Assembly (NCBI GenBank): GCA_964016885.1
Contig: OZ024743.1
Span: 364,498,001 to 364,562,000 of the forward strand
Length of the DNA stretch: 64,000 nucleotides
Direction of reading: 5' to 3'
DNA from: Eledone cirrhosa
Lineage: Eukaryota
In this document: piece by piece, positions 1 to 64,000 of the stretch
Layout of the letters: the number at the start of each line of letters is the position of its first letter
How positions within the stretch are numbered: the first letter of the stretch is position 1
Translations under genes and position numbers: made by a program
Notes under the pieces: generated by a model
What the model was told of the DNA's origin: nothing
Seen by the model: the letters and a program-made list of their open reading frames with translations, nothing else
The model's database searches: none

Positions 1-665
1 CAGAAATGAAAATCAGTGCTGCGAAGACAGACGCTCTCTCTCTCAAGAAAGCCAGCACAATGCACTGTACATTTGAATGGAGTTCCATGGAAGCAAGTGG
101 AGAAGTTCAAGTATCTTGGGGCTGGCTGTGTTCACCAATGATGGAAGGCAGGAGGCTGAATCAAGTGCAAGAATTGCAGGAGCTGGTACAGTAATGCGCC
201 AGCTTCAACATTTGGTAATCAGAAGAGAGATAGGTATAAAAGCCAAACTCGCTATCTCCAATTCAGTATTTGTGCCAACCCTTACCTTTAGTCATGAATC
301 TTACGGCTGAAATAGGGTTTCTCCGAAAGGTCTTTTGATTAACGTTACTCCATAGAATGTGAAGCTTGGAGATTAGAGAGTGACTCCAAGTAGCTGTTAC
401 TTCTCAGAATTGAAAGATCACAGCTACGGGCATGTGATTAGAATGTCCCAGGAAAGAATCGCCAGACAGATTTTATAGACAAAACCAACTGACAGGAGAC
501 CCAGAGCCAGATGGTTGGATAACATCTATGAGCTTGGTCAATCTCGCTTGGAGATCCAGTTGGATCAATTGGAGATGGTTGCTTCTGACAAGACCTGCTG
601 GAAGGAACATTTGAGGACTCTGCCCTCATGACCCTATCAAGAATAAATGGGCAAAGAAAAGATAA
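1..665 (+). mobile_element. Degenerate 3' part of an RTE-clade LINE
   Basis: Frameshifted VEKFKYLG, ARIAGA, FVPTL and GHVIRMSQERIARQI segments. An inverted relative lies at about 30440-30760. Confidence 0.75.
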
Positions 666-2424
666 ACACAATGTCTTGTAGCTTAGCAGTTCAACTGGTG
701 AAGCTCAGTGGAATAAATACCATACTTGAAAATAAAGGTTGGTGCCAGAAGCCAGAGGATACTAATCTAACCCATATTAGCATGGAAGAGCAGACGTTAC
801 AATAGGTTTTGTTCAAAACCTAATAAACCTACATTAGTGCCAAACAGCAGATATACTTTTTAGCCAATATGAATTTATAGAAAATATATATGAAATCCAG
901 AATATGAGCAAAGTCTGAAAATAAGGTACTTCATTCCATAGAAGAAGAAACAAATTCAATGATAGTTTACAGTTAAAATTTAACATCGATTTTATTGTTC
1001 TTTTATGTCCATTCTCCATGCTCGTATATATTCTGATCCACCTCACTTGGATGTTTCCTTTTTAGCATGATTTCTAGGGATAAATGCCATTCCTATTGCC
1101 AACCACTTTACAAAATGTACTGTAAGGTCTCCGTTTGTTTACCAGCATTAGGGAACTGTCTTATTCCCAGCATAGTAGAAAAAAAGAGTGATAAAAGACA
1201 GTAAGAAGGTTATAGAAACAACATGGCAAAGAAAAGGACAGATTAGCAGTATCCAAATAGGCAATGTAGTAATATAATGGAAACATTTTCTGAATAGTTG
1301 TTGATTAAAGAAACTTACTGTGATCGATGTAAACTGAAAGGAGCATCTGGTACAAGGAAACTTCCCATTAAGGATAAGAATATTAATATCAACACAGGAG
1401 CCAATTGTACAAGTAGGTTGTAGCCACTCTGTAAAAGATAAAATACAATAAATTTTGTAAATATTTCTTCAGATATATACAGTAAATAATATGAAAAGGT
1501 AAACCTAGCGGGTTTTATTAAACATATTTGTTTACAACATATTCAGTAATTTTTTTCATTAAATTCTTTATTTCTTCCAAAAATGCTGTTTTACCAATAT
1601 TAGTCTGAAAATAAACTAAACTATATAAAACCTAAATCAATAGTTTAGTAAAATATTTTTGTTTTAAATCTGTTATACATTACAAGAAATGCAAATAGAA
1701 AGAAGTAAATTAAAGCTATCAAATAAGTTTTATTGCATAGGGTTGCCAAAATAAACCATTATATAATCATATAATTACACACATGTATATTGTTTTGCTA
1801 ATTTCAGCTATCAAGTAACTTTGATGCATTGGGCTCCCATAATAATACCATGTTAAATGCTTACTTTGTTATATGGTTTAAACGATTAAGTAAATCACCA
1901 AAAACTGAAGTTCAGAATTGCAAACTATATATTTTATCAATTAACTCTTAACATATGTTATGATTTAGTAGAAAATATCTTTAAAATAGGTGCCAATTCA
2001 AATGTTGGCATCTTTACTACACTTTCACTTGTTTCAGCCAACTGGCTGAGGCCATGCTGGGACTAGTGGACAGATAACGAAAATTTGCAGTAATAGAATA
2101 TAGACTAAATTTTCATGTGATCTAGTCATAGTGCTGTTTTATACTTTTCAATAATATCTTGCTAATATGGTTTCATATGGTACAGGACATTAAGAATCAA
2201 ACAAACTAACCCAGCATTCTATCACTAAACCAATTACTATGATATTTCCTCTAGATGTGTAGGTAAATCTGGAGAGATTTCATTACTGCATTCAATGACT
2301 TATGCAAAGCACCTCTGTTGACTGGTTTTCAAAAGGTATATTCAAGATATTATTTTGACAACTTCCTCTTTCATGAAATTGAAAACTTTTGCTATATAAA
2401 TAGAATAAAATACATTGTCTAGTT

Positions 2425-2703
2425 CAGAGGTCTGAAACTGTGTTGCAACACTATTGTATCACAGACAATCTTCGATAGGTCACGAAATGAAGACAAATCT
2501 GATAAATTTTTACAAATATTTGGCTGTGAAGTATATTTGAAATCCTACAACTTCCTATAAAATTATACATGTGGCTGGTGGCATGCGATATATTTAATTG
2601 TTTACATATAAATTTCATGTTACTACAAAAAACTTAATGCATCATAAAAAAAAAAATCATATTTTTTAAAAGTGCCACTAAAGTGAAAGTGCTGAAAACT
2701 CTG
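2425..2703. mobile_element. Old hAT-Charlie-like MITE
   Basis: Ends CAGAGGTCTGAAAC and GCTGAAAACTCTG; flanked by the degenerate NTCTAGNN 8-mers gtctagtt and atctagcc. Confidence 0.45.
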
Positions 2704-4329
2704 ATCTAGCCAGTCAAATGTTTCGGGTTAACTCACCATATTTCTAATGAAAAACACTGTATATGATGATTTTCAAATAATTTTGAAAATAATCAAAAAA
2801 TTAGAGGGATTTAGTAATATAACTTTCTCATTATTAAGCTGGAGTTTAAAGGTTCTTACATAAAATTATGATAGATTTTTATATAATATTATAAAAACAC
2901 TTTAAAATAAAAAAAATAAAAAAATTGTATTTGGTTTACTATCAAAATGATTTTAAAAATGTATTAAAAAGATCAAAATTTCAAATATCTGTAATAATTC
3001 TAGAGTTTCAAATACTTTAGCATGAGAGCTTTATATCATTCCTAAAATTATATTTAAAATCTATATCAATTGTTCATACAAGTGTTTCATATTTGGTAGT
3101 AAAATCTAAACCGAATGCTTGATTAATTAAATAAGTCAGAGGTAAATCCAATACAATTCAGAAAGGAATTAAATGAAACATGCCTACTAAGATATAACAA
3201 ACACTACAGAAAGAGAAATAGTCCAACCAAACTGATTAGTAAATGAAAGATATAGTGTATATATAAAATATTTAAAATCAATATATTTACTTTTAAGATG
3301 GTAGACAGCTATATAAAAAATGCATTCACTATCTCCAAAAATGCTACCTCTAGCATTTGCATGTGGTCACAGCTGTATATCGGTCTAGTCAAACAATTTT
3401 AAAGACTCAAACATTTGAAAGTAGAAATTACTTTTGCCTGTTCATATCTCATTATATAGTATGTAAATTTTAACACCACAAAAAAACAAAAACAAACAAC
3501 AACACAGTTTTTATATCATGACCATCTCAGGAAAATTTTCATGTAAGTTTGGTTGCTTACTGAAATCTATTTAGAAATTCATTAACCCCTTTTGATGTTA
3601 GATAGTTATGTTTATGAAATATGTTGGCTTCCATTCACATAATATTAATCTGTTAAGTTGATAGATAGATATATTAAAATTGATCTGTTTACAAATTATA
3701 TTTACTTCTGTTAAGATGCTAGATAAATAAAAATCGTTTTCATTAGCACCCAAAATGCCAACACTGAGGAAAGCATTCACTCTCTTGACTGGTAAACAAT
3801 CTTAGAAGTCCCCTCTCTGATATAATATTAGTTTATAGGCATGTGTACAGGTGTATGTGTGAGTATGAATTCATATGTATGTTTATTTTATGCTGAATAT
3901 ATAAATATATGCGACGCGAGTATGTGGGGGTGCATATGAGAGTATGTACATATTTATATTGGTCAGCATGTATAGAGTGGGTCTACATTATGCACTCGTA
4001 TGTAGTTGAGTAGGTATATATCCTTACAACGCTTTATGTCCGGCTGTGTTTGCATACATGTATACACATTACATAAATTGATATGTGTGATTGTACATAT
4101 TCTCTATCACAGCACTCCTAGTTAAGGCCTATTTAGGGATTGGCTGGACATCCTCCCATGCATGTCCCAGCCAGATGGGTTACATTGTGACTGGTGGTAA
4201 CAGTAATCTTTAAATAGGAACACCAGACAATGAGCAAGAGGCTACTATCAGTTGGCAAGTGATCACAAAGAATCTCTTTTCTAGTGCAGAAAACATACAG
4301 GCCCAATGTGTCTTCACAACAGGTTCAAA

Positions 4330-5010
4330 ACTTCCAGGTTGTAATAATTAATGATGGTACAATGAGGTAGATCTGTATAAATTGTTGAGATGCTTTAGTG
4401 GGGACGTAGATGTGTGTTGGGTGCAAAAGGTAAGATGAGAAGAAGTTTTGGTCAGACTGCTCACAGGCAAGAAACATAAGTTCTTTTGGGTAGGGAGAAA
4501 TGATGGTTTGGGTGGAGTTGGTAAACTATTAGCTGAGAAATGTGTAGATAAGGTAATCAATGTTGTCAGAGTTTGCAACAGGATAATTAAACTTAGACTA
4601 GTCAGGGATAACACTATTATTATTCTTATATTTATTTGAATATATACTGTAAGCTAGGCTTGAAGAAGAATGGAAGGACCACTTCTATGACACCTGCTCA
4701 CAGACTAACTATTACGAATGACAGTAACAAAATTATCTTGGCTGGCGATTTCAATGTACATGGGCTGAGAAGCAAAGAAAGAACAAACTCCTTCAGTTCT
4801 GTGATACAAATTATCTGACAATCCGCAACACCAAATTCAGGAAAGTGACCAGCCACCAGATTATCTACCAATCACGTGGACACACAAGCTAGATTGACTT
4901 TATTCTCACCAGGAAATAAGCCAGGCAGATGGTTATAAATGCAAAAGCTTTCACTGGGGAAGAAAGCACCACTTAACATAAGTCAGTAATTAGAGACCTA
5001 AAAGTATGAG
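4330..5010 (+). mobile_element. Degenerate RTE endonuclease (APE) fragment
   Basis: KFFWVG..G.GGVG.LLAEK.VDKV..V.RV..RIIKLRLV, LAGDFNVHG and IDFIL motifs. Confidence 0.8.
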
Positions 5011-5239
5011 CTAGACAGACACAGAAACCTAAACAGCAAAGTAAATTTTAAAAATTACGATCTATCTTAATGCAAAATTTTCCTTTTTTAATTATTTTTA
5101 AATAGTTGACCCACATTGAATTAAAACAAGATTACCAATATATATATATTTTCCTATTGGATGTCATTCCTACCAAAGCAACAAGCAAGCAGCAACCCAG
5201 CAGGTCATAAGTGACAGCTTAATTTGAGTTACATAAAAG

Positions 5240-5447
5240 AAAATCTAATGAGATACTGCCCTTAAAATCAGAAGAGGGTTCCATGGAAAGACACTCAGAG
5301 AGTAGAAACTTTTCTAACAAAAGGGGACAATCATTGTGAAAGGATGAAAATTAGTAAAAAGATGAGTCACTTGATTATCAACAAGAGGAGGAACAGGAGA
5401 AGAGAGTTCATCAGAACAACAACCATGGAAGTATTTATAGAATAGAG
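5240..5447 (-). mobile_element. CR1/L2-like LINE 3' fragment
   Basis: SLFYKYFHGCCSDELSSPVPP...FHPFT resembles the post-RT region of CR1/L2/Jockey-type ORF2. Confidence 0.5.
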
Positions 5448-5549
5448 ATTTAACCTTTTTGATACCAAACCACCTGAAACCACTCCTGGTTCTATGATAC
5501 AAAACTCGTTTTAAAATGTTGATATTTATCTAAAAACCTTTTATCATAA

Positions 5550-6444
5550 TCTATATATATATAAAACTGAGGATGTCTGCCTGTGTGTGTGTGAGTTTGA
5601 ATCCCTAAAACTCGAGAACCACCCAACCGACTCTTTTCAAACTTTACACATGTAAAACTTATGTTTCAGGGAGTGTTTTGAGCAAAATAAATTTCAAATT
5701 TTCAATGCCCTAGGGACCGCATTAGGCGATTTAGCGATCTCTCTCTATAATTCTTAGTCTTTCTCTTTTTAGATAGATACATACACATAACGCCGCGCCC
5801 TTATAATATCTGGCTGTCTGCATTACGTCACTTCCCTGAGGGTGTGTGAGTTTGAATCCCTAAAACTCGAGAAGTACCCAACCGACTTTTTTCAAACTTT
5901 ACATGTGTATTACTTATGTTTCAGGGAGTGTTATGCACATAAAAAATTCATCTTTTTGATCCCCTAGGGCCCGCATTAGGTGAAAAACTGTGTTTTTTCA
6001 GGTTTTTAGGGTTTTTTTTAGTCGTTACGTCAGACTGATTTCCTTGAAATTGTAACTATGTATTAGTCAGTCTCTTCTTCATACCGTGAGCAAAGAAAAT
6101 CCAACTTTTTTATGGCCTAGGGCCTGCATTAGGTGAAAAACTTCATTTTTTCAGCTTTTTAGGGCTTTTTTGAGGTGTTACGTCTAGCCGATTTTCCCGA
6201 AATTTAAAGGCATATTATGCACCTAAAAAAAATTCATTTTCTTGATTCCTAGGGCCCGCATTAGGTGAAAACCTGCATTTTCCCTGCTTCATTGAGGAAA
6301 ATCTTAAAGATTATCCAGCCATCAGAGTATTCGGTTTATTTTCTTTACATATTGTCCACGCATGCAGTTTTTCGACGATTAGGTCTGTTGGCGGCCGGCC
6401 TTCCAAAATACCTTATCCCGTGCAACACCGGGTACCACTGCTAG
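5550..6444 (+). mobile_element. Non-autonomous Helitron
   Basis: 5' end A|TCTATATATATATAAAA; 3' hairpin CCCGTGCAACACCGGG then TACCACTGCTAG|T. No TSD, internal tandem repeats. It sits inside a TTAA-CC(C/T)TTTTGATACCAA repeat starting near 5450. Confidence 0.88.
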
Positions 6445-9400
6445 TTTTATATAAGAAACATTGTGTTAAGTTATTTCACTAAAATCCTCCAAATTCATAA
6501 TTATTTTCAAAATTATTTGAAAATCATAGGTAGTGTCTTTCAACAAAAATATGTTATGAAATGGTTGAGGTTTAGTTTAGTTTTGGAATTATATATCACC
6601 ATCATTATATATCCACGTTCCATGCTGGTATGGATTAGATGAGTTCTCACATTCTGAGACTAGACAAATCAGATGATCACATCTTGTTTATATGCTCCTA
6701 TTTATCATGATTTCAATGCCCTTCCTAACACCAACCATTTTATAGTGAGTACTGAATGCATTTTATCGTGGCACCAGTACTTCCACATTTCACGGTGAGC
6801 TGGGTGCTTTTTATCACGAGACCTGTACTATATCAAATTAAAAATAATTAACTGACATTTTCAAAACATTTTCAGTGCTAAAATACTTAGAATTTGAAAT
6901 AGAAATGTTAATATTACAACCATACATAAACCCTACTCATATTACAACATTCCTCTATAAATAGGGCATGTTTATATGAATGCTATCATTACAATCTCAA
7001 TTACATGTCTTTACACCAAATCCAACCAAAATTCCTGTTTCCTTGACAAATTTATCAAACAAATCTATCATTGTAATATCTATGAAATAGTATGCTCTCA
7101 TTAAAGTTAGCCCGTCTCTCTTGCACACACACACACAGCAAAGTACACCACAATATATCTATACAGAGATCTTATTTGACAATAACCAAAGCAAAATTAA
7201 GGTTAAATATTTCATAACCCATAAGAACGGGAATGTTAAAATGTCAGCGTTTTATAACTGGACGATCTTCCTGATGCCAGCCCTTTTAGTTGACTCTTCA
7301 GAAAAGCAGAGATGTGGGTATACATATTCTAAAAACCAAATTTATTAAATCATTGTTTTACACCCATTTCTCCATGCTGGTATGGGATGGACAAGCCATT
7401 TTTGAGGCAATATACTTGTAAGATACTGATCTTCGCATGTTGAATTGCTGAGCTATGGAGAATACTGTTTATGTGAGACTTTAACAAATGATATTTCTGT
7501 GGTTTACATGGGTGATAGACTTAGGTGCCCAGTTTAACATCACCACTTGGCCTTTCAGTATCTGTTGCAAGCATTTGGGCCAGGTATGCAGTTTGAGCAT
7601 ACCTTCCTCCCCACACCCTACAAGTTTTGAAGGCCTTAAAAAAGGGTCATGAGCGCTGCACTTCTTTCCTCTTCCTGACTAAACAGTTACAAATAAAAAA
7701 TATAAGCAAAAATAAATGTCATGAAAGCCAAGTAGCTCTGTCAAAATATTAGTCACCTGCCATAATCCAATTCACACCAATTGCTCCACTAACCTAGTTT
7801 ATACTCATTAAATAACAATTACAAATCAGATTAAGAAGCATTACGAATCTGTGATCCCCCACCCTCCTCTTCAACTTAACATTTTCAATAATTATGAGTG
7901 GATAATGGATAATTTCAGGCTCTTTGGAACTCGATGGATTTAACTCATCTATTGCTCCAAGATCAAGTTCTGAAATTTCTAAGTAAAACCATTGTCATCC
8001 CATCACAGGTGAAGGGCAGCACAATACAAGACACTAGCCATTATTATCCCCATCATTGTGTTTACATCCACCTTTCCATGCTGGCAACCATTGAGTGTGA
8101 CTTTTTGAGGAAGTATTCTGTAACCAAATATCCTTCCTGATGCCAGCCCTTATTTTTCCACTGATATTTCCATGTTATACTACTTGCTGCAGGGCATATT
8201 GTTTATGTGGGATATAATATAGCCTTATGTGATGTCAATACAAAATACATTCAGTCACACATACATGACAGACTTCTGCAGTTTCTGTCAACAAAATTTC
8301 ACTCACAAGGCATTGGTCAACCCAAGGCTATAATAGCAAGCACTTGCCAAAATGTCACACAAATGGGGACAAACCTGGAACCACATGGCTGCACAGCAAA
8401 CTTCTTAACTACACAGAGACCTGCACCTATAACATCCCACTACAATATAAACAAGGCTGGTTTATATGTATGCTATTATTCCATTTTAAAAGATAGAAAA
8501 TTGTTTTCAGTCTGTGATTAGATGTTTTGCTAAAGAGTAATAAAAAAAAATATGTTTCTGTGAAAGGAATTCATTACTGAATTCTTATTTGGCCAATAAG
8601 AATTATTGTTAATAAAAAATCCTTTCGTCATTTTGTTTTGAGATAAAATCTAAATATAATTACTTTGATGTGGGTGGCTTCAAGTTGTTTAATATTGTAG
8701 CAGTTTCAAATGGGTCAGTATAAAAACAGACAGGTGTTATGATACAAAGAATGTATTTGTCAAAGACATGACAATATGAAGTTGTCAAATACATTATTGA
8801 AAACAAAACAAAATATATTTTTTTAAATATAGATTTAAAAGTAAAAAGTCAGTTGATAAAAAATATAATAAAAAAAAATTCTGTGATTGGAATACAGGAC
8901 ACCAGAGAAATCTGCTGAAACAAAATGATACATACAAACGCATGTTAATTTAAGTGCCCGAAGAAAATTAAGGCTCCAAGAGACTAATTGGTGATGTAGT
9001 CTATTCTTGTTATATAAGTTATAATACAAGACCAATCATGAGTAATACGGTATATACAAACAAATTATGGAACACTATGAAAAACAAAAGTCCCTACAAA
9101 GAGATAAATCATCAGAATAAACGATTTAACAAATGAAACTTTTACTAAAATGACTTTATATGATGCACTCCCCCATCCATTTTGAAGAATGAATGTTTTA
9201 GTTTGATCACTGGCACTATTCAATGACTTATTACATAAGTGGCTAAGCATTTTCAACTCAAAAGAATGGGTTGACCCAAGGTTGTGTAGAAGACATTTGC
9301 CTAGTATGCCACACTGCAAATTTGTGAAATTGTTAAAGTGTCAGATGTGATATTTTGCAGTATTTCTTTTGGCCTTTTGCATTCTGAATTCACATGTTAT

Positions 9401-10350
9401 GTCACTGGAGCAAAGCGACATCAACCTTTGCCTTTCCCTTGGAGAACATTGGAGAGGGGAAACTGGCTTGCATGGGTGACTGCTTGTCTTCCATTAAAAA
9501 AAAAAACTTGTCCAAGCCTTCGACTTGGAGACGAACTTTAATGCAATTCCTAAGCCAAATCAGTATGACAAAATATGCAATATGGTGGACCTTTGAATTT
9601 CAGGTACAATCCATCCAACAGGCTTCCACACAATTTGTCTACCCAATTTTACATGGTCAGTCAAAAGATTTAAATTCATAATTTATGTATGCATTGCATA
9701 GTCAACCAAGCACTTTAAGCATATTTAAATTTTTTTCCAGTAGTACAAAAAGACAAGAAAAATTTTAATTGATAAAGTTTGTTTGGACTTAATGGACACC
9801 AGATAAAATAATGATGTAAAACAAAACATTAAGGTAGAAAAGAACAATAAGTGGACATCAGATTAAACTGCTGCTAACAAGTCCACGCAAGTCAAAGCAA
9901 GAAACAAAAATATCCACTATCATTTATCACTGTAGCAATAGCTACAACTGATGCTCAAATTTTTTATCACAAAAGCCCTATCACCAAATAGTGGAATTAC
10001 TATTTAATCACAAGAGTAGGCTGCATATACTATGTTAATGTAAAGTTTAGTTGGTGAAGCATCAAAAATATAATCATTTTATATAACAGACAAAAGTCAT
10101 AACAGAAATGTTAGGCAACATACAAGTTAAAGAAAAAAAAATTAGAAGAGATGTTAAAGCTAAACAGTTATTTCGAATACCTTGTTATTGAATGTTAATA
10201 AAACAATTATATTTTATTTATTTATGCACAATGAGCATTAAGATGGCAGTCATAATCTGACTCGTAGAAACTTTCATTATTTAGTATGCATACCATTCAG
10301 GGGGAAAAAACTTATAAAGAACTCCTTAAAAATACATATGACTAGATTAA

Positions 10351-10564
10351 CCCTTTAGCATTTACATTACTCTAAATTTACTATTATATTTTTATGGTAA
10401 AGGCTTTACCTCACATAATTATCTCTCATATCGAATCTATGAGGTTTTGATGTCATTTATTTTGAGAACAATACTTTAACATAAGTATGAGCAGCCGGTT
10501 ACAGCTGGTTTGAACAGAGAGGTGAGAATTCTGGCCAGATATAGCCAGTTTAAATGCTAAAGGG
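10351..10564. mobile_element. piggyBac-like MITE
   Basis: TTAA on both sides; TIRs CCCTTTAGCATTTA and TAAATGCTAAAGGG. Confidence 0.85.
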
Positions 10565-12169
10565 TTAATCATCACTATCATCATTTAATGTCCAGTTTCC
10601 CTACTAGCAAGGGTTTGGAGGATTGTCCGCAGACCAGGTTGGTACTCAAAGTGAAGAGACTGACCCAGCAATGAGTCGAGAGTGCCTACATCTCGCATCC
10701 GTTCCCGCACCTGACCCAGTGCTCAAACACAATCCCATACACTAACAAATACATTTTATCATGACTCCAGCACTAGGGAATTTGTTGTGTCTTTCACATA
10801 GCTGAAGAGTTATCCTGATGACAGGTTTTTTTTATAGTTGGATACCGTTCCTATTACCAAACATTTTACAGAGTGTATTGTGTGCGGGTGTTAACTGAAG
10901 AGTCCTCTTACATTACGTCCTGTAATGATTTAGCAGAAAATATTTAGCTAAAAATGGGCTTGTTAATTCAAATGTTTATAGTGTCTTTACAAATCATTGG
11001 GAAAATTTGTAATATTGCAGTAAAAACTTCCCTTTTAATGTGATGCAATCACAGTATTGTTTTATACTTTTCAAGAATGCCTTACTAATAGATGTTAAGA
11101 GTTAATATAGATAAGAATATAGGGAGTAAAGGGGTGAGCAGTATGAGGTAGGGTTTGACCAAAAAGGAAGTAATGTAAGACATACAGTCCTTTCAGAAAA
11201 GTAGTGGAGCAATTTAAAAAATAGTATGCTGCTACAAAAAAAAAAAAGACATTCTTTCTCTCTCTCATAAACAGGCATTTGTTAAAAACACAATGGAAAT
11301 GCACTGCTAGCATTAACAAAAAAAAAATAATGCCTACTGGAATTCACCCAGCCTACTTTGTAAAATGGTACTGCCAGTGTTGTGATAAAATGCACCCTCC
11401 CTTTCAGTATTTGCTTTATCTCTCCCTGTCTGTGTTTGTATGAGTATGTATTTAAACTCAATGTGTATGTATGTGCATATAGAGATTCATGTATACAAAT
11501 TGTATTTTGATGTGGATGTATTATCTTTGATACCATACTTTGTGGTAGTTATGGTTTTTTGCAAAGTTTTCTTGCTGGATGCACTTACTATCAGCAACCA
11601 CTTTATAGTGTGGACTGGATGCATTATTTGTGCCACCAGCAGTGACTGCTTTCCTAAATGGCTTGCCATTATTACAGCTTACAGAGCCCACACCTGCTCT
11701 GTGCAGTCTTATTTTATTCAGAGTAACTAAACTTCTAGGTGGGCTACCTTCCCCCATGGCTTATAGAGCCGACATCTACCTCTAAAGCTGCTGCCACAAT
11801 AAAATGCATCCAATACACTATAAATTTGTTGGTATTTTAAGGGCATCCAGTCAGTGAAACCCTTCCAAAAATGGAATGCACATGTAAGACATGGTCCTCT
11901 GATTTATCCAGGAAAACAGTAACTGTAAATAAGAACTGACTGGGCCCACAGCAACCCATCCAACCCATCCAACCTATGACTGCATGGAAATTGCATGTAA
12001 AATGATGATGAAATGTGTAAATGTGTTTATGTGTAGATATGTGCATTTAGAGGGTTATGAATTCATATATGCATCCAAGCTTTTCATTATGGGCATGTGT
12101 TTCACCAAGATTTTAAGTGTATGTTAATTGATATATATCTAAAATATTTCATAAAAGCAATAATATAAT

Positions 12170-12352
12170 TGTTTCTACTTTAGGCACAAGGCCAGCAATT
12201 ACCCAGTGCATTACTGGTACTTTATTTCATCGACCCCGTAAGGATGAAAGGCAAAGTCAACCTCGGCAGGATTTGAACTCAGATCGTAAAGGGACGTAAC
12301 TATGCTGGAAAGCATGGCGTCCGACGCTCTACCGATACTGCCAATCCACCGT
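12170..12352 (-). mobile_element. Full-length tRNA-derived Nin-domain SINE (monomer of the family expanded at 50634-59520)
   Basis: A box TGGCAGTATCGG, B box GAGTTCAAATCC, core GCCTTTCATCCTTACGGGGTCGATGAAATAAAGTACCAG. 18-bp TSD taaaagcaataatataat at 12152 and 12353. Confidence 0.9.
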
Positions 12353-12914
12353 TAAAAGCAATAATATAATATTAATATAAATATAATATTAATATAAAAA
12401 ACAAATATGCCATTTCTACATATTTGGTACCCAGACAATGATGGGTACAATTGCTAGTTTTCTACATACATAGATTTATCATATATAGTTTTACTTACTT
12501 ATTTTGTTAATGTAGAGTCACAACTATAGTCTAAATTTTCCTTAAATTGACAGCGACAAGCTTATTAATTACATTATTAGCTGAGACTCAAGAAAACAAT
12601 CCCAATTAAAGGAAGAAGCCTATCCAAAACATCTAATTCAATAAATAATATTTGAATTCCCAAACATAGAAATTAATGAGTTGGGTTTTGTTAAATTCTT
12701 CAATAGATATTTCACCCTTAGAATTGTGCATAGCTGTTTATATATATAATTTTTTCAAGCAAACAGTAATAACATGCAACAACAAAACAGGCATTCCAGT
12801 TTGAATACTAGAAGAGAGAGAGAGAATCTTTATCAAATATCAAACCAAAAAAAAAAAACCAAACATTTTTCTTTGATAGAAAAAGTCCCCTCTTATCTAG
12901 TACAAAATGCTTAC

Positions 12915-13058
12915 CGCCTGTGTACGTAATAGGAAGGCTCTACCAATACCCGCAGCAGCCTTGTTAGAGGGAACTTGCTTGTTCTTTTCACATCGAGTGG
13001 CAAAGGAGGACAAATTAGATTTGTAAACGAAAAACTTGTGTTGCCTTGAACGGATTTT
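12915..13058 (-). CDS. Candidate symmetric cassette exon of the DNAJB12-like gene (KIRSRQHKFFVYKSNLSSFATRCEKNKQVPSNKAAAGIGRAFLLRTQA)
   Basis: Acceptor ctactattttcaacag and donor GCG|gtaagc; exactly 144 nt, stop-free in phase 0. Not a recognisable repeat and relatively CpG-rich. No protein homology recognised. Confidence 0.45.
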
Positions 13059-14071
13059 CTGTTGAAAATAGTAGCAACAAATTGTCCAACTCATAGCCAC
13101 AAATGTCAAGGTATGAAGAACTTGTCATTTAATCTTATATTTTACCAGGAAAACATTTCATATGGTTATAAACTTTAGTAACTATTTTTTAAAATCACGT
13201 TTTGCATGAATTCTAGGGAAAATGAACAGACTAATAAAAGGTTTAAAACAATATTTCATTTTATAGAAATAGGAAGATCAAAAAATTCAATTGAAGCATT
13301 TTAATGAAAAATAACCTCGTGTAAAATATTGATGTATACAAAACCCTCAAAATCAAAAATTGAATGCCACTGGCAAAAGAGATATACAAATATTGAATTC
13401 AGGATTTGTTTTACCCTATAAGATTATTGATAATTATCAATTGATTGATACATGAACAAGACAAGCTAATAAATCAGATACATTAATTTTGTTAATAAAT
13501 TAAACATTGTTTGGTGACAAATCAATAGAATTAAAATAATAGTGAGTGTAATATGGATATACTGATAGGCATGGAAATAAAGCAATAATTGTATTTCTGT
13601 GTATTGAAGGTGCTTTTTCCCCCACTAAAATACATTTCAAAGATTTACTGTGCACCCCAGAAGACAAAGGTTACACTATTCATAAGTCAACCCATAACAC
13701 TGATTTGAACTCGTGTATATGACCGTTAAATGAAGTGTACAAATTAGTTGGTTAAGGTAGAAATAAAAAGTATCATTAAATATTTTTTTTTAAATGTTAT
13801 AACAAAAATTAATTACCTTATTGGCAGATGATAGTAGACAAGCCAACTATCTAAGTAGTAAATTATATCATTTTACATCTATTTTCTATGCTGGCATGGG
13901 TTAAATGAATTGTCAAGTGACCACACCGCACTCATACGTTAAATATTTTGACATGGTTTCTATGGCTGGATGCCCTTCCTCATGTCAAACTTTACAGCAT
14001 GAATTATATTAATCTGAGGTATTTCCATATGAAAGACTACTCAAACAGAAATATTCAGCAAGAGAAACAAA

Positions 14072-14121
<50 letters not shown>

Positions 14122-15081
14122 TCATCGTTTAACATCCATTTTTCCACACTAGCATGGGTTAGATGAGTTGTCATGTGAGAAATGCCAGGTCAGGTTGACC
14201 ATGTCTTGCTCATACAGAACTGATTCTGGCTTGGTTTCAACAGTTGGATGCCCTTGCTAATGCCAACTATATTTACAGTTAATACTGGGTGCTTTTTGTT
14301 GTGACACCTACAACCACTTTAGAGTATGGATGTGTGTGTGTGTGTGTACATATATATATCCATATAAATGAGATAATAATGGTGTACTTGCCCCCAGCAA
14401 GAGAGTGCCATTATGAGAGATTGATGAATGAGGAGAATGCATGGGAAGAAGATAGTTTGTCCCAAGTGGACCCAACAGAAGGACCAGCTGTACAAGTCTG
14501 CAGCAGTGTATAAGTAAAGCAATTTAGGATATGAGGACATGCAAAGTAGCTGGGCCATCGGAATAGTTACCATGATGCTGAAAGCATCTGGGACAGTAGG
14601 ACACATTTCATCATCATCACTTTTACGTCCATTTTTCCATGCTTGCATGGGTCTGCTTCAACACAGCATCTTTCCACTCACTGCATTCCCTTCGCATTCC
14701 TCTGTGAGTCTTAGTGATTTGAGATCAGCACTCACCAATTCTGCTCAGGTTTTTCTTGGTCTATCTTTACTGTGTCTTCCTTCCACTGGGATTTCCTGGC
14801 ACTTCTTCACCCAGCAATCATCATCCATGCACATCAGATGTAAGTACTAACACAGTCTTCTCTCTTGCATACCACTTTGGTGGTATATGTTTTCATATAC
14901 ACTTATTATGCTTAAATGCTACCGCAAATTAAATATAACTGGCCAAACTCGCACTATATGCAAATGACTACTTTAGCTGATGTTTTCTGTTTCTTTATAT
15001 GCAAACGAGCATCTCCAGCAAGTGATCATCATGCATATTTCTATATAAAGTATAGTCTTTTCATGCCAGTATGCTCTAACT

Positions 15082-15132
15082 GAGTGTCACTGATGAAAGA
15101 TTAACAAATCTTGAAACAGCTGTCTGACATTC
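15082..15132 (+). ncRNA. Minimal type I hammerhead ribozyme motif (Penelope-type)
   Basis: GAGTGTCA-CTGATGA-AAGATT(AACA)AATCTT-GAAA-CAGCTG-TC-TGACATTC. Intact core, 8-bp stem I with one G-U, perfect 6-bp stem II, palindromic stem III. Confidence 0.75.
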
Positions 15133-16789
15133 TCGGAATAAGCTAGCAACTCAGTGATATATTCACCAAGGAAAATAGAGAAAAATATAATTTTTTTCTG
15201 TTTTGTTTCGTTATGAAAAAATGTATTTTTCTTCAGCAGCGAGGTTACTCATATTTATTGAATCTAAAGAATATAAACAGACATACTCAAAATTTGGTAT
15301 GGTGGACTTTCAAGGTTAACAGTACTTAACAGAAGTAGCAAGAGCAATGAAATCAGGCAAAGTTGCTTTGTTTGGTAAGAAGGGAATAGCAACAGTAAAT
15401 AAGTTGTGGTGAGATATAGCTATAAATACAACAGAAACAATTGCCTAACTATATGCAGTCATGAACTTCTTTGATGGCTTATTGAAAATATCAGATACAT
15501 TTTACCTAGGTGACAATGTTGTATAGTAGTGTAATATGGGCACTGAATGCAGAGGATGTAGGAAGGCTGGTAAGAAATGAAACAAGCATGCTCTGATGTA
15601 TGTGTAATGTTAGTGTGCATTAACGATGGCAGTTGGGTGGAGAAGTGCCAGTAGAGCCACTGGAAGGAAGCTGTAGGGAAAGAAAGACCAAGATATGGGC
15701 AGAAATGGTGAAAACTAATCTAAAAAAAAAGACAACCTCAAAAAGGGAAACAATGTTTCAGAAGTCTCACTCAACCTATTCATGTAAGCATGGAAAACAA
15801 ATGTAAATGATGATGACTATTTTTGCTGGACGGGATTTATTTCTATATGAAAAGCAGGTTATATGAGACAGTAATTAGTGGTGGAAACAAAGGCAGATCA
15901 CACAGAGGATGTATAACAAATAGAAAAAAGTGAGTTAAGTATATTGGATGTGTAATAACTTATAAAATAAAATTTAAGAAAATCACTGTCAGCCAATGCT
16001 AATATAATGAAGAGAATAACACATTAATAGTGAATAATGTCATTGGTAAAATTATGCCAAAGAAACTCAATAACTAGTGGAGACCTGAGAACACTGGGTC
16101 TTACAGATACAATTAGCACATGATCAAATTGAATGAAGATGCTGTATCACAGACCAACATAGAATCATGAGGTTTCAGGTTCAGTCCCCTTGCATGGATC
16201 TTTGGTAAGAGGTTTTTTTTTTTAGTAAAATTGGGTAGATAGAAACTGTTTGGAAGACTATTCCTCTTATTCAAAGGCAAGCCTGTATCAACTGAATCTC
16301 TTTCAGAATTGTGTTAAGGGTACACATGTTTGCAAAGTGTTCATATTGTTATCACACTGATTTAATAAGTGGACTATTCTGTTGGCTGAACAACTGAAAC
16401 AATTATTGTCAAAATCAATAGTGGTTCATTATCTTTTCTTTTCTTTTTTTATCACAGGTCATTAAAAACAAAACAGGTTTCGAAATAAGAAAAACAAATA
16501 AGACAGAGTTATGAAAATGAGCTGAATTTGAATATTTAAAAAATGATATGTTGGAAGAACCAGAACCAAAATAAACAAATTCAAATTAACATATCACTTA
16601 TTTCATGTTAGAAAAGGGAGCATTTTAAGCGACCCCTAAAAATAAAATTGAAACAACCCAATTTTCATTATTAATCCTAACATCCAACCTTGCACACTTG
16701 CACCTCTCTAAGACAATGTCAATGGATTGAGATCTTTGGCGTCACACAGTAATACAGAAAACCCGCCTTCCCGACATGCAAAGTTAACC

Positions 16790-17178
16790 TACAGTCAGTA
16801 GGCCTCTCCAAACCAAACACACCCCAACCCACTACCCTACTCCATCCTCCCACTCCCGCCAACACCACCCTTTCTCTATAAAGTTATGTTGGTACCACAA
16901 AACATCCAGTCCAAACTAATGAGGTTGTGTAGGTGTCACGACAAAAAAAAAAAAAAACACAGTCCACGCTGTAATGTGGTCGGGTAGATAACACGGTAAA
17001 AAGCTCCCAGTCTACACTGTAAATGTGGTTGGTGTTAGGAAGGGCATCCAGTCGTAGAAAACCTGCCAGATAGTCCTATACAAGCGAGACACGGTCACCC
17101 GACCAATCTTGCCTCAAGTGGGGCAACTCCCGTCTAACCCATGCTAGCGTGGAAGATAGATGTTAAACGATGATGATA
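16790..17178 (+). mobile_element. RTE 3'-UTR fragment with (GAT)n tail
   Basis: Matches the 3' UTR of the RTE copies at about 62120-62470 and 32553-32940. Similar pieces lie at about 14118, 18690, 19740, 25935, 26135 and 28826. Confidence 0.8.
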
Positions 17179-17232
17179 TCTACTCTTCAGTTGATTCTAC
17201 AATAATGTTTATATATATATATATACCTCTAT

Positions 17233-17596
17233 GGAGGCACATGGCTTAGTGGTTAGAGCATTGGCCTTGCAATCGAAAGGTTGTGAGTTCAATTCTCAGA
17301 GACCGGGTGATGTGTTGTTTCCTTGAGCAAACACTTTATTTTACATTGCTCCAGTTTACTCAGGTGTAGAAATGAGATAAGGACTGGGGTCCCTATCATT
17401 CCACTGCAAAAAAAAAACCACCCAACCCACTCTGTAAAGTGGACGTGTAGGCGCCACGGAAAAAAAGCACCCAGCACTCACTGTAAATGAGGTTGGTGTT
17501 AGGAAGAGCATCCAGCTGTAGAAATCAAGCCAGAATCAGTACCCATCCCACCCTTGCAAGCAGAGAAAAGTGGACGTAAAATGATGATGATGATGA
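17233..17596 (+). mobile_element. tRNA-derived SINE with CORE-like centre and RTE-derived 3' tail
   Basis: A box TGGCTTAGTGG, B box GAGTTCAATTC, central CCTTGAGCAA-ACACTTTA block; the tail is shared with the RTE 3' UTR and ends in (GAT)n. Confidence 0.85.
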
Positions 17597-17949
17597 TTTA
17601 AATGACAATCAGATAAGAACTTTTTTCAGGGCCTGCGTGACTGATAGGAAGATGTTTAACATTATCAATAAACCTTAAGGATTAAATGTCATGCCATTTG
17701 TGAATCCCAGTCTACTTTGATCTAATCTAACGTTTTCTAAAATTTCCATTCAACTACTGCAGTAGTTGAATGGAAATTTATCCTTAAGGTTTATTGATAA
17801 TGTTAAACATCTTCCTACCAGTCCGCAGGCCCTGAAAAAAGTTCTTATCTGACTGTCATTTAAATCATCATCATCATTTTACATCCACTTTTCCCTGCTT
17901 GCAAGGGTGGGACGGGAACTGATTCTGGCTCGATTTCTACGGCTGGATG
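17509..17949. repeat. Local inverted duplication (arms about 170 bp) with a perfect 40-bp palindrome
   Basis: 17509-17682 is nearly the reverse complement of 17780-17949; 17740-17779 is AAATTTCCATTCAACTACTG|CAGTAGTTGAATGGAAATTT. Confidence 0.9.
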
Positions 17950-20850
17950 AAACCTTTTGAAATAGCATTCCATGGCCAGATGCCCTTTCTGAGGCCAACT
18001 ATTATTTTTTTCTTTTTAAAGTGTAACTTATATTCTATTGATTTTCACCCATCAAACTGCTCATCTGCAGGACAAACTAATGGGACTCATTTCTCTAATG
18101 GTGAACATGAAAATCTACATGGAGAAAAACACAAATATATCTATATATAACTTTCTGCAGTTTCTGTCTACCAAATTTCACTCAAGGCATTGTTCAGCTT
18201 GGTGCTATATAGTAAACGACACTTACTGGTGTCACAATAAAATGCATCCAGTACAGTCCATATAGTGGTTGGCAAATGAGTAGAGAAAATGTAAGATTGA
18301 GAGTATCCCTTAGTACTGCTGAGGACATGACAACCTCTCTAGTGCTGGTGTCACGATAAACTTCACATTTGTTAAAGTAATGGTATTAGGAAGGGAAAAC
18401 CCACCAAAAATGGAATGTTTTGAGAGAGATGTAGTTCATTGACATGTCTGGAATGAACTGTCCAATACATGCTAGTGTGGACAATCAGGCATAAAATGAT
18501 GATCACAATAATATACACAGACACACACACACGACTGTGTCTGCTTGTCCTCATGTGATCACTGCTTTAACTGTTTATGTCCTCCAGTTTAGAAGTTCAA
18601 CAGGGGAAGATCAATGGAATAAGTACTCATCCAGCTGCCAAAATGCCAACCAAATTTACAGTTCTATCTGAGCAAGGTACACACACACACATCATCATCA
18701 TCATCGTTTAACGTCCATATTCCACGCTTGCATGGGTTTGGACGGGAGTTTTCCCACTTGAGGCAAGAGTGGTTGTCTTGCTCGCATAGGACTGTCTGGC
18801 GGGTTTTCTACGGCTGGATGCCCTTCCTAACACCAACCACATTACAGGTAACATATATATACTAATTAAAAATAAGTGTTGGCCATAGAATAATGCTTTA
18901 AAAATGTCTCCAAAAAGAGGTTGGAAAATGATGATGATGATATATATATGTCTCATTTGCATTTATTCTAAACAAAGTGAAAAACATTTCTGGATATTTC
19001 TAAACCTCCTACACTCAAATAATATAATGTAACAATGACAGGTTTCATATATCTTAAGGCAGTATTATACAACCAGATGCCTTCTTGGTGCCAACCCCTT
19101 TAGTCGCCACTTACAACTCACAGGGATCTGGTGTATCTATCCTAAACTAGATACAGACAGAGCTTATGCTAGCATGGAAGATGGACATTAAACGATGATG
19201 ATGATGATAACCTTAATTATGATATCCAAAATACAGCTGCTGCCTTTAGTTTCAATTCTTTAAATGGAATTTATTTGATAGTACTTTCTACATGGTAACA
19301 TTCATTACAAAATTAAATTCATCTCATTGCCTTTTGAAGCTCTCGTAGACTGCTCACACCTATGCAGGTTCAGCTGGCCTCATAAGATGTACTATCTCAT
19401 TGGAAGTTTCTTGGGTGTATGAAATGATAGGGTTCCCAGTTCTATCATGAAAAGCAACATGAAATGAAATGTTTTTCTCAAAACAACACACTGCCCAGTC
19501 TCAGAATTAAACCCACAGCCTTATAAACATGAGCCTAATACTTTAATTACTAGGCCACATGCCTTCACTGAATTTCAATTACAGAAAATGGAAATATATG
19601 AGTACAGAGCAAGTTCTAGAAAAATACAGTTAGTTAGTACTTTTGTCAAAGATACAACCTAAAGAAAGAAGAGCACAGGTCATTACAGAAGTTACAAAAG
19701 ATACACAAAGAGAGCTTGGCAGTATTAATTTCTTCATGTGAGTGTATCATCATTATCCTCATCACCGTTTTACGTCCATTTTCCATGGGTTAGACAGGTC
19801 ATCCACGTCATGAGACAAGTCTGGCCAGTTGGCCCATGCTCAGACAGAACTGTAAATTTGGCTGGGAGTTTTACAGCTAGATGCCCTTCCTAATACCAAC
19901 CACATTTACAGTTTTAATCAAATAGATCTGTCTTAGATGTTAGTATTAGTAGTGGTGGTGGTAGTGTGTAGAAGGGTGTATTTGTGTTTTGTAAAAGATT
20001 GCCTACTGTTGGATCTGATATGAAAATCCAGCTTTTGGAGCATGTAGGAATCTCCAAAAGAGATTGCCGAAGACTTTTAGGCCTAGCCTATATAGAGAGT
20101 ATGACAATTGGAATGACATTACTTATAAGTAAAAGGTGTAAATTCTGTTTTGTTTCTAATATAAACTTTCCTTTGAGTAACTGAAAAACAGTTTTTCCAC
20201 AGATTTTTAAAAGTATAGTTTTGACCAATTTGAAAACATCTTAATTCAAATTATATTTCAGAAAAGAAACAATTTCACCTTAGACAGCAGTACTAAGTGA
20301 TCTACTGTCTCTTTCTCTCTCCACCTTTTTGTGCTTTTAATAAACGCATGCACTGCATTTTAATGTGACATCACTACAGCTACCATCACTACATTCTAGA
20401 TATGTGCTTGGAATATATCAAGCTCACTCGTTGTTTCAAACATTTCTTTTTTCATTATGGCAACACATCACAGCAAATATATTTCTTTAGCTTCATCAAA
20501 TAGGTTTTCTTAATACCTCAAAGATAGGGTTAGAATATAATTTAGGAATGCTTCAGTTCTCTTGTTTGTCGTGTACATAACAGTGTGTTGAATGTGTGAA
20601 TATAAATATATTTGTGTGCATGGAATAAAACCAAAGTTACTAATTTATAGATAATTGTAAAGTAATTTTTGTCTGAATTTCTGAGATGAAGAATTATCAT
20701 AATTATGAACTGATACATTCAAACTAGTGTACTGCTCTTGGTTATTATAATGACATTTTGGCTGTTGTAGCCCCCGGCCTTCTTTGGGTGTCTGTCATAT
20801 TTAGTAAGTTTCTCTAAATTTGAAACAACTCTTTAAACACCCTGGTTTAA

Positions 20851-21050
20851 CCCTTTAACGTTCAAACCGGCCAGAATTCTCTACCTCTTTCTTTTGAAAC
20901 TGGCCACTCATACTGATGTTAAGGTATTGTTCTCAAAATAAATACTTTCAAAATCTCATAGATTCGATATTATGTGAGATAATTATGCGAGATAAGGCCT
21001 TTACCACAAAAATACAATGGTGTATATAGAGTAATATAAATGCTAAAGGC
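20851..21050. mobile_element. piggyBac-like MITE, inverted second copy of the 10351 family
   Basis: TTAA|CCCTTTAACGTT...AAATGCTAAAGGC|TTAA; the interior is a reverse-complement match to 10351-10564. Confidence 0.8.
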
Positions 21051-21376
21051 TTAAATAAAGGTTTTACTTTTAAATTCTCAGAACATTAAGTAGCTGAAGT
21101 AGGTCAAAGGGCACAACAACCAAAACATGATTATATAAAAATAAAGATATGGGCAATTGTCCAAATAAACCAGTGACTTATGATTGTGAACTAATATTGA
21201 TAATTAACAATAAACTTCAATAAATGTGCAAACATTTTGACAAAAAATATATATAAGTAGATGATAAATTATACTTTTACCATCAAATTAATATTGCGAA
21301 AATGTATAAATATATATAGATACTGATAAAACCTTTTGTGCATGAGAACATTTTAAAATATAAAGTTAATAATTAC

Positions 21377-21438
21377 TTCTGATTGAGCAGCTCTCTGATA
21401 GTGTCCATTGCGTGAAGGCCGGTGAACATAAACATTAC
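21377..21438 (-). CDS. DNAJB12: DNAJB12/14-like exon (GNVYVHRPSRNGHYQRAAQSE)
   Basis: Acceptor tttcttttccag and donor GAA|gtaatt; 62 nt, phase 1 to 0. NVYV follows the FGGGFP motif, as in homologues. Confidence 0.88.
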
Positions 21439-21928
21439 CTGGAAAAGAAAATAAGCAAATATTATTTTAGTTTCAAAGAATGGGATAAAGACCATTTTAC
21501 ATTCACTTTCCATGCTGGCATGGGTTGAACAGGTTCTTATGATCCAAAGCAGTTCTTATTCAGAGTTACCTCTCCGAGAGGGGTTGAAGGACTAAGTCTC
21601 CTTTGTATGTTCCAGCAGATGGATGCGCTAACACCAACTACATTACAGATTATACTGAGAGCATTTTATCATGGCACTAGCACTAGAAAAGTTGTTACCC
21701 CCATGAAGTTACTAAATCGTCCTCCCAACCTTACATTGCCTCCATTTGTTAGTCAATCACTTTACAGAATATACTGGGTACATTTTATTGACACCAGCAC
21801 TAGCAATAGACAATAATACAAATTATCTATTTCGGTTTCAATCTTTCTCTCATGCAAAATCTTGATCAAGAATAGAAATTCATTTTTCAAATTAACATGT
21901 ACAATCCAGTGTGTGTGCGTGTGCGTGC

Positions 21929-21980
<52 letters not shown>

Positions 21981-21982
<2 letters not shown>

Positions 21983-22325
21983 AGGCACATGGCTTAGTGG
22001 TTAGAGCATTGGCCTTGCAATCGAAAGGTTGTGAGTTCAATTCTCAGACCGGGTGATGTGTTGTTTCCTTGAGCAAGACACTTTATTTCACATTGCTCCA
22101 GTTTACTCAGCTGTAGAAATGAGATGCTAGGGATTGGGGTCCCTATCATTCCACTACAAAGTGGTCATGGAGGTGCCACGGCAAAAAAGCACCCAGCACT
22201 CACTGTAAATGAGGTTGGTGTTAGGAAGGGCATCCAGCTGTAGAAATCAAGCCAGCATCAGTTCCTGTCCCACCCTTGCAAGCAGGGAAAAAGTGGACAT
22301 AAAATGAAAATGAAAATGATGATGA
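21981..22325 (+). mobile_element. tRNA/CORE-like/RTE-tail SINE, second young copy
   Basis: Head nearly identical to the 17233 copy; preceded by a (TA)n tract at about 21932-21980. Confidence 0.85.
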
Positions 22326-22584
22326 TATATGTATGTCAGGTCACTCTTAAGTGCTACTGGTAACATGTAAACCAGTACAACCTGTCGCATGGTCGGCTCA
22401 TCGGCGACTAAACTGGCAACCCCACCAAGTTTATTTGGTGAGGAGGGTGATTTTGGACACTCTGCAGGACAAAAAACAAAACCTGACAAAGGGCGGAAGA
22501 ACTCATAAGAGTCAATGGCTATCCAAAAATGTGTAAATATATATATACACATGTATGTATGTGTATGTATATATGTGTGTATAT

Positions 22585-25500
22585 GCCTGGGGTGTCAGGG
22601 AGGGGCATGTACCTCTGTAAGGGGGAGGGGGGGCTAGCCATGCCCTTTTCAGTCCTGCATTGGGTCCCACCTGACACTCAGCTCTCACCTGTGGCCCTAA
22701 GAAGCTGTAGCATGCGACAGCGGCCACACCCCTGTAAACTGCCTTGGCTGGCGGGCCGAACCAGGCTGAGGATAGTCGGACAGGTCGCTGTGCACTGGCC
22801 CTCCCACTATAAACCTTTCCTGCACAGGTTTCTTCTTTAGCGTGCACTCCCAAAGCCCTGCGGCGATGGGCGAGAGGCGGAAGTAACCTCTGGGAGTTGC
22901 CAGTCTCAAACCCACATGTAGGCGGCCTGGATGCGCAAGTCATTCTCCTCCTGACCCTGGGATGACAGGAGATCAGGCATTCCACTGGGCAACTGAGCAG
23001 CCCTTTTCAGGGGAGCACTGCTCACCCTCGCACGAGGAGAGGGGCGATAAGAGGAGCCCTAACCTAACCAAATGCTCGTCCCACACAAAGCTGGCGGTTT
23101 TACCCTTCAAAGCCGTTGAAACCAACATAATAGAAAGAAGTACTTGATTCTTGGTGCATGGAATGTGCTCACCCTCATGGATAGGGAAATCTCCTTGAGG
23201 CCAGAGAGAAGAACTGCCCTCATCGCGAGGGAATTAGCTCGCTACCAGATCGACATAGCGAGACCAGACTCACCGAAGAAGGATCAATAGCAGATCTGAA
23301 AGGAGGCTACACATTCTTCTGGAAGGGCAATGCAAAGGACGAGGACAGAATCCACGGGGTAGGCCTGGCCATCAGGACTTGGCTCTGCAAGCAAATACCA
23401 GACCTCCCAACACCTGTGAGTGAGCGGCTGATGAAGCTCCACTTCCCCCTCAACCCATCTCGGCATGTCACAGTCATCAGTGCGTACGCCCCCCCCACTA
23501 TCATCAGCAGTGATGAAAAAAAGGATGCTTTCTACAGGGAACTCAACGCACTCGTGAAGGGCGTCCCCCAAGCGATAAATTCATCCTACTGGAGGACTTC
23601 AATGCAAGAGTCGGGTCTGACAGCAGCAACTGGAGAGGCGTGCTGGGATCTCATGGCACAGGGAAACTGAACTCTAATGGCCTCATACTGTTGAGTTTCT
23701 GCGCCGAGAACAACCTCACGATCACCAGCACACCAGAGCATCATGATGCGTTCGCGCAAGATCTGGACGGCTGGCTGACTGCTCATGGACCACTGACCGG
23801 ACCCCCAACTCAACAGTAGGACCAGTTCAGGTTGCTGGTGACAGAGTCAGCCAAGGCAACCATCGGGCCGAAGAAGAGAGTCCACCAGGACTGGTTTGAT
23901 GAAAACGATGGGCACATCAGACAACTCCTGGACGAGAAGAGGAGGGCTTTCATTGAGTGGCAGAATGACAGCTCCTCCACTTCGAAGCGCAACCGCTTCA
24001 AGCACCCCCAGAAGCAGACCCAAGCAGCGCTACGCAGAATGTAGGAAGAGTGGTGGGAAAAGAAGGCCAAAGGAGTCGAGAGATATGCTGACACAAAGAA
24101 CTTCAAGATGTTCTTCAGCACCATCGGGGACGTCTACCGACTCCCCCAAGCCCGTCACTACACCGATCCTCTCAGCTGACGGCTCGACCCTGATGAAGGA
24201 GAAGAGCAGCATCAACTCGAAGTGGAGAGAGCACTTCAGCAACCTGCTCAACAGGCCCTCCACTGTCAACCCTGCCGCCCTGGACCAGGTCCCACAGAAA
24301 CCCGTAGTCGATCGAAATGATCTTCTCTGTACGTCAGGTGCAGGAGAAGTGTGTCGAGCAGAACATGGACTTCTTTGCTGTCTTCATAGACTTGACGAAA
24401 GCCTTTGAGACTGTCAACAGGGAGGTCCTCTGATCGATCCTGTCGAAGTTTGGATGCCCGACAAAGTTTGTGAACCATATACGGCAATTCCATGACGACA
24501 TGACCGTTCAGGTGCGCTCGGGCGGAGAAGCATTGGAGCCGTCCGGAATCACCAACTGCGTCAAGCAAGGATGCGTGCTGGCTCCTGTCCTCTTCAACCT
24601 GTTCTTCAGCTGTGTGCTCAATCATGCCGTCAGGGACCTCGAGCACGGAGTGTATCTGCAAGACAGACTGGACGGCTCCCTGTTTGACCTGCAGTGCCTG
24701 ACGGCCTAGACAAGGACCGTGCAGAAGATCGCCCTGGAGGCACTTTTTGCTGACGACTGTGTCCTCATAGCCTACAGGGAGTCTGTCCTCCAAGTCATCG
24801 TCAACAAGTTCGCGGAGGCCTCCTGCCTCTTTGGTCTCACAATTAGCCTTGGCAAGACTGAGGTCCTGTTCCAGCCTGCACCTGCCTCCATTGCCCACCC
24901 TCCTTCCAACTCCATCGGAGGCACCCAGTTAGAGACGGTGGACGACTTCAAGTACCTCGGCAAGAAGCCTCGACAAGGAGATAAACGGCAGGATCTGCAA
25001 GGCCAGTCAAGCCCTTGGCCGCCCGAGGACACGCGTCCTGAACCAGCACAACATCAGGTAGTCCACCAAGCTCAAGGTGTACAGGGCCGTTGTTCTCACC
25101 AGCCTCCGCTCCGGATGTGAGACATGGACCCTGTACAGAAGGCACCTGAAGCAGCTGGAACGGTTCCACATGCGCAGCCTGTGGTCAATCATGAACATCA
25201 AATGGCAGGACAAGGTCTCCAACATCGAAGTTCTTGACATGGCTGAGACAACCAGTGTCAAAGCTATGATACTGAAGAGCCAACTTCGATGGGTGAGACA
25301 TGTCATCCAGATGGACAATCACAGGCTTCCGAAGCAACTGATGTATGGGGAAGTCTGTTCGGGGAAACGAAGCGGGGCAGGCCTCTCAAGAGGTTCAAAG
25401 ACTGCGTGAAGTCCAGTATCAACAACACTGGAATCGCCCCAAAACAACGAGTCTCATGCTTAGGACAGGACTGAGTGGCGAGCCCTTACCAGACGCGCCA

Positions 25501-25717
25501 AAGATTCTTTTGAAGAGAAGAGACGGGCAGAGGTCACCAAGTCCCGTGAAAGGAGGAGAAAGGCATCAACAGCTGCCCCAAGCGATTCTGGTCTCTTCCC
25601 TTGCCCCACTGTCCCTGGACCAGCAAGTCAAGGATTGGCCTCCACAGCCACCTTCGTGCCCACGGCAGACAGGAACTGAAATAAAGATGTCATCATCGTT
25701 TACGATGGACAACCAAG
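22585..25717 (+). mobile_element. RTE-BovB-like LINE, near full length but internally deleted and pseudogenised
   Basis: 5' UTR; APE motifs LILGAWNV, ERRTALIARELARYQIDIA, SAYAP and LEDFNARVG; RT motifs DLTKAFETVNRE, VKQGCVLAPVLFNLFF and LFADD; C-terminal CPHC...SHLRAH. Visibly GC-rich and flanked by TA/CA microsatellite. Confidence 0.92.
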
Positions 25718-25748
<31 letters not shown>

Positions 25749-25935
25749 ATGTATATATACACACATATATATATATACACACATATATATATACACACAC
25801 ACAATGTATATATACACACATATATATAGACATACACACGTATACACAAATACACACACACATGTATACACACACGTATATACACATACATATATATATA
25901 TATACACACACACACATACATACATACATACATAT
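25718..25935. repeat. Compound (TA)n/(CA)n/(TACA)n microsatellite
   Basis: Read directly from the sequence. Other (TA)n tracts lie at about 14076-14118 and 63490-63511. Confidence 0.95.
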
Positions 25936-28271
25936 CATCATCATCGTTTAATGTCTATTTTCCATGTTAACATGGGTTAGATGGGATTGTCCCATTCAGA
26001 GGCAAGTTGGGTTGTATGACCGTGTCTTGCTCATATATAGGACTGTTTCTGGCTGGTTTTCTACTGCCAGATGCCTTTCCTAACGCCAACCACATTTACA
26101 GTGTGTGCTGGGTGCTATATACACACACACACGATCATCATCGTTTAATGCATCTTCCACGTTAGCATGGGTTAGACGGGAATTGTCCCACTTGAGGCAA
26201 GATTGGTCGGGTGACCATGTCTTGCTCATATAGGACTATCTGGCAGGTTTTCTACGGCTGGATGCCCTTCCTAACACCAACCACATTTACAGTGTGGACG
26301 GAGTTTTTTACCGTGTTACCTACACGGCTACATTACAGCATGGACTGCGTTATTCCATTTGGTTGTAGTGGCGCTGATAATGTTAGAATGCAATGTGTCT
26401 TTGGAAAGATGGTTGCAGCGAGATTGGGCAGTGTGATTTGTAGTTTTTGTAGTAGGTGACCACCGCTTAAGGTTTCTTCAAAAAGGATCCGCCTAAGTTA
26501 CAGAGTCATTTACACATATGTGTTTGTGCATAGAACAATGTGAAAAAGACAGAAGTCAGAGGTAAGTAGTTAATTAGTTCATTGTTTTACGATTGTTTCA
26601 GAGGGTCGATTGAGCATGGGAGATCGATGTATTGACTAGCAAAGTAGTGGTTAGGCTACTACCTATTTCTAGTCTCGAAATTTAAGAATAAAAGTTCTAC
26701 TTAGTAATATAAATATGCTCCTTAATATTATTTAACAAAAATATAGATGTCATGTTTGATATATTTATATATGTGTCTATCGTTTTATAATTTTATAATA
26801 AATGCTCAAATTTATTCCTTGGAATCTTTCTTTGATATTTTCTGACATGACATCTATATATTTTTTCCCCAAATCACATCCTATTATCCTATATTTCCCA
26901 TGAAATACCCAGTATTTGAAGGGATTTAATAAATTATTATTTTATTACGACAGTATTTGTAACATAATTTAACAAAAGTTTGTATATCAAATTACGCTGG
27001 AGGAGTTTAATTTAAATACAAACTCTTTAAAATGAGTGGTACTGTTTCATAGAACCAGAGGAATATTTGGGCAGATTGGTATCAAAAAGGTTAAAAAAAA
27101 AAGAACACACTGGAGAACGTAGCCCTATATACACTATCTAATAAAAAACACGATGGTCACAGCTAACCTGAGTAAATAACAGTGCGTGTGTTTTGCACTA
27201 TGATGTGTTGTTTCTTGATTCTAAGAAAATTGAAATGTGGGTAACCTAGAACCATATCTAAAAGAGGCTAATTAGAAGAGTCACAAGAACATTGGATTAA
27301 AGGCATTACAGTATTCATTCTGGCTCTCTAAGCTGAGTTTAAATTCTATGGACAATTTTGCCTCTTATTCTTTCGTGATAAAACATAAATCCAGGATGAT
27401 TGATTAATGGAATTGTGAGAGCATGAGGGAGAATACCTTATAATAACTGTTCTGGCTCTATGCTTTCCGAGTTCAAATCCTGTCCAGTCTCTGTAAAAAT
27501 GAGAGGACTGGGTCCAGGCTTCCTATCATTAAAATACCATAGAAATCTATGAGATGCAACCTATGCAGCATACCTCAAGGGGATTAGGACTAAGTTTAGT
27601 AATCCTTTGTCATAAATACATCAATATCCCACATTTACTTATATGACAAGTTTATGACCTAAATTAAAAATATTCATCAATTTCCAATAAAATCTATAAT
27701 TAGTTCATTAAAATTTATTTTATCTAGATGTTTTATTTTAAAAATATTGAAATGTATTTTAATGATCTAATGCATTTTTAAAAATCTAACATTAATATTA
27801 ACCCTTTTGACATCAAGCTCCTGGTTCCATGATGCAAAGCTATTCATATTTTTCTAAAAAAAAAACCTTCCACCATAGTTTTATGGAAGAACTTTTTAAA
27901 TCCTGCACTGCAAGAAATAGCATTATTAGCATGATATTTTTGTAAAATACAAAACAGCGCTAAAACTGTATCACATTAAAGTCTTTAGTTTACTGCAAAT
28001 TTTCACAACCTGTCCACTAGTAAAGATGTTATAAATATTTAAATTAACACCCCGTTTTTAGATATTTTCTACTAAATCATTACAAGATGTTAAGTGTTAA
28101 TTTGTGCCATAAACTTTAGCTTAATAATGAAAAGGTTAGTTATATTACTAAATCCCTTCAAATTCTTGATTTTCAAAAATATTTGAAAATCAAAGGCAAC
28201 GCCTTTCATTAGAAATATGGAGACAGAAGAGTTAAATGTTTAAAAAGAAATCAGAAAGAATAAAACTTTAC

Positions 28272-28328
28272 CAGTAGGAAACCCTCCGCCGAAAAACATA
28301 TTGAACACTTCTTCCGCAGATATATCAC
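28272..28328 (-). CDS. DNAJB12: DNAJB12/14-like exon, G/F-rich region (GDISAEEVFNMFFGGGFPT)
   Basis: Acceptor aatttcag and donor G|gtaaag; 57 nt. Matches the DISxEEhFNMFFGGGFP family motif. Confidence 0.95.
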
Positions 28329-29291
28329 CTGAAATTACAGAAAAGTAGAAATTGAAGAAAGCTAAAAAGCTTTAGTTTATATTGGTGTGTCACAAGATGA
28401 AATAAGAATGAATTCGCAGCTCACACCTCTGCAAGTTTAGCTGGCCTCACCCTAACAACTTAATGCATAGCCTGGTAACTAGGGTGTTGGATTCATGATC
28501 ATAAGATTGTGGGTTTGATTCCTGCATTACGTGGCATATGTTCTTGAGCAAGTTGTTTTATTTCACATGGCTCTTCATGATAGGGCTTGGGACACTCCCA
28601 TTAAAACACCCAAGAAACCTCCTATGAAATACAAACTTGTAGAAGGCTAGTTAAACCAACATGGGTGTAAATTTTATTTTTTTCAGAGTTTGATGTATTT
28701 AGGATTGAATTTTCCAAATATTGACAAGTCTGGTTGATCAAAGTTGAGGTTGCACAACAATAACAGCAAGAGAAAAATTGAAGAAATCAAACTAGCTCAT
28801 CTATGCAATAAGTGTCCATATTTATACATCATCATCATCAACGTTTAACGTCCGTGTTCCACGCTTGCATGGGTTTGGACGGGGGTATTCCCACTTGAGG
28901 CAAGAGTGATTGATTGTCTTGCTCGCATAGGACTGTCTGGCAGTCTAAACCCATTTCTGTATGAAAATTGCATATCAATAGCTTAGTTAACTTTCCATTT
29001 ACACACTAATTCATCTTAATAATTAATGAAACAATGCCAATTACCTATCAAGGTCCTTGGATGTTTTTCGTATAAAGTTTGGTTTGTAAGATAAGCAATT
29101 GAAATACAAAATTGCTGATAAGTATCTATTATATTAAAGTGCTAATAATTATATGCAAGGTATAAATTGTCTGTTATACTGTGGAAAGGTGACGGTAAGA
29201 GTGTATGTATGATAGAGCAAGAAAAAAAGGGCAGCAGTGGCAGCAAACACCAATATTATTTTATATTTTAATCCTGTGTATTTATACATAG

Positions 29292-29323
<32 letters not shown>

Positions 29324-29925
29324 TCACATTGTAGATGGTGGTGTTGAAATTTTCTTTTTTTAATTCTATGCTGTATGAAAAATACGTATATAAACATTGA
29401 TATTACACTTAAAATTACATTATCTTTAATACTTGATGGTAGTTTCTATTTATATTATGGAATTTTCACAGAATCAGCTAGTTATAATTTAAAGTTTAAA
29501 AACTTTCTCAAGCCTAGAGGTTCTTCAGGTTGTAGCTTATTCTGCTTTCATATAGAGTTAAGTAACTGTGGGTACTAAACTTCCCCTGGACATGCCTCCA
29601 GTAATCTGCTGTTGATACTCATGTTCCAGCTGAGTAGATTAAAACAACATGAAATGAAGTACATTATTCAAGAACGTAATGTACCATCCTGTCAGGGATG
29701 CAAACCTATGGCTATATGTTTGTGAATCCAACACCCAAACCACCCGGTCACATGCCTTCATTTTATAAGTATAGCATAATTAAAGCAACACTTCAAATAA
29801 TCATAAGACTAAATTTACAACATATTTGGGGATTGAGTGAAAAAAATTTACACAAATTAAAAAGAGGCTGGTTAACATTATAATATTCAAAAAGAATTAA
29901 GATATTCCAGAAAGGACTATCTTAC

Positions 29926-30066
29926 CTTCAAAACCCCGAGAATAGTCATAATGCTCATATCCATCCCTACTACAGCTCCGAGAGTGCTGGACAATATCCT
30001 CTCCATAGAGATCATACTTTTTCCTTTTATCTGCATCACTTAATACAGCAAATGCATTTCCAATAG
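29926..30066 (-). CDS. DNAJB12: DNAJB12/14-like exon, end of the J-domain (AIGNAFAVLSDADKRKKYDLYGED...DYSRGFE)
   Basis: Acceptor ttgttttag and donor G|gtaag; 141 nt, phase 1 to 1, in frame with both neighbours. Confidence 0.96.
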
Positions 30067-31391
30067 CTAAAACAACAAAAAGAGATATACATAATTGGAA
30101 TTGATAAAATTTAATTCCTCATGACAAATAAAAATTAAAACATTTTGAAGGAAAAAAAAAATGAATGCAAATTTTAAATATAAGTTATATTTCATTACAT
30201 ATATACATAGTGCCATTTAATCATAAAAAGTGAATGAGGAAATTAAACCATAACTGATTGATAAATACAAAGGCAATATCTGGAATATGAGAAACTGGTG
30301 AGCAGCTGTTAATGTGTAGAATGATCAGTGTTAAACAAAGCTTTGCAGTATTTATTCTGGCTTCTTAAAGTTCTGTAGTCTGTAACTAATGTATAATCTA
30401 GGGTAGTGGATTGGTGGAATTGTTAGAACATCAGACAGGATATCCGACAGCATTTTTTCCAGAACTTCTTTGCCCACTTATTCCTGAGAGAGTTGTAAGT
30501 GCAGAGTCCTTAGACATGCCTTCCAGAGGGTCCTATCAGAAGCAACTCTCTCCAAATGATTTAGATGGCTCCCCAAGCAAGACCAAACAAGTGCATGGAT
30601 GTTATTCAGTAATCATGTTCATGATCTACCCAAGTCACTTACCAGTTGGCTTTCCCTGTAAAATCTGTTCAGTGATTCTTTCCTTAGACATTCTAATATG
30701 TCCATAGTATCAGAACTGTGGTCCCCTGATGTGGAAAAATATTAGCTCTATCAGAGCAACTTTCTGAGTTCAAATATCACTGGTCTACTTGCAAGGTTAA
30801 TTTAACCTGTCACCTGGGTTAAACACCACCACCCAGCCTTAGGGTGTCATTAGTAGAGTCCATTATGTTGTAAGAACTCAGGTCACATCCCTCGTTTGAG
30901 GTGTATTAAGCCAGGACAAATACTATGAGGAATCTGGTCCAATGCTCTTATAATTCTGCTTGTCCATTACCCTAGACTGGTACTTTATTTTAAAGACACT
31001 CAAAAATATGAAAGGTGAATATGATCTTGGTATGATTCAAACAGAGTGCAGAGAATTGGAATAATACAAGGCATTTTGTCCCCTTTCTAACAACTCTGCC
31101 AATCTGCTGTCCACTTTAAATGTTTTCCACTTTATGAAAAAGTAATGGAAAATTATCTTGGTAATGTAAGCGCAATACAGAGGCTGACAAAGTTTGATCA
31201 CATAACCATGTGATCAGTAAAGCAGTAACTTAACCTTAGTGATTGTTTAGCATGAATTTGGTAATGTTAAGTACATTGTTTAAAATGTCATGTAGATTAC
31301 AATACATAGCAGGCTAGTGACAGAAATCCAATAGTTACAAGAGAAATTAAACTTGGAATTACCCAATTAAAAAAAAGTGAGATTAGCTTAC

Positions 31392-31537
31392 CTTTAAAGG
31401 CTTCAGTAGCACCAGGAGCCTTGTTCTTATCAGGATGCATTTTTAATGCTAATTTTCTGTATGCTTTTTTCAAATCAACATCTGTTGCATCCTTTGGGAC
31501 ACCAAGAATTTCATAATAATCTTTACATTTTTTAACT
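31392..31537 (-). CDS. DNAJB12: DNAJB12/14-like J-domain exon ([48 protein letters not shown])
   Basis: Acceptor ttatttcag and donor G|gtaagc; 146 nt, phase 2 to 1. Contains the HPD motif and [15 protein letters not shown], typical of DNAJB12/14. Confidence 0.97.
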
Positions 31538-32552
31538 CTGAAATAAATTTAAAAAAATGTATCTTGAAACAATGTACTGAAAAAGAAATCTGTAATGGTA
31601 AATCAAAATGCATAAACTACTTATTAATCATGAAATAAAAATTCTGATTAATGAGCAAGTTCAATACAGAGTAGGTAGTCAAGAGTTCAAACTGTACTTA
31701 TGGTCATTATGTTGACTTTAGCCAAAAATACGTAAAAACTGTTTACCCCAGTCAGTTTGGTTGACAAGTACAGCTGCAACTTTTGAATGAAGTGGTTTGT
31801 GAGAGAAATAAGTTCCAACAGTTTATTGTAGACCTAGTTGAGAGGAAGGCAGATATACCTAAATCTGAGGCCTGGTTCAAATGTTTGCAACAGAATGAAT
31901 CCTGCTAAAGGCCCCCAAGATATAGCTTGGCACATCTCTTTCATACATAAAGCATGTCCATACCAGTGAAATTTTCTCTCTTGCATACTACATTTGATTC
32001 CTCATATACCCATTTTTTACACACCTTTCAGTTCAATCAGGCTATGTCAATCACGCACACTAATATTATACATCAAACAGTATGTTTGTTTCATGCTCAC
32101 ATTGTATTTCATGCACATGTTTCATACAATCTGCTCTTAATTCAAAAATAGTATCCTTGGCTGCCAGCAGAACCCATAGTTTTCTGAATGTTTTCCACCC
32201 CATTCTAACAGAAGCCAATATGCTCATATACTATGAATTAGATCTCCGGTAAAAGACAAAATGTTTCTTCACTATTACCTACATTGATTCATGAAATTAA
32301 AGTGAAAGAATATAGAATGTTTATCAATTATCATTTTCCATAACACAGAATATCTTGTGTGTTTCGGAAGGAAATATGTAGAAATTTAATAGATAAACAA
32401 AATAATAAAAAAAAAAACTCAGAACAGGAGATAAAATAAACTTTTTAAAACAATTACATTGATTTTTGTTAATATAAATTACTTGTTATATAGTGTAATA
32501 ACCTGTAACATCTGCTGAAGAAAAACAAAACAAGTAGTGTGGAGAACAGCAG

Positions 32553-33530
32553 TCATCATCATCATCAACGTTTAACGTCCGTGTTCCACGCTTGCATGGG
32601 TTTGGACGGGGGTTTTCCCCACTTGAGGCAAGAGTGATTGTCTTGCTCGCATAAGACTGTCTGGCAGATTTTCTACAGTTGGATACCCTTCCTAACACCA
32701 ACCACATTTACAGTGTGGGGGCTGGGAGGTTTTTACCGTGTTGCCTACACGGCCACATTACAGCGTGGACTGTGTGTTTTTTTGTCGTGACACCTACACG
32801 ATCTCATTTGTTTCGGTGTGGATGGTGTGGCACCAACATAACTTTACATAGAAGGGGGTGGTGTGGATGGGGTGGGGGTGGTGGGACGGGGGTGTATTTT
32901 GTTAGAGATGCCTACTGACTGTAGTAGGTTTTACTTTGTATTTAGGTAAGGCGGGTCTTCTCTATTACTGAGTACCGCCAAAGGTCTCGGTCCAGTGACA
33001 TTGTCTTGGAGAGGTGTAAGTGTGTGAGGTCGGAGTTTATCAGCTCGTCCCATGTTTTTCTAGGTCTGCCTATTCCGTGGCTACCGTCTATCTTTATTGC
33101 CCTGCACTTTGTTATACAGCTATCGACTTTCATGCGCATCACGTGTCCATACCAGCGTAGCCTTCTCTCGAGTAAACAACATCTGATCCCTCTTATTTCT
33201 AATTTTTTCTTTAGTTCATTTATGCTTTGCCGTTCACGTATATTACTATTACACATCCAGCGAAGCATGCAAGCTTCGTTCCTCTCTAGTCTGCGTATAT
33301 CCTCTGCACACAATGCCCAGGTCTCACTACCATGCAACATTGCTGTTCGTATGCAGGCATCATACAACCTGCCTTTCGTTTTTAGGGAGAACCCTTTAGC
33401 GGCTAATAGTGGTATAAGCTCTCTGAACTTTTTCCATCCAGTTCTGACTCTAGCTACTGTACTTTCAGAGCACCCTCCCCCACTGCTGATTTTGTCACCC
33501 AGGTAATGGAAGCTGTCCACTATTTCTATA
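32553..33530 (-). mobile_element. 5'-truncated RTE LINE (RT C-terminal part plus 3' UTR)
   Basis: ORF 32942-33535 with DSFHYLGD...HGSETW...RRLRWYGHVMRM...GRPRKTW; (GAT)n tail. Confidence 0.93.
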
Positions 33531-33869
33531 AACAAAATTACATTGTATCAGTAGGTGATATAGAAAATACACAAGTTCATGATTATATACAACCTTTACT
33601 ACAATTATATATTAATGTTCAAAATATATAATATTTTACTTGTTATAGTGTTTACAGTGAAATATTTATAATTTTAAATTGTTTTTTTATGATTAAAAGT
33701 TCCACTTTGAATGGAACAGTAATTATTAAATCTGTCAAAAAATGATTTTTAATAAATATAACAGGTGTGGGTGAAGGAGTGTTAGGGCATAGGAGGTGTA
33801 TGGAAGGGATGCGAGAGGATAGAGGTTAAGTAGTGCATACTAGATGTATGCTTCAACCTGTGCGCATGG

Positions 33870-35900
33870 GAAGGTGGGTCTTCTGTATTACTGCATAACG
33901 TCAAAGATCTCAATCCTGAGTTATAGCCTTTGAGAGGTGTAATTGTACAAGGTCATCTTTTATCACCTCATCCCAGGTCTTTCTACACCATAGCTTCCAT
34001 CAACTTTGATTGCCCTGCATCTTTTTATACAGCTGTCATCTTTCATAAGCATCACATGGCCATACCAACGCAATCTCCTCTCTTGCACACTGCATCAGAT
34101 CCCTTTTATGCCTAGTTTCTCTCAGTTCATTTATGCTTTGCTGTTCATGTATATTACTACTACACATCCATTGGAGCATGCCAGCTTCATTTCTTTCCAA
34201 TCTTCACAGGTCCTCTGCACACAGTGCCCAGGTCTCACTACCATGCAACATTGCTGTTTGTATACATGCATCATACGATCTACCCTTTATTTTGAGGGGA
34301 AAACCTTTTCTAGCTAGCAGCAATAGTAGCTCCCTGAATTTTCTCCATCCTGTTCTCACTCAGCTTATTGTACTTTTGGAAAATCCTGAGTTAACTTGGT
34401 CCCTAATCAGCTGTGCTATAACTCTTTCTGTGACTTTCATGACCTGGTTAACTAACTTGATGCTTGTATAGTTTTCTCTGATTAGAGCATCTCCTTTGCC
34501 CTTGTAGCAGTTGATGATGGTGCTGCTATGACACCATTTTGTATTACTTGGTTTACAATATGGGTGGCCATGGCGTGACTCACCATCCCAGATGCTTTTA
34601 GCATCTTAGCAACTATCCCTGAAGGTACAGCTATTTGCCTGCTTTCATATCTTTGATTGCCTTGCTTACTATACTACTACTAACTTGCACAGTCAACTAT
34701 CTTCTTCCCATGCATTCTCCTCATTTAGTAGTCTTTCATAGTGACACTTCATGTGACCTTCTTTTCAGCATTAGTGAGGGTGAGTACTCCACTATCATCA
34801 GAAACACACTTCTCCCCATCAACATCACAATTTTCCTTGACACACTGCCTTGCAATCCTGAACACCTTAGGCCTTTGGTCTTTGTGATGCAGAACATGCT
34901 TAATTTTTTTATTTTCCGCTTCTCTTCATGTAAAGTACACTTGTTGCCTAGCTTCTCTCCTAGCTTTCTGGTAGATTTCTCTACTTCCCCCATACTGCCA
35001 TTCTTTCTATGCCTGTCTTTTGGCCTTAATTGTCTCCACCCTACTGATCCGGCACCAAGTCACTTTCCTTCTCCCCAGAGACCTGCTCCAACCACAGATT
35101 TCGTTTGTCACCTTCAGCAGGTTATCTTTGAGGAATTCCCACTGCTCCTCTATACTGTACGTCTCTATTTGCTCTTCCTTACTGTCAAAAGCATCAAGCA
35201 GCATACCTCTAAATTTGTTACTGGCTGTGGGGTCCTTTAACTTCCATATTCTACTCCTTCAGGTTGTCCTCTATTGTCAAGTTCGTCTAGCCTTAACTAT
35301 AAGGTTGCTAACTACTAGGTTATGTTGGAAGGTGCATTCTTCACCAGGGAGGGACTTTGTATTTACAACCGTCACTGCCTCATCTTCTGGTAAGGATAAA
35401 ATCTATTTGGCTAGTATGTTCCCCTGATCTATAGGTGATCAAGTGATTGTCTCGTTTTTTGAAGTTCATATTATAGATAGGTAAATCTTTGGTCTCACAG
35501 AATTCCAGGAGCCTGAAACCTTCATTTCTAGCACCAAACATTACTTCCATAAATCCCATCAAAGTCATCGCAGTGTTGCCTGACATGACCATTAAAGTTG
35601 CCTGCAATGATTATGAAGTTACCATCACTTATTTCGGAAGTTGTGTGCATTAGGGATTCATAGAATCTGTGTTTTTGTACGTCCAACAGACCAGATTGGG
35701 GTGCATATGCAGATATAATTGACATGGTTATTCAATTTAGTACTAATCTAATTTTAATGATTGTCGTTCACTCCATTTACAGCAATAATCTTACCTACCC
35801 ATTTTTCTGCTAACATAATCCCTATACCACCCATAAGCCATGTCTTCACTTTATTCACATCTTTATCACCCACTAACTCCCACCGTGGAAGGCCTTAAAG
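33870..35900 (-). mobile_element. Older RTE LINE of the same family with the RT core deleted
   Basis: SIISAYAPQ, AGNFNGHV and QIDFIL endonuclease motifs, then CYKGKGDAL..NY..IKL, jumping near 34385 to the GWRKFRELL region. Confidence 0.85.
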
Positions 35901-36279
35901 CAAACATTCTTTGTTTCTTTGTCACACTTTGTTCTGTCCTCATCTACCCTTCCCCACCTCTGCAGGTTGGTGTTGTACATTATGCATTATAAGTATTACA
36001 GACCTTTTGCACACACACACTAAAAGATCACACATCTAAATAGAAATTTACCTGTAATTTGAGTAATTTTGAGACAAAAATCCCATCAGAAATTTATGTA
36101 AGAATCTTTTAATCCTTTTCATACCAGCCCAGTTAAAACTGGCTCTGGTTCTATAAAACAAAAGTATCCATTTTAAAAGGAACCTATTTAAATTAACATC
36201 TTACCATCATTTTATATAATAGTTTTAGTAAATTCCTCAAAGTCCTGAACCACACATGTTAATAAAATAAGAAGCAAAC

Positions 36280-36469
36280 CTTTTGACAGCTATCAACTGA
36301 TCCTCTGTATAATCATCAGCTGCCTTTCCAGTGTGGCCTGAATTGGTTTTCTCTGAGCGATTATTATTTCTGGCAGCTTTTTCTTTGTGTACATTGTTAT
36401 CTGCACCATCACCACTTTGTCTGCGACCAGCAGTACTACCATTTAATTGGCTCAGCTTCTCCATAAGGT
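36280..36469 (-). CDS. DNAJB12: DNAJB12/14-like internal exon (linker before the J-domain, DLMEKLSQ...YTEDQLIAVKR)
   Basis: Acceptor ttttttcacag and donor AG|gtttgc; 190 nt, phase 1 to 2. YTEDQLIAVKR resembles the DNAJB12/14 pre-J segment and splices in frame to the J-domain exon. Confidence 0.9.
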
Positions 36470-38075
36470 CTGTGAAAAAATATACATGATGATGATGATA
36501 AATATCTGTATGTGTTTGTGTGGGTATATATACATACATACACAGTAAATCACAGATCCAGCTATTAGATGTACACTATGTACTTTTGTGGAGATGCAAG
36601 ATTTTAAACATCCCCACCCCCTTTTCTTTCTCAAAATAATGGAAGACTAATAATTATGCAAAGCAGAGCATTTTATAAAGATTTTTCAGCGAAAACTAAA
36701 CCGGAAATAAATACTAATAATCGCTATCAAACACAGCTACCATAACACTAGTGTCATAGATAACTATCGTCACTATATCACAATGTTAAAGTCTGAAGAG
36801 ACAACATGATAGCTGAAAGTGCTAACAGATTTTATCATAATATACATCTGAACTGTCAATCTATTTCATATGCATGCGGATGCACACACAAAGTACACAT
36901 TGCAAAGTATTTGGCATAAGGGAGAGAATCTGATTGTAGAAACCATGCCAAAATTGGAGCATATGTAAGCAAGATGTAGCCCTCCGGCCTGGATAGGAGG
37001 AAAGTAGCTTTGATTAAGTACAAGCAGCCCTCAAGTTTCAGCTATTTGACTTTCATATTCTTTGGACTTTCAGACAATAAATTGACACCCCTAATTCAAA
37101 TTCTGTACTCTAAAAATCTAGACATTCGGTTTTTTTTTTAACAAACTGAATTAGACCTATGTAATGTATGCTTTTATTTGATTTTCACCTTTCTAAAGGC
37201 ACAATGTCATAACATTCTCATAATATATTGTAAGCAAGCATTGCTTTTATAGCTGAAATTTTGTCTAAAATATGCTAGAATAAAATCAACTGTGTACATC
37301 AAAATCCATGCTCAGCACAATACTCCTGTAGACGATTTCCACTCATTTGTTTGTAAAGAAACTGACACTATGACAGCTATTTATTACACAACAACCTTAT
37401 ACAAAAGCAGTTTTTAAAGATCTTTTTTATAGTATTAAATCTGACAAAAATGAGTACAAAGCATAAAAGTGATGATGCTGGTTTGAATGCAAAGAAGTGT
37501 AGGCTTTATAAAAATAATACAATAGAGTTAAAACTGGATATTATTAATTGTTCAGAAACTGGGGAGTATCAATCTTCTATAAGCAGGGCTTTGAACAAGA
37601 GCCAATCACTTGTATGTTCAATTATAAAGGACAAAAAGAAAATAGAAGAACTTATATGTAATACAGGAAATATATCAATGACTATTATAGAAAGAAAAAC
37701 AGGAATAATGGAAAAGAATGGAGAATGTTTTTTTTAACAGTTTGGATTGATAACCAACATAGAAAAAAAATGTTCCAATTCAAGACGAGACTATCAATTT
37801 ATATATAAATTGGAAGGAATGCTTGCATGAACAGACAGACTGCTAATTCTACAGAAATTCAAGAAATGGGCAGCATAAAGAGAAAAAGCTAGTGCAGATT
37901 AAGGGGATTATGATGCCCAACAGATTTTTAATGTTGATGAGTCTGGGTTATTTTGGAAGATGCCTGGAAGAACAGATTTATCAGTTGTTGAGATAATTGC
38001 ACCTGGGCATAAAAGCAGTGAAAGGCAGACTGATAACAGAGCTGGTGACTTTAAACTAAAACCAATACTAGTCTA

Positions 38076-39194
38076 TCTAAACCAAAGGTTCTCAACAGGG
38101 GGCGTTTCAGAACTCCAGGGCGGGGCGTTTGGGAGCAAGGTCGCGTTAGGGGGCGTTTGGAGCTGGGGGAGGGGGTTAGGGGGGCGCTGGGTTTTTCCAT
38201 TTTTTAGGATCTCAATTACCGGTTAACGTCTCAATTACCGGACATGCCTGCACACCTGCTCACAGCTGCGGTCAGACTACAGTTATGCTGTCTGCAGCTG
38301 TGAGCAGGTGTGCAGGCATGTCCGGTAATTGAGATCCTAAAAATGGGAAAACCCACAGTCAACTGGGTCTAAGACACTTTGAGCGCAGAAAGTTAGAATC
38401 TTGTCTGAAATTATTGACTCAACCGTAACGAGTTAACACTATGTAGATCTATTTTATTCCCTATTGTATAAATAATATTACAAATAAAAAAAGAAAAGAA
38501 AAAAACAGAAGCGAGTAGAACACGCATCTAGGACCACATACAACACATAATCAGATAATACACACATGTTTGGAATATTGTTAATCAATTTTTTAGTAAT
38601 CTACTGATATAAAAATCAGTAGTATATTGAAAAAGTGAAAAAATGGGGGGGGGGGCATTTCGTGATTTCGAGGGACAAAGGGGGCGTTTGGCCTAAATGG
38701 GTTGAGAACCTGTGATCTAAACTATAATAAAGGAAGGTCTGCAGGATTGCGTATGGTTTATTTTTTTTTATCCCATTTGTAAAATAAGTTGTATTACTTT
38801 GAATAAATAATGAATGAATATTACATAATTTATCTACTAAATTTTGTGGCTGTTGAATAAATATATTTTGTTTATTTAAATATTCACTTCTTTAAAATTT
38901 CTCAAATGTCAACACTTCCAGTTGGCCCTCGCTTAAATAAACATACTAATTTTCTCCTAATGCAGTTTATATATAATATTGTCTTTTTTAATGTATCATG
39001 GATTACGTTACTGATTAAATAAGACAGTGTAATGCAGTCTTTGTTCAATTTCTATGTATTATATATTGTCAATTACGATTTTATTTGATGTATCATATCT
39101 ACATGTATATATATATATATATACCTGCATATAATATCAATATACACAGTACACATGCTAGCAGAAAACCACCCAAGGGTGATTTTTCTGCTAG
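38076..39194 (+). mobile_element. Non-autonomous Helitron inserted in the Tigger transposase
   Basis: 5' end A|TCTAAAC(TATAATAAAGG); 3' palindrome ending CTAG|T. Removing it restores GTC TA|T CAT TCT (VYHS) with no TSD. Confidence 0.85.
38083..38714. mobile_element. hAT-Charlie-like MITE
   Basis: TIRs CAAAGGTTCTCAAC and GTTGAGAACCTGTG; perfect 8-bp TSD ATCTAAAC at 38075 and 38715. Confidence 0.92.
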
Positions 39195-42100
39195 TCATTC
39201 TAAAAATGCTACCCGTCATTTGGAAAGCAAAAAAAAACAAAAAAACCTAAGTTATAGCAGCCATGTATTCAATTTTTGTTCCTACTGTGGATGAGAGAAG
39301 TATATATATGATGATGGCGATGATGATAATGAGGAAATTACACACATCAAAATTTTGACGGGGAAGAAAATTAATGAAGCTTTTTTATACCTTGAACTGT
39401 CTAAACATAGAAGAATATGACCCAGGGATATTCATAAAAACACAGCGTGCTACAGACTTCTTTATCATGAAATGAAATGTGATGTGATGTGATGTTCAGC
39501 AAACTCTTAATCATTTTTTTTAAAGAAAACTGATAATTGATAATTAACAAATATAACACTATCGTAAAATTATATCTTCATTATTAAGGTCAAGCTTGAG
39601 TCTTGTTAATTTGGAGTTTCTCCTGTGTACTCACAGGATCATCAGATATTAACTGTTTTTAATAATTATGATTTATCATCCTTAATTTTCTTAATTCTAT
39701 GTTATGGGTCAGGTGCATTTATGTATTTTATCATTTGAAATGAACCCAAAGACAACTGCAGGCATAAGGATTACTAGGGTACATTTCTCATGTTTGGAGT
39801 GTCAAAATCCCTCAGAGAAACTTATGGGAAAGGAAACTCACAATTCATATGTAATTCAATAACTTAAAGTTTGTATATTTTTAGGCCTTAGGAAAACAGA
39901 ACCCCAGAATTAATACACAATTCAATGATTAAAGATTCAGAAATCCAACTATTGTACACTTTTTCAGGAATGCAACCAATATGAAAGTAGCGGACTGCCT
40001 GTACTGATATGGTCTCTGATGACTCATCCAACCTATGATGTTAAATCACAATGAAAATATATATATTGTATAATGAAAAGAAGCTAAGAGAAAATAACCT
40101 TTGAGAGCCAATGGCATGAATTTTGCCAACAAATTTGACTGACCATACATAATAAATTCTTAATTTATCAAAATTTCCTTTGCAAACAAAGAAGCTGTAG
40201 TTGTTGGCAACTCAGAATGAGACAGGGAGATGATTTCAAGAAATTAGGAATGAATTTCCCTTGAATTAACATGCTTGGGGAAAAGGTTATATATTGTCCT
40301 TTTTAAAGGCAATGGATAGCTGTGGATATGTAATTCTCCCATAATATGCATCATCAGTATGATACTGAGTTTTTTGCCTCCAAACGGGTATAAACATTTT
40401 GAAATATACAAAGAGTTGAGAACATTGTTGGTCAAGGGAAAGGAGCTTAGAAAAAATAACCCAAAAGTATGAATTTGAATAAAGTCAACAGCACTCAACT
40501 GATAGCTGATTACGATAAAAATCTTAATTAAAAATGTCCTTCACAAACAGAGAAGGTAAACTTAATTGTCAACTTTGAATGAGAAGGGGAGAAGTAGTAG
40601 TATGATAAACTACTAAAGCTGCAAATATGCACTGAAAAAGTACAATTACTGGATCAATTCTTGAAATTAAAATGATATTTACAGCTCACAGCTATGGAGT
40701 TGTCCACTTATGAAATATCTCAGAGGTTCCTTGGGTGTTTTAATGATAGAGCCCACAGTCATATCATGAAAACCAATGTCAACTGAAGCTCCATAGTGTA
40801 GGTGCTAAAGATGTTAGGTGTAGACTAGAATTCAATAAGGAATTTAGTGTATAGAGAGGTCTTCAGTCAAGTGACTTTTCATTCATTATATTCTTGGTCT
40901 TAAAAGTCTAGGATTAGTTTTTGGTAGCTTGTAGATGTTGATGACCTGGTTCTCAGCCTGGAAGCATGATTATAAAATTAAAAACCTTTAAAGGTCAACT
41001 TTGAAAAGACCAATGTGATAGTAACAGAAAGCATGAAATTACAATGTCATCTCGGAAGTGGCCTAGTTTAGTTATGTAGAAATTCAATATTTGGATGTGT
41101 TGGACTCATGAATTTGATTCCTAGACTGGGTGACGTGTTCTTGAGTAAGATGCTTTATTTCACATTACCTTTTCCTATCACTAAAGCACCTGAGAAACAT
41201 TTTTCATTTTTAATTCAATGCTATATAATTGGTGTAAGCAATGACTAGACAAAATAAAAGTAATTAATAGAATTATTCATAAGTTCATGAGTGCTAAGAT
41301 GACTTGTTATAGTTGATAGATTCTGTTATCTAGGCGAAATAATTAGTGCTGGGGGTGGATGTATTAAAAACATGCTTGTTAAAGTAAAGGATGATAGTAA
41401 TAGTTCAAGGAGCTATTGCCTAAGCAGCTGGACTATATAAATTTATATATATATATATGTTTCAAAACACAGAGAGAGAGAGAGAGTAAAATAACTGAGA
41501 ATGCAAAAATGTGAATATAAATTTACATATTTTTAGTATATCGACATGTAAACATGCGAAATATATGTATTTCCCTGTAAATTGAAATACATATATTTGG
41601 TATGTTTACATGTCTACACATTTATATAGTCTCAGTTACTTCTCATATATATATATATATATAAAATTATCATAACTCCCATCATGATTTAATGTCTATT
41701 TTCCCTACTAGCAAGGGTTGGATGGATCTTCAAAGATTGAGTCAGTACTGAAATTTCAGATGGGCTGAGGACTTTCATCTCATTTACATGCAGTCTCACA
41801 CTTTACCAAGTGCATTTTATTGTGACACTAGCACTATGGAGGTTGTTGAATCATGGACACAGCTGAAGGATTGTCCCACCCCTTGGTTTGGCAGGCTTTC
41901 TATGGCTGGAGAGCCTTCCTAAAAGCAACGAATTTACAGTGTACTGGGTACGTTTATCATGTAGATCACCAACACTTAGGAGGTTGTCATGTCTTTGACA
42001 TAGCTGAAGTGTCCTCCCAACCTTTGTTTGGCAAGCTTTTTATAGGTGAATGCTCATCTAATGACCAACCACTTTACAGTATGCATTGAGTGAATTTATC

Positions 42101-43244
42101 ATGCAGATCACAAACACCAGGGAGGTTGTCATGTCGTTGACACAACTGAAGGGTCCTCTAGAACCTTTGTTTGGCAAGCTTTCTACACATATATAAAAAA
42201 AAAAAAGCAACTCTTAATTTACGTATTAGAAATTGACTACACATTTTTACAAGTTCTTTTTATGATAACAAGCAGTACAATCTTTCAGTTATTAATCATT
42301 TTTGTTATTTATGTTCAGTATCAGTATTGTTATGAATCTGTCAGACTTATGAAACCTGTCTGGATTACACATGATGAATGTAACAGAGGTGTTACCATAT
42401 CATCATTATTTTACATCTACTTTCTATGCTGGCAAGGATTGGGTCAGGGAACCATGTCTTGCTCATACATTCTATCTTCTGGCATAGTTACTACAACCAG
42501 ATACCCTTCCTAATGCCAAATATCAGAATAAAAATTCAGACACAGGCATGGATATGCAGTTAAGAAGTTCATTTTGCAAGCAAGTAGTCTCAGGTTATAT
42601 CCTACACCATAGGACAAGCCAGAATCCTGCAAGGCATTTCGACTGATACTTTAGCATGATGCAAAAATGGTGAAGGTAAAAAACATATTTAAAACAGTGC
42701 GCTATATAAAATGGCTGGTGATAGGAAGGGCATTCAGACATAGAAAAGCTACAAATCAAAGAGTTAGGAAGACTCTTCAGCCGTGTCAAAAACATGACAA
42801 CCTCCCTAGTGTTGGTGATTTACATGATAAATATACCCTGTACACTGTAAAGTGGTTGGTGATAGGAAGGGCATTCAGCCATAGAAACTTGCCAAACAAA
42901 GGGTTAGAGGGATTCTTCAGTCATATCAAAGACATGACAACCTTCCTAGTGGTGGCACAATAAAATTAACTCAGTAAAGCATGGGAAAATGTGAGATGCA
43001 GACTCCAGGTTCATCTAAGATGTAAGTAGCTCTGCTTAAGTATGGATTCGGTTTGTGATGACCTATTCGACCCTTGCTAGCAGGTAAGACAGATGTTAAA
43101 TGATGATGATGATAAAATCTTTCAAAATAAATTGGTTAGCTACATTAACATATATAGTAATAAGTGATGTTGGTATAGATTGACCAACACATACAGTATA
43201 AGTGATACAAGTACAGCTAGACTAACAGATGTAGTAAACTAAGT

Positions 43245-43392
43245 AATGGTTTCTGATTTAGGCACAAGGCCAACAATTTTGGGGAGGGAAAAGTTGATTA
43301 AATCGACCCTAGTGTGTTACTGGTACTTTATTTTATCGACCCTGTAAGGATGAAAGGCAAAGCTAACCTTGATGGGATTTGAACTCAGAACC
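43245..43392 (-). mobile_element. Nin-domain SINE fragment (related subfamily)
   Basis: ctggtactttattttatcgaccctgtaaggatgaaaggcaaag...gatttgaactc. Confidence 0.75.
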
Positions 43393-43751
43393 GCAACTCC
43401 ATACTAAGTAATATTACTTTATCAATTTGATAAAGGTGTTCTAAATATATATGTGAAGGAGTAACGAAAAATGCAAGCCTGTAATTTTTAACACCGCTAC
43501 TGCAGGTTTTGACCATACATACAGCGCCTTACTGGCAAGTTGTTGTTACAGCTCACACCTATGTAAGCTTAACTGGCCTCCTAAGAAGCCGTATCTCATG
43601 GAAGATTTCTAGGGTGTTTTAATGATAGAAGTTCCAGTCTTATGAAAAGGAATGTGAAACAAACTATCTTGCTCAAGAACACAATGCCCTGTCTGGTCCA
43701 GGAATTAAAACTACAACCTTATGATCGAAAGTTGAATACCCTAACCACTAG

Positions 43752-44764
43752 CGGGATCTCAGGAAGCTTAATTAAGAATGTAGGATTCACATGCAGCAGC
43801 TGTGCTGAAACAGCAAGCAAACAGCCACAGGAAACAAGTACCACCAATCTCTGGGAGGGCCCTGTAGAAACAGTAGACAGCTTCTGCTACCTAGGTGACC
43901 GAATTAGCAACGGAGGTGGGTGCTCAGAAAGTACAATAACTAGGGTAAGAACGGGATGGAAGAAGTTTAGGGAACTACTACCACTGCTAGCTGCAAAAGG
44001 CTTCTCCCTCAGAATGAAAGGCAGACTGTATGATGCGTGTATCCGAACAGCGATGTTGCATGGTAGTGAGACCTGGGCGCTGAAGGTGGAAGACTTACGT
44101 AGATTAGAGAGAAACGAAGCCTGCATGCTCCGATGGATGTGTAACAGTAATATACGTGAACGACAAAGCATAAATGAATTGAGAGAGAGACTGAGCATAA
44201 GAGGAATCAAATGCTGCGTGCAGGAGAGGCGGTTACGCTGGTATGGACATGTGATGCGTATGAAGGATGACAGCTGCATAAAAAGGTGCAGAGCACTAGA
44301 AGTTGATGGAAACCGCGGAGTGGGGAGACCCAAGATGACTTGGGATGAGGTGATAAGAGCCGACCTTACCCAACTACACCTCTCAAAGTCAATGACACAC
44401 GACCGTGACTTCTGGCGTCACGCAGTAATACAGGGTACCCGACCTCCCATGGGTACATGCTGAAGCATATAAACAATATGCCCCCCCCCCCCACCGCAAG
44501 GTGGTCGTGGAGGTGCCACGGCAAAAAAGCACCCAGCCCACACTGTAAAGTGGACGTGTAGGCGCCACGAAAAAGCACCCAGCACTCACTGTAAATGAGG
44601 TTGGTGTTAGGAAGGGCATCCAGCTGTAGAAATCAAGCCAGATCAGTTCCTGTATGAGCAAGGCATGGTCAGCCGACCAGACACTGCCCACAACAGGACA
44701 ACCCGTCTAACCCATGCTAGCGTGGAAGAACGGACGTAAAACGGTGATGATGATGATGATGATG
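43752..44764 (+). mobile_element. 5'-truncated RTE LINE inserted into the head of an antisense SINE
   Basis: SFCYLGD...HGSETW...RRLRWYGHVMRM and a (GAT)n tail. ACTAG is duplicated at 43747 and 44765; removing the insert restores taaccactaggccat. Confidence 0.9.
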
Positions 44765-47700
44765 ACTAGGCCATTCTACTGTTGTGTGGATACAACTACT
44801 ATGGGTGGTAATCTGATACCTTATGAAGTAGACCACCTGCAGATCTTTATAAACTGTTATCAATGCTAGTAAACTACTCCTAAGTTACATATTTCTTCAA
44901 CATCTTTTTTTTTTCTCATTTAGTCAAGAGAAAGGGCGCTATCACAAAACTGTAGAAATATACCAAATGCCTGTAGCATAATGAGGTACCCAAGGGACAA
45001 TCAATGCATTCAATTTCTCACATAGGCTACACTGAGATTTGATCCCAGAATGCAATGTGTCAGAACAAATACTGCCAGCCCACTGCCATAGGCTTACTTT
45101 AGCAATCCAGAAGGATGAAAAGCAAAGTTGACTATGGTATTTGAACTCAGAATTCAATGACCTAGAATAAATTACTAGGCATTTCATCGGATACTCTAAT
45201 GCATCAGTCAATAAGTTATTATGAGCATGAATTTGAATTTATACATGGCATTTTAACTTTTCTATAATATGCTAACATGCTATCTTAAAAATAACATTAG
45301 CACATGTATGTAGTTTTCACAGTCTGAAAATATATGGCAGTACCTCTTGTCCATTAGAAGTTTGAAATTGTATTTTGGAGTTGCTTGAAATCTTTTCCTT
45401 TAACTACTTTACATCACATTTTGAACATTTAGAATCATTCATATTTTTAGAGATAGAGAGTGAAACAGAGAAATATGAAAAATGTTCATAGGAATAATCT
45501 ATTGTCCTATGTCTAAATAAAAGAATAGTTACAGCTGGTATGCTTTGGATCAGAGGCCTCTGAGATTAGGGCTAAATATCAAGAGTATTCTTTTTTATAC
45601 AGAAAATATATTATGTAATGCACTTTCTATGTCATCATAAATATGATGGTGACATGAGAGAGCTACTGCAAATGGATAGGATCAAGTCCAGTATAATCCA
45701 CTGAATTGGATGGTTCACAAAAGATGGATATTGTTAACTTCAATTGACAGAAGCTAAATCAAAATCACTATAAAATGCACCCAGTACACTCTGGAAAGTG
45801 ATAGTGCTGGTGCCAAGTTAAAATGCATCCAATACATTCTCTTTAAAAGTGGTTGATATTAGGAAGAGCATCTTGCAGTAGGAACCATGCCAAATATGAA
45901 AAGTAAGTGTCAAGACATGGTTCCCTAACCACTCTAATCTAATCTCAGACCATAATAACCTATCCAATCCATGTCAGCATGGAAAACAGATGTTAAAATG
46001 ATCATGACAGTAGATAATGGTAGCTAAGCCCAAGAAAAACTGAAGGTCAATGGTGAAATCTGAAAATATAGACACTTATGGTGAAATAAGGTTGTTTAAC
46101 ATAGTTATGCCAGAAGGGAAAAAGGATGACGAAAGGGAAATAATACTATTATTCTTAAAATCTCAATTTTGATGGAGTTATATACTAAAATAAAAATTAG
46201 AAAGAAAAGGAAATAAATTGAACTTAAGATGTTTTTAAGCTGTAAATCTATTTCATTGTTATCTTGAAATATTAATGTCTGCCTGGAGGATAGAGGCTCA
46301 TAGATCAGAGGTTATTCCTGTTTCATCATGGGTTAAGTGACAGAGTACAAAACATCCCTTGGACAGGATGCCAGTTCATTCTATAATCAATCCCCACCTG
46401 CTGCTACAGCTACTTGCTTTTTCATGAGTGAACAACAACAATATGAAATAAAGTTTTTTGCTCAGATATAGCATTTTGCCTAGTGATGGAATCCATGACT
46501 TTATGATTGTGCACCCAAACTATTAAAATATTCATCACAACTAATTGAATAAAAGCAACTGAGAATATTTTAAAACAAAAATAGGAGGAAAATAAAAATA
46601 AAACAAGTAATAAGGGTTCTCAACACCCAACAGCAAATACTCTTTCTGTGTCCCTGCCTAAATTAAGAAGGATGATAGGTCAGAGGCAATTTTGCACTCC
46701 ATTAAACCTATGCTTATGGTGTAAACACATTTCAATGTTAGTTATGTGTACGAAGATCGTCAGTTGATCATTGGAATTAAAAAAAATGTACTTAGAACTA
46801 ATTTTATGCTTGAAAACCATGTACAGGGTTTATCCCTTCTGGGTATATGCACATGTGTAGAGAGTGGTTACATAATAATGATTAGCACCTGGGAAGATTG
46901 CTTTCAAGAATTAACAATAAAAAATTAAATCTTTTATAATGAAAATGTTGATGTTAACAGTAGTGAAAATACAATAAATAGTGCATACAAATGTGGCTGT
47001 TTACCAATTAAGGTCAACCCCTATCTTCCTGAGAATAAATAAAATATTTATGTCTGTCCCTAAATGATATTGTATATCAGAGATATGATTACAATTAAAC
47101 AAGGCAAGCCAATTGATATTTGCAGTCATGCCCAGCTAGTAGTCTTTCATGTTGTCTAGGCCTCAAAGTTTAGGTAACACAAAACAGAAATACACTTATT
47201 AAGAACCATCCATCATCACATTCTAGCATAACAAACAAATCAAAATATTCCTCAGCTAGCTTAATTGCACCCAATTTCATTTTAGCAAATAAGCTTAGCA
47301 TGTTGAAGTATAAACAAACAAAACTAGATTAATTTTGTTTGATTTTCTGAGATAGATATATTCAGATTAGTATCATTATCTTGGTTGTTATAATCACACA
47401 GTTTTAACTGTTGTATCATCCAGCTTTTTTCAGGTGTGTACTGTATTCAAAATGCAAAGAACATTACCATATGACATGTACCTAAAGAAGACTAGAGCGT
47501 ATAACAACAACAGGAAGAAGACTGGAGCGTATAAGAACAACAGGATTTAATATTAAATTTAATCATCAATAATTGAGTAATGGCACATCAATATCGGACC
47601 TAAAAACAAAACAAAAAAAACTAATATATTTTATCATGTTTTTGATTCTGGGGTAATAGTATTGCCAATTTCACTATGGATCTCACTCCCAGGAAATTAG

Positions 47701-49289
47701 TTCTCAGGTGGCTGACTGGTAGATAACATTCTGACAGGGAAATAAGAAGTGGTATAAACTGCATGTGCCATAGTTTAAGCTGTTGTAAGATGACAACTGG
47801 CAATCTATAAAATGAAGTTTAAGCTTGAAGTTGGTGCTGTGATAAAGTAAATAAGACTGTCTAAATTAGTGCTTCTTAATCGTGTTTTACTCCATCATGA
47901 CACCTCAAGAAATTTGATGCCCCTTTCAGTATAAAAAACACATTTGGTTAAAAAGACATATGTAATATTTAATAAATTTGTAGTTTTGTCTGGCATGTAC
48001 CCCAAGTTCAGAATCACTGGCCTAAGCCCTCTAATCTCACATCATGATGTATCAATAGATTATACACAATGAAAAAACCCACCAGTAATTAGTGAATATA
48101 TATCTGAGCATGTAGCCTAGGGGTTATGGAGTTGCACTCATGGCCATATAGTCATGGGTTCAATTCCTAGACTGAGTGATATGAGCAAAAAGTTTCATTT
48201 TATGTTGCTTTTTTATGATAGGACTGAGGCTCCTATCATTAAAACACCAAAGAAACATTATAGACGGCCAGCTAAACCTGCATAGATGTGAGCTGTAAAT
48301 TTTATTTCATTTTTTTTATGAATCAAGAAAACAAAATCTACCCATTTGCAAGTCATAGGCAGAAGTTCTAAAAATTGATGATAATACAATTGGTACTCCT
48401 TGAAATCTTTCTCTGATACTTATTTGATTAAGACACCAGTCACTTTGACACTGTGTCATCATAGCAACAATGTAATTAGATGTTTCATGAGCAGATAGCT
48501 TGCCTAACAAGAGCTGCTATTAATTTATATCATATCTTATTCTCAAATAGCTGAACACTTAAAAAAACAACCTAAAAGCTCCTTTAAAATTTTGCTCAAG
48601 TGATTGAACAAATTAAACTCAAAACAAGAAATCTGCAGAAATTTAATGATGGACTACATCAGAAAAAATACAGTGAATAAAGCACAATCCTATTTTATAT
48701 ATTTAGACTATTGTTATGAAGATAAAAGGAATCTCTCCAGTAAAAGGTTTGAGGCATACCCCTTACTGAAAAGTGATCAGCATCCTAACAAAACTTTATA
48801 TCATTTTATGTTTGCTTTCCATACTGGTATTGGTTGGATGGGTTGTTATGGTCTGAGTCAGTTCTTATTTAGAGTTATAGCCCTCTTTGAGGAGTTACAG
48901 GAACAACTCATTTGTATGTTCCAATTTTAGCATGCTTGCTCTGGATAGATGTCTTTTCTAACACCACCACTCTACAGAGTGTGCAGTGGCCATTTTATCA
49001 CACTAGGCAGGTTGTCAAGTCCTCAACATGAATAAAGAGTCCTCTCTACCCAATATTGTCTGTTTGTCAACCTCTATAGTGTGTACTGTGGTGCATTTTA
49101 TCATGGCACTAACACTAGAAAAAACATTTACAGCTCACACACATATATAGGTTTCTCGGATTTTTAAATGATAGTGACCTTAGTCCTATCATGAAAAGCA
49201 GTGAAATCGAACAACATTATTATTATTGTGACTGCAATACTTTAACTACTAGGCCACATGCTGTCACAATCAACAATGGAATAAGAACT

Positions 49290-50010
49290 GAACATACTTT
49301 CAATCAGATCTGCAAGTTATCATTCAGTTGGTCAGAAAAAACAATAAGCTACTAAATGAGGAAACATTTGAGCTAATCCTCGTTAGAAAGGGGGATGCAC
49401 TTAAACAGCAATAGTCTCTTCCTTCAAGAGAAACCTCATGGCAACAAATAATATACCTGAGGGTAACTATCAATAACAACCTAAGCAGGATCATCCACAT
49501 CAACAAGAAAGTTGACTTGGTCAACAGGATTTGCTCTTAGATCCTTAAAAATCCAGATACCATTATCCTTCTCTTCTATACCTTTGTTCAGCCTACCTTG
49601 AATACTGTTTCCTGGTGTGGTCTACCCACATAAAACAAAGTATTTTGAGAAATGAAGCACCCCAGACACCAATTGCAAAAAAAAAAAAAAAAAAAAAAGA
49701 TAAATCTTATGATCAGTTCAAACTCTTCTATCCAATGCTGCTGAGCTCTACATTTATATGATGAGGAAAATATTCCATCAATATTGCCCAAATGATACTG
49801 GCATAAGTTTTAAAAGTCACTGACACCCTGCTACATGTCCCCTACAAGAATTGAGCTTGCATCACAAGAGAACTATTTCACTTCAACATCATACCAACAA
49901 ATCAAGGAAGAAAAAGATCCCATAACCTTCAAACGGTACATCGACATATTACTTCAAAAACTACCAGATATATTACATACACTCAAATGTTTCAGTCAAC
50001 AACTCCCTAC
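49290..50010 (+). mobile_element. Degenerate CR1/L2-like LINE 3' region
   Basis: Frameshifted fragments resembling GVTINNNLS, YTFVQP.LEYC..VWS and FK..D.LLQKLPD. Confidence 0.55.
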
Positions 50011-50633
50011 TTGAGAGGGCTATGGTGACCTAAAGTATGATCTAAAACTTTGTAGTGAATGCATGAGCAAAGGCGTCACTTCCGCAAAAGTGTGACGTGC
50101 GTGAATACTTAAACCGAACAGTTTAGTTGCTGCTAGTATTTCAGCCTGCCAAGACCTGTCTAGTGCTCCTATCGCCATCAGCAACTCAGGACATTATTTT
50201 TACTAGCAGAAAACCACCCTCAGGGTGGTTTTCTGCTAGCATGTGTAGTGTGCATATTGATATTATACAAAAATATATATGCATTTAGATACGATACATC
50301 AAATAAAATCGTAATTGAGAATATGCACATAAATTGAAGAGAGACTGTGACACTCTTCTGCAATCAGTAAAGTAATCCATGATACATTTAAAAAAGATGA
50401 TATTATATATAAACTGCATTAAGAGAAAATTAGCGACGGAAATATATGAACGTTTTTATAAGCGATGTAATAAGTTTTATAATATAATGGGCACTAACCG
50501 GAAGTGTTGACATTTGGAAATTTTAAAGAAGTGAATCTTGAAATAAGCAATAAAATTAATTATATTTAATCAAGAGTTATGAAATTTAGTACACAAATTA
50601 TGTAATATTCATTCATTATTTATTCAAAGTAAA

Positions 50634-53600
50634 GGCGGTGGATTGGCAGTATCGGTAGAGGGCGGTGGATTGGTAGTATCGGTAGAGGGCGGTGGATTGG
50701 TAGTATCGGTAGAGGGCGGTGGATTGGTAGTATCGGTAGAGGGCGGTGGATTGGTAGTATCGGTAGAGGGCGGTGGATTGGTAGTATCGGTAGAGGGCGG
50801 TGGATTGGTAGTATCGGTAGAGGGCGGTGGATTGGTAGTATCGGCAGTATCGGTAGAGGGCGGTGGATTGGTAGTATCGGTAGAGGGCGGTGGATTGGTA
50901 GTATCGGTAGAGGGCGGTGGATTGGTAGTATCGGTAGAGGGCGGTGGATTGGTAGTATCGGTAGAGGGCGGTGGATTGGTAGTATCGGTAGAGGGCGGTG
51001 GATTGGTAGTATCGGTAGAGGGCGGTGGATTGGTAGTATCGGTAGAGGGCAGTGGATTGGTAGTATCGGTAGAGGGCAGTGGATTGGTAGTATCGGTAGA
51101 GGGCAGTGGATTGGTAGTATCGGTAGAGGGCAGTGGATTGGTAGTATCGGTAGTATCGGTAGAGGGCGGTGGATTGGTAGTATCGGTAGAGGGCGGTGGA
51201 TTGGTAGTATCGGTAGAGGGCGGTGGATTGGTAGTATCGGTAGAGGGCGGTGGATTGGTAGAGGGCGGTGGATTGGTAGTATCGGTAGAGGGCGGTGGAT
51301 TGGTAGTATCGGTAGAGGGCGGTGGATTGGCAGTATCGGTAGAGGACGGTGGATTGGCAGTATCGGTAGAGGGCGGTGGATTGGTAGTATCGGTAGAGGG
51401 CGGTGGATTGGCAGTATCGGTAGAGGGCGGTGGATTGGTAGTATCGGTAGAGGGCGGTGGATTGGTAGAGGGCGGTGGATTGGTAGTATCGGTAGAGGGC
51501 GGTGGATTGGTAGTATCGGTAGAGGGCGGTGGATTGGCAGTATCGGTAGAGGTCGGTGGATTGGCAGTATCGGTAGAGGGCGGTGGATTGGCAGTATCGG
51601 TAGAGGGCGGTGGATTGGTAGTATCGGTAGAGGGCGGTGGATTGGTAGTATCGGTAGAGGGCGGTGGATTGGTAGTATCGGTAGAGGGCGGTTGATTGGT
51701 AGTATCGGTAGAGGGCGGTGGATTGGTAGTATCGGTAGAGGGCGGTGGATTGGTAGTATCGGTAGAGGGCGGTGGATTGGTAGTATCGGTAGAGGGCGGT
51801 GGATTGGTAGTATCGGTAGAGGGCGGTGGATTGGTAGTATCGGTAGAGGGCGGTGGATTGGTAGTATCGGCAGTATCGGTAGAGGGAGGTGGATTGGTAG
51901 TATCGGTAGAGGGCGGTGGATTGGTAGTATCGGTAGAGGGCGGTGGATTGGTAGTATCGGTAGAGGGCGGTGGATTGGTAGTATCGGTAGAGGGCGGTGG
52001 ATTGGTAGTATCGGTAGAGGGCAGTGGATTGGTAGTATCGGTAGAGGGCAGTGGATTGGTAGTATCGGTAGAGGGCGGTGGATTGGTAGTATCGGTAGAG
52101 GGCGGTGGATTGGTAGTATCGGCAGTATCGGTAGAGGGCGGTGGATTGGTAGTATCGGTAGAGGGCGGTGGATTGGTAGTATTGGTAGAGGGCGGTGGAT
52201 TGGTAGTATCGGTAGAGGGCGGTGGATTGGTAGTATCGGTAGAAGGCGGTGGATTGGTAGTATCGGTAGAGGGCGGTGGATTGGTAGTATCGGTAGAGGG
52301 CGGTGGATTGGTAGTATCGGTAGAAGGCGGTGGATTGGTAGTATCGGTAGAGGGCGGTGGATTGGTAGTATCGGTAGAAGGCGGTGGATTGGTAGTATCG
52401 GCAGTATCGATAGAGGGCGGTGGATTGGTAGTATCGGTAGAGGGCGGTGGATTGGTAGTATCGGTAGAGGGCGGTGGATTGGTAGTATCGGTAGAGGGCG
52501 GTGGATTGGTAGTATCGGCAGTATCGGTAGAGGGCGGTGGATTGGTAGTATCGGTAGAAGGCGGTGGATTGGTAGTATCGGTAGAGGGCGGTGGATTGGT
52601 AGTATCGGTAGAGGGCGGTGGATTGGTAGTATTGGTAGAGGGCGGTGGATTGGTAGTATCGGTAGAGGGCGGTGGATTGGTAGTATCGGTAGAAGGCGGT
52701 GGATTGGTAGTATCGGTAGAGGGCGGTGGATTGGTAGTATCGGTAGAGGGCGGTGGATTGGTAGTATCGGTAGAAGGCGGTGGATTGGTAGTATCGGTAG
52801 AGGGCGGTGGATTGGTAGTATCGGTAGAAGGCGGTGGATTGGTAGTATCGGCAGTATCGATAGAGGGCGGTGGATTGGTAGTATCGGTAGAGGGCGGTGG
52901 ATTGGTAGTATCGGTAGAGGGCGGTGGATTGGTAGTATCGGTAGAGGGCGGTGGATTGGTAGTATCGGCAGTATCGGTAGAGGGCGGTGGATTGGTAGTA
53001 TCGGTAGAAGGCGGTGGATTGGTAGTATCGGTAGAGGGCGGTGGATTGGTAGTATCGGTAGAGGGTGGTGGATTGGTAGTATCGGTAGAGGGCGGTGGAT
53101 TGGTAGTATCGGTAGAGGGCGGTGGATTGGTAGTATCGGTAGAAGGCGGTGGATTGGTAGTATCGGTAGAGGGCGGTGGATTGGTAGTATCGGTAGAGGG
53201 CAGTGGATTGGTAGTATCGGTAGAGGGAGGTGGATTGGTAGTATCGGTAGAAGGCGGTGGATTGGTAGTATCGGTAGAGGGAGGTGGATTGGTAGTATCG
53301 GCAGTATCGGTAGAGGGCGGTGGATTGGTAGTATCGGTAGAAGGCGGTGGATTGGTAGTATCGGTAGAGGGAGGTGGATTGGTAGTATCGGTAGAGGGCG
53401 GTGGATTGGTAGTATCGGTAGAGGGCGGTGGATTGGTAGTATCGGTAGAGGGCAGTGGATTGGTAGTATCGGTAGAGGGCAGTGGATTGGTAGTATCGGT
53501 AGAGGGCAGTGGATTGGTAGTATCGGTAGAGGGCGGTGGATTGGTAGTATCGGTAGAGGGCGGTGGATTGGTAGTATCGGCAGTATCGGTAGAGGGCGGT

Positions 53601-56600
53601 GGATTGGTAGTATCGGTAGAAGGCGGTGGATTGGTAGTATCGGTAGAGGGCGGTGGATTGGTAGTATCGGTAGAGGGCGGTGGATTGGTAGTATCGGTAG
53701 AGGGCGGTGGATTGGTAGTATCGGTAGAGGGCGGTGGATTGGTAGTATCGGTAGAGGGCGGTGGATTGGTAGTATCGGTAGAGGGCGGTGGATTGGTAGT
53801 ATCGGTAGAGGGCAGTGGATTGGTAGTATCGGTAGAGGGCAGTGGATTGGTAGTATCGGTAGAGGGCAGTGGATTGGTAGTATCGGTAGAGGGCGGTGGA
53901 TTGGTAGTATCGGCAGTATCGGTAGAGGGCGGTGGATTGGTAGTATCGGTAGAGGGCGGTGGATTGGTAGTATCGGTAGAGGGCGGTGGATTGGTAGTAT
54001 CGGTAGAGGGCGGTGGATTGGTAGTATCGGCAGAGGGCGGTGGATTGGTAGTATCGGCAGAGGGCGGTGGATTGGTAGTATCGTAAGAGGGCGGTGGATT
54101 GGTAGTATCGGCAGAGGGCGGTGGATTGGTAGTATCGGCAGAGGGCGGTGGATTGGTAGTATCGGCAGAGGGCGGTGGATTGGTAGTATCGGCAGAGGGC
54201 GGTGGATTGGTAGTATCGGTAGAGGGCGGTGGATTGGTAGTATCGGTAGTATCGGCAGAGGGCGGTGGATTGGTAGTATCGGCAGAGGGCGGTGGATTGG
54301 TAGTATCGGCAGTATCGGTAGAGGTCGGTGGATTGGTAGTATCGGCAGTATCGGTAGAGGGCGGTGGATTGGTAGTATCGGTAGAGGGCGGTGGATTGGT
54401 AGTATCGGTAGAGGGCGGTGGATTGGTAGTATCGGTAGAGGTCGGTGGATTGGTAGTATCGGTAGTATCGGCAGAGGGCGGTGGATTGGTAGTATCGGTA
54501 GTATCGGCAGAGGGCGGTGGATTGGTAGTATCGGTAGAGGGCGGTGGATTGGTAGTATCGGTAGAGGTCGGTGGATTGGTAGTATCGGTAGAGGGCGGTG
54601 GATTGGTAGTATCGGTAGAGGGCGGTGGATTGGTAGTATCGGTAGAGGGCGGTGGATTGGTAGTATCGGTAGAGGGCGGTGGATTGGTAGTATCGGTAGA
54701 GGGCGGTGGATTGGTAGTATCGGTAGAGGGCGGTGGATTGGTAGTATCGGTAGAGGGCGGTGGATTGGTAGTATCGGTAGAGGGCGGTGGATTGGTAGTA
54801 TCGGTAGAGGGCGGTGGATTGGTAGTATCGGTAGAGGGCGGTGGATTGGTAGTATCGGTAGAGGGCGGTGGATTGGTAGTATCGGTAGAGGGCGGTGGAT
54901 TGGTAGTATCGGTAGTATCGGCAGAGGGCGGTGGATTGGTAGTATCGGCAGTATCGGTAGAGGGCGGTGGATTGGTAGTATCGGCAGTATCGGTAGAGGG
55001 CGGTGGATTGGTAGTATCGGTAGAGGGCGGTGGATTGGTAGTATCGGTAGAGGGCAGTGGATTGGTAGTATCGGCAGAGGGCGGTGGATTGGTAGTATCG
55101 GTAGTATCGGCAGAGGGCGGTGGATTGGTAGTATCGGCAGTATCGGTAGAGGGCGGTGGATTGGTAGTATCGGTAGAGGGCGGTGGATTGGTAGTATCGG
55201 TAGAGGTCGGTGGATTGGTAGTATCGGTAGTATCGGCAGAGGGCGGTGGATTGGTAGTATCGGTAGTATCGGCAGAGGGCGGTGGATTGGTAGTATCGGT
55301 AGAGGGCGGTGGATTGGTAGTATCGGCAGAGGGCGGTGGATTGGTAGTATCGGTAGAGGGCGGTGGATTGGTAGTATCGGCAGAGGGCGGTGGATTGGTA
55401 GTATCGGTAGAGGGCGGTGGATTGGTAGTATCGGTAGAGGGCGGTGGATTGGTAGTATCGGTAGAGGGCGGTGGATTGGTAGTATCGGTAGAGGGCGGCG
55501 GATTGGCAGTATCGGTAGAGGGCGGTGGATTGGTAGTATCGGTAGAGGGCGGTGGATTGGTAGTATCGGTAGAGGGCGGTGGATTGGTAGTATCGGTAGA
55601 GGGCGGTGGATTGGTAGTATCGGTAGAGGGCGGTGGATTGGTAGTATCGGTAGAGGGCGGTGGATTGGTAGTATCGGTAGAGGGCGGTGGATTGGTAGTA
55701 TCGGTAGAGGGCGGTGGATTGGTAGTATCGGTAGAGGGCGGTGGATTGGTAGTATCGGTAGAGGGCGGTGGATTGGTAGTATCGGTAGAGGGCGGTGGAT
55801 TGGTAGTATCGGTAGAGGGCGGTGGATTGGTAGTATCGGTAGAGGGCGGTGGATTGGTAGTATCGGTAGAGGGCGGTGGATTGGTAGTATCGGTAGAGGG
55901 CGGTGGATTGGTAGTATCGGTAGAGGGCGGTGGATTGGTAGTATCGGTAGAGGGCGGTGGATTGGTAGTATCGGTAGAGGGCGGTGGATTGGTAGTATCG
56001 GTAGAGGGCGGTGGATTGGTAGTATCGGTAGTATCGGCAGAGGGCGGTGGATTGGTAGTATCGGTAGAGGGCGGTGGATTGGTAGTATCGGCAGAGGGCG
56101 GTGGATTGGTAGTATCGGCAGAGGGCGGTGGATTGGTAGTATCGGTAGTATCGGTAGAGGGCGGTGGATTGGTAGTATCGGCAGTATCGGTAGAGGGCGG
56201 TGGATTGGTAGTATCGGCAGAGGGCGGTGGATTGGTAGTATCGGCAGTATCGGTAGAGGGCGGTGGATTGGTAGTATCGGTAGAGGGCGGTGGATTGGTA
56301 GTATCGGCAGTATCGGTAGAGGGCGGTGGATTGGTAGTATCGGTAGAGGGCGGTGGATTGGTAGTATCGGCAGTATCGGTAGAGGGCGGTGGATTGGTAG
56401 TATCGGCAGTATCGGTAGAGGGCGGTGGATTGGTAGTATCGGCAGTATCGGTAGAGGGCGGTGGATTGGTAGTATCGGTAGAGGGCGGTGGATTGGTAGT
56501 ATCGGCAGAGGGCGGTGGATTGGTAGTATCGGCAGTATCGGTAGAGGGCGGTGGATTGGTAGTATCGGCAGAGGGCGGTGGATTGGTAGTATCGGCAGTA

Positions 56601-58978
56601 TCGGTAGAGGGCGGTGGATTGGTAGTATCGGTAGAGGGCGGTGGATTGGTAGTATCGGCAGTATCGGTAGAGGGCGGTGGATTGGTAGTATCGGTAGAGG
56701 GCGGTGGATTGGTAGTATCGGCAGTATCGGTAGAGGGCGGTGGATTGGTAGTATCGGTAGAGGGCGGTGGATTGGTAGTATCGGCAGTATCGGTAGAGGG
56801 CGGTGGATTGGTAGTATCGGTAGAGGGCGGTGGATTGGTAGTATCGGCAGTATCGGTAGAGGGCGGTGGATTGGTAGTATCGGCAGTATCGGTAGAGGGC
56901 GGTGGATTGGTAGTATCGGCAGTATCGGTAGAGGGCGGTGGATTGGTAGTATCGGTAGAGGGCAGTGGATTGGTAGTATCGGTAGAGGGCGGTGGATTGG
57001 TAGTATCGGCAGAGGGCGGTGGATTGGTAGTATCGGCAGTATCGGTAGAGGGCGGTGGATTGGTAGTATCGGTAGAGGGCGGTGGATTGGTAGTATCGGT
57101 AGAGGGCGGTGGATTGGTAGTATCGGTAGAGGGCGGTGGATTGGTAGTATCGGTAGAGGGCGGTGGATTGGTAGTATCGGTAGAGGGCGGTGGATTGGTA
57201 GTATCGGTAGAGGGCGGTGGATTGGTAGTATCGGTAGAGGGCGGTGGATTGGTAGTATCGGTAGTATCGGCAGAGGGCGGTGGATTGGTAGTATCGGTAG
57301 AGGGCGGTGGATTGGTAGTATCGGCAGAGGGCGGTGGATTGGTAGTATCGGCAGAGGGCGGTGGATTGGTAGTATCGGTAGAGGGCGGTGGATTGGTAGT
57401 ATCGGCAGTATCGGTAGAGGGCGGTGGATTGGTAGTATCGGCAGTATCGGTAGAGGGCAGTGGATTGGTAGTATCGGTAGAGGGCGGTGGATTGGTAGTA
57501 TCGGTAGAGGGCGGTGGATTGGTAGTATCGGTAGAGGGCAGTGGATTGGTAGTATCGGTAGAGGGCGGTGGATTGGTAGTATCGGTAGAGGGCAGTGGAT
57601 TGGTAGTATCGGCAGAGGGCGGTGGATTGGTAGTATCGGCAGAGGGCGGTGGATTGGTAGTATCGGTAGAGGGCGGTGGATTGGTAGTATCGGCAGAGGG
57701 CGGTGGATTGGTAGTATCGGCAGTATCGGTAGAGGGCGGTGGATTGGTAGTATCGGTAGAGGGCGGTGGATTGGTAGTATCGGTAGAGGGCGGTGGATTG
57801 GTAGTATCGGTAGAGGGCAGTGGATTGGTAGTATCGGCAGAGGGCGGTGGATTGGTAGTATCGGCAGAGGGCGGTGGATTGGTAGTATCGGTAGAGGGCG
57901 GTGGATTGGTAGTATCGGTAGAGGGCGGTGGATTGGTAGTATCGGCAGAGGGCGGTGGATTGGTAGTATCGGTAGAGGGCGGTGGATTGGTAGTATCGGC
58001 AGAGGGCGGTGGATTGGTAGTATCGGTAGAGGGCGGTGGATTGGTAGTATCGGCAGAGGGCGGTGGATTGGTAGTATCGGCAGAGGGCGGTGGATTGGTA
58101 GTATCGGTAGAGGGCGGTGGATTGGTAGTATCGGTAGAGGGCGGTGGATTGGTAGTATCGGCAGAGGGCGGTGGATTGGTAGTATCGGTAGAGGGCGGTG
58201 GATTGGTAGTATCGGCAGAGGGCGGTGGATTGGTAGTATCGGTAGAGGGCGGTGGATTGGTAGTATCGGTAGAGGGCAGTGGATTGGTAGTATCGGTAGA
58301 GGGCGGTGGATTGGTAGTATCGGCAGTATCGGTAGAGGGCGGTGGATTGGTAGTATCGGTAGAGGGCGGTGGATTGGTAGTATCGGTAGAGGGCGGTGGA
58401 TTGGTAGTATCGGTAGAGGGCAGTGGATTGGTAGTATCGGTAGAGGGCGGTGGATTGGTAGTATCGGCAGTATCGGTAGAGGGCGGTGGATTGGTAGTAT
58501 CGGTAGAGGGCGGTGGATTGGTAGTATCGGTAGAGGGCGGTGGATTGGTAGTATCGGTAGAGGGCAGTGGATTGGTAGTATCGGTAGAGGGCGGTGGATT
58601 GGTAGTATCGGCAGTATCGGTAGAGGGCGGTGGATTGGTAGTATCGGTAGAGGGCGGTGGATTGGTAGTATCGGTAGAGGGCGGTGGATTGGTAGTATCG
58701 GTAGAGGGCGGTGGATTGGTAGTATCGGTAGAGGGCAGTGGATTGGTAGTATCGGTAGAGGGCGGTGGATTGGTAGTATCGGCAGAGGGCGGTGGATTGG
58801 TAGTATCGGCAGTATCGGTAGAGGGCGGTGGATTGGTAGTATCGGCAGTATCGGTAGAGGGCGGTGGATTGGTAGTATCGGTAGAGGGCGGTGGATTGGT
58901 AGTATCGGTAGAGGGCGGTGGATTGGTAGTATCGGCAGTATCGGTAGAGGGCGGTGGATTGGTAGTATCGGTAGAGGG
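50634..58978 (+). repeat. 8.3-kb tandem array of a 27-bp unit GGCGGTGGATTGGTAGTATCGGTAGAG (about 300 units, with 18- and 36-bp variants)
   Basis: Read directly; the copy number is estimated from length. The unit equals the SINE 5' head and the last unit runs on into the SINE body. Confidence 0.98.
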
Positions 58979-59520
58979 TCGGACGCCATGCTTTCCAGCA
59001 TAGTTACGTCCCTTTAGGATCTGAGTTCAAATCCCGCCGAGGTTAACTTTGCCTTTCATCCTTACGGGGTCGATAAAATAAAGTACCAGTAATGCACTGG
59101 GTAATTGCTGGCCTTGTACCTGAAGTAGAAACAATTATTATGGATTGGCAGTATCGGTAGAGAGTCGGACACCATGCTTTGAAGCATAGAGTTACGTCCC
59201 TTTATGATCTGAGTTCAAATCCCGCCGAGGTTAACTTTGCCTTTCATCCTTACGGGGTCGATGAAATAAAGTACCAGTAATGTACTGGGTAATTGCTGGC
59301 CTTGTGCCAAAAGAAGAAAATTATTATATTATGATATAAGGGCAGTGGATTGGCAGTATCGGTAGAGGGCCAGACGCCATGTTTTGCAGCATAGAGTTAC
59401 GCCCCTTTATGGTCTGAGTTCAAATCCCGCAGAGGTTAACTTTGCCTTTCATCCTTACAGGGTCGATAAAATAAAGTACCAGTAATGCCAAGAGTAGCTG
59501 CCAAGAGTAGAAACAATTAT
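58950..59520 (+). mobile_element. Three head-to-tail Nin-domain SINE copies (58950-59140, 59141-59325, 59340-59520)
   Basis: Each copy has an A box, GAGTTCAAATCC, the Nin core and an AT-rich tail. Copy 3 is flanked by duplicated tatattatgatata. Confidence 0.92.
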
Positions 59521-60382
59521 ATTATGATATACGAAGCAAGGACTTTACTTCTTCAACGTGAGTAACTGCAACACTCATGGAGTTGAACATTATTTCCCAC
59601 TGACCTGCTCGCATACAACTTTGTGTCACATATTCTGCATCAGTCATGCTTGTCACTTGACTTAATAAATTCCTATGTTTGTTTTCAATCAAAACGCCTT
59701 CCGATTTATTATACACCTTTTTATTTAGTTATTTGAGGAATATTCCACGTCGGGTCACCAATTGTAGCAAGATGATCAGCAGTGAAATAAAAAGATGTAT
59801 AATAAATCAGAAGGCGCTTTGATTGAAAACAAACATGGGAATTTATTAAGTCAAGTGACAAGCATGGCTAATGCAGAATATGTGACAAAGGTGTATGTGA
59901 GCGGGTCAGTGGGAAATAATGTTCAAGTCCATGAGTGTTGCAAATATTACTCACATTGAAGAAGTAAAGTCCTTGCTTCGTATATAAGAATAATGTCCCG
60001 AGTTACTAATGGAAATAGGAGAAGGAGCACTAGATAGGTCTTGGCAGGCTAAAATACTAGCAGCAACTAAACTGTTCGGTTTAAGTATTCACGCTCGTCA
60101 CACTTGGGTGGAAGTGACGCCACCGAGCCTTTGCGCATACAACTTCACTAGGTGGTGCTATTAAGTTAAACATGACCTAGTCCAATACTAGTCAAAAGTT
60201 ATTAAAGTAAGCATTTGGGTGTACTTCAGAATTTTGTATTTCCAGACAAACCCCTGAAGACAAGACATTCAGAGCAGACTGAAGCCTCTGTCTCTCACTT
60301 GGTTGAGAAGTAAATTGAGTTTAACAATCTCAATGGATGAGAATATAAAACTATACTACTGCACTTCACTATCAGATTTGGG

Positions 60383-62470
60383 TTAATATCCAATGAGAAT
60401 AAATGGGAGAAAGACAGTCTCCCCCACATCGATCCAATAGATGGACCAGCAGTGCAAGTTGAAGGTAGTATAAGTAAGGCAATGAAAGATATGAAGATGG
60501 GCAAGGCAACTTGGCCTTCGGAAATAGTTGCTGAAATGCTGAAAGAATCTGGAATGGTGGGACACACTATGGTCACCCGGATAGTTAACCAAGTCATACA
60601 GAATGGGGTCGTACCGAAGGACTGGCGTAGCAGCATCATCATTAACTGCTACAAGGGTAAAGGAGATGCCCTAGATAGGGGTAACTATAGAGGCATTAAA
60701 TTAATTGACCAGGTCATGAAGGTCACAGAAAAAGTAATAGCGCAACTAATCAGAGAGCGAATTGATCTAGATGAAATGCAGTTTGGGTTTGTGTCAGGTA
60801 AAAGTACCACAGACGCTCTTTTCATTGTACGACAACTACAGGAGAAGTACCTAGCTAAAAGTAAACCCCTATACTTAGCTTTTGTTGACTTGGAGAAAGC
60901 CTTTCCGAGTCCCACGCCCCATTATCTGGTGGGCTCTCAGAAAACTAGGTGTTGATGAATGGCTTGTGAGAGCTATACAAGCCATGTATAAAGAAACAGT
61001 CAGCAAGGTTAGAATTAACAACAAATATAGTGAAGAGTTTAGCATAAAAGTTGGTGTTCATCAGAACTCTGTCCTTAGCCCCCTCCTATTTATTATTGCC
61101 CTTCAGGCTATAACAGAAGAGTTCAAGACCGGCTGCCCATGGGAACTCCTATACGCTGATGATCTAACACTTATAGCTGAATCAATGGCTGAACTAGAGA
61201 AGAAATTCCAAACATGGAAGCATGGCCTAGAATCAAAAGGCCTTAAAATTAACCTGTCTAAGACTAAAATTCTAGTATGTAGGAAGGAAAATCGGGCACT
61301 GGTCCCATCTGGGAAATGCCCATGCTCAGTGTGTCGGGAAGGAGTAGGCAGAAACTCCATTTTATGTTCCAAATGCAAAGTATGGGTGCATAAAAGATGT
61401 AGTGGGATCACAGGTAAGTTAACTAAGAATATAGATTTTATATGTGGCCAGTGCTCAGGTACAATAAGTAGCAGCAAGTGCCCACTGAATACTAACTAAT
61501 TCCATTGCACAGATGGTTCTATAGAAATAGTGGACACTTTCCGCTACCTAGGTGACAAAATCAGCAGTGGCTGAGGGTGCTCTGAAAGTACATTAGCTAG
61601 AGTCAGAACGGGATGGAAAAAGTTAAGACAGCTTATACCACTATTGGCCACTAAAGGTTTCTCTCTAAAAATGAAAGGCAGGCTGTATGATGCCTGCATA
61701 CGAACAGCAATATTACATGGCAGTGAGACTTGGGCATTGTGTGCAGAGGATCTACGCAGAGTGGAGAGGAATGAAGCTTGCATGCTCCGTTGGATGTGTA
61801 ATAGTAATATACGTGAACGGCAAAGCATAAATGAACTAAGTGAGAAATTAGGAATAAGAGGGATCAGATGCTGTTTACTCGAGAGAAGACTAGGTTAGTC
61901 TGGTCATGTGATGCGCATGAAAGACGACAGCTGTATAAAAAAGTGCAGGGCGATTAAAATAGACGGTAACCACGGAGTAGGCAGACCCAGAAAAACCTGG
62001 GACGACTTGATAAATTCCGACCTCACACCTCTCCAAGACAATGTCACTGGACCAAGATCTTTGGCGCTACGCAGTAATACAGAAGACCCGCCTTGCCTAA
62101 GTGCAAAGCGAAACCTAGTCAGTAGGCACCTCTTAACCAAAATACACCTCCGTCCCACTACCCCCACCCCATCCACACCACCCCTTTCGATGTAATGTTA
62201 TGTTGGTACCACAACATCCAGTCCTAAACAAATGAGGCCGTGTAGGTGTCACAACAAAAAAACACATCCACGCTGTAATGTGGCCGTGTAGGTAACATGG
62301 TAAAAACCTCCCAGTTCACACTGTAAAGGTGGTTGGTATTAGGAAGGGCATCCAGCCGTAGAAAACCAGCCAGACTATATGAGCAAGACAACCAATCTTG
62401 CCTCAAGTGGGAAAATTCCTGTCCAAAACCATGCTCGAGTGGAAGATGGACGTTAAACGATGATGATGAT
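60383..62470 (+). mobile_element. 5'-truncated RTE LINE with a PHD-like Cys/His finger inside the RT
   Basis: CYKGKGDALDRGNYRGIKL, QFGF, FVDLEKAF, GVHQNSVLSP and LYADD motifs, then CSVC...CSKC..WVHKRC...CGQC, then FRYLGD; (GAT)n tail. Confidence 0.93.
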
Positions 62471-63857
62471 GTCCACACTCACTTAAACATGCACAAAAGC
62501 CCATTTAAATGGCGATGCAGTGAATTGGTAGAGCATAGAACAAAATGCCTTGCAGCATTTTGCTTAGTTCTCTTTATTCTGAATTAAAATCAGGTCAAAG
62601 TCAACTTTCCCTTTCATCCATTTAGTTGTTAAAAATAAAGTACAGTGGAATTGTTAGAGCAATAGATAAAATGCTTTATATTTGTTTCAGTTCTTTGCCA
62701 AAGTACTTGGGTGGTAAACCTAATCTTATCACCTGGCACCCGAGTGCCTTTAGTGGAGTTTATTCCATTGCAAGAATTCAAGTCAGATTTCAGCTTTGAG
62801 GATAACTTTCTACCAGTTTTGGAAACCCTGAAAATCATTAAGAGTCATGGGTGCTTCCTTTCCATCCCTGATTAAATCTCATAAAAAACAAAGTATTTTG
62901 AAATAAAAAATTAAAATTAAATTTACAGTTCATACCCATACATGCACGTTTAGCTGGCTCCTATAAGGTTACATCTTATAGTAGGTTTCTTGGACATTTT
63001 AATGATAGTAGCTTAAGTTCTATCATGAAAAGCAATGTGAAATGAAGTGTCTTGCTCAAGAACACTCAGTACAAGAATTAAACCCATGACCTTATGATCG
63101 CAAGTTTAACACCCTAACCACAAGGCCTCTTTGGAGATTTATTCTAAATGATATTTGATTTTTCTATTTTATATCTTCTAACACTATTATACATTCCAAA
63201 TATCCTCTCTAATCTACAGTAGTTAATACCATTAAGACTCAGACATTCAACATATAGCACAACAATTCTGATAAAAGCATTAAAAATGTATATTTTGTAC
63301 TAAGTAGCATAAGCAATAATTCCTTGAACTTCATCTACCTTTCCCTCAAACTACACCCTACTATCTTTAAAAAAGAAAACAGGCGTACTGATGAGATTCA
63401 AATCACATCACCCAACAAGCAATAGATACATGGTACAAGTCTCATTGGTATTTATAATGTCTAATATCAAAATGCATTGGAATTCTTATACATATATATA
63501 TATATATATATAGCTTTGGCTGTAGAAAGGGAAAAAACAAAACTCAATACATAAATTTATAATAGCTGCAATGTTTGAAAAGGTATAGCTTTGAAGCTTT
63601 AATAAAATAAGCAGAGCAGCAGTAAGCATTTTAATGCCATTCCTTTCAAGGTTGATAAAGTACTAGCCAAGTACCAAGGGTCAATTGTTTTTCTTTCTCT
63701 CTAAGAAATCAGCTGTGCTCTGACATAGAAAGTCCACCAGGAGTTAAGAGCTCATGGAGGGGTGTTAGAAACCACTCATCTTTGTCGAACTGTTACTTTG
63801 TGGGGCATAAACAAATATCACCATGTTGTTGATATGAAGACAGTAAACTAATACGCC

Positions 63858-64000
63858 AACTTAACTTTGCCTTTCATCCTTACGGGGGTCGATAAAATAA
63901 AGTACCAGTAATACACTGGGTTATTGCTGGCCTTGTGCCAACAGTAGAAACAATTATATATATAGGTTGATTGGCAGTATCGGTAGAGGGTCGGACGCCA
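63858..64000 (+). mobile_element. Nin-domain SINE 3' half followed immediately by the head of another copy
   Basis: ttaactttgcctttcatccttacgggggtcgat...gaaacaattata, then gattggcagtatcggtagagggtcggacgcca at the window edge. Confidence 0.85.

Follow-up and report, generated by a model that had tools for sequence, protein, structure and literature searches.

An inverted LTR-like pair of Eledone cirrhosa interrupted by a Helitron with SINEs and a 27-bp SINE-head array, and a SINE insertion hotspot in that Helitron

The window analysed here, a stretch of 64,000 nucleotides of Eledone cirrhosa (contig OZ024743.1, positions 364,498,001 to 364,562,000 of the forward strand), holds a nested insertion of four levels, in which an outer element contains a Helitron, the Helitron contains SINEs, and the SINEs are preceded by a long array of their own head (Table 1). 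The first-pass annotation had proposed this nesting, which was borne out once two of its labels had been corrected. As it had described, once positions 50203-59527 are excised, the left arm can be aligned with the right arm through the junction, where the two differ by one substitution, and the excised part has the ends A/CTAG...GA/T with no target site duplication (A at 50202, CTAG at 50203-50206, GA at 59526-59527 and T at 59528). The nesting is most likely the product of known processes acting at the locus. We consider, with a probability of about 0.88, that it was built in place by a Helitron that entered an LTR arm and by later, separate SINE insertions, one head having likely been expanded locally.

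Table 1. Features of the nested locus (positions in the window)
Feature	Position	Strand	Remarks
ACTT at the left, possibly one half of a 4-bp target duplication round the whole LTR pair	50047..50050	+	same bases at 60142-60145
LTR-like element, left copy, 5' part	50051..50202	+	begins TGTAG
Non-autonomous Helitron, body and 3' end, terminal hairpin ending CTAG	50203..50632	-	positions 79-503 of intact copy L052
Site A SINE hotspot, 17-nt upstream target copy	50616..50632	+	downstream partner missing here
27-bp minisatellite of the SINE head	50634..58978	+	292 units parsed, 25 variants; first unit keeps the C of the SINE
SINE copy s1	58952..59134	+	head is the last array unit
SINE copy s2	59141..59320	+	slight truncation at the 5' end; carries a different diagnostic variant
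15-bp duplication TTATATTATGATATA (site B), upstream copy	59324..59338	+	
SINE copy s3	59339..59516	+	altered 3' part
15-bp duplication, downstream copy	59517..59531	+	11 nt of Helitron 5' tip (59517-59527), then 4 nt of the LTR flank
LTR-like element, left copy, 3' part	59528..59726	+	without last ~22 bp
Sequence like a primer binding site, with the short leader of the right LTR	59727..59762	-	fold joint at A/T-rich microhomology
LTR-like element, right copy, inverted	59763..60141	-	5' terminus rearranged
ACTT at the right, possibly the other half of the 4-bp target duplication	60142..60145	+	

The outer element had been labelled a foldback, a label that had to be abandoned, as it is an inverted pair of LTR-like sequences: the 28 other loci of the family that were read are single-arm copies, and one further folded locus is truncated. 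The single-arm relatives are about 390 bp long with TG...CA ends, and exact 4-bp direct repeats were seen by eye at 10 of the 28 copies, the others being truncated, followed by leader or flanked by mismatched bases; both the TG...CA ends and the 4-bp duplication at solo copies are those of an LTR. Together with the primer-binding-site-like sequence, these ends, lengths and duplications resemble LTRs of the Ty3/Gypsy type, which we take to be the nearest class; unlike in that class, the two LTRs here stand tail to tail and inverted, with just 36 bp of leader between them. The primer-site-like motif after the right arm, presumably of tRNA-Trp type, is also present in elements of another LTR family, and these encode protease, reverse transcriptase, RNase H and integrase. 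For the present family, no Pfam match was obtained with four ORFs of locus L225 and one ORF of L243, and no second LTR was found within about 9 kb at loci L224-L226. Among five loci with this leader, three run on unfolded and two fold back at the same joint, namely the window and a truncated locus on contig C7, which are 82-86% alike. The C7 locus (L235/L251, G000:C7:33,479,300) is truncated on both sides and carries a SINE at the TTATT site of its LTR. The two arms in the window are 91-94% alike, inside the range of 82-96% between these arms and other copies, a value that speaks neither for nor against their being sister copies. The outer pair may be, though with less than even probability, a snap-back product of LTR retroelement reverse transcription that was integrated whole with a 4-bp duplication. 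A strand with the LTR, the primer site and the leader would have folded at a short A/T match, and its copying would have given a palindrome whose two LTR starts face outward. If this is true, the same joint at the second locus would mean either that the event recurred or that the palindrome itself spread, and a route would exist from LTR elements to foldback-shaped repeats. The Rfam matches over the inverted pair were below the gathering scores and reflect the hairpin only. Elsewhere in the window, a 440-bp inverted repeat with 82% identity lies at 17509-17949.

The Helitron at the locus matches, on the minus strand, the copy in the window that ends at 39195. The family is formed of elements of about 503 bp (4,304 first-look candidates), and the present copy has both the 5' TC and the 3' CTAG ends by which membership is recognised. 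The 5' tip TCATAATATAA(TAA) is a genuine and common end of the family, and 11-14 nt at the right end of the insert match it; these are all that was found of the Helitron to the right of the SINEs, where no body sequence is present. In a sample of 29 other Helitrons of the family, A preceded TC in 21 of 22 and T followed CTAG in 18 of 18 scorable copies, and the copy at the locus is likewise inserted between A and T without target duplication. The 3' hairpin has a 16-bp stem (-17.7 kcal/mol) that extends into the terminus, with no gap before the end. The Helitron copy at 38076 is interrupted 7 bp from its 5' end (window positions 38075-38722) by a 632-bp element with 14-bp terminal inverted repeats, an 8-bp duplication ATCTAAAC and an internal hairpin at 38229-38334, which is presumably hAT-like. 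Helitrons with internal inversions were also seen (L081/L082 and L039), their breakpoints lying at a SINE-filled site A.

The claim of a SINE trimer was right as to the presence of three SINEs and wrong as to a triplicated unit: the copies are mutually only 89-93% alike and differ in diagnostic variants, which rules out a local triplication. The 15-bp direct repeat that bounds s3 crosses the border between Helitron and flank; because this duplication includes LTR flank, s3 was inserted after the Helitron. The SINE family is dispersed, of high copy number and flanked by target duplications of variable length. Motifs resembling A and B boxes were seen in its head by eye, and Rfam gave no tRNA match in the head at E<=1. 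Forty insertions outside site A, collected by a search that demanded T after the SINE tail, gave the target consensus YA/TTAT(T) and duplications of 9-22 bp. The SINEs inside the Helitron are most likely later, separate, target-primed insertions at YA/TTATT sites. As in the sections on RTE-related SINE insertion of PMC6007223, the duplication begins with T and matches the simple-repeat tail; unlike the insertions described in those sections, the 40 sites here have no T stretch about 10 nt upstream, and duplications of 14-18 bp are frequent. The SINE is also present at 12160-12351 and 63861-64000 of the window; one of these copies has a 17-bp duplication, and the other begins a tandem pair that is interrupted by the end of the window.

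The pattern of the junction between Helitron and SINE head had 348 matches in the genome, and 90 of these loci, all on contigs C1-C2, were read. Upstream of the junction there was Helitron body at 66, the tail of another SINE at 21 and other sequence at 3, therefore SINE stacking is common. Most duplications at these loci measure 14-18 nt, the extra bases vary, and the Helitron resumes intact beyond the SINE. At the locus in the window it does not: about 65 bp of Helitron 5' sequence had been reported missing where the SINEs sit, and the value is 63 bp by comparison with the 38076 copy and 64 bp with L052. The first of two alternatives offered for this, SINE insertion on site with a deletion, stands. 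The gap spans from the end of the 17-nt site-A duplication to site B, and 17 nt is one of the two commonest lengths of site-A duplications. A Helitron at another locus (L171) has a SINE at site A and a straddling duplication at site B, with the intervening Helitron intact; recombination between two SINEs like these would yield the present locus, and recombination between SINEs at two target sites is the most likely origin of the gap. The step is rare and unproven, because no clear second deletion from site A to site B was seen among the 90 junction loci, L139/L140 being doubtful. It is like the Alu recombination-mediated deletions treated in part of PMC2041999, in which the sequence between co-oriented SINEs is lost and one chimeric copy is left; unlike those, the deletion here is inferred from its breakpoints. 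A less probable origin is a single step, in which a SINE primed at site B had its 5' end joined upstream and the target was lost. This requires one insertion fewer, and it has a precedent in a 5'-truncated SINE at site B with ~36 bp of Helitron target lost (L123), which shows that insertion with deletion also occurs in this family. However, the 5' joint is a full-length SINE head at a typical site-A duplication end, which a free deletion endpoint would meet only by chance, and doubly filled Helitrons do exist. Two near-identical 5-kb duplicates (L227 and L228, G000:C1:341.90 and 342.66 Mb) differ in a tandem run of SINEs, which is one unit longer in one of them, and are possibly a second case of a deletion from site A to site B.

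Within this Helitron, a single base acts as a hotspot for SINE insertion. Exact patterns found site A filled in 1,604 matches and empty in 2,689, a filled fraction that is biased upward by young SINE tails, and among 29 Helitrons picked solely by body similarity it was filled in 5 (4 by the automatic tally). The exact pattern of SINE tail and site B gave 7 matches, of which one adjoins Helitron body, and was set aside. The LTR family has a SINE hotspot of its own, filled in 5 of 28 copies (L112, L113, L114, L117 and L119) and lying a few bases from the point where the Helitron landed in the window. Site A is like the human transposon hotspots in the relevant sections of Levy, Schwartz and Ast (2010; PMC2836564), being single-base, orientation-specific and a site for a SINE within another element; unlike in those sections, the host is a Helitron, with 17-37% of the sampled copies filled. 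It is rather unlikely that the partner LINE of the SINE recognises a longer sequence or structure in the Helitron, so that site A would be near site-specific beyond a short motif. The occupancy of 17-37% compares with a rough 2% per YATTAT site (216,418 SINE tails over about 9.9 million YATTAT sites, extrapolated from 251 kb), and the other YATTAT sites of the same Helitron are filled in none or one of the 29 copies. On the other hand, the site in the LTR family is filled likewise, site A accounts for less than 1% of all SINE tails, and non-specific elements have known single-base hotspots in transposons, at least in the part of PMC2836564 that concerns them. In repeat libraries the hotspot will give rise to composite families that are false, and SINE presence/absence markers will suffer from parallel insertions. 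The insertions at this single base, which number well above a thousand, are natural replicates useful for defining the target rule of the partner LINE.

The second alternative of the first-pass annotation was that the Helitron carried the SINEs and the satellite as a unit, and the same junction at unrelated loci was to support this. The junction does recur, at the 348 places given above, but its recurrence does not discriminate, because site A is an insertion hotspot; as proof of co-mobilisation it was rejected in view of the varied duplications and the unlinked SINE and Helitron variants. A junction at hundreds of loci thus mimics co-mobilisation, yet here an insertion hotspot produces it, which is a warning for similar cases. 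Moved composites would show linked SINE and Helitron variants, and our results contradict unit movement. SINE and Helitron distances were uncorrelated at 58 single-SINE loci of the 90 (Mantel rho 0.03, p 0.34) and, in a repeat with four rearranged loci dropped and the window shortened, at 54 loci (rho -0.06, p 0.82). The table of SINE and Helitron subfamilies gave p 0.56 for 62 classifiable loci, and among 1,431 locus pairs there was none in which both parts had two rare variants in common and the junction was shared as well. Helitrons 2.4% apart hold SINEs 10-13% apart, and SINEs less than 1% apart were found in Helitrons more than 20% apart. Two close pairs were rejected as co-mobilised: L072/L135, with the same junction, have no rare variant in common, and L139/L140, the sole near-identical pair, share sequence for 5 kb past the Helitron ends and are a segmental duplicate. 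The 15-bp duplication across the Helitron end, the lack of a duplicated head at all 90 junction loci and a second long array without a Helitron also contradict unit carriage. Even carriage of part of the cargo as a rolling-circle unit (s1 and s2 with the array, or a single site-A SINE) is highly improbable, for although both Helitron ends are present, the junction motif recurs and oyster Helentrons carry tandem repeats in the part of PMC7492417 that treats them, the s3 duplication contains flank, no co-descent of SINE and Helitron was detected, a duplicated head is missing from all 90 junction loci, and the two long arrays, together with the short ones listed, account for the 574 head-dimer matches except for at most 13. 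Rare co-mobilisation may occur among Helitron copies beyond those read.

The build-up in place would have proceeded as follows. The inverted LTR pair would have formed first, a Helitron would then have landed at an A/T site in one of its arms, and s3 would have entered site B with a 15-bp duplication that extends over the Helitron end; these three steps are read from the sequence. Copies s2 and s1 would then have entered the regenerated target, and a further SINE would have entered site A, 64 bp away, probably in this order. Recombination between the co-oriented SINEs of site A and site B, with loss of the intervening sequence, may have followed, and the 27-bp head would presumably have been duplicated last and then grown to about 293 units.

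The head array had been described as the innermost level, and it is real: it covers 8,345 bp in the assembly with a period of 27 and about 293 copies. As many as 163 of the 292 parsed units are identical. The array strand (50634-58978) has 47% G and 9% C, and local higher-order duplications of unit variants are seen. Its tandem units are part of a SINE and the terminal unit runs on into a SINE, as in a SINE-derived satellite. A second head array was found at C4:128,274-138,591 (L218-L219), 10.3 kb long and 128 kb from the contig start. It has a different main unit, ends in the SINE 3' part and has a target duplication of its own, a near-identical repeat of 12 bp; the array is more degenerate in the middle, and no Helitron match was obtained there in 19.8 kb. 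At about 20 unrelated loci the head forms short repeats, with 2-6 units each. A degenerate head-dimer pattern gave 574 matches, of which 546 lie in the two long arrays, 15 are listed short cases and at most 13 are left. With 546 of 574 matches in two long arrays there is no family of many such arrays, and because only two long arrays of the unit were found, the head array is a locus-specific minisatellite and not a satellite family. Growth of the head would have taken place on site by slippage and unequal exchange. The start of the array unit resembles the SINE sequence just after the head, a likeness that would favour slippage.

The array can be compared with published systems. Squamate SINE-derived satellites, in the sections of Vassetzky et al. 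(2023; PMC10702118) used here, have units of about 70-290 nt, consist of a part of a SINE in an array that ends in the remaining SINE, and comprise a few to hundreds of units, the arrays having arisen independently, as is the case here; unlike in those sections, the unit here is 27 nt and covers the extreme 5' head only. The same sections place longer loci towards chromosome ends, and here the distances to the ends of C4 are 128 kb and 14 Mb. Two independent kilobase arrays of a 27-bp head extend SINE-derived tandem repeats beyond reptiles, with far shorter units. The array is also like the oyster Cg_HINE Helentrons in the pertinent part of Vojvoda Zeljko et al. (2020; PMC7492417) in lying between the ends of a non-autonomous rolling-circle element. 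There the array module is common to many dispersed copies, whereas here it is in one Helitron copy and stems from later SINE insertion, and the same module was present at none of the 90 junction loci as it would be for an element of HINE type. Even the Helitron-carriage reading would describe a known route, because oyster Helentrons with tandem repeats are published in that part of PMC7492417. Insertion hotspots in transposons, SINE-derived satellites and Helitron-type satellite carriage are thus already published; no report of this SINE hotspot in a Helitron or of inverted-LTR snap-back insertions was found in a search of mainly open-access papers. At a further locus (L019/L220, G000:C3:17,071,377), an array of about 1 kb is composed of a 45-bp SINE-head unit.

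What the first reader, a model, noticed from the sequence alone, without database searches (positions are those of the whole stretch)
50634..59140. A satellite arising from a SINE: the 27-nt A-box head of one SINE amplified about 300-fold, still attached to its body
Seen: the array unit is the first 27 nt of the SINE found as a monomer at 12170-12352. The first unit keeps the consensus TGGCAGTATCGG, most units carry TGGTAG, and the last continues into the B box, Nin core and tail. The element is therefore one 8.5-kb SINE with about 300 A boxes and one B box. Established: type 2 Pol III promoters use A and B boxes bound by TFIIIC, and satellites can derive from transposon parts. Inference: a first duplication of the head was followed by expansion through slippage or unequal exchange. 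The array might give staggered Pol III starts, or affect elongation or splicing of the host intron.
Basis: partly seen in the sequence, partly recalled or inferred. Interest (0 to 1): 0.8.

Follow-up and report, generated by a model that had tools for sequence, protein, structure and literature searches.

The report
SINE-head minisatellites spreading near chromosome ends
The first 27 bases of a small jumping element are repeated 293 times in front of its intact body inside a gene's intron; the genome holds hundreds of similar head arrays near chromosome ends, which likely grow by DNA slippage and likely pass units between neighbouring copies, with no function shown.

Summary
Confirmed: 293 copies of a tRNA-type SINE's first 27 nt run into one body with a B box. 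Short-read depth fits about 150 copies of the commonest junction. The array lies antisense in a 34-kb intron of a DNAJB12-like gene.

Corrections: two more SINE copies follow. There is no target-site duplication, and about 80 nt of the flanking element are missing, so this is probably a rearranged locus rather than one intact SINE. The 'Nin core' is untested.

It is not unique. The genome has 7,762 head-head junctions against 11 in a body control. Most have a fixed 45-nt unit: 636 end hits, one array of at least 226 heads, 31 of 34 loci within 40 Mb of the largest contig's ends. Many sit inside their own target-site duplications, on bodies of every subfamily. Arrays under 1 Mb apart share rare variants (18 of 68 pairs, against 150 of 1,874).

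Best reading: a SINE-derived satellite as described in squamates, seeded at an AGGG microhomology and grown at DNA level. The 45-nt class likely spreads by ectopic gene conversion. A function is unlikely.

The parts
50633..58974 (+). Tandem array of 293 SINE heads (positions +1 to +27); 27-, 36- and 18-nt units; G-rich strand
   Evidence: G4Hunter-type score 0.87
50633..50658 (+). First head: near full length (one G short), with the family's GGCAG
58948..59138 (+). Last head plus the only attached body: +1 at 58948, A-box-like 58960-58971, AGGG microhomology 58975-58978, hairpin 58988-59001, B box 59023-59035, tail from 59125
   Evidence: box identity by recalled Pol III consensus
59141..59332 (+).
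   Evidence: 92% to the monomer
59342..59525 (+). Third SINE copy with its own 16-nt target-site duplication
50202..50632 (+). High-copy host element, cut off at the array; other copies continue about 80 nt further
59526..60150 (.). Palindromic element; its mirror arm matches 50053-50202 and 59520-59580, which marks the original site split by the insertions
36280..36469 (-). Coding exon of the DNAJB12-like host gene that closes the intron holding the array (the intron runs from 36470 to window-equivalent 70354)
   Evidence: splice phases agree by inspection
31392..31537 (-). J-domain exon of the host gene
   Evidence: Pfam DnaJ E 4.6e-18; DNAJB12 E 4e-19
12160..12352 (-). Ordinary monomer of the same SINE family

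Best explanation
This is a tandem array of a SINE's first 27 bases attached to one SINE body, one of many head arrays in this genome, likely seeded by a join at a 4-base repeat, likely enlarged by DNA slippage and unequal exchange in a chromosome-end region, and probably without function. Shown: the head starts with AGGG and carries AGGG again at +28, exactly one unit apart. The locus has lost its target-site partner and the end of the element it sat in. Inferred (about 40%): one out-of-register join between two neighbouring SINE heads made both the deletion and the first doubled head, which fits the first head having C16 and the last T16. About as likely (40%) are a slip within one SINE plus a separate deletion. 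Shown: growth left local variant blocks and a duplicated 17-unit block. Inferred: the G-rich head is the unstable part and the distal position favours growth. For the commoner 45-nt arrays, inferred (about 65%): ordinary single-headed SINEs acquire arrays by ectopic gene conversion from nearby arrays, keeping their own flanks, target-site duplication and body.
For: Head-head junctions 7,762 against 11 for a body pattern of the same design. 45-nt arrays: 636 end hits, and the first 100 rows collapse to 66 loci. On C1, 31 of 34 lie within 40 Mb of an end, against 3 of 35 control copies (p 8e-13). The window is 14 Mb from the end of C4. Target-site duplications of 11 nt or more: 60 of 98 arrays and 59 of 111 monomers. 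Array bodies are scattered among monomer bodies: 42 changes for 59 rows, shuffled mean 47.9. Rare non-CpG variants are shared by 18 of 68 pairs under 1 Mb apart against 150 of 1,874 on different contigs; 7 of 2,000 shuffles reach this. In the 18 sharing pairs, flank scores are 7-12 on the left where a left flank was held and 7-32 on the right, and bodies are 58-98% identical. In 8 of 20 two-headed copies the junction unit has T44 while the body-attached head has C44; monomers have it in 11 of 131 (p 0.0007). For the window: missing target-site partner, missing host 3' end, block structure, read depth.
Against: The window's own seed cannot be fixed: its first head is near full length, so simple slippage in one SINE fits the junction equally. 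The conversion evidence comes from 45-nt arrays, not from this 27-nt array. The first sharing test with all variants at 5 Mb was not significant (79 of 1,000; 8 of 1,000 without C44T), and the 1- and 2-Mb thresholds were chosen afterwards. Sharing does not fall steadily with distance (26%, 14%, 18%, 26%, 9%). Some shared variants also occur in monomers (33G in 5 of 141, 8G in 3 of 80, 9A in 3 of 81). The tree has few columns and shows slight clustering of 45-nt bodies (13 of 500 shuffles as low). Loci sampled are weighted to C1 and C2. The G4Hunter-type score of 0.87 is moderate and no structure was tested.
Confidence: 0.7

Rival explanations
1. The first doubled head was made during retrotransposition: the reverse transcriptase reached the RNA's 5' end, slipped back to the AGGG at +28 and copied the head again. 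DNA-level growth and a separate deletion followed.
For: Of 27 loci with the 27-nt junction, 12 (by eye; one has a 38-nt double slip) have both heads inside a clean target-site duplication. In all 12 the outer head lacks +1 while the inner head has it, which slippage in genomic DNA cannot produce; 17 of 81 unselected monomers start at +1. These short copies lie in contig interiors as well, and bodies are of several subfamilies.
Against: The window array has no target-site duplication and needs a second event. For 45-nt arrays there is no microhomology at the junction, the distal bias is unexplained, and T44 in the junction unit differs from the body-attached head in 8 of 20 dimers.
Confidence: 0.3
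2. Multi-headed master copies are transcribed from an upstream A box and retrotranspose as such, so arrays are a SINE subfamily.
For: One fixed 45-nt junction at many loci; target-site duplications around whole arrays; shared T44 and T5 in internal units.
Against: Bodies do not form a lineage. Ordinary copies insert along the whole contig while 45-nt arrays are distal. Neighbours share variants in spite of different bodies.
Confidence: 0.1
3. The junction came from nested insertion: a new SINE inserted at or just before an older truncated head, so that the target-site duplication copied part of that head. Here the array's body would have inserted into the head of copy 2.
For: 8 of 27 junction loci show a head fragment repeated as target-site duplication (by eye); one grew to 4 heads. 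In the window, 22 nt at 50639-50660 recur at 59140-59161, both with C16.
Against: Target-site duplications of this family usually begin with an ATTAT-like word, which this one would not. The missing host end still needs a deletion.
Confidence: 0.1
4. The array is kept for a function: staggered Pol III starts, a TFIIIC-binding insulator, or control of DNAJB12-like transcription or splicing.
For: It lies in the host intron behind the first coding exon found; the G-rich strand is the template for the host gene; the last head and B box are intact.
Against: One B box for 293 heads. 0 AG and 1 GT on the host-sense strand. Hundreds of similar arrays follow chromosome position. No conservation evidence is available.
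Confidence: 0.07
5. The length is an assembly artefact.
For: No long read was available and no contig piece spans the array. The three informative runs are one sample.
Against: Depth ratios 113-164 against 152 expected, and 133-204 against 191. The flank-array junction is present at about single-copy depth. Substitution variants are clustered by region.
Confidence: 0.03

Closest known systems
SINE-derived satellites (sSat1-3) of squamate reptiles (PMC10702118; parts 1-4 of 5 of the text read)
   Same: Tandem units from part of a tRNA-related SINE; terminal unit runs on to the SINE's end; a few to hundreds of units (320 in cobra); one dominant unit across loci; alternating sub-variants; subtelomeric bias, stronger for long arrays.
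   Different: Units there are about 70-290 nt and often cover the B box or body. Here they are 27 or 45 nt, start exactly at +1 and leave out the B box. Both SINE ends and often the target-site duplication are kept, which is a minor form there. The parts read give no test of exchange between neighbouring loci. The host here is another animal; its repeats resemble octopus ones by recall only.
Alu-derived minisatellites and 5' partial-Alu duplications in human (PMC3389668, passages and section 3.4; Jurka and Gentles 2006 seen only as cited there)
   Same: Minisatellite-sized units from a SINE; initiation ascribed to short flanking direct repeats; 136 cases of a partial Alu duplicated at the 5' end of a full Alu; local expansion.
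   Different: Most are two-unit copies with varied boundaries, and 94% had no explained origin. Here one junction recurs at hundreds of loci and arrays reach hundreds of units.
G-rich hypervariable minisatellites such as CEB1 and CEB25 (PMC2673046, PMC3486850; search listing and abstract starts only)
   Same: G-rich strand, subtelomeric position, unit variants.
   Different: G-quadruplex formation and instability are shown there. Here only a moderate score (0.87) was computed and nothing was tested.

Membership tests
SINE-derived satellite (sSat) | Tandem unit derived from part of a SINE and shorter than it | tested here: met
   Unit equals +1 to +27 of a family with at least 57,880 exact heads
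SINE-derived satellite (sSat) | Terminal unit continues to the SINE's end | tested here: met
   Last head runs into body and tail, 95.7% to the monomer
SINE-derived satellite (sSat) | At least four middle units, homogeneous | tested here: met
   293 heads; 163 of 292 units identical
SINE-derived satellite (sSat) | Preference for subtelomeric regions | tested here: met
   Window 14 Mb from the end of a 379-Mb contig; 45-nt class 31 of 34 distal on C1. Contig ends taken as chromosome ends; short 27-nt dimers are not distal.
SINE-derived satellite (sSat) | Reported unit length of about 70-290 nt (descriptive range) | tested here: not met
   27 and 45 nt; hence a variant
SINE-derived satellite (sSat) | Copy-number variation at orthologous loci | not testable with these tools
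   No second genome or long reads held
tRNA-derived SINE | Short, high-copy, interspersed, 5'-truncated copies with target-site duplications and a simple tail | tested here: met
tRNA-derived SINE | A and B boxes, tRNA-related head | tested here: inconclusive
   Boxes fit a recalled consensus (A box with one mismatch). No tRNA from ARAGORN and no Rfam hit near threshold.
tRNA-derived SINE | Pol III transcription | not testable with these tools
   No RNA holder listed
Nin/Inv-domain SINE | Central domain alignable to Nin-DC or Inv | not testable with these tools
   No reference sequence found in text or in 4 of 5 supplements of PMC4758252; resemblance to the Inv part is recalled only
Single intact SINE insertion | Target-site duplication on both sides | tested here: not met
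   Left candidate has no partner within 3 mismatches in 113 kb; host element's 3' end missing

The most novel reading that the evidence does not exclude
SINE-head arrays behave as a hyperparasite of a SINE. A fixed 45-nt head junction spreads from locus to locus by ectopic gene conversion, using tens of thousands of resident SINE heads as landing pads, and turns ordinary copies into minisatellites only where recombination is high, near chromosome ends. The window's 293-unit array is an independent 27-nt founder of the same process. Because each converted copy keeps its own target-site duplication and body as a barcode, the dispersal of a young satellite can be traced locus by locus.
Probability: 0.45. 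Interest if true: 0.75.

Novelty: new variant of a known kind. Interest (0 to 1): 0.5.

Why it matters
The array alone is an example of a described class. The class around it matters more. How a young satellite comes to share one unit at hundreds of loci is open: the squamate paper invokes unequal recombination and concerted evolution, and the human study left 94% of origins unexplained. Here every locus carries its insertion scar and body subfamily, so retrotransposition, repeated origin and ectopic conversion make different predictions that can be tested with one more genome or population long reads. The arrays may also serve as markers of high-recombination regions and as variable-length markers.

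Tried and rejected
A DNA search of the genome with the monomer found nothing, because common words are skipped. ARAGORN and Rfam gave no tRNA match. Folding of the monomer RNA was not significant (z -1.66).

I considered that TAG in front of AGGG marks short re-copied remnants. Of 30 such loci, only 6 were real head duplications, so I dropped this.

I considered Pol III termination at the TTT after +45 as a source of recurrent junctions. Among the first 100 rows, no junction carried just one or two extra T; the main exception was a regional 50-nt unit. This gave no support.

No RNA holder was listed, which is no evidence on expression. The RAD-seq run X5 did not cover the array interior, which is uninformative.

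Open frames over the array are by-products of a stop-free unit. 91 of 101 listed frames of 75 aa or more outside the array were scanned with Pfam and gave only RT, PHD and DnaJ.

The Nin reference was not found; one supplement of PMC4758252 was not searched and may hold it. Paper searches found no report of such arrays in octopus or of conversion-driven spread; the library lacks most subscription papers. Three look-ups in earlier findings were empty. One script timed out and one stopped part-way (completed).

Full report
OBSERVATION. The array is there. Splitting 50634-58990 gives 293 heads; of 292 complete units 240 are 27 nt, 50 are 36 nt (a 9-nt internal duplication) and 2 are 18 nt, and 163 are identical. 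TRF agrees. The last head continues into a body 95.7% identical to the monomer at 12160-12352, with one B-box-like word at 59023. The family is large: 57,880 exact head matches, array units included, in a 3.0-Gb genome in which the window lies 14 Mb from the end of a 379-Mb contig. The family's 5' end is AGGG, so the unit can be read from +1 to +27 and is followed by AGGG at +28: a 4-base repeat exactly one unit apart (sequence, direct).

REALITY OF THE LENGTH. In three runs of one sample, single-copy flank pieces have depth 11.5/10.5, 8.5/8 and 3.6/3.9. A 43-nt array piece has 1446, 1350 and 424, ratios of 131, 164 and 113 against about 152 places in the assembly. The flank-array junction piece has depth 14.4, 8.8 and 5.5. 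This is a rough check of copy number, not of contiguity, and the sample may be the assembled one. Inside the array, variants are regional (GAA-ending units only at positions 58-107, GGCAGAG-ending units only from 122 on) and a 17-unit block with 7 non-majority units is duplicated, against at most 4 in 200 shuffles. That is the signature of local DNA-level turnover (inference).

CONTEXT. A J-domain exon at 31537-31392 matches DNAJB12. Recalled short motifs located an upstream exon at 36469-36280 and a first coding exon at window-equivalent 70487; the Atlas lists a DnaJ N-terminal cluster at 0.92 for the latter, with low recognition. Splice phases agree by inspection. The array is thus antisense in a 34-kb intron. 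On the host-sense strand it has 0 AG and 1 GT in 8,343 nt.

THE LOCUS IS REARRANGED. The 18 nt left of the array look like this family's target-site duplication but have no partner within 3 mismatches in 113 kb. They belong to a high-copy element at 50202-50632 whose other copies continue for about 80 nt; that end is absent here. The mirror arm of a palindromic element on the right matches 50053-50202 and 59520-59580, so the two flanks come from one original site and the lost stretch was probably a few hundred bases (inference). Head end and body end may therefore come from two SINEs.

IT IS ONE OF MANY. For the 27-nt junction, 194 of 211 matches are in the window, and 27 loci carry it next to a body. 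By eye, 12 have two heads inside a clean target-site duplication, 8 arise where a duplication covers an older truncated head, 6 are unclear and 1 is the window. A search for any head-head spacing of 20-50 nt gave 7,762 matches; the same design on the body gave 11. The common unit is 45 nt with one fixed junction: 636 end hits, whose first 100 rows collapse to 66 loci. One array has 141 heads in 6.6 kb and another at least 226 heads in the 10.6 kb examined, ending in one body. I parsed 141 monomers and 135 multi-head copies, 111 of them 45-nt, weighted to C1 and C2, with 50 of the fetched loci selected for one body type; these were left out of the tree.

MECHANISM. Four results bear on it. First, position: 31 of 34 45-nt loci on C1 lie within 40 Mb of an end, against 3 of 35 control copies (p 8e-13); array size falls with distance from the end (rho -0.31, p 0.006, n 78, with some arrays cut by the fetch). 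Second, insertion scars are kept: 60 of 98 arrays and 59 of 111 monomers have a duplication of 11 nt or more. Third, bodies of arrays are scattered among monomer bodies (42 changes for 59 rows, shuffled mean 47.9, 13 of 500 shuffles as low; few columns). Fourth, internal units are related between loci. T44 is the majority in 45% of 91 arrays but is present in 4% of 109 body-attached heads and 8% of 131 monomers; in 8 of 20 dimers the junction unit has T and the last head C. Rare non-CpG variants are shared by 18 of 68 pairs under 1 Mb apart and 150 of 1,874 pairs on different contigs; 7 of 2,000 shuffles reach this at 1 Mb and 2 of 2,000 at 2 Mb. Examples: 33G in four arrays at C2:7.6-9.0 Mb, 8G in four at C2:18.2-19.4 Mb, 9A in three at C1:433.3-434.0 Mb, with unrelated flanks and mostly different bodies. 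Against this, the first test at 5 Mb with all variants gave 79 of 1,000, the shorter thresholds were chosen afterwards, sharing is not monotonic with distance, and some variants occur in a few percent of monomers. Ectopic gene conversion from an array into a nearby SINE explains all four results; retrotransposition of multi-head masters explains only the second and the fixed junction. I put conversion at about 65% for the 45-nt class.

For the 27-nt class, the 12 clean dimers all lack +1 in the outer head while the inner head has it, which points to a slip of the reverse transcriptase at insertion (inference). The window's first head is near full length and the locus is rearranged, so its seed stays open: a join between two SINE heads at AGGG (about 40%), a slip within one SINE plus a deletion (about 40%), nested insertion or derivation from a 45-nt array (about 20%). 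The head is the G-richest part of the SINE (score 0.89 against at most 0.44 beyond +20), which may explain why only it expands, by analogy with CEB1 (abstract starts); this is untested.

FUNCTION. With one B box, only the last few A boxes could serve (recalled TFIIIC behaviour). No RNA data were available. Nothing here requires selection.

COMPARISON. The closest described system is the SINE-derived satellites of squamates (PMC10702118, parts 1-4 of 5 read): same architecture, similar sizes, same subtelomeric bias. Alu-derived minisatellites and 5' partial-Alu duplications are also in print (PMC3389668, passages and section 3.4; review PMC9659126, passages). Differences are the short unit starting at +1, the retained insertion scar and the neighbour sharing. 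Searches found no report of these; most subscription papers are not covered. PMC5804259 and PMC4758252 (passages) describe the Nin and Inv domains but gave no sequence to test against.

VERDICT. Real, correctly derived from the SINE head, a new variant of a known kind. Interest 0.5.

Noticed in passing
G000:C2:21,850,000-21,886,000 (L272, L232): A 45/50-nt head array with at least 226 heads in the 10.6 kb examined, ending in one body; pattern hits continue over about 33 kb, so it is larger than the window's array. The 50-nt unit also occurs at C2:18.4, 18.8 and 20.3 Mb.
   Followed up: partly
window 50202-50632; second copy 39195-38700; L256, L262, L199: A high-copy non-coding element with a terminal palindrome. 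This SINE family has inserted at nearly the same internal site in at least three copies (window, L262, L199).
   Followed up: partly
window 59526-60150: A palindromic element with arms of about 85% identity, whose left arm was split by the insertions.
   Followed up: partly
window 22200-26000 and 60300-62460: Broken reverse-transcriptase (LINE-type) remnants; the second has a PHD-like stretch after the RT domain.
   Followed up: no
L032, window-equivalent 75135-76802 and 73657-74099: Unrelated minisatellites just upstream of the host gene: 45 nt x 37 at 99% matches and 40 nt x 11, which fits a repeat-prone distal region.
   Followed up: no
G000:C1:429.96-429.99 Mb and C4:271.089 Mb: The same SINE head recurs at about 3.3-kb spacing (8 hits) and at about 200-nt spacing (4 hits): larger tandem duplications that contain whole SINEs.
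   Followed up: no
L177 (C19:8.0 Mb), L197 (C5:8.9 Mb), C1:6.74 Mb, C1:2.04 Mb: Minor head-array units of 41 and 37 nt.
   Followed up: no
window 58988-59001: A small hairpin whose stem is kept across body subfamilies while the loop varies; the 45-nt junction falls at the end of its 5' arm.
   Followed up: partly
window 63861-64000 and L031: Another tandem pair of this SINE with a clean target-site duplication.
   Followed up: no
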